Source of the DNA: Chloroflexota bacterium
GTDB taxonomy: Bacteria; Chloroflexota; UBA11872; VXOZ01
DNA length: 64,000 nucleotides
Reading direction: 5' to 3'
NCBI GenBank assembly: GCA_964291655.2
Contig: OZ219802.1
Coordinates: forward strand, 448,001-512,000
Shown: in pieces, positions 1-64,000 of the stretch
Layout: every line of letters begins with the position of its first letter
Numbering within the stretch: position 1 is the first letter of the stretch
Notes under the pieces: model-generated
Told to the model about the DNA's origin: nothing
Databases searched by the model: none
What the model saw: only the letters and a program-made list of their open reading frames with translations
Made by a program: the position numbers and the translations under genes

Positions 1-407
1 ATCGAGTCCGGGTCTATGCGCCCAACATCGGGGTCATTCACAACATCGGGAAAAGAGATCCCACTTACTTTGGAGTTAACGATGTTTTCCGCCTCTTCCA
101 TGTCAGTGCCGAACTTGAAAGAGGCAATGATGACAGACAGGTTCTCTGTAGAAATGGATTGGACGGTGTCTAAGCCGTCAATCCCCGCAATCGCATCTTC
201 TATCGGGATCGTAACGTTTTCTGCGACCGAGACTGGATTGGAAGAAGGGTAGAACGTCGTAACCGTGACAATTGGAAAGTCCACTTCCGGAAAGAGCTCT
301 ACCGGCAGTCTGGTGTAGGTAAATATGCCCGAAGCGAGCACCAAAATGACGGCGAGCACCGTAACCGAACGGCGGCGCAGCGCGAGACCTGTGACAAAAC
401 TGATCAA
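1..407 (-). CDS. RND efflux transporter permease (AcrB/AcrD/AcrF family), 5' part; runs off the window edge
   Basis: Manual translation from TTG at 407 (RBS GGAGG upstream): MISFVTGLALRRRSVTVLAVILVLASGIFTYTRLPVELFPEVDFPIVTVTTFYPSSNP..VTIPIEDAIAGIDG, the typical AcrB N-terminus. Confidence 0.9.
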   Translation of the reverse strand, partial: MISFVTGLALRRRSVTVLAVILVLASGIFTYTRLPVELFPEVDFPIVTVTTFYPSSNPVSVAENVTIPIEDAIAGIDGLDTVQSISTENLSVIIASFKFGTDMEEAENIVNSKVSGISFPDVVNDPDVGRIDPDS

Positions 408-887
408 GGCAACCTCCCGGTGGATTGTTTTGTGAAATTGCTCACAATTAAAATATACTCGAATTTTTTTCCCTCGTGTAGCTAAAGTGACTTCGAAACC
501 CTAAGTTCTTGCTAAGAATGTCAATGTCGCAAACGTATAAGAGACCTAAGAAGGGCACGCGCGATAGACGTCGCATTTTGCTGAATTGTGCGCCGTAATT
601 CGCTCGACATCCTCTTTCGTGCTTTAGCCCGCAGGGACTTTGCGCTCAGTGTCTAGTCCTGAATGTCTAGCATTGTCGGGCAAGAAGCGTCGCTGTCTTT
701 CCGGCGTTATAGGCGTCCTTCCAAATGGTTGCCCGTGCGCCCGCAGTGTGTGACGGCATCTGCACTCCCTACACATCGCTGCAAGGGTCGGACCCACGAC
801 TCTTGAATTAGGAAGCCCACCCCGGTGACGATCCACGTTCTTTCACGAACCTTGTTTTCAGTTGAGTTGCTCAAGGAGCTCCGAGAA

Positions 888-1676
888 ATGAAAATCCTCT
901 TAGACCCTGGCCACGGCGGCCGCGATCCTGGGGCCGTTGGCGTGCCGCAAGCTAACCCAGCCTCCGAAACTGCTTCGAGCGAGCGAATCCAGGAAAAGGA
1001 TGTCACGCTCGCGGTGGCGCTGTCCGCCGCCGCGGCTCTGCGTGGACTCGGCTACACAGTACTCTTGACCCGCGAAACCGACTTGGAGGTCCCGCTGCAC
1101 GCACGCACCGGCATGGCGCTGGCAGAGCAGGTAGACGCCTACATTAGCATTCACGCCAATGCCGGCGGCGGCACCGGTTGCGAGGTCTGGTACCAGGATG
1201 GCGATGAATCTTCACGGGCATTTGCCGCAGCGTTGGAGAAGGGAATCTGCGATCTGAACCTCGTACCAAATCGGGGCCTGAAAGCAGGCAGCTCCGCCAC
1301 GCGCACAAACTGGTACACCTTCTCGCGACTCGCCAACGACGCGCTGCTCGAATTGGCGTTTCTCGATCATGAGAGCGATGCCCTACAGCTTCAGCAGCAC
1401 CCTGACCGGTTTGCCCAGGGCATCGTGAACGCAATACAAGCGCACTTGCCGTTAGACGCCGGCACTCATGCCCAATGCACGTTGGAAAGACAGCAACTGA
1501 TCGCCCAGCGGGATGCCATAGTGGAGCAGATGTATGGGGAACTAATGTCAGACCGCGCCGACCTGGCGTACGCGATACGCATCGCCAACGGCGCCCGGCA
1601 TCCCAACGATCTCGGCGGCATGCAAAGGGATGAGCGGCTGCGCGAACTCAATGAGAAGTGGGCTGGGAAAATCTAA
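888..1676 (+). CDS. N-acetylmuramoyl-L-alanine amidase (Amidase_3), no signal peptide
   Basis: MKILLDPGHGG, EKD, SIHAN and LLELAF Zn-binding/catalytic motifs; AAGGAG upstream of ATG 888. Confidence 0.92.
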   Translation: MKILLDPGHGGRDPGAVGVPQANPASETASSERIQEKDVTLAVALSAAAALRGLGYTVLLTRETDLEVPLHARTGMALAEQVDAYISIHANAGGGTGCEVWYQDGDESSRAFAAALEKGICDLNLVPNRGLKAGSSATRTNWYTFSRLANDALLELAFLDHESDALQLQQHPDRFAQGIVNAIQAHLPLDAGTHAQCTLERQQLIAQRDAIVEQMYGELMSDRADLAYAIRIANGARHPNDLGGMQRDERLRELNEKWAGKI

Positions 1677-1798
1677 TAGGCTTTCACTGCGTCTTTCTGC
1701 CACATGCAACAGTTGTGCTCACCCTGGCCTCTCTCTGTGTAGCTAAGAGACTAAGCGCAAGAGACTGAAACCTCATTCAATGACTTAGGAGACACCAC

Positions 1799-2068
1799 AT
1801 GACAGGTATGGAATTAGCCGGCCTCGGCGGCATCACCGTAGGCGTGCGTATTTTGGTATCCGCGCTCAAGCAAGCCGGATTGCCGAAACGCTTTGCTCCC
1901 CTCACAGCCGTTGTACTCGGCGCAATCGCCGGGAGTGTCGGCGGCAATGTCACGGGCGCCGACTGGTATGCGGGGTTGGTGCTGGGCATTCTTGCCGGCG
2001 GCGCCGCCGTCGGACTCTATGAGATTGGCCGCCAGGCGACCAAGAACCCGCCGGATGGGCTGCTGTAA
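1799..2068 (+). CDS. Holin-like small membrane protein
   Basis: 89 aa with 2-3 hydrophobic segments; KQAGLPKRFAPL..VVLG and G.AAVGLYE patterns resemble Gram-positive phage holins; AGGAG RBS; follows the amidase. Confidence 0.75.
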   Translation: MTGMELAGLGGITVGVRILVSALKQAGLPKRFAPLTAVVLGAIAGSVGGNVTGADWYAGLVLGILAGGAAVGLYEIGRQATKNPPDGLL

Positions 2069-2165
2069 GTTCGGCCAAGGCGCTCTCGCCATGTCCATGC
2101 TCGCTGAATTCCGCTCTATTGCAGCGATGCTGCGGCTACCCTTGCCAAAGTCAGACATCCATGAT

Positions 2166-2200
2166 AATATCCAACCGGTTATACTAACCGGTTGGATATT
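2166..2200. promoter_or_regulatory. Putative autoregulatory operator of TA module 1
   Basis: Perfect 16-bp inverted repeat AATATCCAACCGGTTA-tac-TAACCGGTTGGATATT (two AACCGGTT palindromes) overlapping a TATACT -10-like box just upstream of the antitoxin. Confidence 0.7.
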
Positions 2201-2203
2201 GCT

Positions 2204-2455
2204 GTGAAGAAAATTCAAGCCACCGTGGCCAAGGCACATCTCGCGGACCTGCTGCGCATGGTCGAACGCGGCGAGACCATTACTATTACCCGCCACGGCA
2301 AGACGGTTGCCCATCTGGTGCCGGCCCATGTGCATGAAAGCGACTCCCGCAAGCAGGCGATAGAACGCTTTCGGCAACGCCGCGCGGGGTGGCAGCGCGT
2401 CGCTATGACAACAGAAGAGATCCTGGCCGCGCGGCACGAGGGTCATCGCTCTTGA
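2204..2455 (+). CDS. Phd/YefM family antitoxin
   Basis: AKAHLADLLRMVERGETITITRHGKTVAHLVP Phd signature; GTG 2204 is the preferred start. Confidence 0.9.
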   Translation: MKKIQATVAKAHLADLLRMVERGETITITRHGKTVAHLVPAHVHESDSRKQAIERFRQRRAGWQRVAMTTEEILAARHEGHRS

Positions 2456-2859
2456 GTGTGCTGATTCTCGATGCGTCTGTCGCCGCGGCCTGGCTCTTCA
2501 GCGACGAGACCGAGCCGCGCGCGGATGCAGTCCTCGCGCGCCTGGCAGAAGATGGCGCATTCGTACCGCAACTCTGGCACTTAGAGATACGCAATGTGCT
2601 GCTTGTCGCGGAACGGCGCGGTCGCATTTCAATGGATGAGACAGAAGAGTTGCTCGACGCCTTGAGCGAACTGCCCATCCAAACTGACACAACGCCGGGC
2701 CTCGCGGCCGCTTTCGCGCTGGCTCGCGGGCACGGCCTCTCCTTCTCCGATGCGCTCTATCTCGAACTGGCGCAACGACGCAGTGGAGCACTCGCCACTC
2801 TCGATGCTCAACTTGCGCGCGCTGCCGCAGCCCAGGGTCTAGCGCTTTCCGTGCAATAG
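2452..2859 (+). CDS. vapC: VapC family PIN-domain toxin
   Basis: LILDASV, EIRNVL, DALYLELA, LATLD acidic PIN motifs; TTG start overlaps the antitoxin stop. Confidence 0.9.
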   Translation: MSVLILDASVAAAWLFSDETEPRADAVLARLAEDGAFVPQLWHLEIRNVLLVAERRGRISMDETEELLDALSELPIQTDTTPGLAAAFALARGHGLSFSDALYLELAQRRSGALATLDAQLARAAAAQGLALSVQ

Positions 2860-3076
2860 AGTCCCGTCCGCACCCAGCGAATCGGCGAGATTCCCTTCAG
2901 AGGGCACAACGCCACTTCTCCTGGCGCCATAGTCTTCACTCTCATCGAGCTTGTGGTATAAGCGAGCTTTTCCGGGTTCAAGGCAATGGCAGTACTCCTC
3001 TACTGTTTGTATTACCGCGTCCCCGTGACTGAAGGGCTCATAGATAGAAACGCATACCCCGCGTGACAGGCTCTTC

Positions 3077-3529
3077 TTGCGGTGGGCGCCGGAGACGCTG
3101 CACGACGACGTGCGCATCGCAGCTGCTGCCGCCCAATCCGGCGCTGACGAGGCTAACGCTCAACTGCCTAACGGCATCGCAACCCAAGTAGGGCGGCAGT
3201 TTGGCGGCAGGGAACTCTCCGGCGGCGAGTGGCAGAGGGTAGCACTGGCGCGCGGCTTCATGCGTGACGCGGCCTTCGTCATTCTTGATGAACCAACCGC
3301 TGCCTTGGACGCCGAGGCCGAGTACCATCTCTTCCAGCGTTTCAGAGAGTTGGTAGCCGACAAGACGTCCCTCAACATCTCTCACCGTTTCTCTACGGTG
3401 CGCATGGCGGACAACATCCTTGTCTTGGAAGACGGCGCCATCATAGAGGGCGGTTCCCATCAGGAACTCATGGCGGCCAACGGGCGCTATGCCGCACTCT
3501 ACAATATGCAGGCGAGTTGGTATCAGTAG
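3077..3529 (+). pseudogene. C-terminal fragment of an ABC exporter ATP-binding/permease protein
   Basis: LSGGEWQRVALAR signature, ILDEPT Walker B and SHR motif are present, but there is no Walker A or TM domain upstream. Confidence 0.8.
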
Positions 3530-3880
3530 ACAGGTCATTCAGTCTACACAATTCACCGCTTGGCACGTGCAAGTCAGCCCAAGCGCAGTTGAGATCGTCT
3601 TACACTCGCCCCCCGGATCCAGAAGCGGGCGACAAGCCTCCGCGCGACGCTAAGGCTGTCACTCCGGCGATTCTTGAGGTATCTCCGGGTGATAGGGCGT
3701 CAGGGGCGATGCGAGGTCCGGTCTACTCCCACATTTCCGAAGTAGCATCTTGACGTGCGCAATTTGATGCTTCCGCCCATTCAGAGTCAAGAGTAGATCT
3801 GATTTCCCTATCAAGGTTTCGAACAATGCATTCAGTGTTGCTTAACTCTGCTACAGCTCAAGTGTACACTCTTAAACAAT

Positions 3881-4869
3881 ATGTTTATGAATGATGAAAG
3901 CGCGCAACTCTCCAAGATGGATGAGAGAACCAAACGCAAGAACGGAGTCGTGAACGAGGTGGCGGTAGGCAAACCCCTAATCGAAGCGCAAGGCCTCACC
4001 AAGCATTACGGCCAAACTATCGCGCTGCACGATGTTGACATGCAGGTCAGCAACGGCATTACCGGCCTGCTGGGACCCAACGGCGCGGCAAGAGCACTGC
4101 CATGAAGCTCTTCCTGGGGTTGCTCCAACCTACAGCGGGCACGGCTACCGTGCTGGGAGAAAGGCCCTACGAGAACATCGCCGTGCGCACGCGCCTCGGA
4201 TACATGCCGGAGCACGATTGCTTGCCCGACTTTGTCACGGCATCTGAATTTCTCAGTCACATGGCGCAAGTGAGTGGCATTCCACTCAAGCATGCCCGCA
4301 CGCGCGCGGCGGACATGCTCAGGCACGTGGGCCTGGATGAAGAGCGTTACCGCCACATAAAGGAATACTCAACCGGCATGAAGCAGCGCGTGAAGCTGGC
4401 GCAGGCTCTCGTGCATGACCCGGTGCTGGTGTTGCTTGATGAACCGACGGCCGGTCTTGATCCTGCCGGACGTGAAGAGATGCTGGAGCTCGTGCGGCGT
4501 ACCGGCCGGGAATTCGGCATCAATCTTATGCTCTCTTCACACCTCATGGGCGATGTGGAAAGCACCTGCGACCGCATCATCGTCATTGAAGGGGGGGCAA
4601 TCATCGAACAAGGCGATGTTGCTGACTTTACCCAAGAGACGGAGACGTTCTACATAGATGTGGACGACCGGAGGGAAGAACTGGTTACTGTGCTCCAAAG
4701 CAGCGGCCTGAAAACGCGGATCAGCGGGGCTTCAGTTGTGGTAATGTTGCGCGACGACGACCAGCTCGACGTTATCCGCGACGCGCTTGCAGAGTCAGGC
4801 GCCCGCCTGCGCAGACTCGCGCCTAGCCGCGGCGAATTGTCGGACATCTTTCGGAGGAACACCGAGTGA
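3881..4869 (+). pseudogene. ABC transporter ATP-binding protein, frameshifted in Walker A
   Basis: ORF 3881-4105 ends GLLGPNGA; ORF 4102-4869 carries YSTGMKQR and LDEPT. Adding one G near 4087 (GGCGCGGCAAGAGC) restores GPNGAGKSTAMK. Confidence 0.85.
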
Positions 4870-5867
4870 ACCAAGCCCAAGGTGAAATCTACGATCTCGG
4901 GTACCAACACTACGACGGCCCGCGGGGCGGCAGGTCGCAGGCCTTTCAATCATTGTGGGTAAACAGCTTTCGCACGACACTCGGACTGGGGCGCGGCGCA
5001 CGCGCGAAGATCCTGCCGGCGCTGATGACGTTGTTCGTCATCGCCCCGCCCACGGTCTTTCTGGTTATTTCCGCAGTGATCAGAGTAGGCCAACAGGCCA
5101 GCCACGCCGACTTCTACGAGGCCCTTGCCATCCTACTGCTGCTCTTTTCGGCCATCATGGCGCCGGAATTGCTCATTCCAGATCGCCGCAACAGTGTCAC
5201 GACCCTCTACTTGGTACGGCCGCTTACAGCCTTCGACTACGTGCTGGCGCGCTGGTCGGCCTTTCTGACGATCGTGCTCGCGGTGACCTTGTTGTCGCAA
5301 GTCATCGTGCTCGCCGCCAACCTCTTGCTGGCGCCGGCGCCCGGCGAATTCTTGCGCGAGAATTGGCTTGACATTCCACGCTTTATCCTCGCCGGCGCCA
5401 TTATTGCCGTGTTCGTCACCACCATCCCTATGGCAGTGTCTGCCTTCACCGAACGTCGGGCCTACGCGGCAGCCTTCGTCATCGCGCTCTTTGTGATCAC
5501 CACGCCCATGTCAGGACTGCTGACGTTTGAGGATTGTTCGCCTGTCCTTCCTTTGGATGCAAGCAACAGCGCGGTGGTTGAAGAGGAACCACTTGCCGTC
5601 CGCGCAGGACCAAGACGGGGCGGGGAAGCCGCCTTCTCTGTCGAGTGCCGGCGGTTCACCGGTGATTACGCCAAGTGGTTCGTGCTGCTCGACGTCGGCC
5701 GCGCACCCACGCACCTGGGCGACCTGATTTTCGACGACGATGAATCGGACGACTTCGCACAACTTGCCGCTGAATTGCCACTAGCCGTTCCCATCGCCTG
5801 GTACGGACTGCTGGTGGTTGGGCCGGGCGCGGTGTTGCTGTGGCGGTACTGGAGCATAAAGATATGA
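4866..5867 (+). CDS. ABC-2 type transporter permease
   Basis: Multiple TM helices, LYLVRPLT..DYVLARW motif; coupled to ATPase genes on both sides. Confidence 0.85.
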   Translation: MNQAQGEIYDLGYQHYDGPRGGRSQAFQSLWVNSFRTTLGLGRGARAKILPALMTLFVIAPPTVFLVISAVIRVGQQASHADFYEALAILLLLFSAIMAPELLIPDRRNSVTTLYLVRPLTAFDYVLARWSAFLTIVLAVTLLSQVIVLAANLLLAPAPGEFLRENWLDIPRFILAGAIIAVFVTTIPMAVSAFTERRAYAAAFVIALFVITTPMSGLLTFEDCSPVLPLDASNSAVVEEEPLAVRAGPRRGGEAAFSVECRRFTGDYAKWFVLLDVGRAPTHLGDLIFDDDESDDFAQLAAELPLAVPIAWYGLLVVGPGAVLLWRYWSIKI

Positions 5868-6793
5868 ACGAGGCTGCTGTTCCCGTCATCGCTGTGGAAA
5901 ACGTCTCCAAATGGTTTGGCAGCGTGGTGGCCGTCAACGATGTCTCACTCTCGATTACACCAGGTATAATCGGTTTGCTGGGCCCAAACGGCGCCGGCAA
6001 GACGACACTCCTCAAGATGATGGAGGGGCTGGCCGCACCCTCGGACGGCACCGTAACTATCTTTGGCGAAACGCCGCGCAATAATCCCAACCTCTTTCGG
6101 CGTGTTGGGGTGATGTCGGAACACGAAGCCGTGTATGGCTTTCAATCCGGCAAGCAGTTTGTAGATTTCTCCGCCAGGCTGCACGGTGTCACCGCCACCG
6201 CGGAGGCAACCGCGCAGGCAATCGAGCGGGTCGGTCTGGCCGACGCCCAACACCGGCCGCTCGGGACGTACTCGCGCGGCATGCGCCAACGCATGCGACT
6301 GGCAGCAGCTATCGTACACGAGCCGCAGGCAATCATCCTCGACGAGCCTCTGAACGGCACGGATCCGCGCCAGCGCATTGAGTTTCACGATCTCATGCGC
6401 CATCTCGCCGACGAAGGGCGGACGATTCTCATCTCATCTCACATACTTGAGGAAGTTGAAACGCTTGCCGACCGCATTCTCCTCATGGTGAGCGGCAAGT
6501 TGGCAGCCTCCGGCGACTACCGTGCGATTCGGGCGAAGCTTGACGAGCAGCCCTATGCTGTACGCATTGTCTCTAACGACCCTCGCACTATGGCGGCGGC
6601 ACTCATTGAGTTGGAAAGTATTGAATCGGTCTCGCTGGGTGGAGACAATGAAGTGATCGTCCTGAGCACAAACGTGGCGGTGCTGCAACGGTCGCTCGCC
6701 CACATCGCCAAGGACCGCGGCATTCGCCTCGAGCGTGTGGAGCCACTGGACGATTCGCTTGAGAGCGTCTTCAGTTACATTGTGGAGGGTTAG
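5864..6793 (+). CDS. ABC transporter ATP-binding protein
   Basis: GPNGAGKT, YSRGMRQR, ILDEP, SSH motifs. Confidence 0.95.
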   Translation: MNEAAVPVIAVENVSKWFGSVVAVNDVSLSITPGIIGLLGPNGAGKTTLLKMMEGLAAPSDGTVTIFGETPRNNPNLFRRVGVMSEHEAVYGFQSGKQFVDFSARLHGVTATAEATAQAIERVGLADAQHRPLGTYSRGMRQRMRLAAAIVHEPQAIILDEPLNGTDPRQRIEFHDLMRHLADEGRTILISSHILEEVETLADRILLMVSGKLAASGDYRAIRAKLDEQPYAVRIVSNDPRTMAAALIELESIESVSLGGDNEVIVLSTNVAVLQRSLAHIAKDRGIRLERVEPLDDSLESVFSYIVEG

Positions 6794-7516
6794 ATGGCGG
6801 AGATATTCCTGCTCTCGCTCAAGCAGCTTCTCGGCAGGTGGCGTGTGCTTGTAATTCTAATTCTCGCTGCGCTGCCGTCGTTACTGGTGCTTCTTATCAG
6901 ACTCCTCGGTGAGGGCAATATTGGCTTCCACGGCGAGTTCGTTGGCGTCATCATTGACGCTATGATCACAGGCGGCATCATGCCAATCGTGACAATGACG
7001 CTTGCCACCGCAGCCTTCGGCAACGAACTGGAAGACAAAACGCTGTACTATCTTGTTTTGAAGCCGGTGCCGCGAATCTCTATCGTGCTCGCGAAACTGC
7101 TTGCAGTCCTGATTGTGGCGCTGCCGCTGGTGATAGCGAGTGGCGTCGTGGCTTCCGCACTCGTGAACGCGGAGGCACGACAAATGGGCATTGTCGCTAT
7201 CGCCCTGGCCGCGGGTGTGACTGCCTACGCCTCGATCTTCACTTTGGCGGGCCTCTTGACCCCACGCGCGCTGGCCTACGGCCTGGTGTACGTGTTGGTG
7301 TGGGAAGGGCTGCTCAGCACGATCCTCAGCGGCATTGGCTACCTCAGCATCCGGGGCTACACGCTCGCGCTGCTGAATGGCATGGATGAGACCAGCTTTG
7401 CAGCATTTGAGGAGCGCGTGATCGAGTTCCCGGCCGCTATGGTTGGCACGGGAGTCGTGATTGTGGCCTTCTTCCTGCTGGCGCTGTATCGTCTGCGCAC
7501 CATGGACGTGCCTTAG
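6794..7516 (+). CDS. ABC-2 type transporter permease
   Basis: About six TM helices, ELEDKTLYYLVLKPV motif; abuts the ATPase stop. Confidence 0.88.
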   Translation: MAEIFLLSLKQLLGRWRVLVILILAALPSLLVLLIRLLGEGNIGFHGEFVGVIIDAMITGGIMPIVTMTLATAAFGNELEDKTLYYLVLKPVPRISIVLAKLLAVLIVALPLVIASGVVASALVNAEARQMGIVAIALAAGVTAYASIFTLAGLLTPRALAYGLVYVLVWEGLLSTILSGIGYLSIRGYTLALLNGMDETSFAAFEERVIEFPAAMVGTGVVIVAFFLLALYRLRTMDVP

Positions 7517-7642
7517 GGACGGATGAGCTAGACGGTGTGACGTACAGCATCTTCGGGCTGTGAAGCACTCGCTGTGTGTTCAGTCCGTTCAGTGTTTACT
7601 GACTGGGGTCAACGTCGCGTCAGAGATAGCCAGCCTTCGCAC

Positions 7643-8380
7643 TCATGGTAAGAGATAGGGAGCTAATTCAGAAAGTGATGTGATTTCCAGATCAGGTTGG
7701 GCATCACTCTTAGTGCGTACGGTACCGTCCCGATTCAGCCACACCGAGCTAAGACCGGCCGCATTCGCTCCAGCAACGTCAGCCGCCAGGCTATCTCCGA
7801 CGTGCCATACTTTCTTGCCGGATACGCCAAGAGCCTTGAGCACAACAGTAAACGCACGTTTATCCGGTTTGGCCGCGCCAGTCTCCCCAGAGATTGAAAA
7901 TGCGTTAAACCAACTGGCAATACCCATTGCCTCAATCTTATGTCGCTGTGTGTCGGAGGCGCCATTCGTCACCAGAGCTGCTGGGACGCGTGCCTGCCGC
8001 ACTGCACTAATGAGTCCCGCTACGTCAGCGAATGGCTGATAAGAGTCCCAGGCCAAGCGCAAATGAGTCTTAGCTGCATATTGAGCGAGTGATTCGTCAT
8101 TGTAGCCACATACCTGAAGTGTTCTGCGCCAAGTTTCAAGAGTGAGATCTGCGCCGCTCATTCTGCCGAGCGTCCAAGCGTCATGCCTCTCTGGCCCATA
8201 GGTACTGAACACTGCGTGATTGGCCGCTTGCAGTCGCTTTGCCTCTAGCTCCGACCGCAGCAACGCAAGCTCCTCGCAGGTTTGCGCGATGGACTGCGGG
8301 AATGTGCTGCCGTCCAGCAGTGTTTCATCCAAATCAAGAAGAAGCGCGTGCAATCGACTCACATATAACCTCAGAGACAT
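7643..8380 (-). CDS. HAD-superfamily hydrolase
   Basis: DLDETL, VTNG, KPD, HVGDSLAADVAGA motifs. Confidence 0.92.
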   Translation of the reverse strand: MSLRLYVSRLHALLLDLDETLLDGSTFPQSIAQTCEELALLRSELEAKRLQAANHAVFSTYGPERHDAWTLGRMSGADLTLETWRRTLQVCGYNDESLAQYAAKTHLRLAWDSYQPFADVAGLISAVRQARVPAALVTNGASDTQRHKIEAMGIASWFNAFSISGETGAAKPDKRAFTVVLKALGVSGKKVWHVGDSLAADVAGANAAGLSSVWLNRDGTVRTKSDAQPDLEITSLSELAPYLLP

Positions 8381-8458
8381 CCCGCTCCCAAATCAAAGAG
8401 AGGAGGATATCTGTCCACCTATTACTAGTCTCTTCTCTCCCCCTACCGCTGCCTATTC

Positions 8459-9385
8459 TCAACCAGTCTCAATGCGGCCGAAATCTCGAAGCACCCGTAG
8501 ATTCTTCAAGGTAGTCCGTGCCTGCCATTCCCGCTTGGCGATCTCCCAGGCCTCAGGATGCTGTTCGCCCCATGAGAAGTTCGGCGACCACGCGCCATCC
8601 GCGCCCTGTTGCTCGATCTCGAAATCCAGGTTCATTGCCACTTCATCCGCCAATGCGTCCGCCAGTGGAGCGTCCGGCGAAGAAACCACATACAAGGGCT
8701 TCAGAACATAGCCGGTCAATTGCTCCGGCTCGCGCGCGACGCCGTGTTCCGCCGCCTTGGCAAGTTTCATCCAGATACGGTCCTTCAACTCCTGAGGCAA
8801 CGCTTCAGTCTCCGCGAGGCTGACAAAGCAAATGAGGTCGTGCATCTCCATCTCGTCGGGCAGCGAATCCAGGTGCACGAAAACCGCTTGCGTTGTTGAC
8901 TGCAGAAGGTCCACCGGCACCGCGGCCCTGTAGTCGTGCAAGTAGCCGACTATCTCCACCCGCGGGTTTATGAGAAATCCACCAAAGCCTGCCTCACTCG
9001 CCGCATAGTCCCACCACGGGGCGTGGGGCGCGTCTTCAACCTCGGGCGGAATGATCGGCCACACCTGCCGGGACTCATCGTAGGTTGCGAGCAGGTAATC
9101 AAGGCCCCTGCACACCAGCGGATGGTCGGCAGCAATGCCAAGAGAGCGAAAACTTTGAAACGCCACTGTCGTCGCAATCGCTGACGACGCCGGCGTTCTC
9201 AGATCGGGCTCCAGACCGTGACCGAATCCGCCGTCGTCGTTCTGATAGGCCGCGAGCGCGGTAAGGACGTCTTCGGCAGATCCACCCTCAAAGTAATAGC
9301 GGAGAAGCGCTCGGTCTAGGTCCCTGCCCTGCTCCTTTACGTATGCTATGGATTGTTGAAATGCCGTCTTTGAAAGTCGTTTCAT
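8459..9385 (-). CDS. Conserved hypothetical protein with prenyltransferase/squalene-cyclase-like repeats
   Basis: YQNDDGGFGHGLEPD and QGADGAW QW-like motifs; AGGA RBS. Confidence 0.7.
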   Translation of the reverse strand: MKRLSKTAFQQSIAYVKEQGRDLDRALLRYYFEGGSAEDVLTALAAYQNDDGGFGHGLEPDLRTPASSAIATTVAFQSFRSLGIAADHPLVCRGLDYLLATYDESRQVWPIIPPEVEDAPHAPWWDYAASEAGFGGFLINPRVEIVGYLHDYRAAVPVDLLQSTTQAVFVHLDSLPDEMEMHDLICFVSLAETEALPQELKDRIWMKLAKAAEHGVAREPEQLTGYVLKPLYVVSSPDAPLADALADEVAMNLDFEIEQQGADGAWSPNFSWGEQHPEAWEIAKREWQARTTLKNLRVLRDFGRIETG

Positions 9386-9529
9386 CCGTGATCCTTCTCC
9401 ACAAAGGGCCGAGGTATTCGTTCATTGAGACTCACGTAGTCAGTCTGAACGGAGGATAGCACACACCATCTGTTGTCTGTGGCCGGCTGCAATTTCTTTC
9501 AGTTTTGAAGTAAGTCAAGTCCTTGACAA

Positions 9530-9559
9530 TTGCAAACAAAAGCAGACTCCTGCTATGGT
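9530..9559 (+). promoter_or_regulatory. Putative sigma70 promoter for the solute-binding protein gene
   Basis: TTGCAA-18 bp-TATGGT with extended -10 TG. Confidence 0.4.
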
Positions 9560-9670
9560 AGTGTCTAAGCGGTTTGATGGAGCAAAGGAAGGAGAGGTAA
9601 AAGATTGCGTCGGCCGCACTATGTTCAGGGAGTCCCATAGTCAGTGTCTTCCTCTAAAGGGAGGGAAACC

Positions 9671-11017
9671 ATGGCGGATACACTATCTCGGCGAACCATT
9701 CTACGCGGCGCGCTGATGGGCGGCGCGGTTGCGATTTCAGCAGCCTGTGGCGCTGTACCGGTAACGCCGGCGGAGACGGAAAAAGCCCCTGATGCGCCCA
9801 AGGCGGCGGAAGCGCCCAAGGATGAAGGCCCCAAGGCAATTAACTTCCTCCACGTGTTGGAAGGCCAGAATGAGACCTGGCAAAACGGCTGGGCAGAAGT
9901 AGTAGAGACATTTGAGGCGAAGAATCCCGGTCACAAAATAGAGATTGCCGACTCTGCGTTTGGCGAATTGCCGACCAAAGCGGCGGCGGCCCAAGCGGGC
10001 GGGATCAAATTTGACATCATCTACGGCTACTTTGGGTGGGTCGGTACCTTTGTAGCTGGCAACATTGTCCAGCCTCTCGATCCCATCATTGCCACAGACG
10101 CGGAAATCGATCCTGCTAACTTCCACGAAGCCGCCAAGTGGATCCATAAGGGCCAGAACTACGGCGTGGCGTGGTGGATCAACTCACGTGAGATTTGGTA
10201 CAACAAGAGCCTCATCGTCAATGCCGGTCTCAAGACCCCGACTGAGCTCGAGGCCGAGGGCAATTGGACCTGGGATTCCGCTCTGGAAGCGGCCATTAAG
10301 CTGACCAAGGTCGAAGGTGATGAAGTCGTCCAAGGCGGTTTGGGCACCCAACCACACGTTCCTTCTGTGTTGACGTACTACTCCTGGGCCTGGGGGGCCG
10401 ACTTTTGGAATCCGGATTGCACGCAGGCCGGCTTTGGCAGCGATGCCTTCCGCGATGCGGTGCAATTCCAAGCGGATACCTTTACCAAGCACCGAGTGCA
10501 GGGCGGCAACTACTTTGAGGGCAACACGGCCATCTATCACACCGGGCACTTCCAGATCCGGCGCATCAACGAGCAGGTCACGCCGACAAACCTGTTTGAG
10601 GTAGGCATGGCGCCAACTCCCAATGGACCGGGTGGCCGCAAGGCCGCCTATGCCGTGGTCGCCATCCACCTCGGTTCGCAGGCGGAGAACGCCGAAGGCG
10701 GCTGGGAGTTCATCAAGCACACGGTGATCGGCGACCTGCAGGAGATCTGGATCCCGCAGGGCGGCGGCCGGTATCCGGCGGACTTGCGCCGGGAGCCGAT
10801 CACGACCAAGGAATTTGAGGACGCCAGCGTCTACAAGAAGATGGCGGAAATCGCCAACGCCACGCCAACGCTCATCCAGCAGGGCGACTTTAACGACATT
10901 TGGCGCAACGAGACTTGGCCGGCGATCTTGGAAGGCGCCATAACGGTGCCGGAAGCGCTACAGAAGACGCAAGATCAAGTCCAAGGCTGGCTGGACGACC
11001 GCGGTTGTCTCTGGTAG
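9671..11017 (+). CDS. Extracellular solute-binding lipoprotein (family 1, sugar-type), Tat signal
   Basis: SRRTILRG twin-arginine motif, SAAC lipobox, Ala/Pro linker, WYNKSL and WTWD SBP motifs. Confidence 0.9.
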   Translation: MADTLSRRTILRGALMGGAVAISAACGAVPVTPAETEKAPDAPKAAEAPKDEGPKAINFLHVLEGQNETWQNGWAEVVETFEAKNPGHKIEIADSAFGELPTKAAAAQAGGIKFDIIYGYFGWVGTFVAGNIVQPLDPIIATDAEIDPANFHEAAKWIHKGQNYGVAWWINSREIWYNKSLIVNAGLKTPTELEAEGNWTWDSALEAAIKLTKVEGDEVVQGGLGTQPHVPSVLTYYSWAWGADFWNPDCTQAGFGSDAFRDAVQFQADTFTKHRVQGGNYFEGNTAIYHTGHFQIRRINEQVTPTNLFEVGMAPTPNGPGGRKAAYAVVAIHLGSQAENAEGGWEFIKHTVIGDLQEIWIPQGGGRYPADLRREPITTKEFEDASVYKKMAEIANATPTLIQQGDFNDIWRNETWPAILEGAITVPEALQKTQDQVQGWLDDRGCLW

Positions 11018-11030
11018 ACCTGTCTACCAA

Positions 11031-11068
11031 GCCCGGGGGAGCATGACCTGCTCCCCCGGCTCTTTTTT
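11031..11068 (+). terminator. Rho-independent terminator
   Basis: CCGGGGGAGCA-tgacc-TGCTCCCCCGG stem followed by CTCTTTTTT. Confidence 0.85.
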
Positions 11069-11162
11069 GTACAATGCAAGCACTGGAAATTCCTGTGCGC
11101 TTGCTAGGCGCCAGAAACACGTTCAACCTGCCTGGTGTGCTGAGATAGGGAAGAGGTGAAAC

Positions 11163-12092
11163 ATGGCTCGACTGGCGAAAGTAGCCGTCTGTTCCACGCC
11201 GAATACGGTGGTTGGCGAGAGCGATGAGGAGCGGTACGAGTTCAATTTGAGGAAGGCCGAAGAACTGCTCCACGAGGCCGCCGCGCAGGGGGCGGACATT
11301 GCTTGCCTGCCGGAGGCATTTACCATTCGCGGCATCAGCGACGGCGGGACCAATCACCGCTGGCGCGAACCGGTTCCCGGTGGGGAAACCTATCAACGCA
11401 TGGCGGCTATCGCCCGGCAGCGCGCCATGTATGTCGTTGCGCCAATAGTTGGCGTGGAAGACGGGGTTCACCGCAATGTGGCAATGGTCATCGGCCGCGA
11501 CGGTGACTACATCGGCGGTTACCACAAGGTCCATCTCACCGTTACGGAGGATGAAGCATGGGGCCTCACCGCCGGTGATTCCTGGCCGGTCTTTGATCTG
11601 GATTTCGGCAAGATCGGCATCACCATCTGTTACGATGTATTCTTCCCTGAGGGTTTCCGTATTCTTGCCCTCAAAGGCGCCGACATCATCTTCCATCCCA
11701 CCATGTACAGCATGTACGGTGAGGTGGGTTGGGAAGCGGTGATCCAGTCCCGCGCCATCGATAACTGCGTCTACGTCTGTCCGGTGAACTACGGCTTCAC
11801 GGACAATGAGCCCTGGATGCCGGGCATGTGCCTCAACCGGAGCAGCGTGATCGGGCCGGACGGCATTGCACTGGCGGACCGCGGCCGCTACTGGGGCGTG
11901 GCCGTTGCCTCACTCGATCTCGACCGCCCCCGCATGGTCTACCGAGGCGGCAGCACCGGCCTGGCAAGCTTCCGCGAAGACGCTTGGAACCACCGCCGGC
12001 CGGATACCTACGAAGAACTCTTAGACTACGGCTATTGGGTCGATCATTCGGGTCAAGAGTCGGGTGAGCGGCCTACCAAGGTGGAAGCCTAG
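11163..12092 (+). CDS. Carbon-nitrogen hydrolase (nitrilase superfamily)
   Basis: E-K-C triad contexts CLPEAF, YHKVHL, ICYDVFFPE; SRAIDN. Confidence 0.93.
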   Translation: MARLAKVAVCSTPNTVVGESDEERYEFNLRKAEELLHEAAAQGADIACLPEAFTIRGISDGGTNHRWREPVPGGETYQRMAAIARQRAMYVVAPIVGVEDGVHRNVAMVIGRDGDYIGGYHKVHLTVTEDEAWGLTAGDSWPVFDLDFGKIGITICYDVFFPEGFRILALKGADIIFHPTMYSMYGEVGWEAVIQSRAIDNCVYVCPVNYGFTDNEPWMPGMCLNRSSVIGPDGIALADRGRYWGVAVASLDLDRPRMVYRGGSTGLASFREDAWNHRRPDTYEELLDYGYWVDHSGQESGERPTKVEA

Positions 12093-12187
12093 CGCCGACC
12101 AGTCCTGGATTGGGAGCCTTGGGAGACTTCGACTCTGTTCTGCCTCCTATGGGAGAAACCAAGTTTGCCCTCACTTAATTGGACATT

Positions 12188-12418
12188 CCAATTCTGCTAC
12201 TTCTGCTGTCGAAGACTCCGCTTCTGGCCTCCCTCCTGTTGTCAGCAACTCCACTCTTGTCCCTCTGCTGTGAGAGTCTCCGTTCTAGTCCCCTCCGTTG
12301 TCAGCGGCCCCACTCTAGTCCCCTCCGTTGTCAGCGGCCCCACTCTTGTCCCCTCCGTTATTAGCGGCCCCACTTTTGTCCCCTCCGTTGTCTCAGGCTC
12401 CACTCTTGTCCCCTCTCC
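12188..12418. repeat. Tandem ~30-bp repeat, about 7-8 units, decaying leftwards
   Basis: Consensus CCACTCTTGTCCCCTCCGTTGTCAGCGGCC; the last unit runs into a CCCCTCTCC REP arm. Confidence 0.9.
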
Positions 12419-12422
12419 TGGG

Positions 12423-14067
12423 GAGGGTGTCTCAAAAATAGATCTACTGGATATATACTGGTGTGAAGAGAAGCAAGGTGAGGTGGTGGGATAGTTTGTA
12501 GAGAGGTAGTGACGATGCCGTTGAGACCGTTTAGTCGTGAACAGGCCTGGCTGTTGCCGCCGACGCTGGACGAACTGATCCCGGACGACCATCCTGTCAG
12601 GTTTGCGGCAGCGTTCGTGGACAGCCTCGATGCTGCGGCCTGGGAGGCGATGGAGATTGACCTGCAAGGCGATCCGCGTGGCGCCGGGGCCTACCATCCG
12701 CGCGCGCTGCTGGGCGTATGGGTCTACGGCTTCATGACCGGCGTGCGCTCGAGCCGCAAGCTGGAGGCAGCCTGCCGGGATCAGGTACCGTACCTGTGGC
12801 TGGTGGGGATGCAGCAGCCGGACCACAACACGCTGTGGCGCTTCTACAAGGCGCACCGCGACCGGATGCGGATGCTGCTCAAGCGCACGGTGCGCACGGC
12901 GGTGCGAGCCGGCCTGGTGGAGTTGGCAATCCAGGCGGTGGACGGCACCAGGATCGCGGCCAACGCCGGGACGCGGCATACCCACGACGCGCAGGGGCTG
13001 CAAGCGGCTGTTGTCCCGCACCGAGCAAGCGATCGCGGACCTGGAGGCGCAGAACGCCACGGGGGGCGACGCGCCGCCAGCGACTTTGCCGCAGGAACTT
13101 GCCGATGCCCAGGCCCTGCGGCGGCGGGTGGACGACGCGCTCGCCCGCGTCGCGGCTGAGGACGGGCCGCGCTACACGAACCTGACTGATGCGGACGCGG
13201 CCCTGCTCAAGACTGGCATGGGTGGCTTCATCACCGGCTACAACGCCCAGGCGCTGGTCTCCCCTCTTGCGTCCCCGGACGAGGGCGCAGGGGGGAGGTT
13301 GATCACAGCCGTGGACGTGAGCGCCAGTGCCGACGACCATCCCCACCTGGCGCCGCTGATCGAGGCGGCGCAGGAGAACATCGACGCCGCGCGGGACGTG
13401 GTGACCGTTGCGGACGCCGGCTACCATTCGGGGGCCAACCTCGCCACGTGCCACGCCGGCGGCCACACGGTATTGATGCCCACGACCCACGAGCGCAGAC
13501 GCCGCAACCCCTACCATAAAGACCACTTCACCTACCGTCCAGAGACCGACACCTACCTGTGTCCCCAGCAAAAGGTGCTCACCTACACGCACCGCTTGAC
13601 CCACAGCAACGGCTACCGGGTCAAGCGGTACCAAGCCAACGGCCGGGACTGCAGAACCTGTCCGGCCTTCGGCGTCTGCACCTCCTCCCAGAGGGGCCGC
13701 TCCATAAAGATCAGCGCCTACGAGCCAATACTGCAACGGCACAGGCAGTTGATGGCCACCGCGCCTGCCAAGCAGGTGTACCGCCGCCGGAGTACCATCG
13801 TCGAGCCGGTCTTTGGCCTGCTCAAGGAGTGGCACAGTGCCAGGCGCTTCCTGCTCAGAGGCCGCAGCCACGTGACGTCCGAATGGCACCTGCTGGCCAC
13901 CGCGTTCAATCTCAAGAGCCTCCACGCCCTGTGGCGGTCTGGGTGTAGTCCAGCGTCGCCCCGGGGACGAGTCTCTCACTGGCACCGTCTTGTTCATACC
14001 ACCCGCCATCTGTCTGTCCTTCTCACCCCATTCACCGTGCCCCGCACCAAAATATTGAGACAGCCTC
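12423..14067 (+). mobile_element. IS1182-family insertion sequence
   Basis: Terminal IRs (GA)GGGTGTCTCAAAAAT and ATATTGAGACAGCC(TC); if the ends are 12425/14065 the flanks TCCTGGGGA / TCCGGGGGA form a near-perfect 9-bp duplication; transposase inside. Confidence 0.88.
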
Positions 14068-14102
14068 CGGGGGAGAGGGCTAGGGTGAGGGCGAAAGAAT
14101 AG
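12509..14102 (+). pseudogene. IS1182-family DDE transposase, split by a frameshift near 13001
   Basis: LLPPTLDELIP.DHP, YHPRALL, SSRKLE, PDHNT, AVDGT in ORF1; TDADA, GYNAQ, ADAGY, RR..VEPVFG, RF.LRG in ORF2; removing one C in CTGCAAGCGG joins them. Confidence 0.88.
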
Positions 14103-14209
14103 TGCATGACTGAAGTCCAGATCTACCTTCCTACTCTTCCCAGTCGTTTAGGAATCCGCTTCAATGTACCCAATACCTCTTTCAGATTGACTGCAAAGGA
14201 GATTGCCGC

Positions 14210-14878
14210 ATGCTTATCGACACCAACGACTTCGTTACGCAACGCATCGCAAAAGACGAAACTCTCGAACCGGAGAAGACCGCCCTCATCATCATTGACA
14301 TGATGAACCGGTTCTGCAATCCCGTGTGGCTGGCCCAAGGCGACCACGAAAGGGCCGAGTGGTTTGCCCGCGAGCTCGACTACGTGATTCCCAACGTCAC
14401 CGACGCGCTCCGCATATTCCGCGAGGCCGGCGCACTCGTGGTTCACGCCGTCTGCGCCAGGTGGACGCTTGACAAGCGGGATGCTCCGCTCCACATGCGT
14501 GAACGGGACTACGATCTGTTCGATACTCCTGGCATGTCGGTAATCGACCAGTTGGCGCCGCAACCCGGAGAGATTCTCATCCGCAAGACGTCCGGCTCCG
14601 TCTTTACGGGCACAGGCCTGGAATATCTATTGCACCAAGCCAGCATCGAAAACGTGGTGCTGTGCGGCCAGTACGGCAGCGCCTGTGTCTTCTATTCTCT
14701 CATTCAGAGCAGGGAATTCGGATTCCAGCAGCGAGTCTGGCTGGAGGACTGCATCCTCTATGGCAATGAGACCAGTAAACACCTCTTCCCCGCCCTCGTC
14801 GGCCAGCACTGGGCCAAACTGGCAACCAGGAAAGAGGTAGGCCGCGCGCTCGCAAAACTTACTGCGGTGGCAGGCTGA
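14210..14878 (+). CDS. Cysteine hydrolase (isochorismatase family)
   Basis: ALIIIDMMN, IRK..SVF.GT.L, GQYGSACV catalytic D-K-C contexts. Confidence 0.9.
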   Translation: MLIDTNDFVTQRIAKDETLEPEKTALIIIDMMNRFCNPVWLAQGDHERAEWFARELDYVIPNVTDALRIFREAGALVVHAVCARWTLDKRDAPLHMRERDYDLFDTPGMSVIDQLAPQPGEILIRKTSGSVFTGTGLEYLLHQASIENVVLCGQYGSACVFYSLIQSREFGFQQRVWLEDCILYGNETSKHLFPALVGQHWAKLATRKEVGRALAKLTAVAG

Positions 14879-14948
14879 CGGCTAATCAACGCAAGGCATT
14901 TCCTCATATTGATGGCATCTACTTGGGTCAATGAAGGAAGTACACCCC

Positions 14949-14977
14949 CTGGATTCCGGCTTTCGCCGGAATGACGG
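14949..14977. repeat. REP-like palindrome, family A (CTGGATTCCGGC-N4-GCCGGAATGACGG)
   Basis: Other copies at 22398-22425, 31384-31412 and 45074-45102, all intergenic. Confidence 0.85.
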
Positions 14978-15119
14978 ATGGGTCGGTCTCACCCGGGGGA
15001 GGGAGTCGTCATTCAGATTCGGCCGCAATTCCGCAGAAAAGACGCTTGGCAGGAGCGAAATCCGCTAGACTTAGTCGCCAATAGCACGCCGAGCAAGCCA
15101 GACGGTCTGTGCCTTCGGA

Positions 15120-15812
15120 CTAGAGCCGACCGCAATTGAGCTCGGCAAGCGATAGCTTCCAGTCCGGGTTTTGATAGAGCCACCGCTCAAAATTCCCCTT
15201 GATAGATGGCCATTCGCTATCCAGCAGCGCGAACCAGGCGGTATCGCGATTGCGTTCCTTCACGATCATGTGCTGTCGAAAGATGCCCTCGAAGGTGAAA
15301 CCGAGGCGCAAAGCCGCCGACCGTGAACGGGCGTTGAGGGCGTCGCACTTCCACTCGACCCGCCGGTGCTTTAGTCCATCAAAGGCCTCGCACAGCATGA
15401 GGTACACGGCCTCGGTGTTTGCTTGCGTTCGCTGGGCATCCAGGGCGTACCAGATATGCCCTAACTCCAGGCGTCGCATGTCCGTGACAATGTTAAGGAA
15501 ACTGGTCATCCCCACGTGCCGCCGGGTTTCATGGTGGTGCACGGCAAAGAAGAGCGGATCTTCGGATTCCGCACTCTCCTCGAGCCAGCCCAGCATTTGT
15601 TCTTCTGTCTCAAAGGGCCCGTACCCCATGTAGGCCCACACCTGCTCCCTGGTTGCGGTGCCGTGTGTGGCTGCGAACAGTTGTACCACGTCTGCATGGG
15701 GATTCACCGGCGAAAGCGTGATGAACTGCCCGACATAGTCCGTCCGTCGAGGCAATCCGCCCTGGCCTGCGGGTTCTACGTCATCGCCGCGAGGCTGACA
15801 AGACTGATTCAT
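15120..15812 (-). CDS. GNAT family N-acetyltransferase (RimJ/RimL-like)
   Basis: LELGHIWY, RRVEWKCDALNARSRSAALRLGFTFEGIFRQH, RNRDTAWF. Confidence 0.93.
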   Translation of the reverse strand: MNQSCQPRGDDVEPAGQGGLPRRTDYVGQFITLSPVNPHADVVQLFAATHGTATREQVWAYMGYGPFETEEQMLGWLEESAESEDPLFFAVHHHETRRHVGMTSFLNIVTDMRRLELGHIWYALDAQRTQANTEAVYLMLCEAFDGLKHRRVEWKCDALNARSRSAALRLGFTFEGIFRQHMIVKERNRDTAWFALLDSEWPSIKGNFERWLYQNPDWKLSLAELNCGRL

Positions 15813-15890
15813 GAAGTGTCCAGTTTCCGTCCGGTGTTGAGCATTCGGACGCTCGCGACAAGGGAAATAGCTCGTTGCTCTGGCCCGCGC

Positions 15891-16568
15891 CTAGACCAAT
15901 CGCGCAACTGGGTCCATCACCTCAGGGCCCTTATTCCGCGTATTGTTAACCAATGTCGAGACCTCAAACGCATCCATGGCATCGTCGGGATACGGCGCGA
16001 TCGCGCTCGCCAGCGCTAAGGGGTCTTCCACGTCCTTATCCAGCCAGAACGACTCCTGCTCTTGCGGTAGTATCACCGGCATGCGTTCGTGGATGGGACT
16101 CAGAATCTCATTCGCCGACGTGGTGATGATGGTGCAGGAATTGATCAACTCGCCTTCCGGGTCTTTCCATGTCTCCCAGAGACCGGCAAAGGCGAAGGGC
16201 TCGTCCGACTTGAGCGTGATCCGCATGGGCCGCTTCTGCTTGCCGCCGAGTTTTTGCCACTCGTAGAAGCCGTCGGCCAGAATCAGGCAGCGCCGCTTGC
16301 GCAGCGCGGTGCGAAAGCTGGGCTTCTCCGCCACGGTCTCGCCGCGGGCGTTGATCATGCGGTAGCCGATCTTCATATCCTTGGCCCAGAATGGAATCAA
16401 CCCCCAGCGCATGTACTCGGCGTGCCGTTCGCCGTCGTTGGTGACGGTAAGCACCTGCTGCGTGGGCGCGATGTTGTAGGCCGGTTGGTGCTCAATGTCG
16501 TCGGCGGCGAACTCGAACCGCATGGCGAGCTGGGATATGTCTGCTTTCAGGCTATATCTGCCACACAT
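15891..16568 (-). CDS. SOS response-associated peptidase (SRAP, YedK/HMCES family)
   Basis: MCGRY N-terminus with Cys2, YNIAPTQ, INARGET, ADGFYEW, HERMPVIL. Confidence 0.96.
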   Translation of the reverse strand: MCGRYSLKADISQLAMRFEFAADDIEHQPAYNIAPTQQVLTVTNDGERHAEYMRWGLIPFWAKDMKIGYRMINARGETVAEKPSFRTALRKRRCLILADGFYEWQKLGGKQKRPMRITLKSDEPFAFAGLWETWKDPEGELINSCTIITTSANEILSPIHERMPVILPQEQESFWLDKDVEDPLALASAIAPYPDDAMDAFEVSTLVNNTRNKGPEVMDPVARLV

Positions 16569-16657
16569 AGTTCCCTCCGGTCGGTGCGACACGTTTGGAC
16601 CTTCTTGCGTGCCATTATCCCATACACGCGCTGTCCGCCACAGGGTTGGGTTTATGT

Positions 16658-19600
16658 CTAGTGCCAGTCGTGGGAAGCGGGCATAGGCACCGCGGCGTCG
16701 AGCGCCCGCACGGCCGAGACAATGACGTTGGTAGTGCCGTCCCAGCGGGAGACCTCGCCGGTGGCCAGAATCACCTGGCTGCCGAGCGCGCGACGATGGC
16801 GGGCAAAGACCCGCGGCCAGAGGATGAGCTGGACGCTGCCCACCTCATCCTCAATGGTAACGAACACTGTGCCGTCCCTGCCGCGCGGGTGCTGCCGCGC
16901 CACCGGCCAGCCGGTTACCTGGATCCGCTCGCCCTCTTTCACGTCCTCGATCGCAGTGGTGGGCAACACCTCAGGACCCAACGAGGGGCGGAAGTGCTCC
17001 ATCAGATGCCCCTTGGGATGAATGCCCATGACGGCGTACTCCCCCACCATGCACTCGAAGTCGTTGAAGTCCGTCAACCGGGGCACGTTCTCCGCTGTCG
17101 CCACCGCAAAGGCGCGCTGCCCGTGCTCGCCGGGACGAATGGCGAGACCGGCATCCCAGAGCGCTTCTCTCCGATTCTGCGAATCCTGCGGATTCGGCGC
17201 ATCCTGCGAAGTCGGCGCATCCTGCGAAGTCGGCGCATCCTGCGAAGTCGTTGTCCTCAATGATGTTGGCGTCTCCGACGATGTCGAGGCGATCTCGTCA
17301 AAGGCTCCCGCCTGCACGAGCGATTGCACCGCTTTGGGCTTCACACCCGTGCGCCGCACGAAATCGCTCGCGCCGGTGTACGGGCCGCCGCTCTCTCGCT
17401 CGACCACGATGTTATGCGCCACCTCTTCCCCGATGTCCCTGACGAACCGTAATCCCAGCAGCACCGCGCCCTCCGCGGACGTGCAGCGCACCTGGCTGCG
17501 GTTTATGCACGGATTCCGAAACGGCACGCCGAAGCTCTGCGCGTCCTGCTTAAGCGTTTCCAGCGGATAGAAGCCCATGGGCTGGTTGTTCATCAGGCCG
17601 ATGAAGAATTCCAGCGGATAGTAACGCTTCAGCCACGCGGCCTGATAGGCCGTGATGGCAAAGGCATGGCTGTGGCTCTCCGGAAACATGTAGTGACCGT
17701 TGATCTTGGAGAAAATCTTCTCCGCAACTGCCTCAGGCACTCCCTTACGTTGCGCGCCTTTCCAAAACTGCTGCCAGTGCATGGCGATCAGGTGCGCGTT
17801 ATTGGGCTTGCCGAACGCCCGCCGCACTTCATCGGCCTGCGCCGCCGTCATGCCGCCCACGTCCATGATGAGTTGGACCACCTGCTCCTGCCACACGATG
17901 ATGCCGTAGCCCCGCTCCAGCGCGCGCTGCTCCAAGGGATGATCGTAGTCCCAGGCAACGCCGTGCCGGTAGCGCTCGACGAACTGCGAGACCGCGCTGC
18001 CCTGCACGCCGACGCCGGGTCGGATGAGTGCCACTTGGTAGGCTAAGTCAAGCAGAGTCCGCGAGCGCAGGCGCTGCCCCATCTTGAGCTGCGCCGGCGA
18101 CTGGAGCAGGAAGATGCCGATAGAGCGCCCCGCGTTGATCATGTCGTACACCTGCGGGTCTTCAGGATCGATCCGGCTCAGGTCGGGGCGTGTGCCTTCT
18201 CTCGCTTCAATCAGGTCGAGCGCCTCCTCGATCTGGTCGAGGACGGGCAACGAGAGCAGGTCGATCTTCGCAAAGTTGGCATCCGCCACGGAGTCCTTGT
18301 TCCAGTCCATGATGAAGCGGCCTTCCATGGCGCCGGCACGGATGGGCACCAGCGCCGAAATGGGCTTATCGCTGAGAATCATGCCGCCGACGTGCTGGCC
18401 GATCCCCTTGGGCGCATCCATGAGCGCGGGTCCGAGCGCGATGAGATCGCGCCAGCCTGGAGCCGTCACTTTATCTCTGAACGCGGGCAATCCTAGCATC
18501 TCTTCCTTGAGATTGACGGCATGGTGCGAGTGGAGCTGCTTGGAAAGGAGTGACAGGTCTTCCTTGGGCAACCCCAGCGCTTTCCCCAGGTCTTGGATAA
18601 TGCCCTTCACCGCATAGGTCGCGATGGCGCCGGCCAGCACGGCATATTCCGGCCCAAAGTGGCGGTGCACGCGCTCGAGCAACGGATCTCTGAGCTCGCG
18701 CGGAAAGTCCAGATCGATGTCGGGCAACATGGTCATATCCACTGAGATGAAGCGCTCCAGGGTGAGATTCCACTTGAGCGGGTCCACGTGGCTGATGCCG
18801 ATGAGGTAGCCGACCAAGAGCGCCACCGATGAGCCGCGCCCGCGTCCCGGCGGCCGTTCCTCCAGCGGCGTTGCGGGGTCCATCAATCCCCGCTCGACCA
18901 TGATCTGCTGCGCGATGCCTACGATTTCCCGGTAGAGCAACAGGAAGCCCGCGAGGTTGTGCCTCTCGATCAGGTCGAACTCTTCGTCCAGCCTTTCTTT
19001 CACTTGTACCGTCATCCCGTCATAGCGCCGCACTGCCGCTGCTTCGCAGAGCGTGCGCAAATACTGTGTGAGCGTGAAGCCCTCCGGCACGGCGGGATCA
19101 GGCAGCGTGTAGCCCAGATCGGTGCTGAGATCGAAAGTGCAGTGCTCGGCGATTTTTATGGTATTGGCTATAGCCGCTGGATAGTCTTGCAAAAAATGCG
19201 CCATCTGGGCGTGGGACTTCAGGTGCAGGTGATGGTTGGGTTTGAGGTGGGGCAGCGCCTGATCGATGGTGATATTGCGCTTGGCAGCCTCGAGCGCGTG
19301 CTGCAGCCGGTAGCGCTCCGGCGCGTGATAGTGCACGTCGTTAGTGGCGACCACGGGCACTCCCGCGTCCTGGGCAAGCCGCGCCAGTTCACCATTGCGC
19401 TTCGTATCACCGCGCAGCAAGTTCTGCTGCAGTTCCACGTACACGGACTCATGACCGTACCACGCCACGTACTCTTGCAGCAGCGTCATGGCCGTGGGGT
19501 AGCGTCCGGCCTCGACCAAGCGCGCCGGCGGCCCGTCACGGCCGCCGGTGAGCAAAATCAGGCCCGCGGCATGCGTGGGGAGATGTGCCGGATCCAGCCG

Positions 19601-19966
19601 CGGCTCTCTGCGGTCGACGGCGTTCGCCAAGGTGAAGAGCCGCGCTAGGTTGGCATAGCCCTCGCGTGTCTTGGCTAAGAGGACGATACGCGCACCGTCC
19701 AACAGGGTGAGCTCCCCTCCCGTGATGGGACGAATTTCCAGGCTATTGGCGAGACGGGCAAAATCCAACGCCCCGCAGAGGTTGGTATCGGTCAAGGCGA
19801 GCGCAGCGTACCCGAATGCCTTGGCCTGGGCGAGCAACTCGTGGGTGTGGGAGGCTCCAATCCCGAAGGAATAAAAGCTCTTGGCGTGCAGCTCAACGTA
19901 TCCGCCGGACGGCGACTGCATCGAAGACCGTGCTTGGGGCGAAGACGGTGACTGTATCGAAGGCAT
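16658..19966 (-). CDS. dnaE2: Error-prone DNA polymerase DnaE2 (ImuC)
   Basis: PHP domain (YVELHAKSFYSF), GRGSS, PDIDLDF, QHVGG, FPESH, NNQPMGFY, OB fold, C-terminal SHDWH (SRDFH-like); follows imuB. Confidence 0.95.
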   Translation of the reverse strand: MPSIQSPSSPQARSSMQSPSGGYVELHAKSFYSFGIGASHTHELLAQAKAFGYAALALTDTNLCGALDFARLANSLEIRPITGGELTLLDGARIVLLAKTREGYANLARLFTLANAVDRREPRLDPAHLPTHAAGLILLTGGRDGPPARLVEAGRYPTAMTLLQEYVAWYGHESVYVELQQNLLRGDTKRNGELARLAQDAGVPVVATNDVHYHAPERYRLQHALEAAKRNITIDQALPHLKPNHHLHLKSHAQMAHFLQDYPAAIANTIKIAEHCTFDLSTDLGYTLPDPAVPEGFTLTQYLRTLCEAAAVRRYDGMTVQVKERLDEEFDLIERHNLAGFLLLYREIVGIAQQIMVERGLMDPATPLEERPPGRGRGSSVALLVGYLIGISHVDPLKWNLTLERFISVDMTMLPDIDLDFPRELRDPLLERVHRHFGPEYAVLAGAIATYAVKGIIQDLGKALGLPKEDLSLLSKQLHSHHAVNLKEEMLGLPAFRDKVTAPGWRDLIALGPALMDAPKGIGQHVGGMILSDKPISALVPIRAGAMEGRFIMDWNKDSVADANFAKIDLLSLPVLDQIEEALDLIEAREGTRPDLSRIDPEDPQVYDMINAGRSIGIFLLQSPAQLKMGQRLRSRTLLDLAYQVALIRPGVGVQGSAVSQFVERYRHGVAWDYDHPLEQRALERGYGIIVWQEQVVQLIMDVGGMTAAQADEVRRAFGKPNNAHLIAMHWQQFWKGAQRKGVPEAVAEKIFSKINGHYMFPESHSHAFAITAYQAAWLKRYYPLEFFIGLMNNQPMGFYPLETLKQDAQSFGVPFRNPCINRSQVRCTSAEGAVLLGLRFVRDIGEEVAHNIVVERESGGPYTGASDFVRRTGVKPKAVQSLVQAGAFDEIASTSSETPTSLRTTTSQDAPTSQDAPTSQDAPNPQDSQNRREALWDAGLAIRPGEHGQRAFAVATAENVPRLTDFNDFECMVGEYAVMGIHPKGHLMEHFRPSLGPEVLPTTAIEDVKEGERIQVTGWPVARQHPRGRDGTVFVTIEDEVGSVQLILWPRVFARHRRALGSQVILATGEVSRWDGTTNVIVSAVRALDAAVPMPASHDWH
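17184..17249 (-). repeat. In-frame 18-bp tandem repeat inside dnaE2 (TSQDAP x3 plus a degenerate unit)
   Basis: GCATCCTGCGAAGTCGGC repeated on the + strand. Confidence 0.9.
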
Positions 19967-19976
19967 CGGGCTATCC

Positions 19977-21419
19977 CTACGCGGCCTGCCGGTACCAGCA
20001 GCCGTCCCGTTGGTCGTGGAACAGCGTAAGCGGGATGCCATCCGCCCGCCGCACCCGGTAGTAGGTGCGCGTCAGCGGCGCGGCCAGCCACCAAAGATCG
20101 AAGCACCACTGGTCGTCGATGCCGGCCACCCGGTGCCAGCGGTTCTTCAGGCGTACCGCTACGGGCCGGTTATCCTCACCTGCCCGCACCTCGGCTGCCG
20201 TGGGCGTGGCGAGCGGCTTCATGCTGTCCTTCACTGCCGGATCGATAGGCACCTGCAGCGCGCGCAACTCCGGCGCGGGATGCCAGGGGGCAATATCCAC
20301 CACGCGGAACAAAGATCTCTTGCCCTGCATGCGGGCCTGGAGCTGCCTGTCCGCCTCCACCAAGCGGTCACTTTTTTCCCTGCGGACGTCGCGGAGCAAC
20401 CCCATCTGCGTGGCGGACTCACCTGTGAGGTTAGCCAGAGTGAGCGTCACTTCCTCCACGGGCGCAGGCGGATAGTCGGCCTCCAGACGGTTTCTGATGA
20501 TGCGGGCGGCCCGCTCGCAGCCCACGCCGTGCTTGAAGTTGATCACTCTCTCCCATGGCGGAGATCGGAAAAGACCGCACTGTATGGTGGCCTGTTCGGC
20601 ATAGCGTCCCCGCATCTGCGGCTGCGCGTACGCGCTTTTCAGCAGACCGTCCAGCGTCACCAGGAAGAGTTCCAGAGAGGTGGAAACAAAGGGCAGCGTG
20701 ACGTGCGCGGTGACGGACTCCTCATGTTTCAGCGGGATAAGCGGCTCGTCGTCAATGCCGTGGCAGAGTTGCCAGGCCCGGGTGCCGTCAGCGCCGAACT
20801 GGTCGCTGAGTTGGTCCACGCGCATGGCCGCCACGTCGCCCAAGGTACGCAAGCCGAAACGCTGCAGGCACTCATGTACCGCGGGTTCAAGCGGCAGCAG
20901 CGTCACGGGATGCGGCGCCAAGAACGCCGCCGCATACGCAGGCGCCCGCGTTACCTCTCCCGCCCGGCCGGTCCGGGCCGCGACGAAAGCGGTGAATTTG
21001 GCGTCCGCCACGCCCACGCGCGGCGCGAGGTATTGAGGAATGGCGTTTCGCAAAGCGTTGACGAGCCGCTCTTCACCGCCGTAGAGGGTCTCAAGCCCGT
21101 CCAGGCGCACGTACGCGACACCCAGCGCCGCCTGCTCCACCCGGTCGCTCACTGCCTGCAAGGCAGTAAGAACCTGCCGGAAGACCCGCCGGTAGACCGG
21201 TTCATTGGCCTCGATGACAACGGTGTCGGCATTGTGAGAGAGCGCTTCTTCCAGCGACATGCCCACCGCCACCCCGGTGGCAGCCGGGAAAACGTCAATG
21301 ACCGTAGGGCTACCCTCTGAGCGATCAACGATCACAGCCGGCGCTGCCACCAAGTCCGGCTGCCGCAGCAACTCGCACTTAGCACGCAGGTGGGTAATGA
21401 GCACACACGCGACCTTCAT
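19977..21419 (-). CDS. imuB: ImuB-like catalytically inactive Y-family polymerase
   Basis: Y-family layout (GVAVGMSL.EA, RVGVADAKFTA, FGLRTLGD) without the acidic catalytic residues; C-terminal W..D.WW...R.YYRV tail; directly upstream of dnaE2. Confidence 0.88.
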   Translation of the reverse strand: MKVACVLITHLRAKCELLRQPDLVAAPAVIVDRSEGSPTVIDVFPAATGVAVGMSLEEALSHNADTVVIEANEPVYRRVFRQVLTALQAVSDRVEQAALGVAYVRLDGLETLYGGEERLVNALRNAIPQYLAPRVGVADAKFTAFVAARTGRAGEVTRAPAYAAAFLAPHPVTLLPLEPAVHECLQRFGLRTLGDVAAMRVDQLSDQFGADGTRAWQLCHGIDDEPLIPLKHEESVTAHVTLPFVSTSLELFLVTLDGLLKSAYAQPQMRGRYAEQATIQCGLFRSPPWERVINFKHGVGCERAARIIRNRLEADYPPAPVEEVTLTLANLTGESATQMGLLRDVRREKSDRLVEADRQLQARMQGKRSLFRVVDIAPWHPAPELRALQVPIDPAVKDSMKPLATPTAAEVRAGEDNRPVAVRLKNRWHRVAGIDDQWCFDLWWLAAPLTRTYYRVRRADGIPLTLFHDQRDGCWYRQAA

Positions 21420-21775
21420 GATGCCGGGACCTTTGTCCGTACCTATCGTCCTGTTCTCTGCCACTTAAGAACTTCGTTTTTGTGCGGAATCCGCAATGAG
21501 GGATCAGAAGTTCACGTGCATGACGAAAGGGGGGCCAGGCTAAATGCCACATGGGAAAAACACCATCTGTACGCTAAGCTCAACGTGGCAGATGATGGAT
21601 AAAAAAACACTAGAGGACGTGCACTTCTTCACGTAAGAGAACTGTGAAACCTCTATTGGCAAGAAGTGTATCCATGAACTCCTGAGGTCAAGAGTCAGGA
21701 CGGAATAACATCTTAGGCTTAGATCAGTCGCCTATAGCGCACGGCTGTGCCTAGGCACAACCCAGCTGCTAATAC

Positions 21776-21853
21776 TGTCATTCTGAGGAGCGTAGCGACG
21801 AGGAATCTAGAGTCAAAAAGCACTCTAGATTCCTCGCTTTGCTCGGAATGACA
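21776..21853. repeat. Composite REP-like hairpin, family B
   Basis: TGTCATTCTGAGGAGCGTAGCGACGAGGAATCTAGAGT...ACTCTAGATTCCTCGCTTTGCTCGGAATGACA long imperfect inverted repeat. Confidence 0.8.
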
Positions 21854-21908
21854 TGAAACGCAAAAGCCAACGCATCAAATCGGAGTTGCCAGGCTTAAAC
21901 CATGAGAC

Positions 21909-22232
21909 CTATTTCCACTCGTCGTCCGTCGGCCAAATGTTGGTGCTTCCCGCTCCGGCGCCGGCTCCCTCGGGCCGCTCTTCCGTCCAGTCCTTGACGG
22001 TATCCCGCCACTTGATGAAGTGGGGCGTCTGCAGATGCGCTTGGAACGCGGCCTCGTCCACGTAGACCTCGTAGAGCCAGATGCGGTTTGGGTCGCCGCC
22101 GTCCTGGACCACGTCGAACCGCAGGCAGCCAGGCTCGTCATTCACCGAACCCTTCGCATCACCCAACATCGCTTCGATGAAGGCATCCCTGTAGCCTTCC
22201 TTGATCTTGATCGGCGCGACGATGATATACAT
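21909..22232 (-). CDS. Antibiotic biosynthesis monooxygenase family protein (LsrG/YgiN-like)
   Basis: EPGCLRFDV, LYEVY.DEAAFQAHLQTPHF; AAGGAG RBS. Confidence 0.92.
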   Translation of the reverse strand: MYIIVAPIKIKEGYRDAFIEAMLGDAKGSVNDEPGCLRFDVVQDGGDPNRIWLYEVYVDEAAFQAHLQTPHFIKWRDTVKDWTEERPEGAGAGAGSTNIWPTDDEWK

Positions 22233-22483
22233 GCTCTTTCTCCTTATGTAGAGTTGGGGGCTGGCATCTGTTTCCAGTGCTACGGTTATGATAGTTTGGG
22301 ACGTCCGAACCTTCAAAGTGCAGAGAAGTCGCAATCGCTCGCGGCAAAGCGTTTGCGGTTCTTGGACTGCTGCGGTTTTGTCGTTGAGGAAGTCAGTCCG
22401 TCATTCCGGCATTCGTCGGAATCCATCTTCACTGCAACCCGGTGTTCCTTCCGACCTGCACTTAATCGGTTCCATCCCTGACA

Positions 22484-22696
22484 TTACTGGTGCATGCGGT
22501 ACCCACCACCAACGTAGAGCAATTGTCCCGTCAACCAGCCTCCTTGCTCCGATACCAAGAAGATCACGGCGTTGGCGATGACTTCTGGGGAATAAAGCGG
22601 GCTACTAAGCGATTGGATTGAGACGCGATGTGCCATTGCCATGCACGGACTGTCGGCTTCGGTGGCGCGTCGCATGCGATAGGCACACTGTTCCAC
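22484..22696 (-). pseudogene. Remnant: SDR C-terminus joined to a GNAT-like N-terminus
   Basis: PEVIANAVIFLVSEQGGWLTGQLLYVGGG is an SDR tail; MRRATEAD resembles a GNAT start. Confidence 0.55.
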
Positions 22697-23047
22697 CTCA
22701 CGTTACCTCACGTTCGTGCTGTACGGTGGCCACTCCATTTTAGTAGACTGGACTTCGACTAGTAAGCCGACGTTTCGCTAGCTCCTACGCAACCTACCCA
22801 CTTTCTTTCATCTCAATGATGCTGGAGCATCGTCATTGAGCTACCCCCGCAGGCAAGGACGTGGCCTTTCGCGCCGCCCCAGTTGTGCCGTCATTGACAG
22901 CAGACGCACACCGTACTAGAGTCAGAGAAATCCTCACTTCATCGGATTTTCTTCCTACCAATTGACACCCTAGAACCGATGCGCAGAGCGCTGAAGCGCA
23001 GACACAATATCAGCCGCCAACCGCACTATAGGAGGGCATGAACGGCA

Positions 23048-24430
23048 ATGATACGGCTAACCGACGAACAGATGCGCGACTTCATCCGCAATGGGTATGT
23101 CGCGGTCAAGACCGGGCATCCCCGCGAGTTCCATCAGGACGTTTGGAACCAGACGGAGGCCCTCTTCGAGGAGGATGGCAATCCCGGCAACAACCTCATG
23201 GCCAGAGTCCCCGCCATACGCGAGATTCTTGATGATCCGGCCGTAGACGGCGCGCTGGCGGGCGTGCTCGGCAACAACTACTTCGTCCATCCCCACCGCC
23301 ACTGCCACTACCGGCCGCCGCACAGCGAGGGCCAGCAGATTCACCGCGACTCGTTTACCCGACGCCGCCACCGCACCCGTTGGCTGCTGGCGATGTACTA
23401 TCCTCAGGATACGACCGTCGAGATGGGCCCGACCGGCGTGCTGCCGGGCACCCACTATTACAACTGGCTCGTAGGCCCCATCGGCCTCAACATGCGGCTG
23501 GACACCACCGAGGGCGAGGTCCCCGTGGTGGTGGAGGCCGGTACCGTATTGATGGTCCACTACGACCTCTGGCACCGGGGCATGGGCAACTCAACCGACA
23601 AGAAGCGCTACATGATGAAGTTCATGTTCGCCCGCATCGAGGAGCCGCAGGAGCCGAGTTGGGATAACCAGGACAGCGAGTGGACCACCGATGGTGATAG
23701 CGCTTTGAACGGCGTGTGGAGTCATACGTGGCGCTGGTACACCGGCGCGGCCAACAACGGCTCCCCATCCGCCAATGGCAACGGCTCGATACCGGAGTTA
23801 ATCGCGAATATCAAGGTGGACGACGAAACCACCTGCCTGGCGTCTGCCTATGCGTTGGGCTCGATGGGTGAGGTGGCTGTGCCCGCCTTGATCGATGCGT
23901 TCCAACACGAGAATGAAGCCGTGCGCCGCAACGCCAGCTATGCCCTGAGCACCATCGGCAAGGCTGCCGTGCCCGCCCTGCTGGATGCCTGCCAAGATGA
24001 GGGCGAGGGCGCGCGTTGCATGGCGGTGGAGACCCTGGCCGACCTGGGCTATCTCGGCGATGAAGTCATGCCGGCCCTGACAGCGGCGCTCAACGACGAG
24101 TCGATCGAGGTGCGCCGTCATGCCGTGGATGCGCTCGGCATCTCTCTGCAAGACTCCGCCAACGGCGTGCCGGCCCTCATCGAGGCCCTCGGCGATGAAG
24201 ACGAGTTTATGCGTCGCGGAGCGGCCCTGGCGCTATCGCGAATTGGCGAAAAAGCGGAAGAGGCCACGCCTGCCCTCGCGCACGCCCTGAATGACGAAAA
24301 CCGCTACGTGCGCGGCAAAGCCGTCCACGCGCTGCAGCGTATCGGCACGCAGGAGGCACAGGATGCGCTGGTGCACTTCCTGCTGACCTCACAGTGGTGC
24401 TACTCCACCAATAAGGACAGCCTGTACTAG
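23048..24430 (+). CDS. Phytanoyl-CoA dioxygenase (PhyH) domain fused to HEAT/PBS-lyase repeats
   Basis: FIRNGY, HRD, GPT.VLPGTH, LWHRG; C-terminal VPALI.AL.DE...VRR.A..ALG repeats. Confidence 0.92.
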   Translation: MIRLTDEQMRDFIRNGYVAVKTGHPREFHQDVWNQTEALFEEDGNPGNNLMARVPAIREILDDPAVDGALAGVLGNNYFVHPHRHCHYRPPHSEGQQIHRDSFTRRRHRTRWLLAMYYPQDTTVEMGPTGVLPGTHYYNWLVGPIGLNMRLDTTEGEVPVVVEAGTVLMVHYDLWHRGMGNSTDKKRYMMKFMFARIEEPQEPSWDNQDSEWTTDGDSALNGVWSHTWRWYTGAANNGSPSANGNGSIPELIANIKVDDETTCLASAYALGSMGEVAVPALIDAFQHENEAVRRNASYALSTIGKAAVPALLDACQDEGEGARCMAVETLADLGYLGDEVMPALTAALNDESIEVRRHAVDALGISLQDSANGVPALIEALGDEDEFMRRGAALALSRIGEKAEEATPALAHALNDENRYVRGKAVHALQRIGTQEAQDALVHFLLTSQWCYSTNKDSLY

Positions 24431-24485
24431 TCTCTTTGACGTAGTAAGTCAGGTTGCACTGGAACAAGATGAATCCTCCGTACTA

Positions 24486-24843
24486 GCCGTAGCGCGGGGG
24501 CTTGTCCCCCGCCCTTAGGCGCCAAAGGCAAGACCCCATTCGGGCAGGTCGCTCTAGGCACTATCACACTTCGTCTTGCAAAGTGAAGGGTCGTCTTGCC
24601 GTAGCGCGGGGGCTTGTCCCCCGCTCTTGGGCGCCAAAGGCAAGACCCCATTCGGGCAGGTCGCTCTAGGCGCTATCACACTTCGTCTTGCAAAGTGAAG
24701 GGTCGTCTTGCCGTAGCGCGGGGGCTTGTCCCCCGCTCTTGGGCGCCAGAGGCAAAACCCCATTCGGGCAGGTCGCTCTAGGCACTATCACACTTCGTCT
24801 TGCAAAGTGAAGGGTCGAGACCAATGCAATCGGTCTCGACCCT
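24486..24843. repeat. Three near-identical 112-bp tandem units, each with a GTAG-type REP, ending in a hairpin
   Basis: Units start at 24486, 24598, 24710 with GCCGTAGCGCGGGGGCTTGTCCCCCGC; terminal hairpin AGGGTCGAGACC..GGTCTCGACCCT at 24811-24843; degenerate solo REP at ~3625-3649. Confidence 0.95.
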
Positions 24844-24891
24844 CTTGATTTACGGTGCCATTGATGTGCTGTCTTGTCGCACCCGGCTACC

Positions 24892-25323
24892 CTACGCGCT
24901 GCCCTCTTGCCAGAAGCGGCGCCCGATCAAGAGGCAAAGCACGAGGAAGAGCGAGTCGACAATCGGAAAGTAGATGAGGTGTGAGGTCACCGCGTCCCCG
25001 GTCTCGCTCTCAGGATTGTGGGTCCAGAGCCACCCCCAGTAGAACAACGTTGACAGGACTATCGTCCCGTAAAAGGCGATGCTGACCCGCAGATGCTCCA
25101 GCGTATCGGGGCACGCGCCATCCTGGTGCGCATGTGCGCGCCGCATCAGGAAGCCCTTGACGAGCAAGATCAGTACCGCTGCCGCCATGAAGTAGTTGAG
25201 AATCTTCCAGTGGGGGTAGTCCGGCGACCCGTCGTGGTACAACGGCGTCGCAATGAGCAGGCCCCACGCGCAGAATCCAACGACAAATAGGTACACTGCC
25301 ACAACTTTGTGCAGAATTGCCAT
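24892..25323 (-). CDS. Hypothetical four-TM membrane protein
   Basis: Four hydrophobic segments; AAGGAGG RBS. Confidence 0.75.
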   Translation of the reverse strand: MAILHKVVAVYLFVVGFCAWGLLIATPLYHDGSPDYPHWKILNYFMAAAVLILLVKGFLMRRAHAHQDGACPDTLEHLRVSIAFYGTIVLSTLFYWGWLWTHNPESETGDAVTSHLIYFPIVDSLFLVLCLLIGRRFWQEGSA

Positions 25324-25524
25324 GCCGCCAAACCTCCTTTGGTTTGATCTGTAAAGGGTGCCGCAACACTTCTAGAATTGCGCAACTGCGCTAAAGCACA
25401 CACCTAGACATGCCAATATATGACACACGTATTGCGGTGTGTCAAGTGGTATCTGGCGTCCGGCACACGCGCTGGGGAGTGCTAAAGCGCCTTCCTACCC
25501 ATAGCCGGTAAGCGCGAGTCCGGC

Positions 25525-25787
25525 CCGGTAGCGCAGGTTTGCAACCTGCGTCCCCCGCCGATAGTCTCGATTGCTGAAATACTGCCCACGCCGCCTCTCC
25601 TTCCGGTAGCGCAGGTTTGCAACCTGCGTCCCTCGCCGTCTGTTTCGATTGCTGATTTACTGCGCCCGCCGTCTCTCCTGCCGGTAGCGCAGGTTTGCAA
25701 CCTGCGTCCCCCGCCGCCTGTTTCGATTGCTGACTCACTGCGCCCGCCGCCTATTCTCCCGGGTAGCGCAGGTTTGCAACCTGCGTC
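25525..25787. repeat. Four copies of a GTAG-type REP at ~78-bp period
   Basis: GGTAGCGCAGGTTTGCAACCTGCGTC repeated four times; the intervening segments are mutually similar (TCGATTGCTGA..ACTGC..CGCCG). Confidence 0.93.
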
Positions 25788-25824
25788 TGCGCCTATTTTC
25801 CCGGCTGCCTCTCTTGCTCCGCCC

Positions 25825-26220
25825 TCATTCCGTAGCGCGTAGGCGGTCCAATTTGCCCGGCCAGGCGAGCATGCGCTCGTCGGCGGTGATGAGCGTGTGG
25901 CCCTCCAAAGCCGTGGCGACGATGAGCCGGTCGGCGGGATCTCCGTGCATGTCCGGCAGTAGGCCAGCGCGAGTTGCCACACGTCCATCCACAGGAATCT
26001 CGATCACACCCTGATCGAGCAGATCACGCCGCCAGGCAGCGAGCTCAAAACGCAGGGCAAGCTGACCCTTCTGCATGCGCATGCCGACCTCCCAGAACGA
26101 AATGGCCGAAACCGCCGCCTGCCCCTCTGCCAGCGCCCGTGCCACGGCGCGGCGGGCGTGCGGCCCCAGCCGCCGGTCGCCTTGCTCCTGCCACACCAGC
26201 ACGTGCGTATCCAAGAGCAT
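25825..26220 (-). CDS. vapC: VapC family PIN-domain toxin
   Basis: LLDTHVLVW, SAISFWE, HGDPADRLIVATA, LITAD. Confidence 0.93.
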   Translation of the reverse strand: MLLDTHVLVWQEQGDRRLGPHARRAVARALAEGQAAVSAISFWEVGMRMQKGQLALRFELAAWRRDLLDQGVIEIPVDGRVATRAGLLPDMHGDPADRLIVATALEGHTLITADERMLAWPGKLDRLRATE

Positions 26221-26501
26221 CAAAACAGGTCTTCTCCCATTTCGCCGTCATCGAACCACTCTGCCGGCATCGGTTCCACAATCTCACCGAGGATTTCGAT
26301 ATTCTCTCGATTGCGGCCGAACACAGTCTGCGGCCGCTCCCGATACGGCGCCAGCCGCGAGACCGGCCGGCCGCGCTTGGTGATGATGATCTCCTCACCA
26401 CTCGCCGCCACCTCGTCCATAAGCTGCAAGCACTTCGCCTTAAACTCCGACGCCTTCACCACCCGCACCCCACCGGTGTTAATGCTGTTGTCGTCTGCCA
26501 T
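26220..26501 (-). CDS. Phd/YefM family antitoxin
   Basis: ASEFKAKCLQLMDEV..SGEEIIITKRGRPVSRL. Confidence 0.93.
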   Translation of the reverse strand: MADDNSINTGGVRVVKASEFKAKCLQLMDEVAASGEEIIITKRGRPVSRLAPYRERPQTVFGRNRENIEILGEIVEPMPAEWFDDGEMGEDLF

Positions 26502-26534
26502 GCCCCGCCATTCTGGTCTGGAGGAATTTGGTTA

Positions 26535-26562
26535 ATTGTACCATAGTCATGACCATGGTCAT
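26535..26562 (-). promoter_or_regulatory. Extended -10 box and palindromic operator of TA module 2
   Basis: TGgTACAAT on the minus strand next to the palindrome ATGACCATGGTCAT and an imperfect second copy. Confidence 0.6.
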
Positions 26563-26581
26563 AAGCGCCGTGATTGCGTCA

Positions 26582-26621
26582 TCTTGTCCCCTCTCCCCGG
26601 GGAGAGGGTTAGGATGAGGGG
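26582..26621. repeat. REP-like palindrome, family C (intact copy of the IS1182 target)
   Basis: TCTTGTCCCCTCTCCCCGGGGAGAGGGTTAGGATGAGGGG matches the rejoined IS flanks. Confidence 0.8.
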
Positions 26622-26721
26622 AAATGAACAGGCCGGCCTACAGACTAAGTCAGTCTTGCCAATTCAAGAGGCATCGCCTAGTCTGAAACGTGGTCGAGTC
26701 AGGGCAAGAATGGAGCGGCCC

Positions 26722-26967
26722 ATGAGGAACAGATGGTCGGCACAGCAAGCGCGCTTGCGTTTCACCGAGTTCCTCCAAGCGTGTGAATCCGCTGGACCCC
26801 AAATCGTGACCCAGCACGGCGTAGAGACTGCCGTCCTCGTTCCCATCGAGCACTGGCGAAAGCTGGAGAAGTCTAACAAACCGAACCTGAAAGACTTGCT
26901 TCTCGCCGCGGAAGCCCGGACGGAAGAACTAATGCCACCTCGCGTGAAGCGTAGGAAGCCTAAATAA
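26722..26967 (+). CDS. Phd/YefM family antitoxin with no cognate PIN/RelE toxin
   Basis: WSAQQARLRFTEFL..GPQIVTQHGVETAVLVPIEHW..LKDLLL; GGAG RBS. Confidence 0.8.
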   Translation: MRNRWSAQQARLRFTEFLQACESAGPQIVTQHGVETAVLVPIEHWRKLEKSNKPNLKDLLLAAEARTEELMPPRVKRRKPK

Positions 26968-26971
26968 TGGA

Positions 26972-28063
26972 GTGGAGACTGTGATTCTCGTATTTGCAGG
27001 TGCCGGAGCTTCATATGCAGTTGATTGCAAACAGTATCCCACCACGGTTGAGTTCTTTAGGCGTCTTCCTGAAGAAATAACAAAGAAACCATGGTTTGCC
27101 GCAGCTTCTCAATTCCTGGACACTTCAGCTAATGGAGAGCCTAAGGACATTGAGAAGCTACTTGGTGTTCTGAGCGAAATGGAAGAGTTCTGTAAGAAAT
27201 CAGTTGACCCAAACACAATTTCAGGACGGATGTTGCAGCCAGGTTATGATCGCCTAAGAAAAGTAAACCCCCAAAGCCGGTCCAATTTAGAAAGTGGGCA
27301 CCATAGGATACTTGTAGACACACTAAGGGAGGATCAAGTTTCAATCGAGAGACTGCGAGATGAGATTAACGCTCAAGTCTATAGATTCTATGCGGAAGTT
27401 CCTGACCCGAAGAAACTGCACAATTGGACGAGGCTGTTAAGGTTGCTCACAGAAGCGCCTCAGGTAGTTCAGATTTTCACGACTAACTATGATCTTGTTA
27501 TTGAGAGCGCCATCAGTGAAGCTGGACTAGACAAGGAAATCGCCACTGGTAGGGATAGCGACGGGTTCAGAACTCGGCTAGACCTGGATTATTGGGATAC
27601 TCAGAATGAGCTAATAAACACGCAAGAAGAACGGGGACTCTTGACGAAACTACATGGATCAGTAGATTGGCAACGTGGCAGCAGAGGTGAAATTGTCATG
27701 GGCCCGCCACGGTTTACTGAGGTCCATCAAAACCACATAGTCCTATACCCTGGGCATAAGGGAGAACCAAGAGAAGAGCCGTTTATCGCTTTTCATAGAC
27801 ATTTAAGGTCAATAGCAGAAAGAGCGAAGGCTGCGTTTTTCATTGGCTACTCATTCGGAGACGACCACATCAACGAAATACTTTCCAATTTCATGGCTCA
27901 CGTTCCGACGTACGCTATAAACAAGAAGCGAGAGCAAGACAAGCTGGAATTCCTTTACAATGTGATGCATTTTGATGATGGATTCACAGATGAGGCCGTC
28001 AATAAATGTTTTGGGTTCCTACTTGAGCACGATCTGATCCACCAGCCGGCGGCCAACTGGTAG
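26972..28063 (+). CDS. SIR2-like domain protein (SIR2_2 type, putative NADase)
   Basis: GAGAS, FTTNYD, KLHGSVDW, IGYSFGD.HIN motifs; visibly more AT-rich than its flanks. Confidence 0.9.
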   Translation: METVILVFAGAGASYAVDCKQYPTTVEFFRRLPEEITKKPWFAAASQFLDTSANGEPKDIEKLLGVLSEMEEFCKKSVDPNTISGRMLQPGYDRLRKVNPQSRSNLESGHHRILVDTLREDQVSIERLRDEINAQVYRFYAEVPDPKKLHNWTRLLRLLTEAPQVVQIFTTNYDLVIESAISEAGLDKEIATGRDSDGFRTRLDLDYWDTQNELINTQEERGLLTKLHGSVDWQRGSRGEIVMGPPRFTEVHQNHIVLYPGHKGEPREEPFIAFHRHLRSIAERAKAAFFIGYSFGDDHINEILSNFMAHVPTYAINKKREQDKLEFLYNVMHFDDGFTDEAVNKCFGFLLEHDLIHQPAANW

Positions 28064-28184
28064 GCAGAATTCAACTGGCGAACCAAAATTCACCCTCATT
28101 TCCAATTGGCCATTGGGAGGTACGTGATGCGGGTATAGGCCGCAAGGATCATTCCCTTGCATATGATCTAGCTGACAAATGCGT

Positions 28185-31109
28185 TTAGGTGAACAGTTTT
28201 ACGTTCTTGGGACGGGACTTTCCGCCGTGGACGGAGGGTTCGGCGCACCATTTGGCGGCGAGGCGGCGGACGGCTGTGTAGGTTTGTTCGTCGAAGTTCA
28301 AGAGGTCACGGATGACGCGGCGGTCGAGGAGGGCGCGGTTGGGGTCGGCGTCGGCGAGGTAGGCGGGCTGCAACTTTTTGTCGCGGAATTCGTCGAAGAT
28401 TTCTTCCGCCTCGTTCAGTTGATTGTCGCTGAGGGCGCGGAAGTCGAGGACGGGAAGAGATTCAGCGGAGCGGATAGTTATTCCAGCCTTGCTCGACTGC
28501 TGTCGGTTGGCGTGCCACCAATAGCAAAGCAACCCCAATGTACTGTTGCCCCAAACCGCAAAAGCGTATTCGAACCTACTTTCCTCAAATGCCACGTTAG
28601 GCCAAACTCGACCTCCGATTGATTCCCTTTCCGTAAAGGAAACGGCGAGTGGCTGAGAGCCAAAAGTATATTCGAGATTCAGGTGGGCCCGGCTGGCTCT
28701 AGCCCAAACTGCGTTGGCCTTCTGCTCCATTCCTTGCCTTACTAGCAATTGAGAATCCGGCTGGCACAGAATCCGGGTTTCGTTCTTGGCATCATGATTC
28801 CAAAGAGCAGGATAGGTCGCTGTTAGGCTTGGTTGGGCTTTGTCAAAAGGCCCTTGGGGAGGCCCACTAGATGGCCAACCGGTAATGTCCAGATGATGAA
28901 ATCCCATACTAGCAATGGTTCCAAGCCGCACTTGCCTCAAATTCAAGATGTTTGGGCTGCCAGGTAGCCATAGTTGTCCCTTTGACAGCGCGTAGCAGGT
29001 CTGAGCAAGCGAGTAGTCAGACAAGCGTACGGATCCCCAAGCTGCCCCATTCACTTCAATGGGTGCCTCTATAGTCTCTCCCGCAAAGTCGGTGCCAATC
29101 GCTAAGCTCGTGCCCCCATAGGGTCCATCCTCCAATTGCCGGATATCGCCAGGCTCTTCTAAAGCTTTTGCAGTTGCGCTCGCCTCCGCAAGTCCCTTTG
29201 GGCGCAAACGCAGCGAAGCAAATTGAGATCTTGCATGAGCAGAGGCCCCACTCGCAGCCTCCTTACCTTTGCGCGCGACCAACAGACAGTCTGCCATTCC
29301 TGTGTCGGATGAAAATGACATTTCACTACCGGTAGTTGAAATACTCAATACTGTCAGGTCTCCATAGCGATGCTCAATCATCTGTCGAAACCCTTGCCAT
29401 GACAGACCAGAGGCCGTAGATAAAGGTAAAACTAGTGCCAGGATTCCGCCAGGCTTCAATTTGCGGTCAGCCAATGCAGCAAAAGCTGAGGCCATTCCCG
29501 CGTGACCGTGATAGCAGGTTCCCTTCCTAAAGACGGCCATGCGTTTCGCCATTTCCCTCTGGTCTTCTTTGCTTGCGTTGAATGCAGCAAACGCGCCAGC
29601 GAAAGTCCCCGCGTACCCCGCCTCTTTGTTTGTATTTCGAGTGAATGGCGGGTTCATGATCACCATGTCAAACCCCTCATCCGGGACATCCACGGTAATT
29701 TGGGCCGCGGTTTCCTCACCCGCGCTGCCGGTGCGGAGGGCGGGGTCGCTGGTGTTGAAGAGGGTTTGGACGTCTGATCGCTGCAGAAGTTCCAGGGAGC
29801 CGATCTTTACCGTGCCGTCGGGCTGGCGGCCGTAGGGCATGGTGTAAAGGCGGGAGCTGCCAAAGGCTTCCCCAGGTTCCACGCCGGAGAGGGTGGAGCC
29901 GGTGATGTGGATGGCCGAGGGCATCACGTCGCAGCCATAGAGCACATCTTCCATCATGGCGCGGTGCAGGGCGGCCGGATTGCCGCCGGCGCGCTCGTGT
30001 TTGGCGGCGATCTGCTCGTACACCGCCGAGAGTAGCGCGCCCGTGCCGCAGGCAAAATCGGCGATGCGCAGCTTGCCGATGGCGCCGGCATCCGCCCAGT
30101 CCACGCCTGGCAGCTTGGCCACGGCCAGCCGCGCCAGCAGCGCCGCCGACGCGGGCAGCGTGTAGAACGTCGCCAGATACTTGCGGTCGGCAATGAGGCG
30201 CTGGAAGATGCGGCCGGTCAAGTCGTGGGAATTCTCCACGCCCATAGACCTCACCGCCTGGGCCGTATCCCGCAAGCGCCGCAATATGCGCGCCGCCTCA
30301 GCCGCGGGCAAATGCATCAGAATGTCCCTGGCGACGGCAAAGATCGCCCAATAGTTGATCTCCAGAATGTCCTGCCACGCCGCGAGCACCTCACCCTGCG
30401 GATTGGCAACGTCATCGCCGCAGACCATGTTCAGGGACTTTACCCCAGAATGCATGCCGTAGATGCGCTCGTGGAAGACCAGAGCGTTGGCGATGATGGC
30501 GCAGGCCATGCGGCGCGTCTGCGGCACGTTGCTCATGCCGAGGAGACGGGCGATATCCATGGTGATTGCCTGGCGGTTGGTGTCCATCTCGTCCAGGATC
30601 TTTGCCGCCGCGTTGATACCCTCCTGCAGCGTGTCGGTGGCATCATCCACGGCCCGCTGCGGCACGGAGACCAAGCGTGCCAGATCGGCTACGTCCTCAG
30701 GTCCACCCTCCAGCCAGCCGGACGCCGGAAAGCGACTGACGCCCCTCTTCTCTTCCGTAAAGACACAGTAAGACAGACGGGCCTGCCGCAGAGCGGAAGG
30801 GAGATCGTCAGCATCAGCAATCTCATCGGGATACCGAAGCGCGATGGCGGCCCCGATGCGCCGTGCGCTCGCCGCTACCTCCAAACCCAAACGCGACTTG
30901 GCTTCATCCTCCACGGTCGCGCCGGGCACATACTCCGCCTCGATCACCACCGGCGCGCGGCCGGGATCCTCGATGATTATGTCGGGCCGCAGACCCGGAT
31001 GCCCCGTAATCGCCTGCGTACTCTCAGCGCGCACGTGACTGCGGGAGAGCATGCCTTGCAGCACACTTTCCATTGCGTTGTTGACACTTGGCTCGGTCTG
31101 ACGCGCCAT
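28185..31109 (-). CDS. Type IIG-like restriction-modification protein (PD-(D/E)xK-like nuclease, amino-methyltransferase, specificity region)
   Basis: RPDIIIE..VVIEAEY at the N-terminus; FYT, DFACGTG (motif I), NPPF (motif IV), LKPGG.LALVLP. Confidence 0.85.
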   Translation of the reverse strand: MARQTEPSVNNAMESVLQGMLSRSHVRAESTQAITGHPGLRPDIIIEDPGRAPVVIEAEYVPGATVEDEAKSRLGLEVAASARRIGAAIALRYPDEIADADDLPSALRQARLSYCVFTEEKRGVSRFPASGWLEGGPEDVADLARLVSVPQRAVDDATDTLQEGINAAAKILDEMDTNRQAITMDIARLLGMSNVPQTRRMACAIIANALVFHERIYGMHSGVKSLNMVCGDDVANPQGEVLAAWQDILEINYWAIFAVARDILMHLPAAEAARILRRLRDTAQAVRSMGVENSHDLTGRIFQRLIADRKYLATFYTLPASAALLARLAVAKLPGVDWADAGAIGKLRIADFACGTGALLSAVYEQIAAKHERAGGNPAALHRAMMEDVLYGCDVMPSAIHITGSTLSGVEPGEAFGSSRLYTMPYGRQPDGTVKIGSLELLQRSDVQTLFNTSDPALRTGSAGEETAAQITVDVPDEGFDMVIMNPPFTRNTNKEAGYAGTFAGAFAAFNASKEDQREMAKRMAVFRKGTCYHGHAGMASAFAALADRKLKPGGILALVLPLSTASGLSWQGFRQMIEHRYGDLTVLSISTTGSEMSFSSDTGMADCLLVARKGKEAASGASAHARSQFASLRLRPKGLAEASATAKALEEPGDIRQLEDGPYGGTSLAIGTDFAGETIEAPIEVNGAAWGSVRLSDYSLAQTCYALSKGQLWLPGSPNILNLRQVRLGTIASMGFHHLDITGWPSSGPPQGPFDKAQPSLTATYPALWNHDAKNETRILCQPDSQLLVRQGMEQKANAVWARASRAHLNLEYTFGSQPLAVSFTERESIGGRVWPNVAFEESRFEYAFAVWGNSTLGLLCYWWHANRQQSSKAGITIRSAESLPVLDFRALSDNQLNEAEEIFDEFRDKKLQPAYLADADPNRALLDRRVIRDLLNFDEQTYTAVRRLAAKWCAEPSVHGGKSRPKNVKLFT

Positions 31110-31536
31110 CTCTGCTGCAGCTCCCTCAGTCCGCCCCTGCAATTCCCAAGAAGTTCAACAGTACTATTGTACGTGGTATCAGCTGCTGTAGCAGGTCCTA
31201 CCATATTGAAAGTTCGCACAAGCTAGGTTGAAGGCCCCTCCACTTCCGTTGGAATGCCGCTACACTATTCAACCCTATCTCCCTGAGGGCCTATGCGAAT
31301 CGCCTTGATCTACCTTGGCTAACGGTTAGATTGAAGGTTGTAAAAGGCTTGAGGCTACGCAAATTACGAAATCATTATTGCCTCTGGATTCCGGCTTGCG
31401 CCGGAATGACGGCCTGCGCGGGACATTCCCTTAAAGCCCGCTAAGACCTTCCTATGATTTCCCTGAACTTCTACACACTTTCTTTGCATAGTCCCGTACG
31501 CTGGACGTAGAGGGACTGAGTGTGAGTATGTGAACC

Positions 31537-31980
31537 ATGTACCGCAACGGCGGGCGACCCTCTCAACCGCCTAGGAAGAGCGGCATCATGCGCAGGTACA
31601 GGACCAATCTCGGTCAGTGCTTAAACGGAGATGCGACCAATTCGCGCCAGGACCGCGACCAATTCAGTCAATACGTAGACAGAATTGGCAGCATTCTGCG
31701 CGAGACTCGTGAGTATCCCGGTCAGCGCAACGAGCGGCGCGGTCGCCGGACCGCACAGTCTCGGGCGCTGCACAGGGCCGAGTCTCTGGCTGCGCACGTG
31801 GCTGTGGTGCTGCTTGGGTTGGCTGCCGCGTTCAGTCCCTCCTATAAGCCCACAACGCGCAGCACGTGTACGCCCTATATCGGGCACAGTTTCACCCTGC
31901 TGCGCATGGTGATTGACCCACGCCCGCAGGCAATCTTTGCCTCCTTCACCGACGGAGTGCGCCTCGTCGGCATCCTATAG
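31537..31980 (+). CDS. Hypothetical protein (doubtful)
   Basis: 147-aa ORF filling an otherwise empty gap; one hydrophobic stretch; no recognised motif or clear RBS. Confidence 0.3.
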   Translation: MYRNGGRPSQPPRKSGIMRRYRTNLGQCLNGDATNSRQDRDQFSQYVDRIGSILRETREYPGQRNERRGRRTAQSRALHRAESLAAHVAVVLLGLAAAFSPSYKPTTRSTCTPYIGHSFTLLRMVIDPRPQAIFASFTDGVRLVGIL

Positions 31981-32116
31981 GCGTCCGCACGCGCACCGGT
32001 ACGGCGCACGTGTGGACGACTCCTCAGCGAGACCGGCCTTCGCCCCCGTGGGTTTGCAGGTCCAACGAAATCCTTAGGACGCAGTTTCATCCGTCATCAG
32101 CAACGCAAGGAGGCGT

Positions 32117-32386
32117 GTGATGATCGCCAAAGGCAAAGTCGCCATTCATTCGCGGAAGAGACAAATCATCGCAGAGGTTGCAATCGCCATAGCAGTCGCA
32201 GTGCTCGCAGTCATTCTGATCGGTCCGTTCATCGCGAGGCCGGCGTATGCCGACGAGAGTCTCAGGCACACGGAATGCCCGAGTTCGACCCAGCAAAGCA
32301 TCACCGTCTCAGCGCCCGACTTCGGGATGATGAGCGGCATTGAGGGCATCGAGCCAATCGGGCACAATGATGACTGCCAGCATTGA
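32117..32386 (+). CDS. Small secreted or membrane-anchored hypothetical protein
   Basis: AAGGAGG RBS; basic N-region, hydrophobic helix, AYA|D signal-peptidase-like site; two Cys in the ~45-aa mature part. Confidence 0.6.
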   Translation: MMIAKGKVAIHSRKRQIIAEVAIAIAVAVLAVILIGPFIARPAYADESLRHTECPSSTQQSITVSAPDFGMMSGIEGIEPIGHNDDCQH

Positions 32387-32587
32387 CCGGGTCTACCTGG
32401 CCGCCTGTGACGGCGCGGGAAGTGCACGCCGGCCGGTCGTCTAGCCTACGATCCTGGAATACCGCGGCGGGATGCGGGACTTGAGAGCAGCGGTACCATT
32501 GCTTGCGGCTCTTGAGCTGGGGGTGGGACAGTTCACTCCCCGCCGGATCCCCCGGTGCGGAACCCGGCCGAAGCACGAGACAAGGAA

Positions 32588-32624
32588 GAAGGGAGCCACA
32601 GCCACGCGGGCTGTGGCTCCCTTC
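32588..32624. terminator. Strong hairpin, probable terminator
   Basis: Perfect 16-bp stem GAAGGGAGCCACAGCC/GGCTGTGGCTCCCTTC; weak U-tract. Confidence 0.6.
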
Positions 32625-32753
32625 ACTGCGTGCGTATCTTTGCTCTCTGGCAACTGTGGGCTCTCGCCTATTAATCCAGCCGGCGCGTGCATTGGATTTA
32701 TTGGCCCGCTTGCACTATGCTCGAATCTGGAACACTGCAGCCAGGAGTCAGCA

Positions 32754-33887
32754 ATGCGGACCATAACCAAGACACAAGAGCGGCTCGACGACCTCTTGCG
32801 CGACTTTGCCGATTTGCGAGAACGCGCGGTAGGCTATCCCTGCAATCTGGACTTCGACTACAGCGCCTTGCTGCCCTTCCTCAGCTTCAGCGCCAACAAC
32901 GTGGGCGATCCCTTTCACGACAGCAACTTTCAAAGCAACTCGCATGAATTGGAAAGGGAGGTCATCAGGACGTTCGCGGACCTGATGCATCTGCCGCGCG
33001 ACGAGGCCTGGGGCTATGTCACCTCCGGCGGCACCGAGGGCAACATGTATGGGCTCTACCTGGCCCGCGAGATGTTTCCCGATGGCGTGGTCTACTTCTC
33101 ACAGGATACGCACTACAGCGTGGTCAAGATCCTCCGCGTCCTCAAGGCGCGCAATATCATGATCAAGAGCCAGGACAACGGCGAGATTGACTACGACGAC
33201 CTGCGCGAGACCATCCGCATCAACCGCGACGCGCCCGTCATCGTTTTGGCGAACGTCGGCACCACGATGAAAGGCGCCGTGGACGACGTGGGCAAGGTGC
33301 GCGGGATTTTGGACGACCTAGCGATCACGGGCTACCACATTCACGCGGACGCGGCCCTCAGCGGAATGATCCTGCCGTTTGTGGACGATCCGCAGCCCTA
33401 CGGGTTCGCTGCCGGGTTCGATAGCGTTTCGATCAGCGGCCACAAGATGATTGGCTCGCCGTTGCCTTGTGGAGTCGCCCTGACGCGGGCCGATTACGTG
33501 GCGCGCATCGCCCGCTCGATCGAATACGTCGGCGTGCTGGATACAACCCTGGCAGGATCGCGTAACGCCTTCACACCGCTCATGCTGTGGTACGCTCTGC
33601 AGCAGCACGGTCTGGACGGCTATCGCGAAATCGTAGCTGAGTGCCTGGCAGTGGCCGCGTATGCGGTCGGCAGTTTCAATGACCGCGGCATCCCGGCGTG
33701 GCGAAACAAGAACTCGGTCACGGTTGTCTTTCCAAAGCCGCCGGCAGCCGTGGTGCGCAAATGGCAACTCGCACCATACGAGGACATCGCCCACCTCATT
33801 ACCATGCCCCACGTGACTCGAGAGACTATCGATCTGGTCATCGCCGACTGCCTGGAACAGCAGCCACTCGAAAGGACACAGGGATGA
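32754..33887 (+). CDS. hdc: PLP-dependent histidine decarboxylase family protein (group II; HDC/serine decarboxylase clade)
   Basis: GYPCNLDFDY, NNVGDPF, WGYVTSGGTEGNMYG, HADAALSG, SGHKMIGSP.PCG (PLP lysine); AGGAG RBS. Confidence 0.88.
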   Translation: MRTITKTQERLDDLLRDFADLRERAVGYPCNLDFDYSALLPFLSFSANNVGDPFHDSNFQSNSHELEREVIRTFADLMHLPRDEAWGYVTSGGTEGNMYGLYLAREMFPDGVVYFSQDTHYSVVKILRVLKARNIMIKSQDNGEIDYDDLRETIRINRDAPVIVLANVGTTMKGAVDDVGKVRGILDDLAITGYHIHADAALSGMILPFVDDPQPYGFAAGFDSVSISGHKMIGSPLPCGVALTRADYVARIARSIEYVGVLDTTLAGSRNAFTPLMLWYALQQHGLDGYREIVAECLAVAAYAVGSFNDRGIPAWRNKNSVTVVFPKPPAAVVRKWQLAPYEDIAHLITMPHVTRETIDLVIADCLEQQPLERTQG

Positions 33888-34276
33888 ATAGGATAACTGT
33901 CTTAGCAAAAAACGAAATCGGCGTCATTGCCGACATCAGCCGGGCGCTGGCCGATGCGGGGATCAACATAGAGACCATCAGCGCCGAGGGGCTCAAAGAA
34001 CGCGGCACCATTACACTCACAACCGACGCCCAAGACGCTGCCCTGCGCGAACTCAAAAATGCCGGCTTCAAAGCAGTCACCGACGAGTCTCTAGTGCTCC
34101 GGCTGCCGGACGAACCGGGCGCTCTCGCCAAGGTGGCTGAGCGGTTCAAGCAGGCTGGCGTCAATATACAGAGTCTGCACATTCTCGAGCGCAAAGCCGG
34201 CTTCACCATCGTGGCGCTCGCCGCCGAAGACCGCGAGAAGGCCGCAAAACTGGTGGATGAGGCAACCCTGGTGTAG
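33884..34276 (+). CDS. Tandem ACT-domain protein
   Basis: NEIGVIADISRALADAGINIETI and DEPGALAKVAERFKQAGVNIQSL; ATGA overlap with the decarboxylase. Confidence 0.92.
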   Translation: MNRITVLAKNEIGVIADISRALADAGINIETISAEGLKERGTITLTTDAQDAALRELKNAGFKAVTDESLVLRLPDEPGALAKVAERFKQAGVNIQSLHILERKAGFTIVALAAEDREKAAKLVDEATLV

Positions 34277-34484
34277 CCGACAGGACACGGGTGTTGCAGG
34301 CCTAACCTCAGGTCGCATCGTCTTTCGCAATAGACTTCCCGCTGTACTCAGCCTCTGTGAGAATCATCCTTGCGGAAGGCACAAAACGAACGAGAGGCTA
34401 CGGGACTGCCGCATCATGAGCCGTTAGGCGTGGCACCGTACGCCATGCCTGCTCGGGTGGCTGTACCGCATTGCGCATGAACAC

Positions 34485-34901
34485 TTACGTCCCGCTTCGC
34501 CCCTCTCCCCCATTCACCGGCCAATGGCCGGGAACAGGATAGGCCTCGTCCTCGCCCGGCCAAGGAGGCATCGTTACAATGATGAAACGCAACGGCCTGT
34601 TCCCGGTTGTCCTGAATTGGAAGTGCGTGCCAACCGGGAGCGAGAGGCTCGCGCCTGGAGCCACGTTTACAATCCGCTCCCGATTTCCTTCTCGCCGCCA
34701 CACGTGGCCCGTACCCTCCAAGAAGTACCAGACCTCCTCAACCGTCCTGTGCGCGACGGCCATGGATACCTCCCCGGGGTTTAGCGTGCAGTGGACCATG
34801 CTGCCGCGGCTGGTTGCCGACAGTAGTCGGATTTCCGAACCATCCGGCGCCAGCGTGTCGTAGTTCGCGCCGGCTAGCATGTAGTCAAAGTCCTCGTTCA
34901 T
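34485..34901 (-). CDS. Cupin domain protein
   Basis: APDGSEIR, HRTVEEVWYFLEG, GTHFQFR, TMPPWPG. Confidence 0.9.
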   Translation of the reverse strand: MNEDFDYMLAGANYDTLAPDGSEIRLLSATSRGSMVHCTLNPGEVSMAVAHRTVEEVWYFLEGTGHVWRREGNRERIVNVAPGASLSLPVGTHFQFRTTGNRPLRFIIVTMPPWPGEDEAYPVPGHWPVNGGEGRSGT

Positions 34902-35257
34902 ACTGCTCTTTACCTCAACCTAGTCCGTCAGCGCATTCTTCTCTTGAGTCCGTAGCGACACAACCTCGTCTGATTTGAAGACATTCCGATAGGGTGCTAA
35001 TGCGCTCCGCCAAGGAAAATTCCTAAGATCACGTTATCTCTCTGTGAAGCCAAAAAGCACCTCAGCTTCGTACGGCATCTATGTAGTTTCCCGCTGAGGA
35101 ATACGCGCAAGGCGCCAACCAACAGAGCAAGAATTGCGTCCGTACATCCTTTGGTTTGTCTTGTACTATACTATCCATAGGGAAAGTGGGTATCCTCTTC
35201 GAAGCCAGTGTGACGTCGAGTGAATCCGAGCTTGTATAGACACCGGAGGGATTCAGG

Positions 35258-38200
35258 GTGGTGACTGACGAAACAGGCCGGCTCTTCCTCCGTTGCCTCA
35301 GTTTAGACTTGGAAGTTAACACTCGCGACGACCGCATCTTCGCGTTAGCGGGAGTGCGCCCGGACATCGGCAAGTCTGTAGTCTTCCCCGCAGGCGGCCA
35401 TGGATTGTCCGCCGCATTGTCTCAACTGGACAATCTCAGTGACGGGGCGGACTTTCTGCTCGGCCACAATCTAATCGCCTTTGATTTGCCCAGACTGCAA
35501 GCTGCTAATCCTAGCCTTCGGCTTCTGCGGCTGCCGGCCGTGGACACACTTCGGCTCAATCCCCTCGCCTTCCCGCGCAATCCCTATCACCACCTGGTTA
35601 AGCACTACCAGGACGGGCAACTGCGGCGCGGCAAGATTAACGATCCGGAGCTGGATGCGCGGCTTACGCTGGAGGTGTTTAGCGACCAGCAGAAGGCTCT
35701 ACGCGCTGCGCCGACCGACCTGCAACTAGCCTGGCATTGGCTGACAAGCGTACAAGATGGCACAGGCTTTGATTGGGTATTCACGTTGCTCCGGCAGACC
35801 GGAAGGCCGACCGATTCTGAGGCGCACGAGGCAATCTGCAGAATACTAGCTGGCAACGCCTGTGCAACTCATACGAATGAAACCATAGCTGATGCGTCCC
35901 ACCTGAGTTGGCCGTTGGCCTATGCGTTGGCCTGGTTATCGGTGGCCGGAGGCAATTCAGTGATGCCTCCCTGGGTACGACACCAGTTTCCCGCTGCAGG
36001 ACTCCTGGTGCGCCGCTTGCGCGACACTGCCTGCGCCGATCCCGCCTGTGAATGGTGCCGGGAACGGCACGACGCCGGCAAGGAGCTTGCGCGCTGGTTT
36101 GGCTTTCCCAACTTTCGCCCGGAGCCGGCCGACGAAGACGGTAGGCCGATGCAGCAGTCCATCGTCGAGACTGCGATGGCGGGAGAGCATGTGCTTGGGA
36201 TTTTGCCCACCGGCACCGGTAAGTCGGTGTGCTATCAGATTCCTGCTCTCTCCCGCTATGACAAGACCGGCGCGCTGACGGTGGTAATCTCTCCATTGGT
36301 CGCGCTCATGGCCGACCAGGTGGCAGGACTTGAGGCGCGGGGTATTGGCTCCTGCGTCACTATCAACAGTATCTTGTCCATGCCTGAGCGGAGCGATGCG
36401 CTTGAACGTGTGCGGCTTGGTGATGCAAGCATTCTCCTGATTTCCCCTGAGCAGTTGCGCAGCGTCAGCGTGCGCCGAGTCTTAGAGCAACGCGAGATTG
36501 GCGCCTGGGTGCTGGACGAGGCCCATTGCCTCTCCAAGTGGGGGCATGATTTCCGTCCTGACTACCGCTACGTGGGACGCTTCATCCGCCAGCGTGCCGG
36601 GGAAGAGCCAGTGCCGCCGGTGCTATGCCTGACCGCCACTGCCAAGCCGGATGTCATGGCTGAACTCGTAGCATATTTCCGAGAAGAACTCGGCATCACG
36701 ATGCAAGTCTTTGACGGCGGCGCTCAACGCACCAACCTGGAATTCGTGGTGGTACAGACGAGCGTCGGTGAAAAATTCGCGCACATCCACCACATCCTGA
36801 CGGACGATCTCTCGGAAGAAGGGGGAGGAGCCATCGTCTACTGCGCGACGCAGCGAAATGCTGAGGAAATTGCTGAGTTCTTACAGGCAAAAGAGGTCAA
36901 GGCGGACTACTTTCACGCGGGACTATCCCCCGAAACGAAAAAGGACGTTCAACGAAACTTCATCCAGGGTGAACTGCATGTCATCGTTGCTACCAATGCC
37001 TTCGGCATGGGGATTGATAAGCCAAATGTCCGGCTTGTCATCCACGCCGACATGCCAAGTTCACTCGAAAACTATCTTCAAGAGGCAGGCCGAGCCGGAC
37101 GCGATCAACAATCAGCCCGCTGCGTGCTTCTCTACACACTAGAGGACGTGGAACGCCAATTCAGCCTGTCGGCCCGCTCGCGACTCACTCGACAGGAGAT
37201 CTACGGCGTGCTGCGGGCCCTGCGCAATCTAGACCGCAAGAGACGCTTGGAAGGCAATGTGGTGGCCACTTCCGGTGAAATCCTTGGCGAGGACGATGAG
37301 AAGGTGTTCCAACGGGATTCCGCCACCGATGACACTCGCACGCGGACAGCGGTGGCCTGGCTGGAGGAAGCAGAGCTATTGAACCGAGAAGAAAACCGTG
37401 TGCAGATCTTCCCATCGTCTCTGCGTGTAAACTCTGTCAGCGAGGCGAGTGCCAAGCTGCAGAAGGCAAAGATCACCCCATTCTACCGGGGTAAGTTGCA
37501 GACTATTGCGGAGGCCCTGATAGATGCGGACGCCGACGAGGGGATCTCCACAGACGAACTTATGGCCGCTTCCGGTCTAGACTCAGAGGGCGTGCGCGCC
37601 GCAATATATGACCTGGAGCGATTGGGGATTGCCAGCAACGACACAGTGTTGACTGCCTTTGTGCACTCAGGAGTACAGCGTCAATCGCGTCAACGCTTCG
37701 AACGGGCAGCAGACCTCGAACAAGCCCTGATTAAGCTCCTGCAGGAGACCGACCAAGTGACGGAAAAGGGAGATTCGTGGCCGCTGCATCTCCGGCAAGT
37801 AACCCAACGGCTCAGGGACGACGGCCACTCGCATGCGCTGCCTGAACTCGTGCGGCGGATTATCCGCAGCATTGCCGCCGACGGACGGGGGGAGGGTGGA
37901 AGTGGAGGAAGCCTGGGAGTGCGGGGGCGCGATGCGGAGACCCTGTACGTGACGTTGCAGCGTGACTGGAATTCGTTGAGTAAGACTGCCGAGTTGCGTC
38001 GCGCGGCCGCTGGGCGTTTGCTAGACGATCTCTTGGCCGGCCTTCCGCCTGGTACGCGTGGCACAGACTTGCTGGTTGAAACGACACTCGGAAAGTTGCT
38101 GGGGGCAGTTAGTTCTGACATGGCCCTAGCGAGTGAAGTTAAGAGTCCCGTCAAGCTCACTGATCGCGCTCTCCTATGGCTCCACGAACAGGAAGTAATT

Positions 38201-40381
38201 CGGCTCAACCGGGGACTCACCGTCTTTCGCCCAGCCATGACGATTCATTTGAAACCGGAGCGGCGCGGTTTCGCCCAGGCTGATTACGGGTCCCTCAAGC
38301 TCCACTACGACGAACAGATTCTTCAGATTCACGTGATGGCGGAATATGTGCAGCAGGGTCTGCAAGCCATGGCGGATGCACTGCGCCTGGCAATGGATTA
38401 CTTCAGCCTGCGCCGGGAGGAGTTTCTGCAGCGCTGGCTACCCGACCGTGACCGGGAGATTTCCCGTCAAACTACACCGGAATCGTGGCAGACCATCGTC
38501 GAGAGCCTCAAGAACCCAATCCAGCGCCGTATCGTTGCTGATGAACGGGAGCAGACAAATGTCTTGGTGCTCGCCGGCCCCGGCTCGGGCAAGACACGCG
38601 TGCTGGTGCATCGCATTGCCTTCTTGATACGCGCGAAGCGTGAGAACCCCCGCGGCATCCTGGCGCTCGCGTACAACCGACACGCGGCGGTTGAGGTTCG
38701 TCGCCGGCTTGCAAAACTCATTGGCGATGACGCCCGAGGAGTAATTTTACTTACCTGCCACGCGCTCGCCATGCGGCTGGTAGGCGCGAGCTTCACGGGA
38801 CGCGCGAACCGACTGAACGAAGAAGACTTTCAAGTAATCCTACGACAAGCCGTAGAACTGCTCCGCGGTGAAGGTCTGGAGCCCGATGAAGCTGACGAAT
38901 ACCGCACCCGGTTGCTCGCGGGCTTCCGCTGGATTCTCGTCGACGAGTACCAGGACATTGGGCCGGACCAATATGCGCTCATATCCGCACTGGCTGGCAG
39001 GACACTGTCCGAGGAAGACGACAAAATAAGCCTGTTCGCGGTGGGAGACGACGATCAGAACATCTACGCGTTCAATGGCTCATCCGTCGAGTTTATTCGC
39101 CGCTTTGAAAAGGACTACGCGGCACGACCCATATACCTTACAGACAACTATCGCTCTACTGGTAACGTGATTGAGGCGTCCAACAAGGTCATTGAGGCGG
39201 CGCGCCAGCGGATGAAAGCCGGTCATCCGATCCGCGTTGACCGGGCGCGGGCGCGCGCGCCAGCCGGCGGTGTGTGGGCTCAGGTGGATCCCATCACCAA
39301 AGGTCGTGTCCAGATACTGCAAGCTGGAGAAACGCCGGTCTCCCAAGCCCAAACGGTCGTTGCTGAGCTCAAGCGCATGTCCAGTTTCGCGCCAGACTGG
39401 GATTGGTCTACGTGCGCAGTAGTCGCCCGCGAATGGAGCTACCTTGATCCGGTGCGGAGCCTTTGCGAACTCGAAGATATACCGGTGCAGATGGCGAACG
39501 AAGAGTTCACGGGGGTCTGGTTCTTACGGGAAACGCAAACGCTCATAAGCTGGCTGCGCGGGAGAGAGTCCCGCCTAGTCTCAAGCGCTGACCTGAAAGC
39601 CTGGGTCGCCGAGCAACCCTTCGGCCCTTGGATTGAACTCTTGCTTGAAGCATTCGATGAATTCGCGTTGGAAACCAGCGGCTCCGAAACTTCAGTGGAC
39701 CACTGCATCGAATGGCTGGCGGAGTGGGCACGAGACGTGCGCCGCCGCCAGCGCGGCTTGCTGTTGCTGACCGCTCACCGCGCCAAAGGCTTGGAATTCA
39801 ATCACGTCGTCGTGCTGGACGGCGGCTGGGATCGCGTTGGCCGTGAGGAGGATAACGACGCACCGCGTCGGCTTTACTATGTGGCAATGACCCGCGCCCG
39901 GCAGACTCTCGCTCTGGCGCGACTGTCAGAGTCGCACCCGTTCCAGGTCGCCCTTTCTGACATCCTCTCAGTGCAGAATCGCGAACAACCTGCCGGCCTG
40001 CCGCCGGCAAGGCCGGAATTGGCGCGCAGCTATCGTCGACTGAGCCTGCGCGACGTCTTTCTCAGCTTTGCCGGATACAGGCGTGCGGGCGATCAAGTAC
40101 ATCGCGCCATTGCTGCCCTCTCGCCCGGTGACTCGCTGGGTGTGCGATCTGGCCCAAGACGCTGGGAGCTTTTGGATCGCAAGGGAACGGTCGTCGGCCA
40201 GCTCGCGAGCAGCTTTACGCCGCCCGAAGGTATGCGCTGCGTAATTGCCACAGTTTTGGCGGTTGCTAAGTGGAGCAAAGAGGCCTCCGAGACGCAGTTT
40301 CAAGACAACCTGCGCTGCGAAGAGTGGGAAGTTGTGGTACCGGAGTTGGTATTCGAACCGGATCACGGTCCGGCGGACTAA
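35258..40381 (+). CDS. RecQ-family helicase fused to an N-terminal DEDD-like exonuclease and a C-terminal UvrD/Rep helicase
   Basis: LDLE/GHN..FD exonuclease motifs; PTGTGKS, DEAHC, WGHDFRPDY, QEAGRAGRD (RecQ); AGPGSGKT, DEYQD, GDDDQNIY, NYRS, AKGLEF, YVAMTRAR (UvrD). Confidence 0.93.
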   Translation: MVTDETGRLFLRCLSLDLEVNTRDDRIFALAGVRPDIGKSVVFPAGGHGLSAALSQLDNLSDGADFLLGHNLIAFDLPRLQAANPSLRLLRLPAVDTLRLNPLAFPRNPYHHLVKHYQDGQLRRGKINDPELDARLTLEVFSDQQKALRAAPTDLQLAWHWLTSVQDGTGFDWVFTLLRQTGRPTDSEAHEAICRILAGNACATHTNETIADASHLSWPLAYALAWLSVAGGNSVMPPWVRHQFPAAGLLVRRLRDTACADPACEWCRERHDAGKELARWFGFPNFRPEPADEDGRPMQQSIVETAMAGEHVLGILPTGTGKSVCYQIPALSRYDKTGALTVVISPLVALMADQVAGLEARGIGSCVTINSILSMPERSDALERVRLGDASILLISPEQLRSVSVRRVLEQREIGAWVLDEAHCLSKWGHDFRPDYRYVGRFIRQRAGEEPVPPVLCLTATAKPDVMAELVAYFREELGITMQVFDGGAQRTNLEFVVVQTSVGEKFAHIHHILTDDLSEEGGGAIVYCATQRNAEEIAEFLQAKEVKADYFHAGLSPETKKDVQRNFIQGELHVIVATNAFGMGIDKPNVRLVIHADMPSSLENYLQEAGRAGRDQQSARCVLLYTLEDVERQFSLSARSRLTRQEIYGVLRALRNLDRKRRLEGNVVATSGEILGEDDEKVFQRDSATDDTRTRTAVAWLEEAELLNREENRVQIFPSSLRVNSVSEASAKLQKAKITPFYRGKLQTIAEALIDADADEGISTDELMAASGLDSEGVRAAIYDLERLGIASNDTVLTAFVHSGVQRQSRQRFERAADLEQALIKLLQETDQVTEKGDSWPLHLRQVTQRLRDDGHSHALPELVRRIIRSIAADGRGEGGSGGSLGVRGRDAETLYVTLQRDWNSLSKTAELRRAAAGRLLDDLLAGLPPGTRGTDLLVETTLGKLLGAVSSDMALASEVKSPVKLTDRALLWLHEQEVIRLNRGLTVFRPAMTIHLKPERRGFAQADYGSLKLHYDEQILQIHVMAEYVQQGLQAMADALRLAMDYFSLRREEFLQRWLPDRDREISRQTTPESWQTIVESLKNPIQRRIVADEREQTNVLVLAGPGSGKTRVLVHRIAFLIRAKRENPRGILALAYNRHAAVEVRRRLAKLIGDDARGVILLTCHALAMRLVGASFTGRANRLNEEDFQVILRQAVELLRGEGLEPDEADEYRTRLLAGFRWILVDEYQDIGPDQYALISALAGRTLSEEDDKISLFAVGDDDQNIYAFNGSSVEFIRRFEKDYAARPIYLTDNYRSTGNVIEASNKVIEAARQRMKAGHPIRVDRARARAPAGGVWAQVDPITKGRVQILQAGETPVSQAQTVVAELKRMSSFAPDWDWSTCAVVAREWSYLDPVRSLCELEDIPVQMANEEFTGVWFLRETQTLISWLRGRESRLVSSADLKAWVAEQPFGPWIELLLEAFDEFALETSGSETSVDHCIEWLAEWARDVRRRQRGLLLLTAHRAKGLEFNHVVVLDGGWDRVGREEDNDAPRRLYYVAMTRARQTLALARLSESHPFQVALSDILSVQNREQPAGLPPARPELARSYRRLSLRDVFLSFAGYRRAGDQVHRAIAALSPGDSLGVRSGPRRWELLDRKGTVVGQLASSFTPPEGMRCVIATVLAVAKWSKEASETQFQDNLRCEEWEVVVPELVFEPDHGPAD

Positions 40382-40915
40382 GCCTTGATTTGGAAGAGCC
40401 ATTGTTGACCCAAGCACTGACAATATGCGGAAACATTCTTGTCCCTAGGTCATCCCCTCAGTCCACCAGCAACATAGAATGGAAGGGCGCGCTGCAAATG
40501 GTGAATCCACCTGGTTGTGGGGCAATCACGGACGACGTAGCGAATCATCGGTCCAATGTGGCCCAATAAACCCACCCATTTCATCGCTCCCGAGATTGGT
40601 GGAGAACCAAAACTCAATACTGTGCAAGATGAGTCAAATTGCGGCCTTAACATCTCCTGCACCACGCCCTACTATGGAATCTTCCTGATAGGAGTGGCGC
40701 TCGCACACTGCAGCTCCAAGACACAGTCAGCAAGCGCGACTCTCTCTATGCAACCAAGCACCGGAAAGAACCGTCCAATGGGACGAGTTTATTCGACGAT
40801 ATGGGTGACGCAACCGGTACTTCCTGCTTCAATCAAATTGAAGGAAATATGCTGGCGCCTGCCGGGTTGGTGGTGCGCAGTCTTGAGGTATCCAAAAAGG
40901 CTTGAGGGTCTTTGA

Positions 40916-41662
40916 TCAACTGCCAGGAGGGCGGCGAGCAAGACTAAAACTCTGTCCGGTGGGCCCGCCCGGCGGCTGCGAGGCCAGCCATACGGTGAGA
41001 TCCGCCACTTCCTCGGGCAGCTTCACGCGCTCGCTCGGCGCAAAGGGCGGCGGTCCGTCCAACGTGAATCTGTCGGCCGTAAGGGGCGTAAGCACCGGCC
41101 CAGGCACAATTTCGTTTACGTCTATGCCGTGTTCCCATACTTCCATGGAGAGGCACTTTGTGAACATCCACACCGCCGCCTTGGCCGTGTTGTACGAGGA
41201 GCTCCCGGCACGCGCCTCGTGACCCATGCCGGAACCGATATTGATAATCTTGCCACCGCCGCCTGCGATCATTCCCGGCAAGACAAAGCGCGTACAAGCG
41301 TACGTGCCCACTAAGTTGGCGGAAATGCAATCGACCCAGAGGTCCGGCGTGCTTTCCGCAACCGGAGCGTTCTCGGTGCCGCCTCCGGCATTGTTGACCA
41401 AGATGTCGATGCCGCCCAATGCCGCCGTCGCTTCGTGCACCATGCGTTCAACTTGACTCGTGTCCCCAACATCGCACACATAGGACACGGCAACGCCGCC
41501 GGCCGCGTGCATCTCCTTGGCTACAGCAGTTAGCTGGTCTTCAGAACGGGCAGTAATTGCAACCTGCGCTCCTTCATTGGCACAGGCGAGCGCAATAGAG
41601 CGGCCGATGCCGCGCCCGCCTCCTGTAATGAGCACACGGCGTCCGGCGAGCAAGTCTGACAT
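40916..41662 (-). CDS. Short-chain dehydrogenase/reductase
   Basis: TGGGRGIG, NNAG, YNTAK, VPGPV. Confidence 0.95.
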   Translation of the reverse strand: MSDLLAGRRVLITGGGRGIGRSIALACANEGAQVAITARSEDQLTAVAKEMHAAGGVAVSYVCDVGDTSQVERMVHEATAALGGIDILVNNAGGGTENAPVAESTPDLWVDCISANLVGTYACTRFVLPGMIAGGGGKIINIGSGMGHEARAGSSSYNTAKAAVWMFTKCLSMEVWEHGIDVNEIVPGPVLTPLTADRFTLDGPPPFAPSERVKLPEEVADLTVWLASQPPGGPTGQSFSLARRPPGS

Positions 41663-41810
41663 GCAACTCTCTCCAATTGTACTAATCCTTGCCGAGAAAC
41701 CCGATTCTCATGAGTCAGTGTCTCCCATCTCCTGATTTCTTCCGTGGCCATTGAGACGCAGACACTTGAAGGGCAGCGATCAAATTGGGCTTGCATAGAA
41801 TTGGATAAGC

Positions 41811-41839
41811 TTGACTGAGCCACAGAATTTACCTACAGT
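41811..41839 (+). promoter_or_regulatory. Putative sigma70 promoter for tRNA-Gly
   Basis: TTGACT-17 bp-TACAGT, 20 bp before the tRNA. Confidence 0.6.
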
Positions 41840-41859
41840 AGACGGTAGTATGCACTCGC

Positions 41860-41934
41860 GCGGGCATGGTGTAGTGGCAACACGCGACCTTCCCAAGGTT
41901 GAGACCGTGGGTTCGAATCCCATTGCCCGCTCCA
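41860..41934 (+). tRNA. tRNA-Gly (CCC)
   Basis: Cloverleaf: GCGGGCA/TGCCCGC acceptor, anticodon loop TTCCCAA, GGTTCGAATCC T-arm, encoded CCA. Confidence 0.97.
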
Positions 41935-41979
41935 AATCTGAATTTCTTCGCGCGTCCCAATGTCGCTCAGGCAACGAGG

Positions 41980-42501
41980 CTATTCTTGTGGGTTCTCTTC
42001 CGGCTGACCTTCTTCTGCCGTGCGTCCTGCAAGGTCGCGGTCGAGTTCGAACATGCCGCTTGGCGAATCTTGAAGGAGCCTGACTTTCTTCAGAAGGTCA
42101 CGGGAAACGCGCTCTTCTTCCACTTGTTCGAGGAGGAACCACTCGAGCTCCACGAGCGTCGTGTGGTCGCTCTCTTTTTCGGCCAGGTCTGAGAGATTGT
42201 GGAACATGCGCGTGACCTTTTGTTCTTGCGCCAAAACCTGCTCAAACACCGCCAATGGGGACTCGAATGAGCCTGGCGCTTCAATGTCCTGAATCTCTAC
42301 AGCGCCACCCCGGTCCACGACAATACCTATGATGCGCAGCGCATGTTGACGCTCCTCATCGCTCTGCAAACGCAGCCAGTGTCCAAAGCCGCGAAAGGCC
42401 AACGAATCAAAGTATGCTCCCATTGCCAAATAGAGATTCGAGGCGTAGAGTTCGGCTGTAATCTGCTTGTTGTACGCTGCTTCGATCTTCTCCGAAATCA
42501 T
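41980..42501 (-). CDS. ftn: Ferritin (non-haem)
   Basis: QITAELYASNLYLAM, QSDEERQHA, WFLLEQVEEE ferroxidase motifs. Confidence 0.93.
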   Translation of the reverse strand: MISEKIEAAYNKQITAELYASNLYLAMGAYFDSLAFRGFGHWLRLQSDEERQHALRIIGIVVDRGGAVEIQDIEAPGSFESPLAVFEQVLAQEQKVTRMFHNLSDLAEKESDHTTLVELEWFLLEQVEEERVSRDLLKKVRLLQDSPSGMFELDRDLAGRTAEEGQPEENPQE

Positions 42502-43000
42502 CGTCAGATCCTCTTCTAATCTGCGGGAATGCCCCCAAATTGGTAACCGTTCCATCTCATTATACTTGAGAACTAACCGACAACATCATCCCAATGGAAT
42601 TACTCTTGGCTGTGCGAGCTGAAGGCAATTCTAGTGGATCCCTGTCTCCTGCCGCACTTGGGAGAATCCACCGCAATTGGAGAAAACTACCGAGCTCGAC
42701 AAGCTCTGTAGCGAAGAGAGTCCTGATCTCGGTAACTCAGTCGCGGCAACCTGTAAAACCTTGAATTCCAGAAATCTAGCTAAGTATATATAGCTTACGA
42801 ATTGACCAATCTCCGTGCTCCGCGGTTCGACCTGCTGCCACGTGGCCGGATCGGCAGGGCCGGCACTCTACAAACAGGGCGGAGAATGGTACGGTAGTAG
42901 TAGACAGAGATGTAATGAATCGTCCGGGCTGTTGCCGCTAGCGCAGGCAGCACCGGCAAGTAAAGCAAAGGCGTAAGGCAGGCCACAAGGAGGCAGAGGC

Positions 43001-44038
43001 ATGTCAGTCTATGATCGCGGCGGGCCGCAGGGCGGGCCGCCGGATGATGAAGACAATGAAGATTTCGGAGAAATGCTCCGTCAAACCCGAGAACGGGCCC
43101 GACGGTTACAGCGCTTCATTTTTCTCGGCGTTATCGTCGCGGTGGTGCTCTGGGTAGGGTCGGGCGTGTACATCGTGGACCCCGCCGAACAGGGCGTCGT
43201 GCTCCAATTCGGACGGCACGTGAATACCTCTTCGCCTGGCGTGAACTATCACCTGCCCTGGCCGATCCAGAACGTGGTGATCGTCGATATTGCGAACGTG
43301 CGCCGTGCCGAAATCGGCTTCCGCAGCGTCGAAGGTCAAGAGACGCGGCGCATCCTCGAGGAAGCGCTCATGCTTACGGCTGACGAGAACATCGTCGAGG
43401 TCGGAATGCTCGTGCAGTATCGCGTGAAAGACGCTGCGGCGTTCGTATTCAACGTGAACAATCCGGAGGCCGTACTGCACACCACTACGGAAGTAGCCCT
43501 GCGTAGCGCCGTAGGCAAGATGCCGATTGACGGCGTGATTACCGAACGACGCGCGGAAGTTCAAGAAAATACGCGCGCATATCTCCAGGAACTCATCGAC
43601 GAATACGATGCGGGCATCCTGATCACCGACGTACGCCTGCAAGTGGCAGACGCGCCCGATCAAGTGCGTGATGCCTTCCACGAGGTAGTGCGTGCGCGTG
43701 AGGACCGTGAGCGCAAGGTAAATGAGGCCCAGGCCTACCGCGAGGACGTGGTGCCGCGGGCACGCGGTGAAGCGGAACGCATTCTGCAGCAAGCCCTGGC
43801 TTACCAGGAAGAACGTGTGCGCAGCGCACGCGGTGAGAGCGAGCGCTTCCTCTCAATTCTGGAGGAATACCGGCGCGCTCCTGAAGTGACCCGCGAACGC
43901 ATGTACATCGAGGCGGTCGAGCTCGCCATGGCGAGAGTGGAGAAGGTATTGATTTCGCAGTCCGATAGCGGCGTCCTGCCTTTCCTCCCGCTACGTAGTC
44001 TACAATCTGGTTCCCAACCATCAAGCATTAGCCAATAA
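43001..44038 (+). CDS. hflK: FtsH protease modulator HflK
   Basis: SPFH domain, GVVLQFG, HLPWPI, MLTADENIV, VPRARGEA, APEVTRERMY. Confidence 0.95.
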   Translation: MSVYDRGGPQGGPPDDEDNEDFGEMLRQTRERARRLQRFIFLGVIVAVVLWVGSGVYIVDPAEQGVVLQFGRHVNTSSPGVNYHLPWPIQNVVIVDIANVRRAEIGFRSVEGQETRRILEEALMLTADENIVEVGMLVQYRVKDAAAFVFNVNNPEAVLHTTTEVALRSAVGKMPIDGVITERRAEVQENTRAYLQELIDEYDAGILITDVRLQVADAPDQVRDAFHEVVRAREDRERKVNEAQAYREDVVPRARGEAERILQQALAYQEERVRSARGESERFLSILEEYRRAPEVTRERMYIEAVELAMARVEKVLISQSDSGVLPFLPLRSLQSGSQPSSISQ

Positions 44039-44050
44039 AGGAGGTGCCGC

Positions 44051-44968
44051 ATGGGACGCACGCTAACTGTTATTGTTGCCCTCGGGGCACTGGCCTTGTT
44101 CACATTCTCGCAGGTGACGTTTGTCGTCACCGAGACCAATCAAGCCATCATCCTGCAACTTGGCGAATATCAGTACACAGCCAGGGACCCGGGGCTGTAC
44201 TTCAAGCTGCCCTTTGTCCAGGATGCTGTGTACTTCGATCGACGCTTGCTCTCCAGTGACGCTGAACCACAGGAGTATTTGACTCTTGACAAGAAGCGTG
44301 TGCGCGTGGACCACGTTACACGCTGGCGCATCGTTGATCCGCTCAAGTTTTTTATTAGCGTACAGAATGAGAACGGTGCCCGGGCACGCTTGGACGACGT
44401 GGTGTTCTCAGAGCTGCGACGCACGCTGGCGACATTTAACTTCGACGTTATGATCGCCGGCGAGCGCGAGAATATCATGGAGGCCGTCACGATTGCCAGC
44501 CGTGTGCGCGCCTTGGACTTCGGCATCGAGGTAATCGATGTACGCTTCAAGCGCGCCGACCTGCCGGAAGAGGTCGAGGAGAGCGTCTTCGAGCGCATGA
44601 AGGCCGAGCGCACGCGGGAAGCCAACCGCTACCGCGCCGAGGGTGAGGAGCAAGGCGCTGAAATCATGGCTTCGGCAGACCGCGAGCGCATCGTAATCGT
44701 CGCGGAAGCCGAAGAAGAAGCGGCGCAAATACGGGGGGAAGGCGACGCTGAAGCTATCGCCATCTACGCCAATGCCCTCAACCAAGACCCTGAATTCTTC
44801 GCCTTCCGACGCCGACTTGAAGCCTACGTCAAGGTGTTGCAGGAAGGCGACATACTTGTGATTTCGCCGGACAGCGAGTTCTTCAAGTATCTCGTCGATC
44901 CTTCACCGCAGCGAGACGTGGGAACGGCGCCGCCGGTGCTGAGCCCAACGCTTGAAGAAGACGAGTAA
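44051..44968 (+). CDS. hflC: FtsH protease modulator HflC
   Basis: PGLYFKLPF, LTLDKK, WRIVDP, FERMKAER, DPEFFAF. Confidence 0.95.
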   Translation: MGRTLTVIVALGALALFTFSQVTFVVTETNQAIILQLGEYQYTARDPGLYFKLPFVQDAVYFDRRLLSSDAEPQEYLTLDKKRVRVDHVTRWRIVDPLKFFISVQNENGARARLDDVVFSELRRTLATFNFDVMIAGERENIMEAVTIASRVRALDFGIEVIDVRFKRADLPEEVEESVFERMKAERTREANRYRAEGEEQGAEIMASADRERIVIVAEAEEEAAQIRGEGDAEAIAIYANALNQDPEFFAFRRRLEAYVKVLQEGDILVISPDSEFFKYLVDPSPQRDVGTAPPVLSPTLEEDE

Positions 44969-44999
44969 CGGGCACGAGCGTTGCAACAGAGTAGACGAC

Positions 45000-45035
45000 A
45001 AGAGGGCTGCCGGTCGCATGACCGGCAGCCCTCTT
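45000..45035. terminator. Terminator-like hairpin after hflC
   Basis: Perfect 16-bp stem AAGAGGGCTGCCGGTC-gcat-GACCGGCAGCCCTCTT. Confidence 0.7.
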
Positions 45036-45252
45036 CCTATGCAACACAACCTGAGTGTCGCCACAGGAGGCAGCCGTCATTCCGGCGAAAGCCGGAATCC
45101 AGCCTATGTTGAGGAATCGCTTCGCAATCACCACCCAAAGGGATAGGAGTAGCTGGAAAACCCCGCGGCGCTCGTGGAGCATCCGGTCAGGCCCGCTGGC
45201 CGGTTCCCGGCATTCCCACGCGGAGTGCTATACTAGAGACAGCACATAGCAT

Positions 45253-45328
45253 GCCCCGTTAGCTCAGTGGATAGAGCACTGGCTTGCGGAGCCAGGGGTC
45301 GAGCGTTCGAGTCGCTCACGGGGTACCA
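45253..45328 (+). tRNA. tRNA-Arg (GCG)
   Basis: GCCCCGT/ACGGGGT acceptor, AGCTCAGTGGATAGAGC D-arm, CTGGC-TTGCGGA-GCCAG anticodon arm, GTTCGAGTC, CCA; TGcTATACT extended -10 at 45226-45234. Confidence 0.95.
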
Positions 45329-45503
45329 ACGAAGGCCACATGACTGCGGGTTGCCGCATGCTGGTGGATTTGCCCACTTGGCAAGACAGCGCATTGCGGA
45401 ACCCGGTGGCCTGACAGCCTTGTGTACAGTTGCCACATTGCGGTAGACGCCAAGCACCCATGTCGCGCTTGTCAACCCCTACCGGACTCCTTCACCAGAC
45501 CGC

Positions 45504-46394
45504 TTACATCATCCCGTGGCCGAAGGGGTCGTCGCCGATCCAGCGTTCGTCGGCGGGTTCGCTGGCAAGTTGGTAGCGGGTGTCGGTGGAGAGGCGGATG
45601 CGGTTCTCCGGGCTTTCGTTATCGATAGCGCAGTGGAGCGTGAACATACCAAAGACGAGCAGATCCCCCGGCTCGAACTCCGTAGTAAGCCAGCGCCCCC
45701 CGTACCGCTGCTGCGGCTGATTCGGGTTCTTTGTCAGCCAACCGCCGCCGTAGGGATTCTTATCCTTATCCCTGTCCACGTCGATCTTGCCGTAAGTATT
45801 CTGTAACTCGTGCCATTTGTGGGAGCCCTGCAGTATCGCCAGGGGACCGTCAGCCAACGGCACCGCACCCTGCGGTATCCACGCGGTCATGAGTTTCGGC
45901 GTGCCGCGTCCCATGTACACCCAGTCGAAGTGGCAGCCGGTAGCCGCCCCGCGCCTCACGTTCCTCACCCAAACGTAATCAAGATGCAGCACCTCATCAC
46001 CAAAGAACTGCTCGAAGAACTCCATGACCCGGCCGGAGAAGCAGACCTCACTGAGCGCCGGGCCTGAACGCAAGTTTCGTGCGAACTCCTGACGATCCGT
46101 CGCGCTGATGCCGCTGGTATCACCCGAAAATATGGATTCCATGAAGGGTTCGGAACGATCAATCAGGCCGATCTCATCGAGCTTGCCGATCAGTTCTCGG
46201 CGCGCCGCCAGCACCTTCTCCTTGTCCAAATAACCGCGCAGGAGCAGATAGCCGTCCTCTGCGAACCGCTCGTGGAGGGCGGCAGTGTCGCCTAACAAAC
46301 TCTTAGAGTCTCGCAACTCCCCAAACGTCTCATTCGAGAGGTCGAAGGCATTACCATTGGACGTTAAGGTATCCGGTAGGACCGTCGTCTTCAT
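45504..46394 (-). CDS. Phytanoyl-CoA dioxygenase family protein (copy 1)
   Basis: EDGYLLLR, HFD, TAWIP, GPLAIL.GSH, PGDLL.F..TLH, RLSTDTRY. Confidence 0.93.
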   Translation of the reverse strand: MKTTVLPDTLTSNGNAFDLSNETFGELRDSKSLLGDTAALHERFAEDGYLLLRGYLDKEKVLAARRELIGKLDEIGLIDRSEPFMESIFSGDTSGISATDRQEFARNLRSGPALSEVCFSGRVMEFFEQFFGDEVLHLDYVWVRNVRRGAATGCHFDWVYMGRGTPKLMTAWIPQGAVPLADGPLAILQGSHKWHELQNTYGKIDVDRDKDKNPYGGGWLTKNPNQPQQRYGGRWLTTEFEPGDLLVFGMFTLHCAIDNESPENRIRLSTDTRYQLASEPADERWIGDDPFGHGMM

Positions 46395-46831
46395 CGCCAC
46401 CTTGCCAACCCTCCCGCTGTGCGTAGCTGCCACAAAACTGCGGAGCCGCTCCTGGTCGTTAGCGTGAATTGGCGTATGCCGCAGCTAGATCAATACTACA
46501 TTTTGCGCACAGCCACCGCAATCCGGCGGCACGCACCAACTAAACGATCTCTTCATCAGGTAATCTGGCGGGGTGAAAAGCAGGACAACACAACAGAGGC
46601 GCCACTTTGGCCCAAGAGCCGCAGGGCCTTGCCGGCTGACATGCGTCGTCAGCCAAGCCCAGCCGGAAACTAGCTTCGACGCCGATGAAAGGCTTGAGTA
46701 AGACTCACGAGCGAACCCGGAAATCGTAGCTGCTCCTGCTGCGGCCACTAGGTGGATTCAAGTACACCAATGCCCTAACCAATACCGCTAGCGCCCGGAT
46801 TCCTGCGGGTCGGCTGCCCAAAGGTCAGCGC

Positions 46832-47722
46832 CTACATCATGCCGTGGCCGAAGGGATCGTCCCCGATCCAGCGTTCGTCGGCCGGTTCGCTGGCAAGCTG
46901 GTAGCGCGTATCGGTGGAGAGGCGTATGCGGTTCTCAGGGCTTTCGTTGTCCAGTGAGCAGTGTAGTGTGAACATACCGAACATGAGCAGGTCTCCTGGT
47001 TCAAACTCAGTCGTGAGCCAGCGCCCGCCATAGCGTTGCTGCGGCTGACTTGGGTCTTTCGTCAGCGAGCCGCCGCCGTACGGATTCTTGTCCTTATCCT
47101 TGTCTACGTCAATCGCGCCGTAAGTCTGCTGCAATTCCTGCCACTTGTGGGACCCGTGCAGAATCGCCAGAGGTCCGTCACACAAGGGTACTGCTCCCTG
47201 GGGAATCCAAGCCGTCATAACGTTGCGCGTGCCGCGACCCATATACACCCAGTCGAAGTGACAGGGCGTAGCAGCTCCGCGTCGTCTGTTCCGCACCCAA
47301 ATGTAATTGAGGTGGAGCACTTCGTCCCCGAAGAATTCCTCGAAGAAGCTCATGATCCTGCCGGAGAAGCAAATCTCCTTCAGCGCGGGGCCGGAGCGGA
47401 GCTCGCGGGCAAATTCCTTGCGGTCCGAGGCGCTTATGCCGCTGGTATCGCCCGAAAAGACGGCGTCCATAAAGGGCTTACCGCGATCGATCAGGCCGAT
47501 TTCGTCGAGCTTTGCGATGAGCTCACGGCGCGCCGCCAGCACCTTTTTCTTGTCGAGATAGTTTCGGAAGAGCAAGTAGCCGTCCTCGGCAAGCCGCTCA
47601 TGAATGGCGTTCACATCCCCGAGCAAGCTGTTGGCATCCCGCAATTCGCCAAAGGTCTCGTTGGAGAGGTCGAAGGCGTTGCCATTCGACGTCAATGAAT
47701 CCGGTAGTACCGTCGTTCTCAT
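46832..47722 (-). CDS. Phytanoyl-CoA dioxygenase family protein (copy 2, tandem paralogue)
   Basis: Same motifs; colinear and highly similar to copy 1. Confidence 0.93.
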   Translation of the reverse strand: MRTTVLPDSLTSNGNAFDLSNETFGELRDANSLLGDVNAIHERLAEDGYLLFRNYLDKKKVLAARRELIAKLDEIGLIDRGKPFMDAVFSGDTSGISASDRKEFARELRSGPALKEICFSGRIMSFFEEFFGDEVLHLNYIWVRNRRRGAATPCHFDWVYMGRGTRNVMTAWIPQGAVPLCDGPLAILHGSHKWQELQQTYGAIDVDKDKDKNPYGGGSLTKDPSQPQQRYGGRWLTTEFEPGDLLMFGMFTLHCSLDNESPENRIRLSTDTRYQLASEPADERWIGDDPFGHGMM

Positions 47723-48020
47723 TGCCACCTGTCAAAGCCTCCCATTCTTCGCGACTGCCTACGTACGGCGACTACAATTGTGCATCTGCTTTACACGTGC
47801 CTGCTGCCCCCAAACCCATGCTACGATCTGCGCGGGCACTCCGCTATCTGTTGGCAGGCAATTACGTTTCATCTATTGTGCCGGAGATTGCCAGCAACGT
47901 TCCCATCGAGAACGAGCCGTTTCCGTTCTTGCAGGGCCGCCCACTCCGGGTGAATTTTCACCATGATTTGCCCAAGGTAACTAATCTCACGGCTCCGGCG
48001 CTTGCTGCCCGGACACGGCC

Positions 48021-50858
48021 TCAACCCGACGACTGTACCCCGGCCGCGATGCCGTTGATGGTCTGAAATATGCCTTCCAGCAATCGGCGCGCCTCTGCCG
48101 ATAGTTCATCCAGTGGCGTAGCTACCTCTGCAGCGAAACTCGTGCGCCACTCCTTCATCATTCGCACCTGCAAGCTGTGAAGCGGATCAACATAGGGATT
48201 GCGCAGCAGGATTGACCGTTGGAGGACCGGAGACGATTCCATGAGTTGCTCTTGTTCTGTAATCTGCAGAAGCGCCTGCCGCGTCCGCTCATATTCCTCC
48301 GCAATGGCAGAATAGACCTTGTCACGCACCGCTTCATCAACCACGAGCCCCGCGTAGAGCTTGGCAACCGACATGTCGGCGGTGCCGATGCTCAATTGAG
48401 CGTTGTCCACAAGCGACCGGAAGAACACCCAGCCCTTATACATCGCTCGCAAGCGCTCCAGGTTGCTCTCCTGCTCCTCGATGAATGACTGCAAAGCACT
48501 GCCCACACCATACCAGCCGGGTAAGTTATGTCGACTCTGTGTCCACGCGAAGACCCACGGTATCGCCCGCAAATCTTCCACGCGGTCGCCGCCTTTGCGT
48601 GACGACGGCCGCGAGCCCACATTCATGCGACTAATGTGCTCGATCGGCGTCGCTTGTTGGTAATATGTGCGCAGTTCCGGTGTCTCATAGATGAGCGATC
48701 TATACGCACGAAATGCGGTTTGCGATAGCGTCGCCATGGTGCCCTCCCAGTCCGGCTCCAGGGAGGCGCGCGACTTCAAAACACTCGGGCTTAGCCTTGC
48801 CAGGAGCATGGCGTGAATGACCTGCTCCAGATTGCGATGCGCCACGGCCTGCCTCCCGTAGCGCGAGAAGATCACCTCTCCCTGCTCCGTCAACTTCATG
48901 CCGCCGGCCAGAGAATCGGGTGGCTGCGCCATGATAGCGCGGTTTGTCGGACCGCCACCCCGGCCGAGCGCCCCGCCACGTCCGTGGAAGAGCTGCACGA
49001 TCACGTGATGTGCGCGGCATGCGGCAACGACTTGCCGCTGCGCACAATAGAGTTCCCAGGTAGCCGTCAGGAAACCGCCATCTTTGTTGCTGTCAGAATA
49101 CCCGAGCATCACTTCGAAACGGTCGTCCCAGCACCCCACGTGGGACCGGAAGACCGGGATCGAAAGCAGCGCATGAATGAGATCATAACCGCCGCGCAAG
49201 TCCCCGATGGTCTCGAGCAAGGGCACGATTTTGAGGCGACTCTCGCTTACCTCACCCTGGGCATCCACGTGCCAGAGTCCCGCCTCTTTGGCCAGTAACG
49301 CCACCTCGAGCACGTCACTCACGGCTTCAGTAAAGCTTATGACGTAGGTGTTGCAGGCTGCCATCCCCACTTCGGTCTGCATACGGGAGATGCTGACAAA
49401 AGTTTGGAAGGCCGCGCTGGCAGTGGAAGCGACAGAGAGGTCTTGGAAGCCTATGTTGGCCGGATCCGCGATAAGGCGCGTGAGCAACGCGACCTTGTCC
49501 GCTTCTACGAGATCGCTGTAAGCCGATGTGACGCCGGCGGCGGCAAGGAATTCGTCCAGTGCAGCTGCATGTACCCCGCTGTGCTCCCGCACGTCGAGAT
49601 CCACCAGGTGGAACCCAAACACCTGCACCCGTCGAATCACGTCCCGCAGGAGACCGCGGGCTATGCGGGCGCCACCGTTCTCTTCCAAACTGTCTCGTAT
49701 GAGCAGGAGGTCGTCAAGCATGGCGTTGGGTTCCTGGTAAGCCCCTGAAGCGGCAGCGCCGCCACCGGCATAGCGCCTTCTGGTGCGTTCCAGGCGCTTC
49801 TGCATCATCACAATCTTCGTCCGATAGGGTTCCATGATGTCTGTCTTGCGACCAACACCGGCGCCCGGTAGAGAAGCGCGGTCTCGCGCAATCGAGTCCA
49901 GCAACTCCTGTGAAACAGATGCGTAGTGTACCGAGGGGCTGAGCAAGCGCCACAACTCGTCGAGGTCTCGAGAATAGCGGTCGAGAATCAGCGACCGATG
50001 CATTCGCAGGGTCTCTTCGGTAACGGCTGGCGTTACAAAGGGATTGCCATCCCGATCGCCGCCCATCCACGAGCCAAAGGTCAGGAATCGCGGCATCGAA
50101 AACGTGTAGTCATCCGCGAATTGCTGTAGTGCATCTTCGAGTTCGTGATAGAGCCTCGGAATTACATTGAGCAGCACATGATCAAAGTAATAGAGCCCGT
50201 CATCGACCTCTCCCAAGACCGTCGGACGCTCCCAGGGTGTAATGTCGGTTTGCGCCAGGATCGTCACGATCTCAAGGATCTTCTCGTCGGTGCGGCGATC
50301 TATTGAAACATCCTGGCGCTTGCCTTCACGTTCGGCCAAACACGCCCGCAACAATTCAAGGAACACCAACAGGGTCCGACGCCGCACTTCCGTGGGATGC
50401 CGCGTGAAGACCGGCCGTATGGAGAGTAGCGCCAGAATTGGCGCAAGTTCCTCCGATGTGACGCCCTCACCCTTTAGGTTCACCATAGCGGCCGCAATCG
50501 ACTCATACCGCGGCTTGGGATAGCTGGCTCGCTCATTCTCACGCATGCGGCGCAGGCGGTGCTGCTCTTCCGCCGCATTAATGAGATAGAAGTAGAGCGA
50601 GAATGCCCGGGCTACCGCGAACATCTCTTCTTGCCGCAGACCTGCTACGGATTCTGCAAGCGGCTGCAGCGAGACCGTCGCCGTTGTGGTCCGCTGCCAA
50701 ATCGCGCGGAGGCGTATATCCTCCACCAAGTCCAGCAGTGACTGACCATGCTGCTCACGCAGCACCTTACCAAGCACACTGCCAAGAAAGTTTACGTCCT
50801 CGCGGAGTTGCTCGATTGGCACCCGTCGCAAAACAGTCTGTCTCGGTTCCATCTCCAT
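48021..50858 (-). CDS. ppc: Phosphoenolpyruvate carboxylase
   Basis: VFTRHPTE, SWMGGDRDGNP, VMLGYSDSNKDGG, FHGRGG..GRGGGP, LRAIPWVFAWTQ, GIAAGVQSSG. Confidence 0.98.
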   Translation of the reverse strand: MEMEPRQTVLRRVPIEQLREDVNFLGSVLGKVLREQHGQSLLDLVEDIRLRAIWQRTTTATVSLQPLAESVAGLRQEEMFAVARAFSLYFYLINAAEEQHRLRRMRENERASYPKPRYESIAAAMVNLKGEGVTSEELAPILALLSIRPVFTRHPTEVRRRTLLVFLELLRACLAEREGKRQDVSIDRRTDEKILEIVTILAQTDITPWERPTVLGEVDDGLYYFDHVLLNVIPRLYHELEDALQQFADDYTFSMPRFLTFGSWMGGDRDGNPFVTPAVTEETLRMHRSLILDRYSRDLDELWRLLSPSVHYASVSQELLDSIARDRASLPGAGVGRKTDIMEPYRTKIVMMQKRLERTRRRYAGGGAAASGAYQEPNAMLDDLLLIRDSLEENGGARIARGLLRDVIRRVQVFGFHLVDLDVREHSGVHAAALDEFLAAAGVTSAYSDLVEADKVALLTRLIADPANIGFQDLSVASTASAAFQTFVSISRMQTEVGMAACNTYVISFTEAVSDVLEVALLAKEAGLWHVDAQGEVSESRLKIVPLLETIGDLRGGYDLIHALLSIPVFRSHVGCWDDRFEVMLGYSDSNKDGGFLTATWELYCAQRQVVAACRAHHVIVQLFHGRGGALGRGGGPTNRAIMAQPPDSLAGGMKLTEQGEVIFSRYGRQAVAHRNLEQVIHAMLLARLSPSVLKSRASLEPDWEGTMATLSQTAFRAYRSLIYETPELRTYYQQATPIEHISRMNVGSRPSSRKGGDRVEDLRAIPWVFAWTQSRHNLPGWYGVGSALQSFIEEQESNLERLRAMYKGWVFFRSLVDNAQLSIGTADMSVAKLYAGLVVDEAVRDKVYSAIAEEYERTRQALLQITEQEQLMESSPVLQRSILLRNPYVDPLHSLQVRMMKEWRTSFAAEVATPLDELSAEARRLLEGIFQTINGIAAGVQSSG

Positions 50859-51164
50859 CGTCTACTCTGCAATCACTTTGCTACTCACTTCGCATGAAGG
50901 TACTTTCGTCTAGAGGAAGACTCGCAGTCCGGTCTCGCACACCCGGCGACACAGTTAGGTACGCAGGGGAGAGCGTTCAAACTAATGATGCCACACTTGC
51001 AAGCCAAATGACCGCACAACAATTGTAAGCCCGTTACGCAAGTCATTCGCGTATGGTCGTGGCTCCCTTGACTGCAAAGCCGCCGGCTGCTTCTCAAGCT
51101 TAGCCACGTCGAATCGAGAGACATTGACGAGAAGCAATCTCACAGTTTGATTCGCCATGCCGTT

Positions 51165-51363
51165 TCGTGCTTCGATCCTTCGGCAAGCTCAGGACAGGCA
51201 AGGTCTTCGCGCAGCAGGCTTCGCGCAGCAGGCTTCGCGCAGCAGGCTTCGCGTAGGAGGCTTCGCGCAGCAGACTTCACGCAGCACTCAGCCCGAAACG
51301 GATGGTTGCCTTTACCGTTCGCCCCCGTGTCAAGTACGGGGCAGGCTCTGAGCCTGTCGAAGG
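51165..51363. repeat. Nested REP-like element containing a 14-bp tandem repeat (x6)
   Basis: CTTCGGCAAGCTCAG and CTGAGCCTGTCGAAGG complementary arms; CTTCGCGCAGCAGG repeated at 51205-51288; small hairpin CCCCGTGTCAAGTACGGGG inside. Confidence 0.85.
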
Positions 51364-51401
51364 ACACATTTGCACAGGGCCAGGCATCTATGAGATCAGT
51401 C

Positions 51402-52970
51402 CTAACGACGCACGGCTGCGCGCAGCGGAGCGGGCACCATCTCGGCCAAGAGTGCGAGTTCCGGCAGCTTGAGCAGGCGCAACACTCCCAGGTATGCCAA
51501 GAGCAACACCCCACCGCCGCCCACGACCAATGCCAAGAGGCCCACGGTACCGCCACCCTCCGTCATCACCCGCTGCACGTAGAGCATGCCGCCGGCCGCA
51601 AGTGCAATGAGAAGTGTAGTAGCGCCAATGGTAGCTATGAATCGGCCGATACCTTCACCGCCCACGCCCCCTAGCATGCGGCTGAGCAGCCACAGCATTA
51701 CAAGCGCATGGCCGGAGTTCTGTACCGTGTTCGCCAGCACAAGCCCCGGCATTCCAAGTGGCTGCAGCAACGGCAGGGCAACCGCCAGATAGAATCCGAT
51801 ACCCAAGAGGCCGACCAACACAGGAGTACGCGTGTTCTGGCGGGCGTAGAAGGCAAAAATGAAGAGCTGGTCCAAGCCGGTGAGCGGGAGTTGCAGGCTA
51901 TAGAGAAAGAGCGCCAGCCCCGTAGCGCTGGCGTCGGCGGCATCGAACGCGCCGCGCTGATAGACGAGCTCAACGATGGGTCGGTGCCAGATCAGCATCA
52001 AGGCGAAGACCGGCAACATCAGCAGCACAATGAGACGCACACCTTGGTTGAGGATGCGCCGAAAGTTCGCCGTGTCGAGGTTGCGTCCCTCAGCGGCCAG
52101 CAATGGGAGCACGGCAAGGGCAATCGCAGAGCCAACCAAACCAATGGGAAGCTGCACCAGCCGGGTCGCATAGTTCATCGCGGCGATGCTGCCTTCTCCT
52201 GTTCGAGATGCGAGGTTGCGATCCAGCAATATTGCGAGTTGCGTGATGATAAGCCCCGCAAAAACCGGCGCATAGAGTCTCAGGATTTGGCGTACGCCCG
52301 GATGACTGAGCACGGCGCGTGGACGAATCCCCATGCGCCACAGTCCAGGAGCCTGAAGTACCAACTGCCCCACAGATCCCACCAATACGCCGATGACAAG
52401 ACTCACAACCCCAAAGCGGCTAACGAAAAGCAACGCCATAAGGATAATGCCAAGGTTGTAGACCGCCGCACAAAAGGCAGGATAGTAGGGTCTGTGCCCA
52501 GCGTAGAGCGCAGCATTGACTACACCCGACAGACCAAGAAAGGCAACGGCAGGAGATGCGAGCCGCGTCAGACTGACCGTCTGCTCGAGAGATTCAGGAG
52601 AGAAACCAGGAACCAATATGCGGACGAGCGGCTCAGCCAGCAGGACGAGCACAACGACCGAAATACCGAGAACGATGCCCGCCAATGCGAGCATGGCACC
52701 GAACAGAGCCGACAGCTCACGGTTGTTTTTCGCGTAGTCGGCAAATACGGGGACCAAGACCGCGGTAACGGCGCCACCAAGTAAAAGGTCGTAAACCATC
52801 GTCGGCACTTGGGACGCCGCCACAAACGAATCGGTGGCAGCACTTGCACCAAAAAGGTAGGCAACTATCTGTTCGCGAACCAACCCGAGAATGCGGCTAA
52901 GCACGTTGCCGAGCAGCAACACCACCGCGGCACGAGCCAGGATCGCGTCGGTGGAGACAGACGAGTTCAT
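51402..52970 (-). CDS. murJ: Lipid II flippase MurJ (MviN)
   Basis: LSRILGLVRE, FGAS..TDSF, YATRLVQLPIG, YQRGAF, FYARQNTRTP. Confidence 0.96.
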   Translation of the reverse strand: MNSSVSTDAILARAAVVLLLGNVLSRILGLVREQIVAYLFGASAATDSFVAASQVPTMVYDLLLGGAVTAVLVPVFADYAKNNRELSALFGAMLALAGIVLGISVVVLVLLAEPLVRILVPGFSPESLEQTVSLTRLASPAVAFLGLSGVVNAALYAGHRPYYPAFCAAVYNLGIILMALLFVSRFGVVSLVIGVLVGSVGQLVLQAPGLWRMGIRPRAVLSHPGVRQILRLYAPVFAGLIITQLAILLDRNLASRTGEGSIAAMNYATRLVQLPIGLVGSAIALAVLPLLAAEGRNLDTANFRRILNQGVRLIVLLMLPVFALMLIWHRPIVELVYQRGAFDAADASATGLALFLYSLQLPLTGLDQLFIFAFYARQNTRTPVLVGLLGIGFYLAVALPLLQPLGMPGLVLANTVQNSGHALVMLWLLSRMLGGVGGEGIGRFIATIGATTLLIALAAGGMLYVQRVMTEGGGTVGLLALVVGGGGVLLLAYLGVLRLLKLPELALLAEMVPAPLRAAVRR

Positions 52971-53425
52971 TTATGGCAGAGCACTTGAGACTGACAAACC
53001 TCGCGGCAATCTTGCACTGGCGCGGCGTTCCGCCAGTGGTACAGACACGAATCTTGCATCAGCTTACGCCCCGCCATCAATCGAACTTTGACGTGCCGAA
53101 TTGTCCACGGCGAACTGCTCGCTTTCTCTTAGGCAGCGGGCTTGGAGCTTTATGTAACGCAGCCGTCTAACGCCACTCTCGATTGGTGGGCGCCGGAAGC
53201 AATTATGCTCACTTGCAACTCTCCAGGAGCATTAAGTCTACGGCGACGTTCCGTGTCGCCGGCTGAGTTTGCAATAGCCTCCAAGTGCGCACCAGAAACC
53301 TCAGTCTGTAAGATTGGGGTTCAGTTCAAGCAATGTCCCACGATGCGCATTGTCAGCAAGATCGATGTCATGTGCCACAAAAAGGAAGTCGGTCGCGGCT
53401 TCGACCCGCTGGCTTGGCGTTGAGC

Positions 53426-55099
53426 CTATCCTCCCCGCTTGCGTCGCATGCGGCGAATGCCCGACCACATACCGAGACCAAGCAAACCGACGATTACCAA
53501 TGGAATGCCGAATACGAGCACCCAAATCGACACGTTGACCGTAGCCTGAGCCACGACGATGAGTGCGGCGATGCTTGATTCAACGGTCTGCCCGGGCTGC
53601 CACACGGACCGCGTAGAGACATCCTCTCGCAACGCCGTAAGGACCATTTCGGCCTGGTTGTTGAATGCAACGGCATCAACTTGCTCGGCAGCGATGGAAA
53701 TGGGGATCTGCAAGCGACCCTCCGCTACGTCTACCCGAGCGTGCATGAGGACCTCATTGCTGGCGCCTGCTTGCAGGAGTCCGAGCTTCCACTCCACAGT
53801 GCCTGTATCACGATCGAAGCTGCCTCCAGAATCCGCTCGGACGAAGGTCAAACCCGGCGGCAGTGTCGTTCGAACAGTGACATCGGTGGCATCACCGGTA
53901 CCGGCATTCGTAAAGTAAATCCAGATGGGTAGGTCGCTCCCCTGGGCGCCGGAAGCCGGGCCTTCGACCTGCAACGTGAGGTCCGGTGCGAATGACAGTG
54001 TTAAGTTGGCTGCATTGTTTGCGTCATTCGCCTCAGCGCTTGCCGATTGGATGTGAGCCTGCAGCAGTATGTCGTCTTCCGTAGACTCCACACGCATGCG
54101 GGCAAAAACAGTATTCACAGAGCCGGCTGCGACGTCTGAGAGATTCCAACGGATCTCACGGGCGAGCGGAAGGTAAATGCCCCCCTGGCCTACATCGATC
54201 ATGCTGAGGAGTTCCGGTACGCGCAGCACCAAGATCCCGTCACGTGCCGAGACACTTCCGTCATTGCGATAAGTCAGAGCAAAGGTGGTAATGGCGTGGG
54301 CGGCGGGCAGATCTTGAGCGGCAAGTGCTACGGAAATGTCCGGTGGCGCATGGAGCAATACAATGATTGTCGCAAGTGCTATGCGATTTTCAAGGACATT
54401 GAAGCGCCCCTGGAGTAGCTCGATCTCTCCCCGCACCTCCGCCAGACGTTTTTCAACCTTCAGCAAGTCGTCTACCGTGTCGGCCTGTTCCACCAGCGTA
54501 AGGAGCTGTGTCTCAGCTGCCTGCAGGTTGCGGAGACGCGCATCGAGGTCAGTGTATTCTTCAGTAACGTCGCGGGCAGCGGTTTGCTCGGCCAAAACTT
54601 CCTGGGCAAGTGCCCGCAAGGCAGCCATGGCCTGGTCGAAGGCCTCTGCCGGCACCCGCAACGTCAGCGAGGTCGGCTGCAGGTCCCCGGCCTGCCGTAC
54701 TTCAGCAGTGGCAACGAACGCTCCCGGAATCCCTGCAATTATCTGCTCGACTTCGTTTACGGCAGTTGCGGGATTGCCCACGACGAGGGTGAGGGCGCCA
54801 TTGCGAATAACCTTGGCATCGGTGGCAAAACTCGCGGCCGAAACCGGGGCAGCCATTGCTAGCTTCTGTGAGCTACTTACCACTTGAGGCGCAGCCTCTG
54901 CCGCCGGTGCCATTTCTTGCCGTTCCGCTGCTTCGCTATCCGCAGCAGCCATGGATTCTTCCGCGTATTCAGAACTGGCTCCCAAGAACATCGTTTCCTG
55001 GGTAACGCCTGCAAATGAAGAAAACGCGAAAATGCCGACAAGCACTGCCCCGGCAAGGGCCGCAATCACCGCTCCCAAGAGCAATAGGGTTCTTTTCAT
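53426..55099 (-). CDS. DUF4349-like membrane protein with two inserted Ig-like (DUF11-type) domains
   Basis: KVIRNGALTL, LRVPAE.FD, DVTEEYTDLDARL, EIELLQG; then N.G...AT.V.V...LP.GLTFV repeats; N- and C-terminal TM. Confidence 0.8.
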   Translation of the reverse strand: MKRTLLLLGAVIAALAGAVLVGIFAFSSFAGVTQETMFLGASSEYAEESMAAADSEAAERQEMAPAAEAAPQVVSSSQKLAMAAPVSAASFATDAKVIRNGALTLVVGNPATAVNEVEQIIAGIPGAFVATAEVRQAGDLQPTSLTLRVPAEAFDQAMAALRALAQEVLAEQTAARDVTEEYTDLDARLRNLQAAETQLLTLVEQADTVDDLLKVEKRLAEVRGEIELLQGRFNVLENRIALATIIVLLHAPPDISVALAAQDLPAAHAITTFALTYRNDGSVSARDGILVLRVPELLSMIDVGQGGIYLPLAREIRWNLSDVAAGSVNTVFARMRVESTEDDILLQAHIQSASAEANDANNAANLTLSFAPDLTLQVEGPASGAQGSDLPIWIYFTNAGTGDATDVTVRTTLPPGLTFVRADSGGSFDRDTGTVEWKLGLLQAGASNEVLMHARVDVAEGRLQIPISIAAEQVDAVAFNNQAEMVLTALREDVSTRSVWQPGQTVESSIAALIVVAQATVNVSIWVLVFGIPLVIVGLLGLGMWSGIRRMRRKRGG

Positions 55100-55266
55100 G
55101 TGACCTACCTCCGACTCGTGAGATGCACATCTTGATGCGTCGGTGTCCAACCGCTGCGCTAGCGTGTCACTCTCTTGCTGCCATGCATCGCAATCAGTGC
55201 AGCGGGAGTATGGATCAAGCCAAGCACATGTGTGAAGAACACCACATCAGTACAGTCGCGCTATGG

Positions 55267-56499
55267 CTACGGAGCTCGGCTACTGTCCAACGCGCGCATG
55301 TAGGCCCGCATGGCGCGGTCGGTCTGTTCTATGCCCTGATAGACGTCACCGAGCCGCTGCCACGCCTGCAGCTTATTGGGGGAGGAGGCCGCAATCGCCT
55401 CAAGTTCTTGTGCCAAAGCACTGAGCGTGTCCTCATCCATCTGGGCACCTTCCCGCTCCAGTCTGTGCAGCAGAGTCTCCCAGGTCTCGGAACTCTCCCC
55501 GCGATCACCATCGTCAGGAGCAGTCCCCGACGTCGTCGCTGGTACCGCTACTGCCGTTTCTTCCTTCTCGGTTTCGGTGCTTTGGGCTGGTGTAACAAGG
55601 ATTCGCTTTTGACCTTCTTGCGCTTCTGCTGCGGCGCGCGCGCTTAGGCGGGCCGCTGCACGTTTGCGTGCGTCAGGCGCTTCCGATTCTTTCTTGGCAG
55701 CCAGCGTTGCTTCGATTCGTTGCAGGAAGTCAATCGGCACTTCAATTTCGGCATCGTCGCTCGGCAAGGGTAAGCGTGAAGGGCCATTTGCGGGGTAGAG
55801 TGCGCGCGCCAGCGCGAAATCCGGGTCTATCTGGCGAGATCGCTCCAAGAGTTGCCGCGCTTGATCGATGAGACCCATGTGCGCCCGTACGTCAGCCGAC
55901 AACAAGATCGCCTTTAGACAGTTTGGATGCTCACGGACGATCTCGTCGGCGAGTCTACTGGCCGCCTGCCTGTCCCCATTGAGCCAATGCGCTTCCATCA
56001 AGGCGACTTGCGCACTCCAGTGAATCTCGGTCTCTTCCAATAAACGCCGAAACTCCGCAATTGCATGCTCCAGCAGCCCGCTGCGCAGGTGTATTCGCGC
56101 GAGGCCGGCCCGGGTCAAGAGCCCGTTTCCGTTCGAATCGCCGTGACCCTCGCGCCCGAGGACCAGCATGCGTTGTTTCACGTCTGTGCGGGTGGGATCA
56201 CTCTCAAACGCGCGACGAATCACAACGAGCCGTTCGCTGTCTCTCCCTAGAGTCTCCAAGACTTCTGCGAATCTCATGAGAATGGGGGCACTTTCCGGGT
56301 CAATGTCAAGCGCCTGTAGCAACTGCTCTTCCGCTTGCGCAGGCTGATCAGTTTCTAAGTAGACTTGCCCGAGCAGGGTTCGCGCCGCCAGGTTACTCGG
56401 GGACTGCTTGAGCAAATAGCGGGCTATCTCTTCCGCAAGCGCAAAGTGATTCAGCGCTAGCGCCTGTTCTCCCCATTGCAGGAAATCTCTTAGTTTCAT
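55267..56499 (-). CDS. Tetratricopeptide repeat protein
   Basis: Repeated LG..Y...A....AL..DP patterns. Confidence 0.85.
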   Translation of the reverse strand: MKLRDFLQWGEQALALNHFALAEEIARYLLKQSPSNLAARTLLGQVYLETDQPAQAEEQLLQALDIDPESAPILMRFAEVLETLGRDSERLVVIRRAFESDPTRTDVKQRMLVLGREGHGDSNGNGLLTRAGLARIHLRSGLLEHAIAEFRRLLEETEIHWSAQVALMEAHWLNGDRQAASRLADEIVREHPNCLKAILLSADVRAHMGLIDQARQLLERSRQIDPDFALARALYPANGPSRLPLPSDDAEIEVPIDFLQRIEATLAAKKESEAPDARKRAAARLSARAAAEAQEGQKRILVTPAQSTETEKEETAVAVPATTSGTAPDDGDRGESSETWETLLHRLEREGAQMDEDTLSALAQELEAIAASSPNKLQAWQRLGDVYQGIEQTDRAMRAYMRALDSSRAP

Positions 56500-56743
56500 G
56501 TGCTCCTATGTTCCTCAGCAGTGGTGCGAGCTCACCACCGGCCAACAGTGCCACAGTGCCGATCGCCCGATCTCGTCAGCCTTGCTCACCGTATTCTCTG
56601 GGATCCCAGATTTCACGCACCTACGGACTGCGGCACGGGCATCTCGGTCTGCTAGTCCATCGCATCTTAGGATACACTCCGCTGCGCCATTTCGGTTGCT
56701 CTCCCCGCGCCTGTAACTGCCGGCTGCCCACTAAAGCCACGAC

Positions 56744-58036
56744 CTAATTCCACATGCTCACGAGGTCTTCCATAGCTGCGCGATCAAGCCCCGGCCCTAC
56801 CAGCGCCACGTGAGCCCAACCGGGAATGAAGATGCGTTGCGCCACACGCAAGACATCATCCGCCGTAATGGCGTCGATGATAGCGAGCATTTCGTCCAAC
56901 GTAATCGTCGTGTGCATCAGCACCTCTTGGCTGCCGTACCAGCTTGCAACGTTCCAGCTATCTTCCATGCTCAGCAGCAACCGGCCCTTGGTGAATTCGC
57001 GCACCTTGTCCATTTCCTCTGCCGGGAGTTTCTCTTGCCGAATACGATCCACCTGCTCCCAAATGGCAGCCAGGGCGCTCCCCAAGTGCCCATCATCTAC
57101 CCCGGCGGTAATGACGAATGCGCCCGTGTCGAAGTACTGCTCTGCGTACGTAAAAATGTCGTACGCCAATCCAAGCCGTTCGCGTACTTCCACCGCCAAG
57201 CGTGAACTCAAACCGTCTCCCAACGCAGCGTTTAGGAGTTCCAGAGCATGGCGATCGGGGTCAGCGTGAGAGAGACCTTTGCCGCCAATACAGAGCTGCA
57301 CGTGGCTATGGTCCTCAGCCTGCGTGATAACGCGATCGACGGTTTGCGTTGCGACGGCAGGCAGCCAAGCAGGGCCGGTTCCTTTGCGCAGACCACCAAA
57401 TGCCTGTTCCGCATGCGCAAAGGCATCATCGGCTTCCACACCTCCCGCAACCACTAGCACCATATTGTTGGCGCGGTAGAAGTCTTCCACATGCTTAGAC
57501 AGATCGTCTCGGGTGATGTTCATGATGGACTCTGGACGACCGCCAATATCTTCTCCGAGCGGATGGCCCGGCCACAACAGACGCGACATGAGCACGTGCA
57601 CCCAGTCGGTTGGCGTGTCCTGGTAGAGCTCAAGCTCTTCAAGAATTACACCACGCTCGCGCTCGACGTCATCGGGATTCAGCGCGGGATTAAGGGCAAT
57701 ATCGGCGAGAATATCAAACGCAATCGGAAGATGCTGAGACGCCACTTTCGCCCAAAAGACCGTTGCCTCCCGTCCGGTGCTCGCGTTCAGGAGACCGCCG
57801 GTGCGTTCGATTGCTTCCGCTATCTCCTGGGGATCAGGCCGCCGCAAAGTGCCTTTAAATAGCATGTGCTCCAGGAAGTGGGAGAGCCCCATGAGGTCGA
57901 AAGGTTCGTAGCGAGACCCGGCCCCACAGAAGAGGCTGACGGTTGCGGCACGGGTATGGGGCATTGGCAATACAACCACCCGCAGCCCATTGGGCAGGGT
58001 GCGCCTACGCAAAGCCTGCTCTTTCATTGATTGCAC
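56744..58036 (-). CDS. M16 family zinc peptidase
   Basis: LPNGLRV, GSRYE, HFLEHMLFKGT, SSRL..EVRE.LGLAY. Confidence 0.96.
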   Translation of the reverse strand: MQSMKEQALRRRTLPNGLRVVVLPMPHTRAATVSLFCGAGSRYEPFDLMGLSHFLEHMLFKGTLRRPDPQEIAEAIERTGGLLNASTGREATVFWAKVASQHLPIAFDILADIALNPALNPDDVERERGVILEELELYQDTPTDWVHVLMSRLLWPGHPLGEDIGGRPESIMNITRDDLSKHVEDFYRANNMVLVVAGGVEADDAFAHAEQAFGGLRKGTGPAWLPAVATQTVDRVITQAEDHSHVQLCIGGKGLSHADPDRHALELLNAALGDGLSSRLAVEVRERLGLAYDIFTYAEQYFDTGAFVITAGVDDGHLGSALAAIWEQVDRIRQEKLPAEEMDKVREFTKGRLLLSMEDSWNVASWYGSQEVLMHTTITLDEMLAIIDAITADDVLRVAQRIFIPGWAHVALVGPGLDRAAMEDLVSMWN

Positions 58037-58039
58037 CCG

Positions 58040-59287
58040 TTAGGCAACGTTGGGTAAAGAAGCGATCTGCGCAAGCTCTTTCAGGGCACGCTGTACCGCC
58101 GCATCCTCTTCGAGGGAATCCATAATATCGGCTTCAATTTCAATGTCAGGAGCAATCCCGATTTCGGAGATTGACTCCCTTCCCGGTGTAAGCCAACGCG
58201 CGATCGTTACACGAAGTTGGGAGCCATCGCTCAGGTCGTGGGGAAGCTGCACCGTACCCTTGCCATACGTTCGCTGCCCAATGATTACTGCCCGGCCGTA
58301 ATGGGACAGGGCGCCGGCAACGATTTCCGATGCGCTCGCGCTGCGCTCGTTTACCAGAACTACAAGGGGAATGTTGCGGGCCACACCGCTACTGCGCACT
58401 CGATACGGGCGTTGCTGCTGCGCCTGCTCTTCATAGAGGACCACTGTGCCGCGGTCCAAGAATTCGCTCGTCACGCGTATTGCCGTACCCAGCAGACCAC
58501 CGGGATTATCGCGCAGATCAAGGATCAGGCCGGGCGCCTCGTCATCGATCAGTGATTCCAAGGTCGTGTGCAGTTCGTCAGCCGTAAGGGCGCCAAAGCT
58601 CCACAGCCGAATGTAGCCCACGTTTCCTGACAGCGTTTCCGTCGTTAGCGAAGGAATTACCACTTCGGCACGGGTGATTGTCACATCGAACGGCTCGTCA
58701 TCTCCACGCTTAATCGTGAGCACGACATCAGTTCCGGCTTGGCCGCGAATGCGCAGCGCCGTGTGTTCCACCGTGTCGCCCTCTATTAGGGTTCCATCCA
58801 CTGCAACGATTACGTCTCCGGACTTTAGGCCGGCGTTCTGTGCGGGTGAATCATTGAATACCGAATGAATCAATATCTGGCCGTCTCGTTCATCGATTCG
58901 CGCGCCGATACCCTGGAACTTTTGTCGGGTTTGCTCCCGTGCGCGCTGGCTTACGGAGGGATCAAGCAGAGTCGTATGGGGATCTCCAAGAGAGTCCAAC
59001 ATGCCGCGAATAGCTCCGCGCATCATGGCATCCTGGTCTATCGGCTGCTTATAGAACTCTTGCGATACAATCTCCCAGACCTGTAAGAAAAGTTCCCACT
59101 GTTCGTCCTGCCCGACGGGCGGCGAAGCAGGCAAGACGCCGGGGAGGACACCAGACAGGACTGCGGCCAATGGCTGCAATGGCCCCCCTTTGCCCCCTGC
59201 CGCAAAGCCAGCGGCAAAGGCCCCTGAGCCAACCGTCACAACCAGCGAGAACGATAGGACAATCGCTAGGAAATGCTTGCGCTTCAT
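58040..59287 (-). CDS. ctpA: S41 family C-terminal processing peptidase
   Basis: DPHT, GIGA PDZ motif, DLRDNPGG, SASASEI, TYGKG. Confidence 0.95.
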   Translation of the reverse strand: MKRKHFLAIVLSFSLVVTVGSGAFAAGFAAGGKGGPLQPLAAVLSGVLPGVLPASPPVGQDEQWELFLQVWEIVSQEFYKQPIDQDAMMRGAIRGMLDSLGDPHTTLLDPSVSQRAREQTRQKFQGIGARIDERDGQILIHSVFNDSPAQNAGLKSGDVIVAVDGTLIEGDTVEHTALRIRGQAGTDVVLTIKRGDDEPFDVTITRAEVVIPSLTTETLSGNVGYIRLWSFGALTADELHTTLESLIDDEAPGLILDLRDNPGGLLGTAIRVTSEFLDRGTVVLYEEQAQQQRPYRVRSSGVARNIPLVVLVNERSASASEIVAGALSHYGRAVIIGQRTYGKGTVQLPHDLSDGSQLRVTIARWLTPGRESISEIGIAPDIEIEADIMDSLEEDAAVQRALKELAQIASLPNVA

Positions 59288-59680
59288 GGGTCAAGCCTCA
59301 ATTTAGGGTGGCATCCGACCTGGTTATTCCTAGTGTTTCGCAGCACCATGCGTTACCTTCACGATAGCATAGCACTATGCGAGAAACAACCGCCTTTCAA
59401 CCGCAGGCGCGGGCCCCTTACTTGCCATGGTCGAGACGAATTTCGTGCCGCAGGCGCGTCCTTTCTTCACCACGGTGCCGCTCAAGGGGCATCAAAGACA
59501 AGATCGGGTACTGGCTTATCGAAAGTCCTGTATTGCACATTTCATACGGGCGTCCGCCGTCTCTAAATCGGGAATTGCATCCCCCCTGGATGTCGACTCG
59601 CCAATTTGATTCTCTGTTGCTGGACGCGTATTATGGAGTTCAGATTATAAGTGACCAATGGCATGAAAGGGTAAACGGGA

Positions 59681-59950
59681 ATGCTTGGGACATTTGGGTG
59701 GACAGAGCTCCTCATAATCCTTGTGATTATCGTCATCCTCTTCGGGGGAAGCCGGATCGCAGGTCTTGGCGGTTCGCTGGGCAAGAGCATCCGCGAATTC
59801 CGCACGGCGATGAAGGAAGAGGACGAACCCAGCGAGTCAGATGACGAAAAGAAAGCAACTGATACCGCGGATTCAAAGAAGGAAGATGGCGAGAAGAAGG
59901 AGGATTCGGACCAGGCTGCAAGCAGCGAGGGCGAATCCAAGAAAAGCTAG
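59681..59950 (+). CDS. tatA: Twin-arginine translocase TatA/E
   Basis: ELLIILVIIVILFG..RI..LG..LGKSIREFR with acidic tail. Confidence 0.95.
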   Translation: MLGTFGWTELLIILVIIVILFGGSRIAGLGGSLGKSIREFRTAMKEEDEPSESDDEKKATDTADSKKEDGEKKEDSDQAASSEGESKKS

Positions 59951-59956
59951 CACATT

Positions 59957-60685
59957 GTGCTCAAGCGGCAGCGGCTTAGCTGGCTTGGGACTGCCGTCTG
60001 TGACTCACATGGCGCCCCCCGTGACGCGAATAGCAAATTCACTCTGATTCGTGTCTACGCGCAAGATATCCCAGCCCTATTGAAATACAACCGGTGGTTG
60101 ATGCTTTTCACCACCGGTTTTTTCTTTGTCGGCATCGTTGCCGGAGCTGCTCTTGGGCAGCTGTACCCTCTTGCGACTGAGTCCCTTCTACGCGTTTATG
60201 CCGAGCAAGTCGAGCGTCTCGGTGATATCGATTCTATTTCCACCGCAGCAATTCTCGGCAACAACCTGCGCATTCTGCTTCTCAGTCCTATATTTGCCAC
60301 GCTCACGCTCGGGCTCTACCCGCTAATCGTCGTCACACTGCCCGGTGTGCTCCTGGGCATGTTGGCGGTGCAAGTGGACTTTGCCGGTCCATTCCAGTTG
60401 CTCATTGGGCTCGTGCTCGTGCTGCCTCATGGTGTGTTCGAAATACCTGCAATCATGATCGGCAGTGCCCTCTCTCTGCGCCTCGCGTGGTCCTTCTTGC
60501 GACCGGTGCCTTCCCTCAGCTTCTTTGAGAGTGTTGCTTGGGCCGCGATCAACGTCATCAAAGGGTATGTCTTCCTCGTAATCCCTCTTATCGTGATTGC
60601 CGCTTGGGTGGAGGTGAACGTGACCGGCCAGATTGCCCGCTGGCTGATTGGCCTCAGTGCAATCATCACCATACCTCAGCCATAG
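59957..60685 (+). CDS. Stage II sporulation protein M (SpoIIM/DUF95) family membrane protein; start uncertain
   Basis: ILGNN, LPHGVFEIPAI, IAAWVE motifs. Confidence 0.85.
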   Translation: MLKRQRLSWLGTAVCDSHGAPRDANSKFTLIRVYAQDIPALLKYNRWLMLFTTGFFFVGIVAGAALGQLYPLATESLLRVYAEQVERLGDIDSISTAAILGNNLRILLLSPIFATLTLGLYPLIVVTLPGVLLGMLAVQVDFAGPFQLLIGLVLVLPHGVFEIPAIMIGSALSLRLAWSFLRPVPSLSFFESVAWAAINVIKGYVFLVIPLIVIAAWVEVNVTGQIARWLIGLSAIITIPQP

Positions 60686-60758
60686 CAGAACTCTGGGCCG
60701 GATTGCGTGCTACAATTGAAAAGATACGGTTTCGTCAGCTATCGCAAACGTTGGAACG

Positions 60759-61847
60759 ATGAATTCACCGCCATCTTCAACCGCAAAGCGCCTGCAGCGA
60801 GTCCGCGATTGGCTCTCAGAGTCTGAGGCGGACGCGCTCCTCGTAAGCAACGACTACAACCGTCGCTACGTCTCCGGATTCACCGGGTCTTCCGGTTGGC
60901 TGCTGATTAGCGCTACCGATGCTCTCTTGATCACAGATTCCCGCTACACCGAACAGGCGGGAAGACAGGCCCAGGACTTTACGGTGGTGCCGCAGTCGGG
61001 GCAGATTGCTCCCCTGCTTATGGACCTCAGCAAGCAACACGGCATTGGACGGTTAGCCTTCGAATCGGAGCACGTCAGTGTTGCCACACATGATACATAC
61101 CGTGAGGCGTTTGCCGGCGAAGTCGAACTCATAGGGTATCAAGGATCAATTGAGAAACTTCGCGTTTCCAAGGAGCCGGACGAGGTGGCAGCGCTCCAGC
61201 GCGCCATAACTATTGCCGATGAGGCCCTCGCTGAGCTTCTCACGTGGTTGCATCCCGGTGTTACCGAGAAAGACGCAGCGTGGCGCCTGGAGGTACTGAT
61301 GCGGGAGGCCGGCGCCGAGGGACTCTCATTCCCCTCTATCGTCGCGGCCGGCCCGAACGGCGCGATGCCGCACCACAGGCCGGGAAACGACGTTATCCCC
61401 CGAGACACGTTCGTTGTTATGGACTTTGGTTGCGTCGCCAATGGGTACTGCTCCGACATGACCCGCACTGTGGTCCTCGGCAATCCCTCTCCCGAGATGC
61501 AAGCAATTTACAGAATTGTCTTCAAAGCACAAGAGCAGGCGGCGGCGCACGTGCGCGCGGGCATGACCGGCGTAGAGGCCGATGCCTTGGCTCGCGAAAT
61601 TATTGTGGGCGCGGGACACGGCGACCACTTCGGCCATGGTTTGGGCCATGGGGTAGGTCTGGAAATTCATGAGGCTCCCCGCCTTTCGCCCCTGGCTGGT
61701 GATACGCCTCTGCCGGAGGGCGCAGTTGTTTCTATCGAACCCGGCATTTACCTGCCCGGCGTGGGCGGTGTGCGCATTGAAGACTTGGTCTTGCTCCGCA
61801 AGGACGGCGCAGAGACACTCACCGGATCGCCAAAGATTACCTTTTAG
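60759..61847 (+). CDS. Xaa-Pro aminopeptidase (M24B)
   Basis: TDSRY, DFG..GYCSDMTRT, HGLGHGVGLEIHE, EPGIY, GVRIED. Confidence 0.96.
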   Translation: MNSPPSSTAKRLQRVRDWLSESEADALLVSNDYNRRYVSGFTGSSGWLLISATDALLITDSRYTEQAGRQAQDFTVVPQSGQIAPLLMDLSKQHGIGRLAFESEHVSVATHDTYREAFAGEVELIGYQGSIEKLRVSKEPDEVAALQRAITIADEALAELLTWLHPGVTEKDAAWRLEVLMREAGAEGLSFPSIVAAGPNGAMPHHRPGNDVIPRDTFVVMDFGCVANGYCSDMTRTVVLGNPSPEMQAIYRIVFKAQEQAAAHVRAGMTGVEADALAREIIVGAGHGDHFGHGLGHGVGLEIHEAPRLSPLAGDTPLPEGAVVSIEPGIYLPGVGGVRIEDLVLLRKDGAETLTGSPKITF

Positions 61848-61877
61848 TAGAAGTGACATTGCAGGAGGCATTACGCG

Positions 61878-62444
61878 TTGATCGAAACTGGCAACCTACG
61901 ACGTGGCGTCGTAATCGAGTACGAAGACACGATTTATCGCTTGGAAGACGTGAAGCACATCAAGATGGGCCGCGGCGGCGCGGTGGTGCGGCTTAAGCTG
62001 CGGCACGTGCAAGAAGGCCACATCATCGACCGCACCTGCGATGCCGGCGCCCGCTTTCGCCGGATCCGTCTTGAGCAACGCCCGGCCCAATTCCTCTATC
62101 GCGACGGTGACGTCTTTCACTTCATGGATACGGAATCGTACGACGAAATCCTTGTGGACGGCGCTCTGCTTGGCAATGCCGAAAACTTCCTCAAGGATGG
62201 CGCTTCCATCGAGCTTGAAATGCATGGCGAACGAGTATTAGACTCCACACTGCCTCCATCCGTAGAACTTGATGTCGCGGACACTGCGCCCGGCTTTAAG
62301 GGCGACACGGCCGCGGGTGGCACCAAGCCCGCTACAGTCGAAACGGGGCTGGTCGTCAATGTTCCGCTCTTCGTTAACGTGGGAGAGACAATTCGTGTGG
62401 ATACACGAACGAGCAGCTATATCGAGCGGGTGCGATCATCGTGA
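61878..62444 (+). CDS. efp: Elongation factor P
   Basis: HIKMGRGGAVVR, FMDTESY, PGFKGDTA, KPA..ETG, VPLFV, VDTR..YIER. Confidence 0.97.
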   Translation: MIETGNLRRGVVIEYEDTIYRLEDVKHIKMGRGGAVVRLKLRHVQEGHIIDRTCDAGARFRRIRLEQRPAQFLYRDGDVFHFMDTESYDEILVDGALLGNAENFLKDGASIELEMHGERVLDSTLPPSVELDVADTAPGFKGDTAAGGTKPATVETGLVVNVPLFVNVGETIRVDTRTSSYIERVRSS

Positions 62445-62938
62445 GCGATCAAGGCGAACAGACGGAGCTGCCATCTTCCCGAGAGACTACTCCCCTCTCC
62501 CAGGTAATTCACGAGCGTTTGAAGCCGTTGCTCGAACTCATCAGCAATTCTGACGTAGAGGAACTGTCGCTTGAGCATGACGGCATTCGCGTGGCAATCA
62601 AGCGCACCCCCCACATGATGTCGGTCGTCTCGTCGTCTCCTCCGCCCGAAGTGGAAGAAGCAGAGCCGCAATTGCACGTCGTGCACGCGGGTAGGGTAGG
62701 AGTGTTTTCCCGCAGCCGGCGACAGGAGCAACTACCCGTCATCGACGAGGGCGCGGAGATAGAGGAAGGACAGTTGCTCGGCTACATCGAGGTGCTTAAC
62801 GTGCTCAATGAAGTCCACGCACCCTTTGCCGGTACTCTTGAGCGCTTTCTTGTGGAATCCCGGCAGCCGGTTGAATACGGCCAGCCGCTTGCTCTAATCG
62901 AACCCGCTCCGGAACCACTAACTGACGACGTGGAGTAG
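62441..62938 (+). CDS. AccB/BCCP-like protein lacking the biotinylation lysine
   Basis: AccB N-terminal region, Pro-rich linker, GQLLGYIEVLNVLNEV..PVEYGQPL; EAMK is replaced by EVLN. Confidence 0.85.
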   Translation: MSDQGEQTELPSSRETTPLSQVIHERLKPLLELISNSDVEELSLEHDGIRVAIKRTPHMMSVVSSSPPPEVEEAEPQLHVVHAGRVGVFSRSRRQEQLPVIDEGAEIEEGQLLGYIEVLNVLNEVHAPFAGTLERFLVESRQPVEYGQPLALIEPAPEPLTDDVE

Positions 62939-63263
62939 GGCGCATTCGAGGCACGCTGGGTGCTTCGCGCTCAGCACACGTCGCTCGTTCATGTACCGGC
63001 GATGCAAGTCAGAAGAATGCTCTGGTATTCTGCCCCTCACAAGCTCCCACATGCTATTATTTAACTTGGACTCAACTAATCGACTTTCAAAGAATATCTC
63101 ACTAGGTGTACCGATCACTTTGTGAGACACCTTATCTGAGAACTGGAGCTGTTCGTAGCGCGTGGGCTTTCCCCCGCTCTTTGAACAGAGTGCAGCCTAC
63201 ATCGCTCTTTCGTTCGCCAGAGCTCCTCTTGTAGACGACATTCCTCGCAGGGAATCTGAGAAT

Positions 63264-63803
63264 ATGGATACGTATTACGCCAAGGATAGGCAAGAATGGC
63301 GGGCATGGCTTCACGAGCACCACGCCCACGCCAAGGAAATTTGGCTGGTCTATTACCGCAAAGCCACAGGCAAACCCCGTGTTGCATACAATGATGCCGT
63401 TGAGGAAGCCCTCTGCTTTGGCTGGATAGACAGCCAGCAAAAGGGCATCGATGAGGAGCGATTTGCACAGCGGTTTTCGCCACGCAAGCCGGGCAGCAAT
63501 TGGTCGGAATCGAACAAAGCGCGCCTGCGCCACCTCATCGCCCAAGGCAAGATGACGTCCGCCGGGTTGGCCGCCGCACAGGGCGTGGCGTTGGATGAAC
63601 CATTTGTCATCGCGCCGGACATCGAGTCTGCGCTAAGAGCGGACCCGCAAACCTGGCAGCACTTTCAGGATTTCCCGGAAGACTATCAACGCATCCGCGT
63701 AGCGTTCATCGAGAGCGCACGCAACAGACCCGCGGAATTCAAGAAACGTCTGGGCTTCTTTCTCAAGAAGACTGCGCAGAACAAGACCTTCAAATACGGC
63801 TAA
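63264..63803 (+). CDS. YdeI/OmpD-associated family protein
   Basis: WRAWL..HH, Y.DAVEEALCFGWIDS, FSPRK..S.WS..NK, M..AGLAA. Confidence 0.92.
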   Translation: MDTYYAKDRQEWRAWLHEHHAHAKEIWLVYYRKATGKPRVAYNDAVEEALCFGWIDSQQKGIDEERFAQRFSPRKPGSNWSESNKARLRHLIAQGKMTSAGLAAAQGVALDEPFVIAPDIESALRADPQTWQHFQDFPEDYQRIRVAFIESARNRPAEFKKRLGFFLKKTAQNKTFKYG

Positions 63804-64000
63804 GCCGGCGCCGGCAGAGCGTAGCATGCACGTTGACACTTTGGATTGCGAGCAAGAGCAACCTGCAACGATTGATTGGGCCTCGAGCCAAAATTGCCCG
63901 CTCTGGGGTGTGAGAGAATATTGAGCCAACAGATGGGCTTCCTCGCGGCCGTTGCGTTTGGCGGGCTGAGTCGAATTGGAATCAACACGTAAACCAGTGA

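Follow-up and report, generated by a model that had tools for sequence, protein, structure and literature searches.

The window, i.e. the complete stretch of 64,000 nucleotides that was analysed, contains two Phd-type antitoxin genes facing away from a common control region. On the minus strand, the Phd1 antitoxin (26220–26501; PF02604, E 4.2e-09) forms a complete pair, transcribed divergently from Phd2, with the PIN toxin VapC1 (25825–26223; PF01850, E 1.5e-12). VapC1 is 83–95% identical to its counterparts in sister genomes and belongs to the backbone outside the variable region. On the plus strand lies the gene for Phd2, an orphan VapB/Phd-type antitoxin of 81 aa (26722–26967). The ORF 26536–26967 (+) matched PF02604 (PhdYeFM_antitox) from ATG 26722 in the Pfam search (E 9.8e-13), and Phd2 also matched TIGR01552 (phd_fam; E 1e-13). 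The same ATG is the start in 26 aligned homologues, and the gene ends with a TAA stop codon at 26965–26967. Phd1 and Phd2 displayed no significant similarity to each other (BLASTP E 0.5).

Directly downstream of Phd2, the ORF 26972–28063 (+; 363 aa) matched the SIR2_2 domain in Pfam (PF13289, E 1.3e-14), which bears out the original prediction of a Phd/YefM gene ending at 26967 and followed by a SIR2_2-type gene. The SIR2 start had been placed 4 bp further on, at GTG 26972. The reading frame indeed opens there, but an N-terminus of the form MILVF..GAG was found in 37/37 aligned members of the SIR2 family and corresponds to GTG 26981, which is preceded by GGAG boxes 4–12 nt upstream. As the family alignment sets the start at this codon, the gap between Phd2 and SIR2 probably measures 13 bp and not 4 bp. 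The solo SIR2_2 gene then spans 26981–28063 (+) and encodes 360 aa.

The control region from which Phd1 and Phd2 diverge (26534–26721) is kept in three other loci, L003, L077 and L079, including cases in which Phd2 is broken or missing. It contains a perfect 14-nt palindrome, ATGACCATGGTCAT, at 26549–26562 and a promoter-like site on the minus strand (26562–26535); no plus-strand promoter was called in this region. From sequence reading alone, TTGCCA-17-TAGTCT upstream of Phd2 is a candidate plus-strand promoter.

SIR2 is the sole content of a variable low-GC cassette of approx. 1.26 kb (26952–28216). Its left junction (26952–26980, +) consists of the last Phd2 codons and the stop codon followed by the SIR2 ribosome-binding site (GGAGTGGAG). 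The GC content was 0.45–0.47 over positions 27000–27999 versus 0.64 (25500–26499) and 0.62–0.65 (29500–30999) on the two sides, confirming that SIR2 is AT-richer than its host (about 0.64). The right backbone flank is formed by a gene on the minus strand (28185–31142), convergent with SIR2, for a 985-aa protein containing an N6-adenine methyltransferase with an NPPF motif (Eco57I-type MTase, E 3.3e-06; PADLOC MTase_II, 3.4e-11, and mad2, 5.8e-11). This gene was found in 17/17 genomes of the genus with 66–79% identity, in G001 as fragments only, a distribution that marks it as a genus core gene. Besides the 985-aa protein, the Pfam domains found in ORFs between 16.6 and 34.9 kb were those of a DnaE2-like polymerase, an ImuB-like IMS protein, ABM, PhyH+HEAT, a PLP decarboxylase, ACT and cupin, and of a second Phd+PIN pair. 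Neither pAgo, HerA, TIR nor STAND was detected by Pfam among the ORFs of this interval, in line with the claim that SIR2 has no pAgo, HerA, ThsB or STAND partner.

VapC partners of Phd2 homologues and the cassette junction

Of 98 genomes of the bacterial class, 35 contained matches to Phd2, and the best 29 loci were read. In 27 of these 29 loci a PIN/VapC gene lies directly behind the Phd2 homologue at a distance of 1–7 bp, so that SIR2 occupies the usual VapC position, as had been predicted. The next gene matched PF01850 in 26 of the best 29 loci, and the 27th (L173) carries an intact VapC. A 308-aa ORF behind Phd2 in L162 and a 492-aa ORF in L173 were rejected as artefacts, i.e. open frames in GC-rich DNA. 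The PIN toxins paired with Phd2 homologues start with (M/V)YLLDTNVVSELRR. At the syntenic loci of G003, G015 and G009, a Phd2-VapC2 pair adjoining Phd1-VapC1 is kept. Phd2 is thus a clear member of the Phd/YefM-fold antitoxins of VapBC systems, and an orphan one, since the PIN gene found behind its homologues is absent from the window. The locus differs from VapBC in its missing PIN toxin, its shortened antitoxin and the SIR2 gene of foreign composition that follows. A vapC2 remnant was not found in the window. A Phd2 paralogue with 55% identity is located elsewhere in the genome (C2:2225221–2225884), where it is paired with a VapC that is 77% identical to VapC2 of G009.

To both sides of the cassette the DNA is shared with sister genomes. 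Blastn homology with G005 and G003 extended from VapC1 through Phd2 and ended at 26951 and 26955, respectively. Homology blocks with L003, L077, L079, L161 and L162 stopped at 26951–26955 and resumed at 28217–28219, the right-hand resumption being with L003, L077 and L079. The alignment of G009 with the window diverges past Phd2 codon 77, after GTGAAGCG, from where G009 runs on into vapC2. Because homology stops within the last Phd codons and resumes at 28217, SIR2 represents a 1.26-kb cassette of low GC content that took the place of vapC and cut off the end of Phd. The alternative named in the original prediction was a mere displacement of vapC by SIR2, with use of the vapC promoter. The displacement is therefore supported by junction and synteny, whereas use of the promoter would follow from the arrangement of the genes discussed below.

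The slot between the backbone flanks varies among the sister genomes. In G001 (L003), which is syntenic, Phd2 carries a 1-bp insertion, lacks its 3′ third and falls below Pfam detection; the SIR2 gene that follows is intact, encoding 354 aa with all motifs (46% identity). The slot of G008 harbors a DUF3226+AAA_21 gene, a 569-aa gene and SIR2 without Phd2, and that of G009 harbors VapC2, DUF3226+AAA_21, SIR2 and ApeA. An orphan Phd2 followed by a convergent DUF3226+ATPase gene, without SIR2, was found in G005. In G021, an orphan Phd2 that is clipped to the same length precedes a single-gene defence candidate (DUF3644; PADLOC PDC-S19), and no DNA motif shared by the junctions of the window and G021 was seen. 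Altogether, this SIR2 family occurs in 4 of the 16 other genomes of the genus; in addition, there is one distant SIR2 elsewhere.

The Phd2 protein of the window comprises 81 aa versus 86 aa in 24 of 26 other aligned sequences. It lacks the final five residues of the 86-aa family form and carries a foreign tail, RKPK, instead. Its ORF is intact, and all invariant family columns (30/30) are kept including the C-terminal stretch, which is the toxin-binding part in antitoxins of the Phd kind. Pairwise dN/dS values of the window Phd2 against its orthologues were 0.13–0.27, and 0.11–0.15 among three VapC-linked syntenic orthologues; as dS was mostly >1 and thus saturated, these values are weak and cannot show relaxation. 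The five clipped forms of Phd2 are all exactly 81 aa long and end in unrelated tails, a uniform length that is not obviously explained by random deletion. By its sequence, Phd2 of the window is not decaying, which counts against reading the gene pair as a by-product. Orphan Phd genes that stay intact after loss of the toxin raise the question of what retains them.

The SIR2 protein and the neighbourhoods of its family

The motifs GAGxS, FTTNYD (N169, D171) and LTKLHGS (H225) are invariant in the SIR2 family and present in the window protein, and all invariant alignment columns (G7, A8, G9, S11, N169, D171 and H225) are kept. The SIR2 motifs are hence intact, as previously stated, and they align with their counterparts in the SIR2 proteins of solved SIR2-HerA complexes. 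On conserved catalytic residues alone, the window SIR2 is a putative NAD+ hydrolase and a putative NAD+-consuming defence effector. A possible defect, R293G in the GYSFGDDHIN motif, was rejected because the solved SIR2-HerA proteins carry G, P or K at this position. In the PADLOC search that had been suggested as a check, 33 SIR2-type profiles matched, the best being Aga_SIR2 (6.3e-28). The equivalog NF042942 (SIR2_antiphage) was not reached (42.5 bits versus a curated cut-off of 500). The protein consists of a single domain with a Rossmann fold from residue 1, and its predicted structure had a model pLDDT of 85.4.

Among solved structures, the SIR2 subunits of SIR2-HerA (Nezha) were the best match both in sequence and in fold (PDB 8w9l, 8wld, 8su9/8suw, 8j4u and 8yhx). 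Profile searches gave E-values of 1.5e-18, 1.1e-16 and 6.5e-12, and Foldseek with the predicted model gave E 1e-12 to 1e-9 at a TM of about 0.55–0.62. Both proteins share the motifs iFTTNYD, KLHGS..W and GY.F.D.hIN and are similar in size (360 aa versus 381–428 aa). However, identity to the window SIR2 is only 14–21%, and no HerA adjoins SIR2 or is present anywhere in the window. The nearest PF01935 match lies approx. 82 kb away, and PF01935 also matches every control genome. Thoeris ThsA, SPARSA SIR2-APAZ/pAgo, DSR1/DSR2 and Avs5 SIR2-STAND have the SIR2 catalytic core in common with the window protein, and the matches were weak (PADLOC ThsA, 7.8e-06; DSR2 and Avs5, Foldseek E ~1e-5). In contrast to these systems, the window SIR2 has no SLOG, APAZ, pAgo, STAND or long (~1000-aa) C-terminal sensor, and unlike in Thoeris there is no ThsB/TIR neighbour beside it.

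A stand-alone protein, sole-Sir2, is reported to convert NAD+ to ADPR; a homologue protects against T2 and T4, and its promoter is repressed (bioRxiv 10.1101/2024.12.27.630466). Like the window SIR2, it is a Sir2 protein encoded by a single gene in a defence setting. As described there, however, sole-Sir2 comprises ~440 aa with a DSR2-like C-terminal Sir2 domain and an unrelated N-terminal portion, which sets it apart from the window protein with its Rossmann fold from residue 1 and its nearest structures in SIR2-HerA. In a type III Sir2-HerA system, Sir2 alone is reported to have no detectable NADase activity (PMC13434337), so that isolated SIR2 proteins of the nearest solved type are not necessarily toxic.

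A database search with the window SIR2 yielded 1151 matches at E ≤0.001. The search for fused forms revealed one longer SIR2_2 relative of 706 aa (SIR2_2 + PF06439), and TPR fusions of 508–587 aa carry the repeats C-terminally. The phage collection contained no match, while 220 plasmid records matched; identity was <60% throughout and reached 27.7% at best, and the annotation never went beyond 'SIR2 family protein'. By these comparisons, the window SIR2 belongs to a large HerA-less family of ~350 aa that is nearest to the SIR2-HerA type and uncharacterised in the sources searched. Its members sit in defence islands, sometimes directly behind type I-like methylase genes.

For the upstream neighbourhoods, 32 of 66 genome loci were scanned; L034–L067 (n = 34), which are partial or below ~33% identity, were left out. 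The 126 ORFs ending ≤500 bp upstream of SIR2 in these loci gave one Phd match, in L003, which is the Phd1 orthologue on the opposite strand. Among 80 metagenome loci, 44 had a match starting at residues 1–3; subtraction of 6 loci without an upstream ORF and 3 duplicates left 35, and none of their 89 upstream ORFs was a Phd. A Pfam-detectable Phd gene upstream of SIR2, the recurrence of which had been proposed as a check, was therefore absent in 67/67 readable loci (32 from genomes and 35 from metagenomes) but is probably present for the closest homologue (68% identity). Another small recurring upstream partner of the family was not found in the genome and metagenome loci either. When all ORFs ≥70 aa from 58 SIR2 loci were clustered without supervision, just two neighbours recurred: the 985-aa gene in 6 loci and an HsdM+S fusion in 5. 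A HerA-like gene was not among the recurrent neighbours.

In readable DNA, the adjacency of Phd and SIR2 was confined to the window and the decayed copy in G001. An 81-aa Phd2 form (P0124, 78% identity) and the closest SIR2 homologue (P0002, 68%) are each located on a single 7,889-bp contig, and a second 81-aa form (P0126, 73%) and another SIR2 homologue (P0015, 46%) are each located on a contig of 3,589,502 bp. In two other assemblies, a clipped Phd2 and a SIR2 homologue thus appear to lie on one contig, and the arrangement is probably not unique to the window. This apparent sharing would point to an arrangement inherited in a small clade in which Phd is intact. If the members of both combinations were adjacent, Phd2 would have stayed intact ahead of SIR2 through much divergence, which fits selection for coupling.

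Probable cassette turnover and alternative explanations

We consider it likely that Phd2 and SIR2 came together as a side effect of cassettes being exchanged in a variable defence island and that they do not constitute a toxin-antitoxin system. This explanation draws on the family assignments of both genes, the VapC partnership, the junction, the other SIR2 loci without Phd and the intact SIR2 behind a decayed Phd2. The stretch between the Phd2-VapC2 locus and the 985-aa methyltransferase gene would be a hot spot in this Chloroflexota genus, in which defence-type cassettes such as the PDC-M38/AbiL-like ATPase with DUF3226, ApeA-HEPN, SIR2 and the 569-aa unknown alternate. The SIR2 gene was most likely acquired horizontally. 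Recombination in the lineage of the window would have deleted vapC2 together with the last phd2 codons and introduced, 13 bp past the phd2 stop codon, the low-GC solo SIR2 gene along with a ribosome-binding site of its own.

As only ~30 bp of cassette DNA lie upstream of SIR2, there is no room for a promoter of its own, and SIR2 would be transcribed by read-through from the phd2 promoter. Given the 13-bp spacing and the missing promoter space, phd2 and SIR2 most likely form one transcript. With such read-through, Phd2 may incidentally set the expression level of SIR2. At least transcriptional coupling of the two genes is expected, and regulatory coupling through the shared promoter is plausible. 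SIR2 alone would act as an NAD+-hydrolysing abortive-infection effector. Before infection, its fold or its state of oligomerisation may keep it inactive, as happens in other SIR2 defence proteins. Phd2 might be retained for a reason of its own, e.g. autoregulation or cross-neutralisation of the paralogous VapC elsewhere in the genome. The comparative data illustrate how look-alike pairs can originate: where a toxin-antitoxin locus borders a defence island, cassette turnover removes the toxin, and the antitoxin comes to head an unrelated effector. They call for caution in guilt-by-adjacency predictions of new toxin-antitoxin or defence modules.

An exaptation of the antitoxin appears unlikely. 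Phd2 would have been kept after loss of vapC2 as a repressor of the shared promoter that holds a potentially harmful SIR2 at a safe level, and the antitoxin would have turned into a transcription factor of a defence gene without protein-protein neutralisation. Such a role would suit the close spacing without promoter space, the intact Phd2 with its conserved core residues, the control region kept upstream of phd2 even in G001, where Phd2 is broken, and the clipped 81-aa forms that, on two other contigs, seem to accompany SIR2 homologues. A precedent is provided by CRISPR-like RNAs that inhibit promoters of candidate systems including a stand-alone Sir2, as reported in a preprint (bioRxiv 10.1101/2024.12.27.630466). 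However, SIR2 of G001 is intact despite the broken Phd2, and the SIR2 alleles of G008, G009 and G011 have no Phd2 in front. Moreover, retention of Phd2 does not need SIR2, since the orphan Phd2 is also kept in G005 and G021 without SIR2 behind it, and a pure DNA-binding role would not require conservation of the C-terminal toxin-binding stretch.

Quite unlikely is a partner swap in progress, in which the clipped Phd2 was captured by the SIR2 cassette as repressor and/or neutraliser and serves as a reusable front end for single-gene effectors. The effector behind clipped Phd2 would then be SIR2 in the window, apparently likewise in two related assemblies, and DUF3644/PDC-S19 in G021. If true, the swap would show how the antitoxin of a toxin-antitoxin system comes to control an NADase immune gene.

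The adjacent methyltransferase gene had suggested a back-up function of SIR2 for an R-M enzyme. PrrC is a suicide effector triggered by inhibition of the R-M enzyme EcoprrI, and in an analogous manner SIR2 might be a latent suicide effector that fires upon inhibition of the neighbouring R-M-type enzyme. Within the genus, every SIR2 allele of the family lies near the 985-aa methyltransferase gene, and in five further loci a sister-clade SIR2 (by a quick tree of the family) is located just downstream of the type I-like HsdM+S fusion, with a gap of 42–62 bp in L002, L005 and L025. Nevertheless, the 985-aa gene is present in 17/17 genomes of the genus and SIR2 of this family in only 4/16 others, both genes are convergent and do not form an operon, and 48/58 SIR2 family loci lack a neighbour of this kind. 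R-M genes are common in defence islands anyway. The case for a back-up is accordingly weak, and we regard such a link as very unlikely.

Highly improbable is the original proposal of a new toxin-antitoxin-like or abortive-infection pair, in which Phd2 represses or neutralises the SIR2 NADase and loss of the labile antitoxin on infection leads to NAD+ depletion. Evidence against it comes from the antitoxin family, which is VapC-specific in 27/29 loci, from the 67 readable SIR2 loci without an upstream Phd and from the junction that clipped the Phd2 tail within its last codons. Same-clade SIR2 alleles without Phd2 (G008, G009 and G011) and, as an indirect counter-indication, the intact SIR2 behind the broken Phd2 of G001 speak against it as well. 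In the literature searched, no paper termed SIR2 a toxin or spoke of a Sir2 antitoxin. Complex prediction with the SIR2 and Phd2 alignments, run without controls, gave a score of 0.00 versus a mark of 0.32 and counts neither for nor against binding. On the other side stand the antitoxin-then-effector gene order with its tight spacing, the C-terminal region conserved in orphan forms of Phd2 and the 81-aa Phd2 probably located together with a SIR2 homologue on two more contigs. RES and MbcT are NAD-consuming toxins of toxin-antitoxin systems and offer a precedent. If the proposal were true, the window would hold the first SIR2 NADase acting as a type II toxin.

Phd2, SIR2 and the junction between them

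The + strand ORF ending at 26967 encodes a Phd/YefM domain (PF02604, E 9.8e-13; TIGR01552, E 1e-13), and alignment places the start of 26 homologues at its ATG, 26722. The following + strand ORF, open from GTG 26972 to 28063, carries a SIR2_2 domain (PF13289, E 1.3e-14). It matched 33 PADLOC SIR2-type profiles (best: Aga_SIR2, 6.3e-28, and SIR2, 8e-27) and scored 42.5 with NCBIfam SIR2_antiphage, far under the cut-off of 500 bits. The GAGxS loop, FTTNYD (N169, D171) and LTKLHGS (H225), which are invariant across the SIR2 family, are kept. The GC content of the gene is 0.45-0.47, compared with ~0.64 upstream and 0.62-0.65 further downstream. Neighbouring genes are a Phd + PIN toxin pair unrelated to Phd2 (Phd1-VapC1, 25825-26501, - strand), a 985-aa protein with an N6-adenine methyltransferase module (28185-31142, - strand) and ordinary metabolic and repair genes; no pAgo, HerA, TIR or STAND was found among them. 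The antitoxin, SIR2 motifs, low GC and missing partners of the original prediction were thus confirmed, but its start at GTG 26972 was not. As all 37 aligned relatives begin with MILVF.GAG, the true start is probably GTG 26981, 13 bp past the Phd stop and just behind GGAGTGGAG. A mutagenesis cassette of a DnaE2-type error-prone polymerase (1127 aa) followed by an ImuB-like IMS-family protein (16658-21464, - strand) lies ~5 kb away from the defence island.

Of 98 genomes searched from the same class, 35 had Phd2 homologues at E <=1e-5. Among the best 29 loci, which were read, the next gene encoded a PIN protein starting (M/V)YLLDTNVVSELRR, 1-7 bp past the Phd stop, in 26; L173 was the 27th with an intact VapC of the same kind, and the exceptions were orphans in G005 (L162) and G021 (L189). 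The window's genome also harbors a paralogous pair elsewhere (Phd, 55% identity; VapC, 77% identical to VapC2 of the sister genome G009). The PIN genes beside Phd2 homologues and this paralogous pair indicate that Phd2 is a VapB-type partner of PIN toxins. No vapC2 remnant was found in the window. In L173 (G074), a Schlafen AlbA_2 domain region directly follows VapC, another defence-type gene adjoining this toxin-antitoxin family.

In blastn comparisons, homology of the window to G005 and G003 spans Phd2 and stops at 26951 and 26955, respectively. On the right, the window matches G001, G008 and G009 again from 28217-28219 onward, just within the 985-aa gene's 3' end. The phd2 genes of the window and G009 can be aligned up to ...GTGAAGCG. 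Past this point, G009 continues with the last ten phd2 codons and then ATG TAC CTG CTC GAC of vapC2, whereas in the window phd2 runs on through five foreign codons to a stop, which the ribosome-binding site of SIR2 follows. Phd2 in the window accordingly comprises 81 aa ending RRKPK, the family form 86 aa ending RRRxxPxxx(D/E). Homology edges, G009 alignment and shortened Phd2 all point to a low-GC cassette spanning ~26952-28216 that took the place of vapC2, leaving the antitoxin clipped and orphaned. Displacement of vapC by SIR2, originally raised as the alternative, is favored by the stop of homology within Phd2 and by vapC2 following phd2 in G009. Of the cassette, only ~30 bp lie ahead of the SIR2 start. 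Having landed behind a VapB-type antitoxin, SIR2 would most likely be transcribed from the borrowed phd2 promoter.

A variable slot in the genus

Genomes of the genus share a backbone consisting of a 143-aa membrane protein, short repeats, VapC1-Phd1, a conserved control region, Phd2, a variable stretch and the 985-aa gene. This stretch, flanked by Phd2 and the 985-aa gene, is a slot with different content in each genome. The window has SIR2 alone, and G003 and G015 have VapC2 plus further DNA beyond the part read. G009 carries VapC2, DUF3226 with an AAA_21 ATPase (PADLOC PDC-M38/AbiL-like), SIR2 (35% identity), ApeA-HEPN (PDC-S58) and a 188-aa ORF. G005 contains only DUF3226 and the ATPase, convergent on an orphan Phd2. 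G008 lacks Phd2, and its slot holds DUF3226 with the ATPase, a 569-aa protein without family assignment and SIR2 (47%); that of G001 holds a broken Phd2, SIR2 (46%), ApeA and fragments of the 985-aa gene. Of the 16 other genomes, 4 carry a SIR2 of the window's family. The slot is a defence-island hot spot with SIR2 as one movable occupant.

In G001 (L003, 5107-5379 and 6743-7231), two copies of the last ~90 codons of the 985-aa gene flank the ApeA-HEPN gene, one on either side, and the second is joined to the first ~73 codons of the 985-aa gene; this looks like a cassette insertion via recombination within the 3' segment. One in-frame TAG interrupts the 985-aa gene match in G002, G004, G011, G012 and G015, and in G011 the gene is also split. 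Two sets of short tandem-like repeats separate the membrane-protein gene from VapC1: 24450-24830, spaced ~112 bp (24488, 24600, 24712), and 25520-25790, spaced ~78 bp (25525, 25602, 25681, 25762). Sister genomes carry copies of these units, as do other parts of the G011 locus. In G008 (L077, 4543-6252, - strand) and on one metagenome contig (L080, 655-2361, + strand), the gene for the 569-aa protein precedes SIR2 by 137 bp in the same orientation. Neither it nor a 471-aa protein at the equivalent position in L081 matched Pfam or PADLOC.

Relationship of SIR2 to its neighbors

We consider it likely that the Phd2-SIR2 adjacency arose by cassette replacement and that SIR2 is an autonomous, HerA-less defence candidate borrowing the promoter of an orphan VapB-type antitoxin. 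Its components are of known kinds in a new instance, an orphan antitoxin and a solo SIR2 within a defence island. The locus is a worked example of how gene pairs resembling toxin-antitoxin systems can arise by accident.

That Phd2 is under selection as a regulator of SIR2 is improbable, though the best of the remaining explanations. Phd2 is not degenerate: all 30 invariant family columns are kept, including the C-terminal stretch. The 81-aa form P0124 (78% identity) is on one 7,889-bp contig, and the single contig of P0002, the closest SIR2 homologue (68%), also measures 7,889 bp; P0126, another 81-aa form (73%), and the SIR2 homologue P0015 (46%) are both on contigs of 3,589,502 bp. We infer that P0124 adjoins P0002 and P0126 adjoins P0015. 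If so, the clipped arrangement was inherited within a small clade, and a Phd2 still open while SIR2 diverged strongly would speak for selection on Phd2. Orphan Phd2 genes are also kept without SIR2 behind them in G005 and G021, so retention does not require SIR2; autoregulation or cross-talk with the paralogous VapC would suffice. In G021 (L189, 267-1743), a DUF3644 protein (PADLOC PDC-S19, E 2.1e-116) follows the clipped Phd2, and an integrase-like fragment lies at the opposite flank. Five clipped forms, among them P0124, P0126, P0139 and that of L189, are exactly 81 aa long with unrelated seven-residue tails.

A functional tie of SIR2 to the methyltransferase gene is very unlikely. When the ORFs of 58 SIR2 loci were clustered, just two neighbors recurred: the 985-aa gene, in 6 loci of one lineage, and a type I-like HsdM+S fusion, in 5 loci. 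All 17 genomes of the genus contain the 985-aa gene (66-79% identity; fragments only in G001), which thus behaves like a core gene.

Least probable of all is the originally proposed new module in which Phd2 neutralises SIR2. The predicted recurrence of Phd upstream of SIR2 homologues was not seen: 126 ORFs ending <=500 bp upstream of SIR2 in 32 near-full-length reference-genome loci included one Phd match, the opposite-strand Phd1 of G001, and 89 ORFs of 35 metagenome loci included none. In G001, SIR2 is full-length and retains all motifs; the Phd2 in front of it carries a 1-bp insertion, has lost the 3' third and goes undetected by Pfam. Same-clade alleles in G008, G009 and G011 have no Phd2 in front. 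Such states should not persist if SIR2 were a constitutive toxin dependent on Phd2. Moreover, Sir2 alone is reported to lack detectable NADase in a type III Sir2-HerA system (PMC13434337), and a stand-alone Sir2 defence protein is described without any antitoxin (bioRxiv 10.1101/2024.12.27.630466). A full-text search found no paper on a SIR2-type toxin or Sir2 antitoxin, nor did the titles listed in the literature search include a Phd-SIR2 NADase pair.

The solo SIR2 family

The locus also points to an apparently uncharacterised family of solo SIR2 proteins. The protein database contains 1151 relatives at E <=0.001, almost all 300-430 aa long; a few have a C-terminal TPR array, and the search yielded a single longer form. 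AlphaFold modeled SIR2 with confidence (pLDDT 85.4, pTM 0.84). By profile and by fold, the nearest solved proteins are the SIR2 subunits of SIR2-HerA/Nezha; in contrast to that system, no HerA is nearby or recurs in the family. A quick tree grouped all six alleles from the genus in one long-branched clade (SH-aLRT 99), with those of the window and G001 as sisters (support 90). Genes upstream of family members are mixed, including the HsdM+S fusion, Shedu, AbiL-like ATPase, transposases, GyrB, UvrA, PolA, dehydrogenases and others. SIR2 lies just downstream of the HsdM+S fusion in L002, L005, L025 (gap 42-62 bp), L078 and L081, with an HsdR-like gene upstream in L002, L005 and L078. These loci, belonging to the sister clade plus one allele of the genus, may represent an R-M-embedded SIR2 subgroup.
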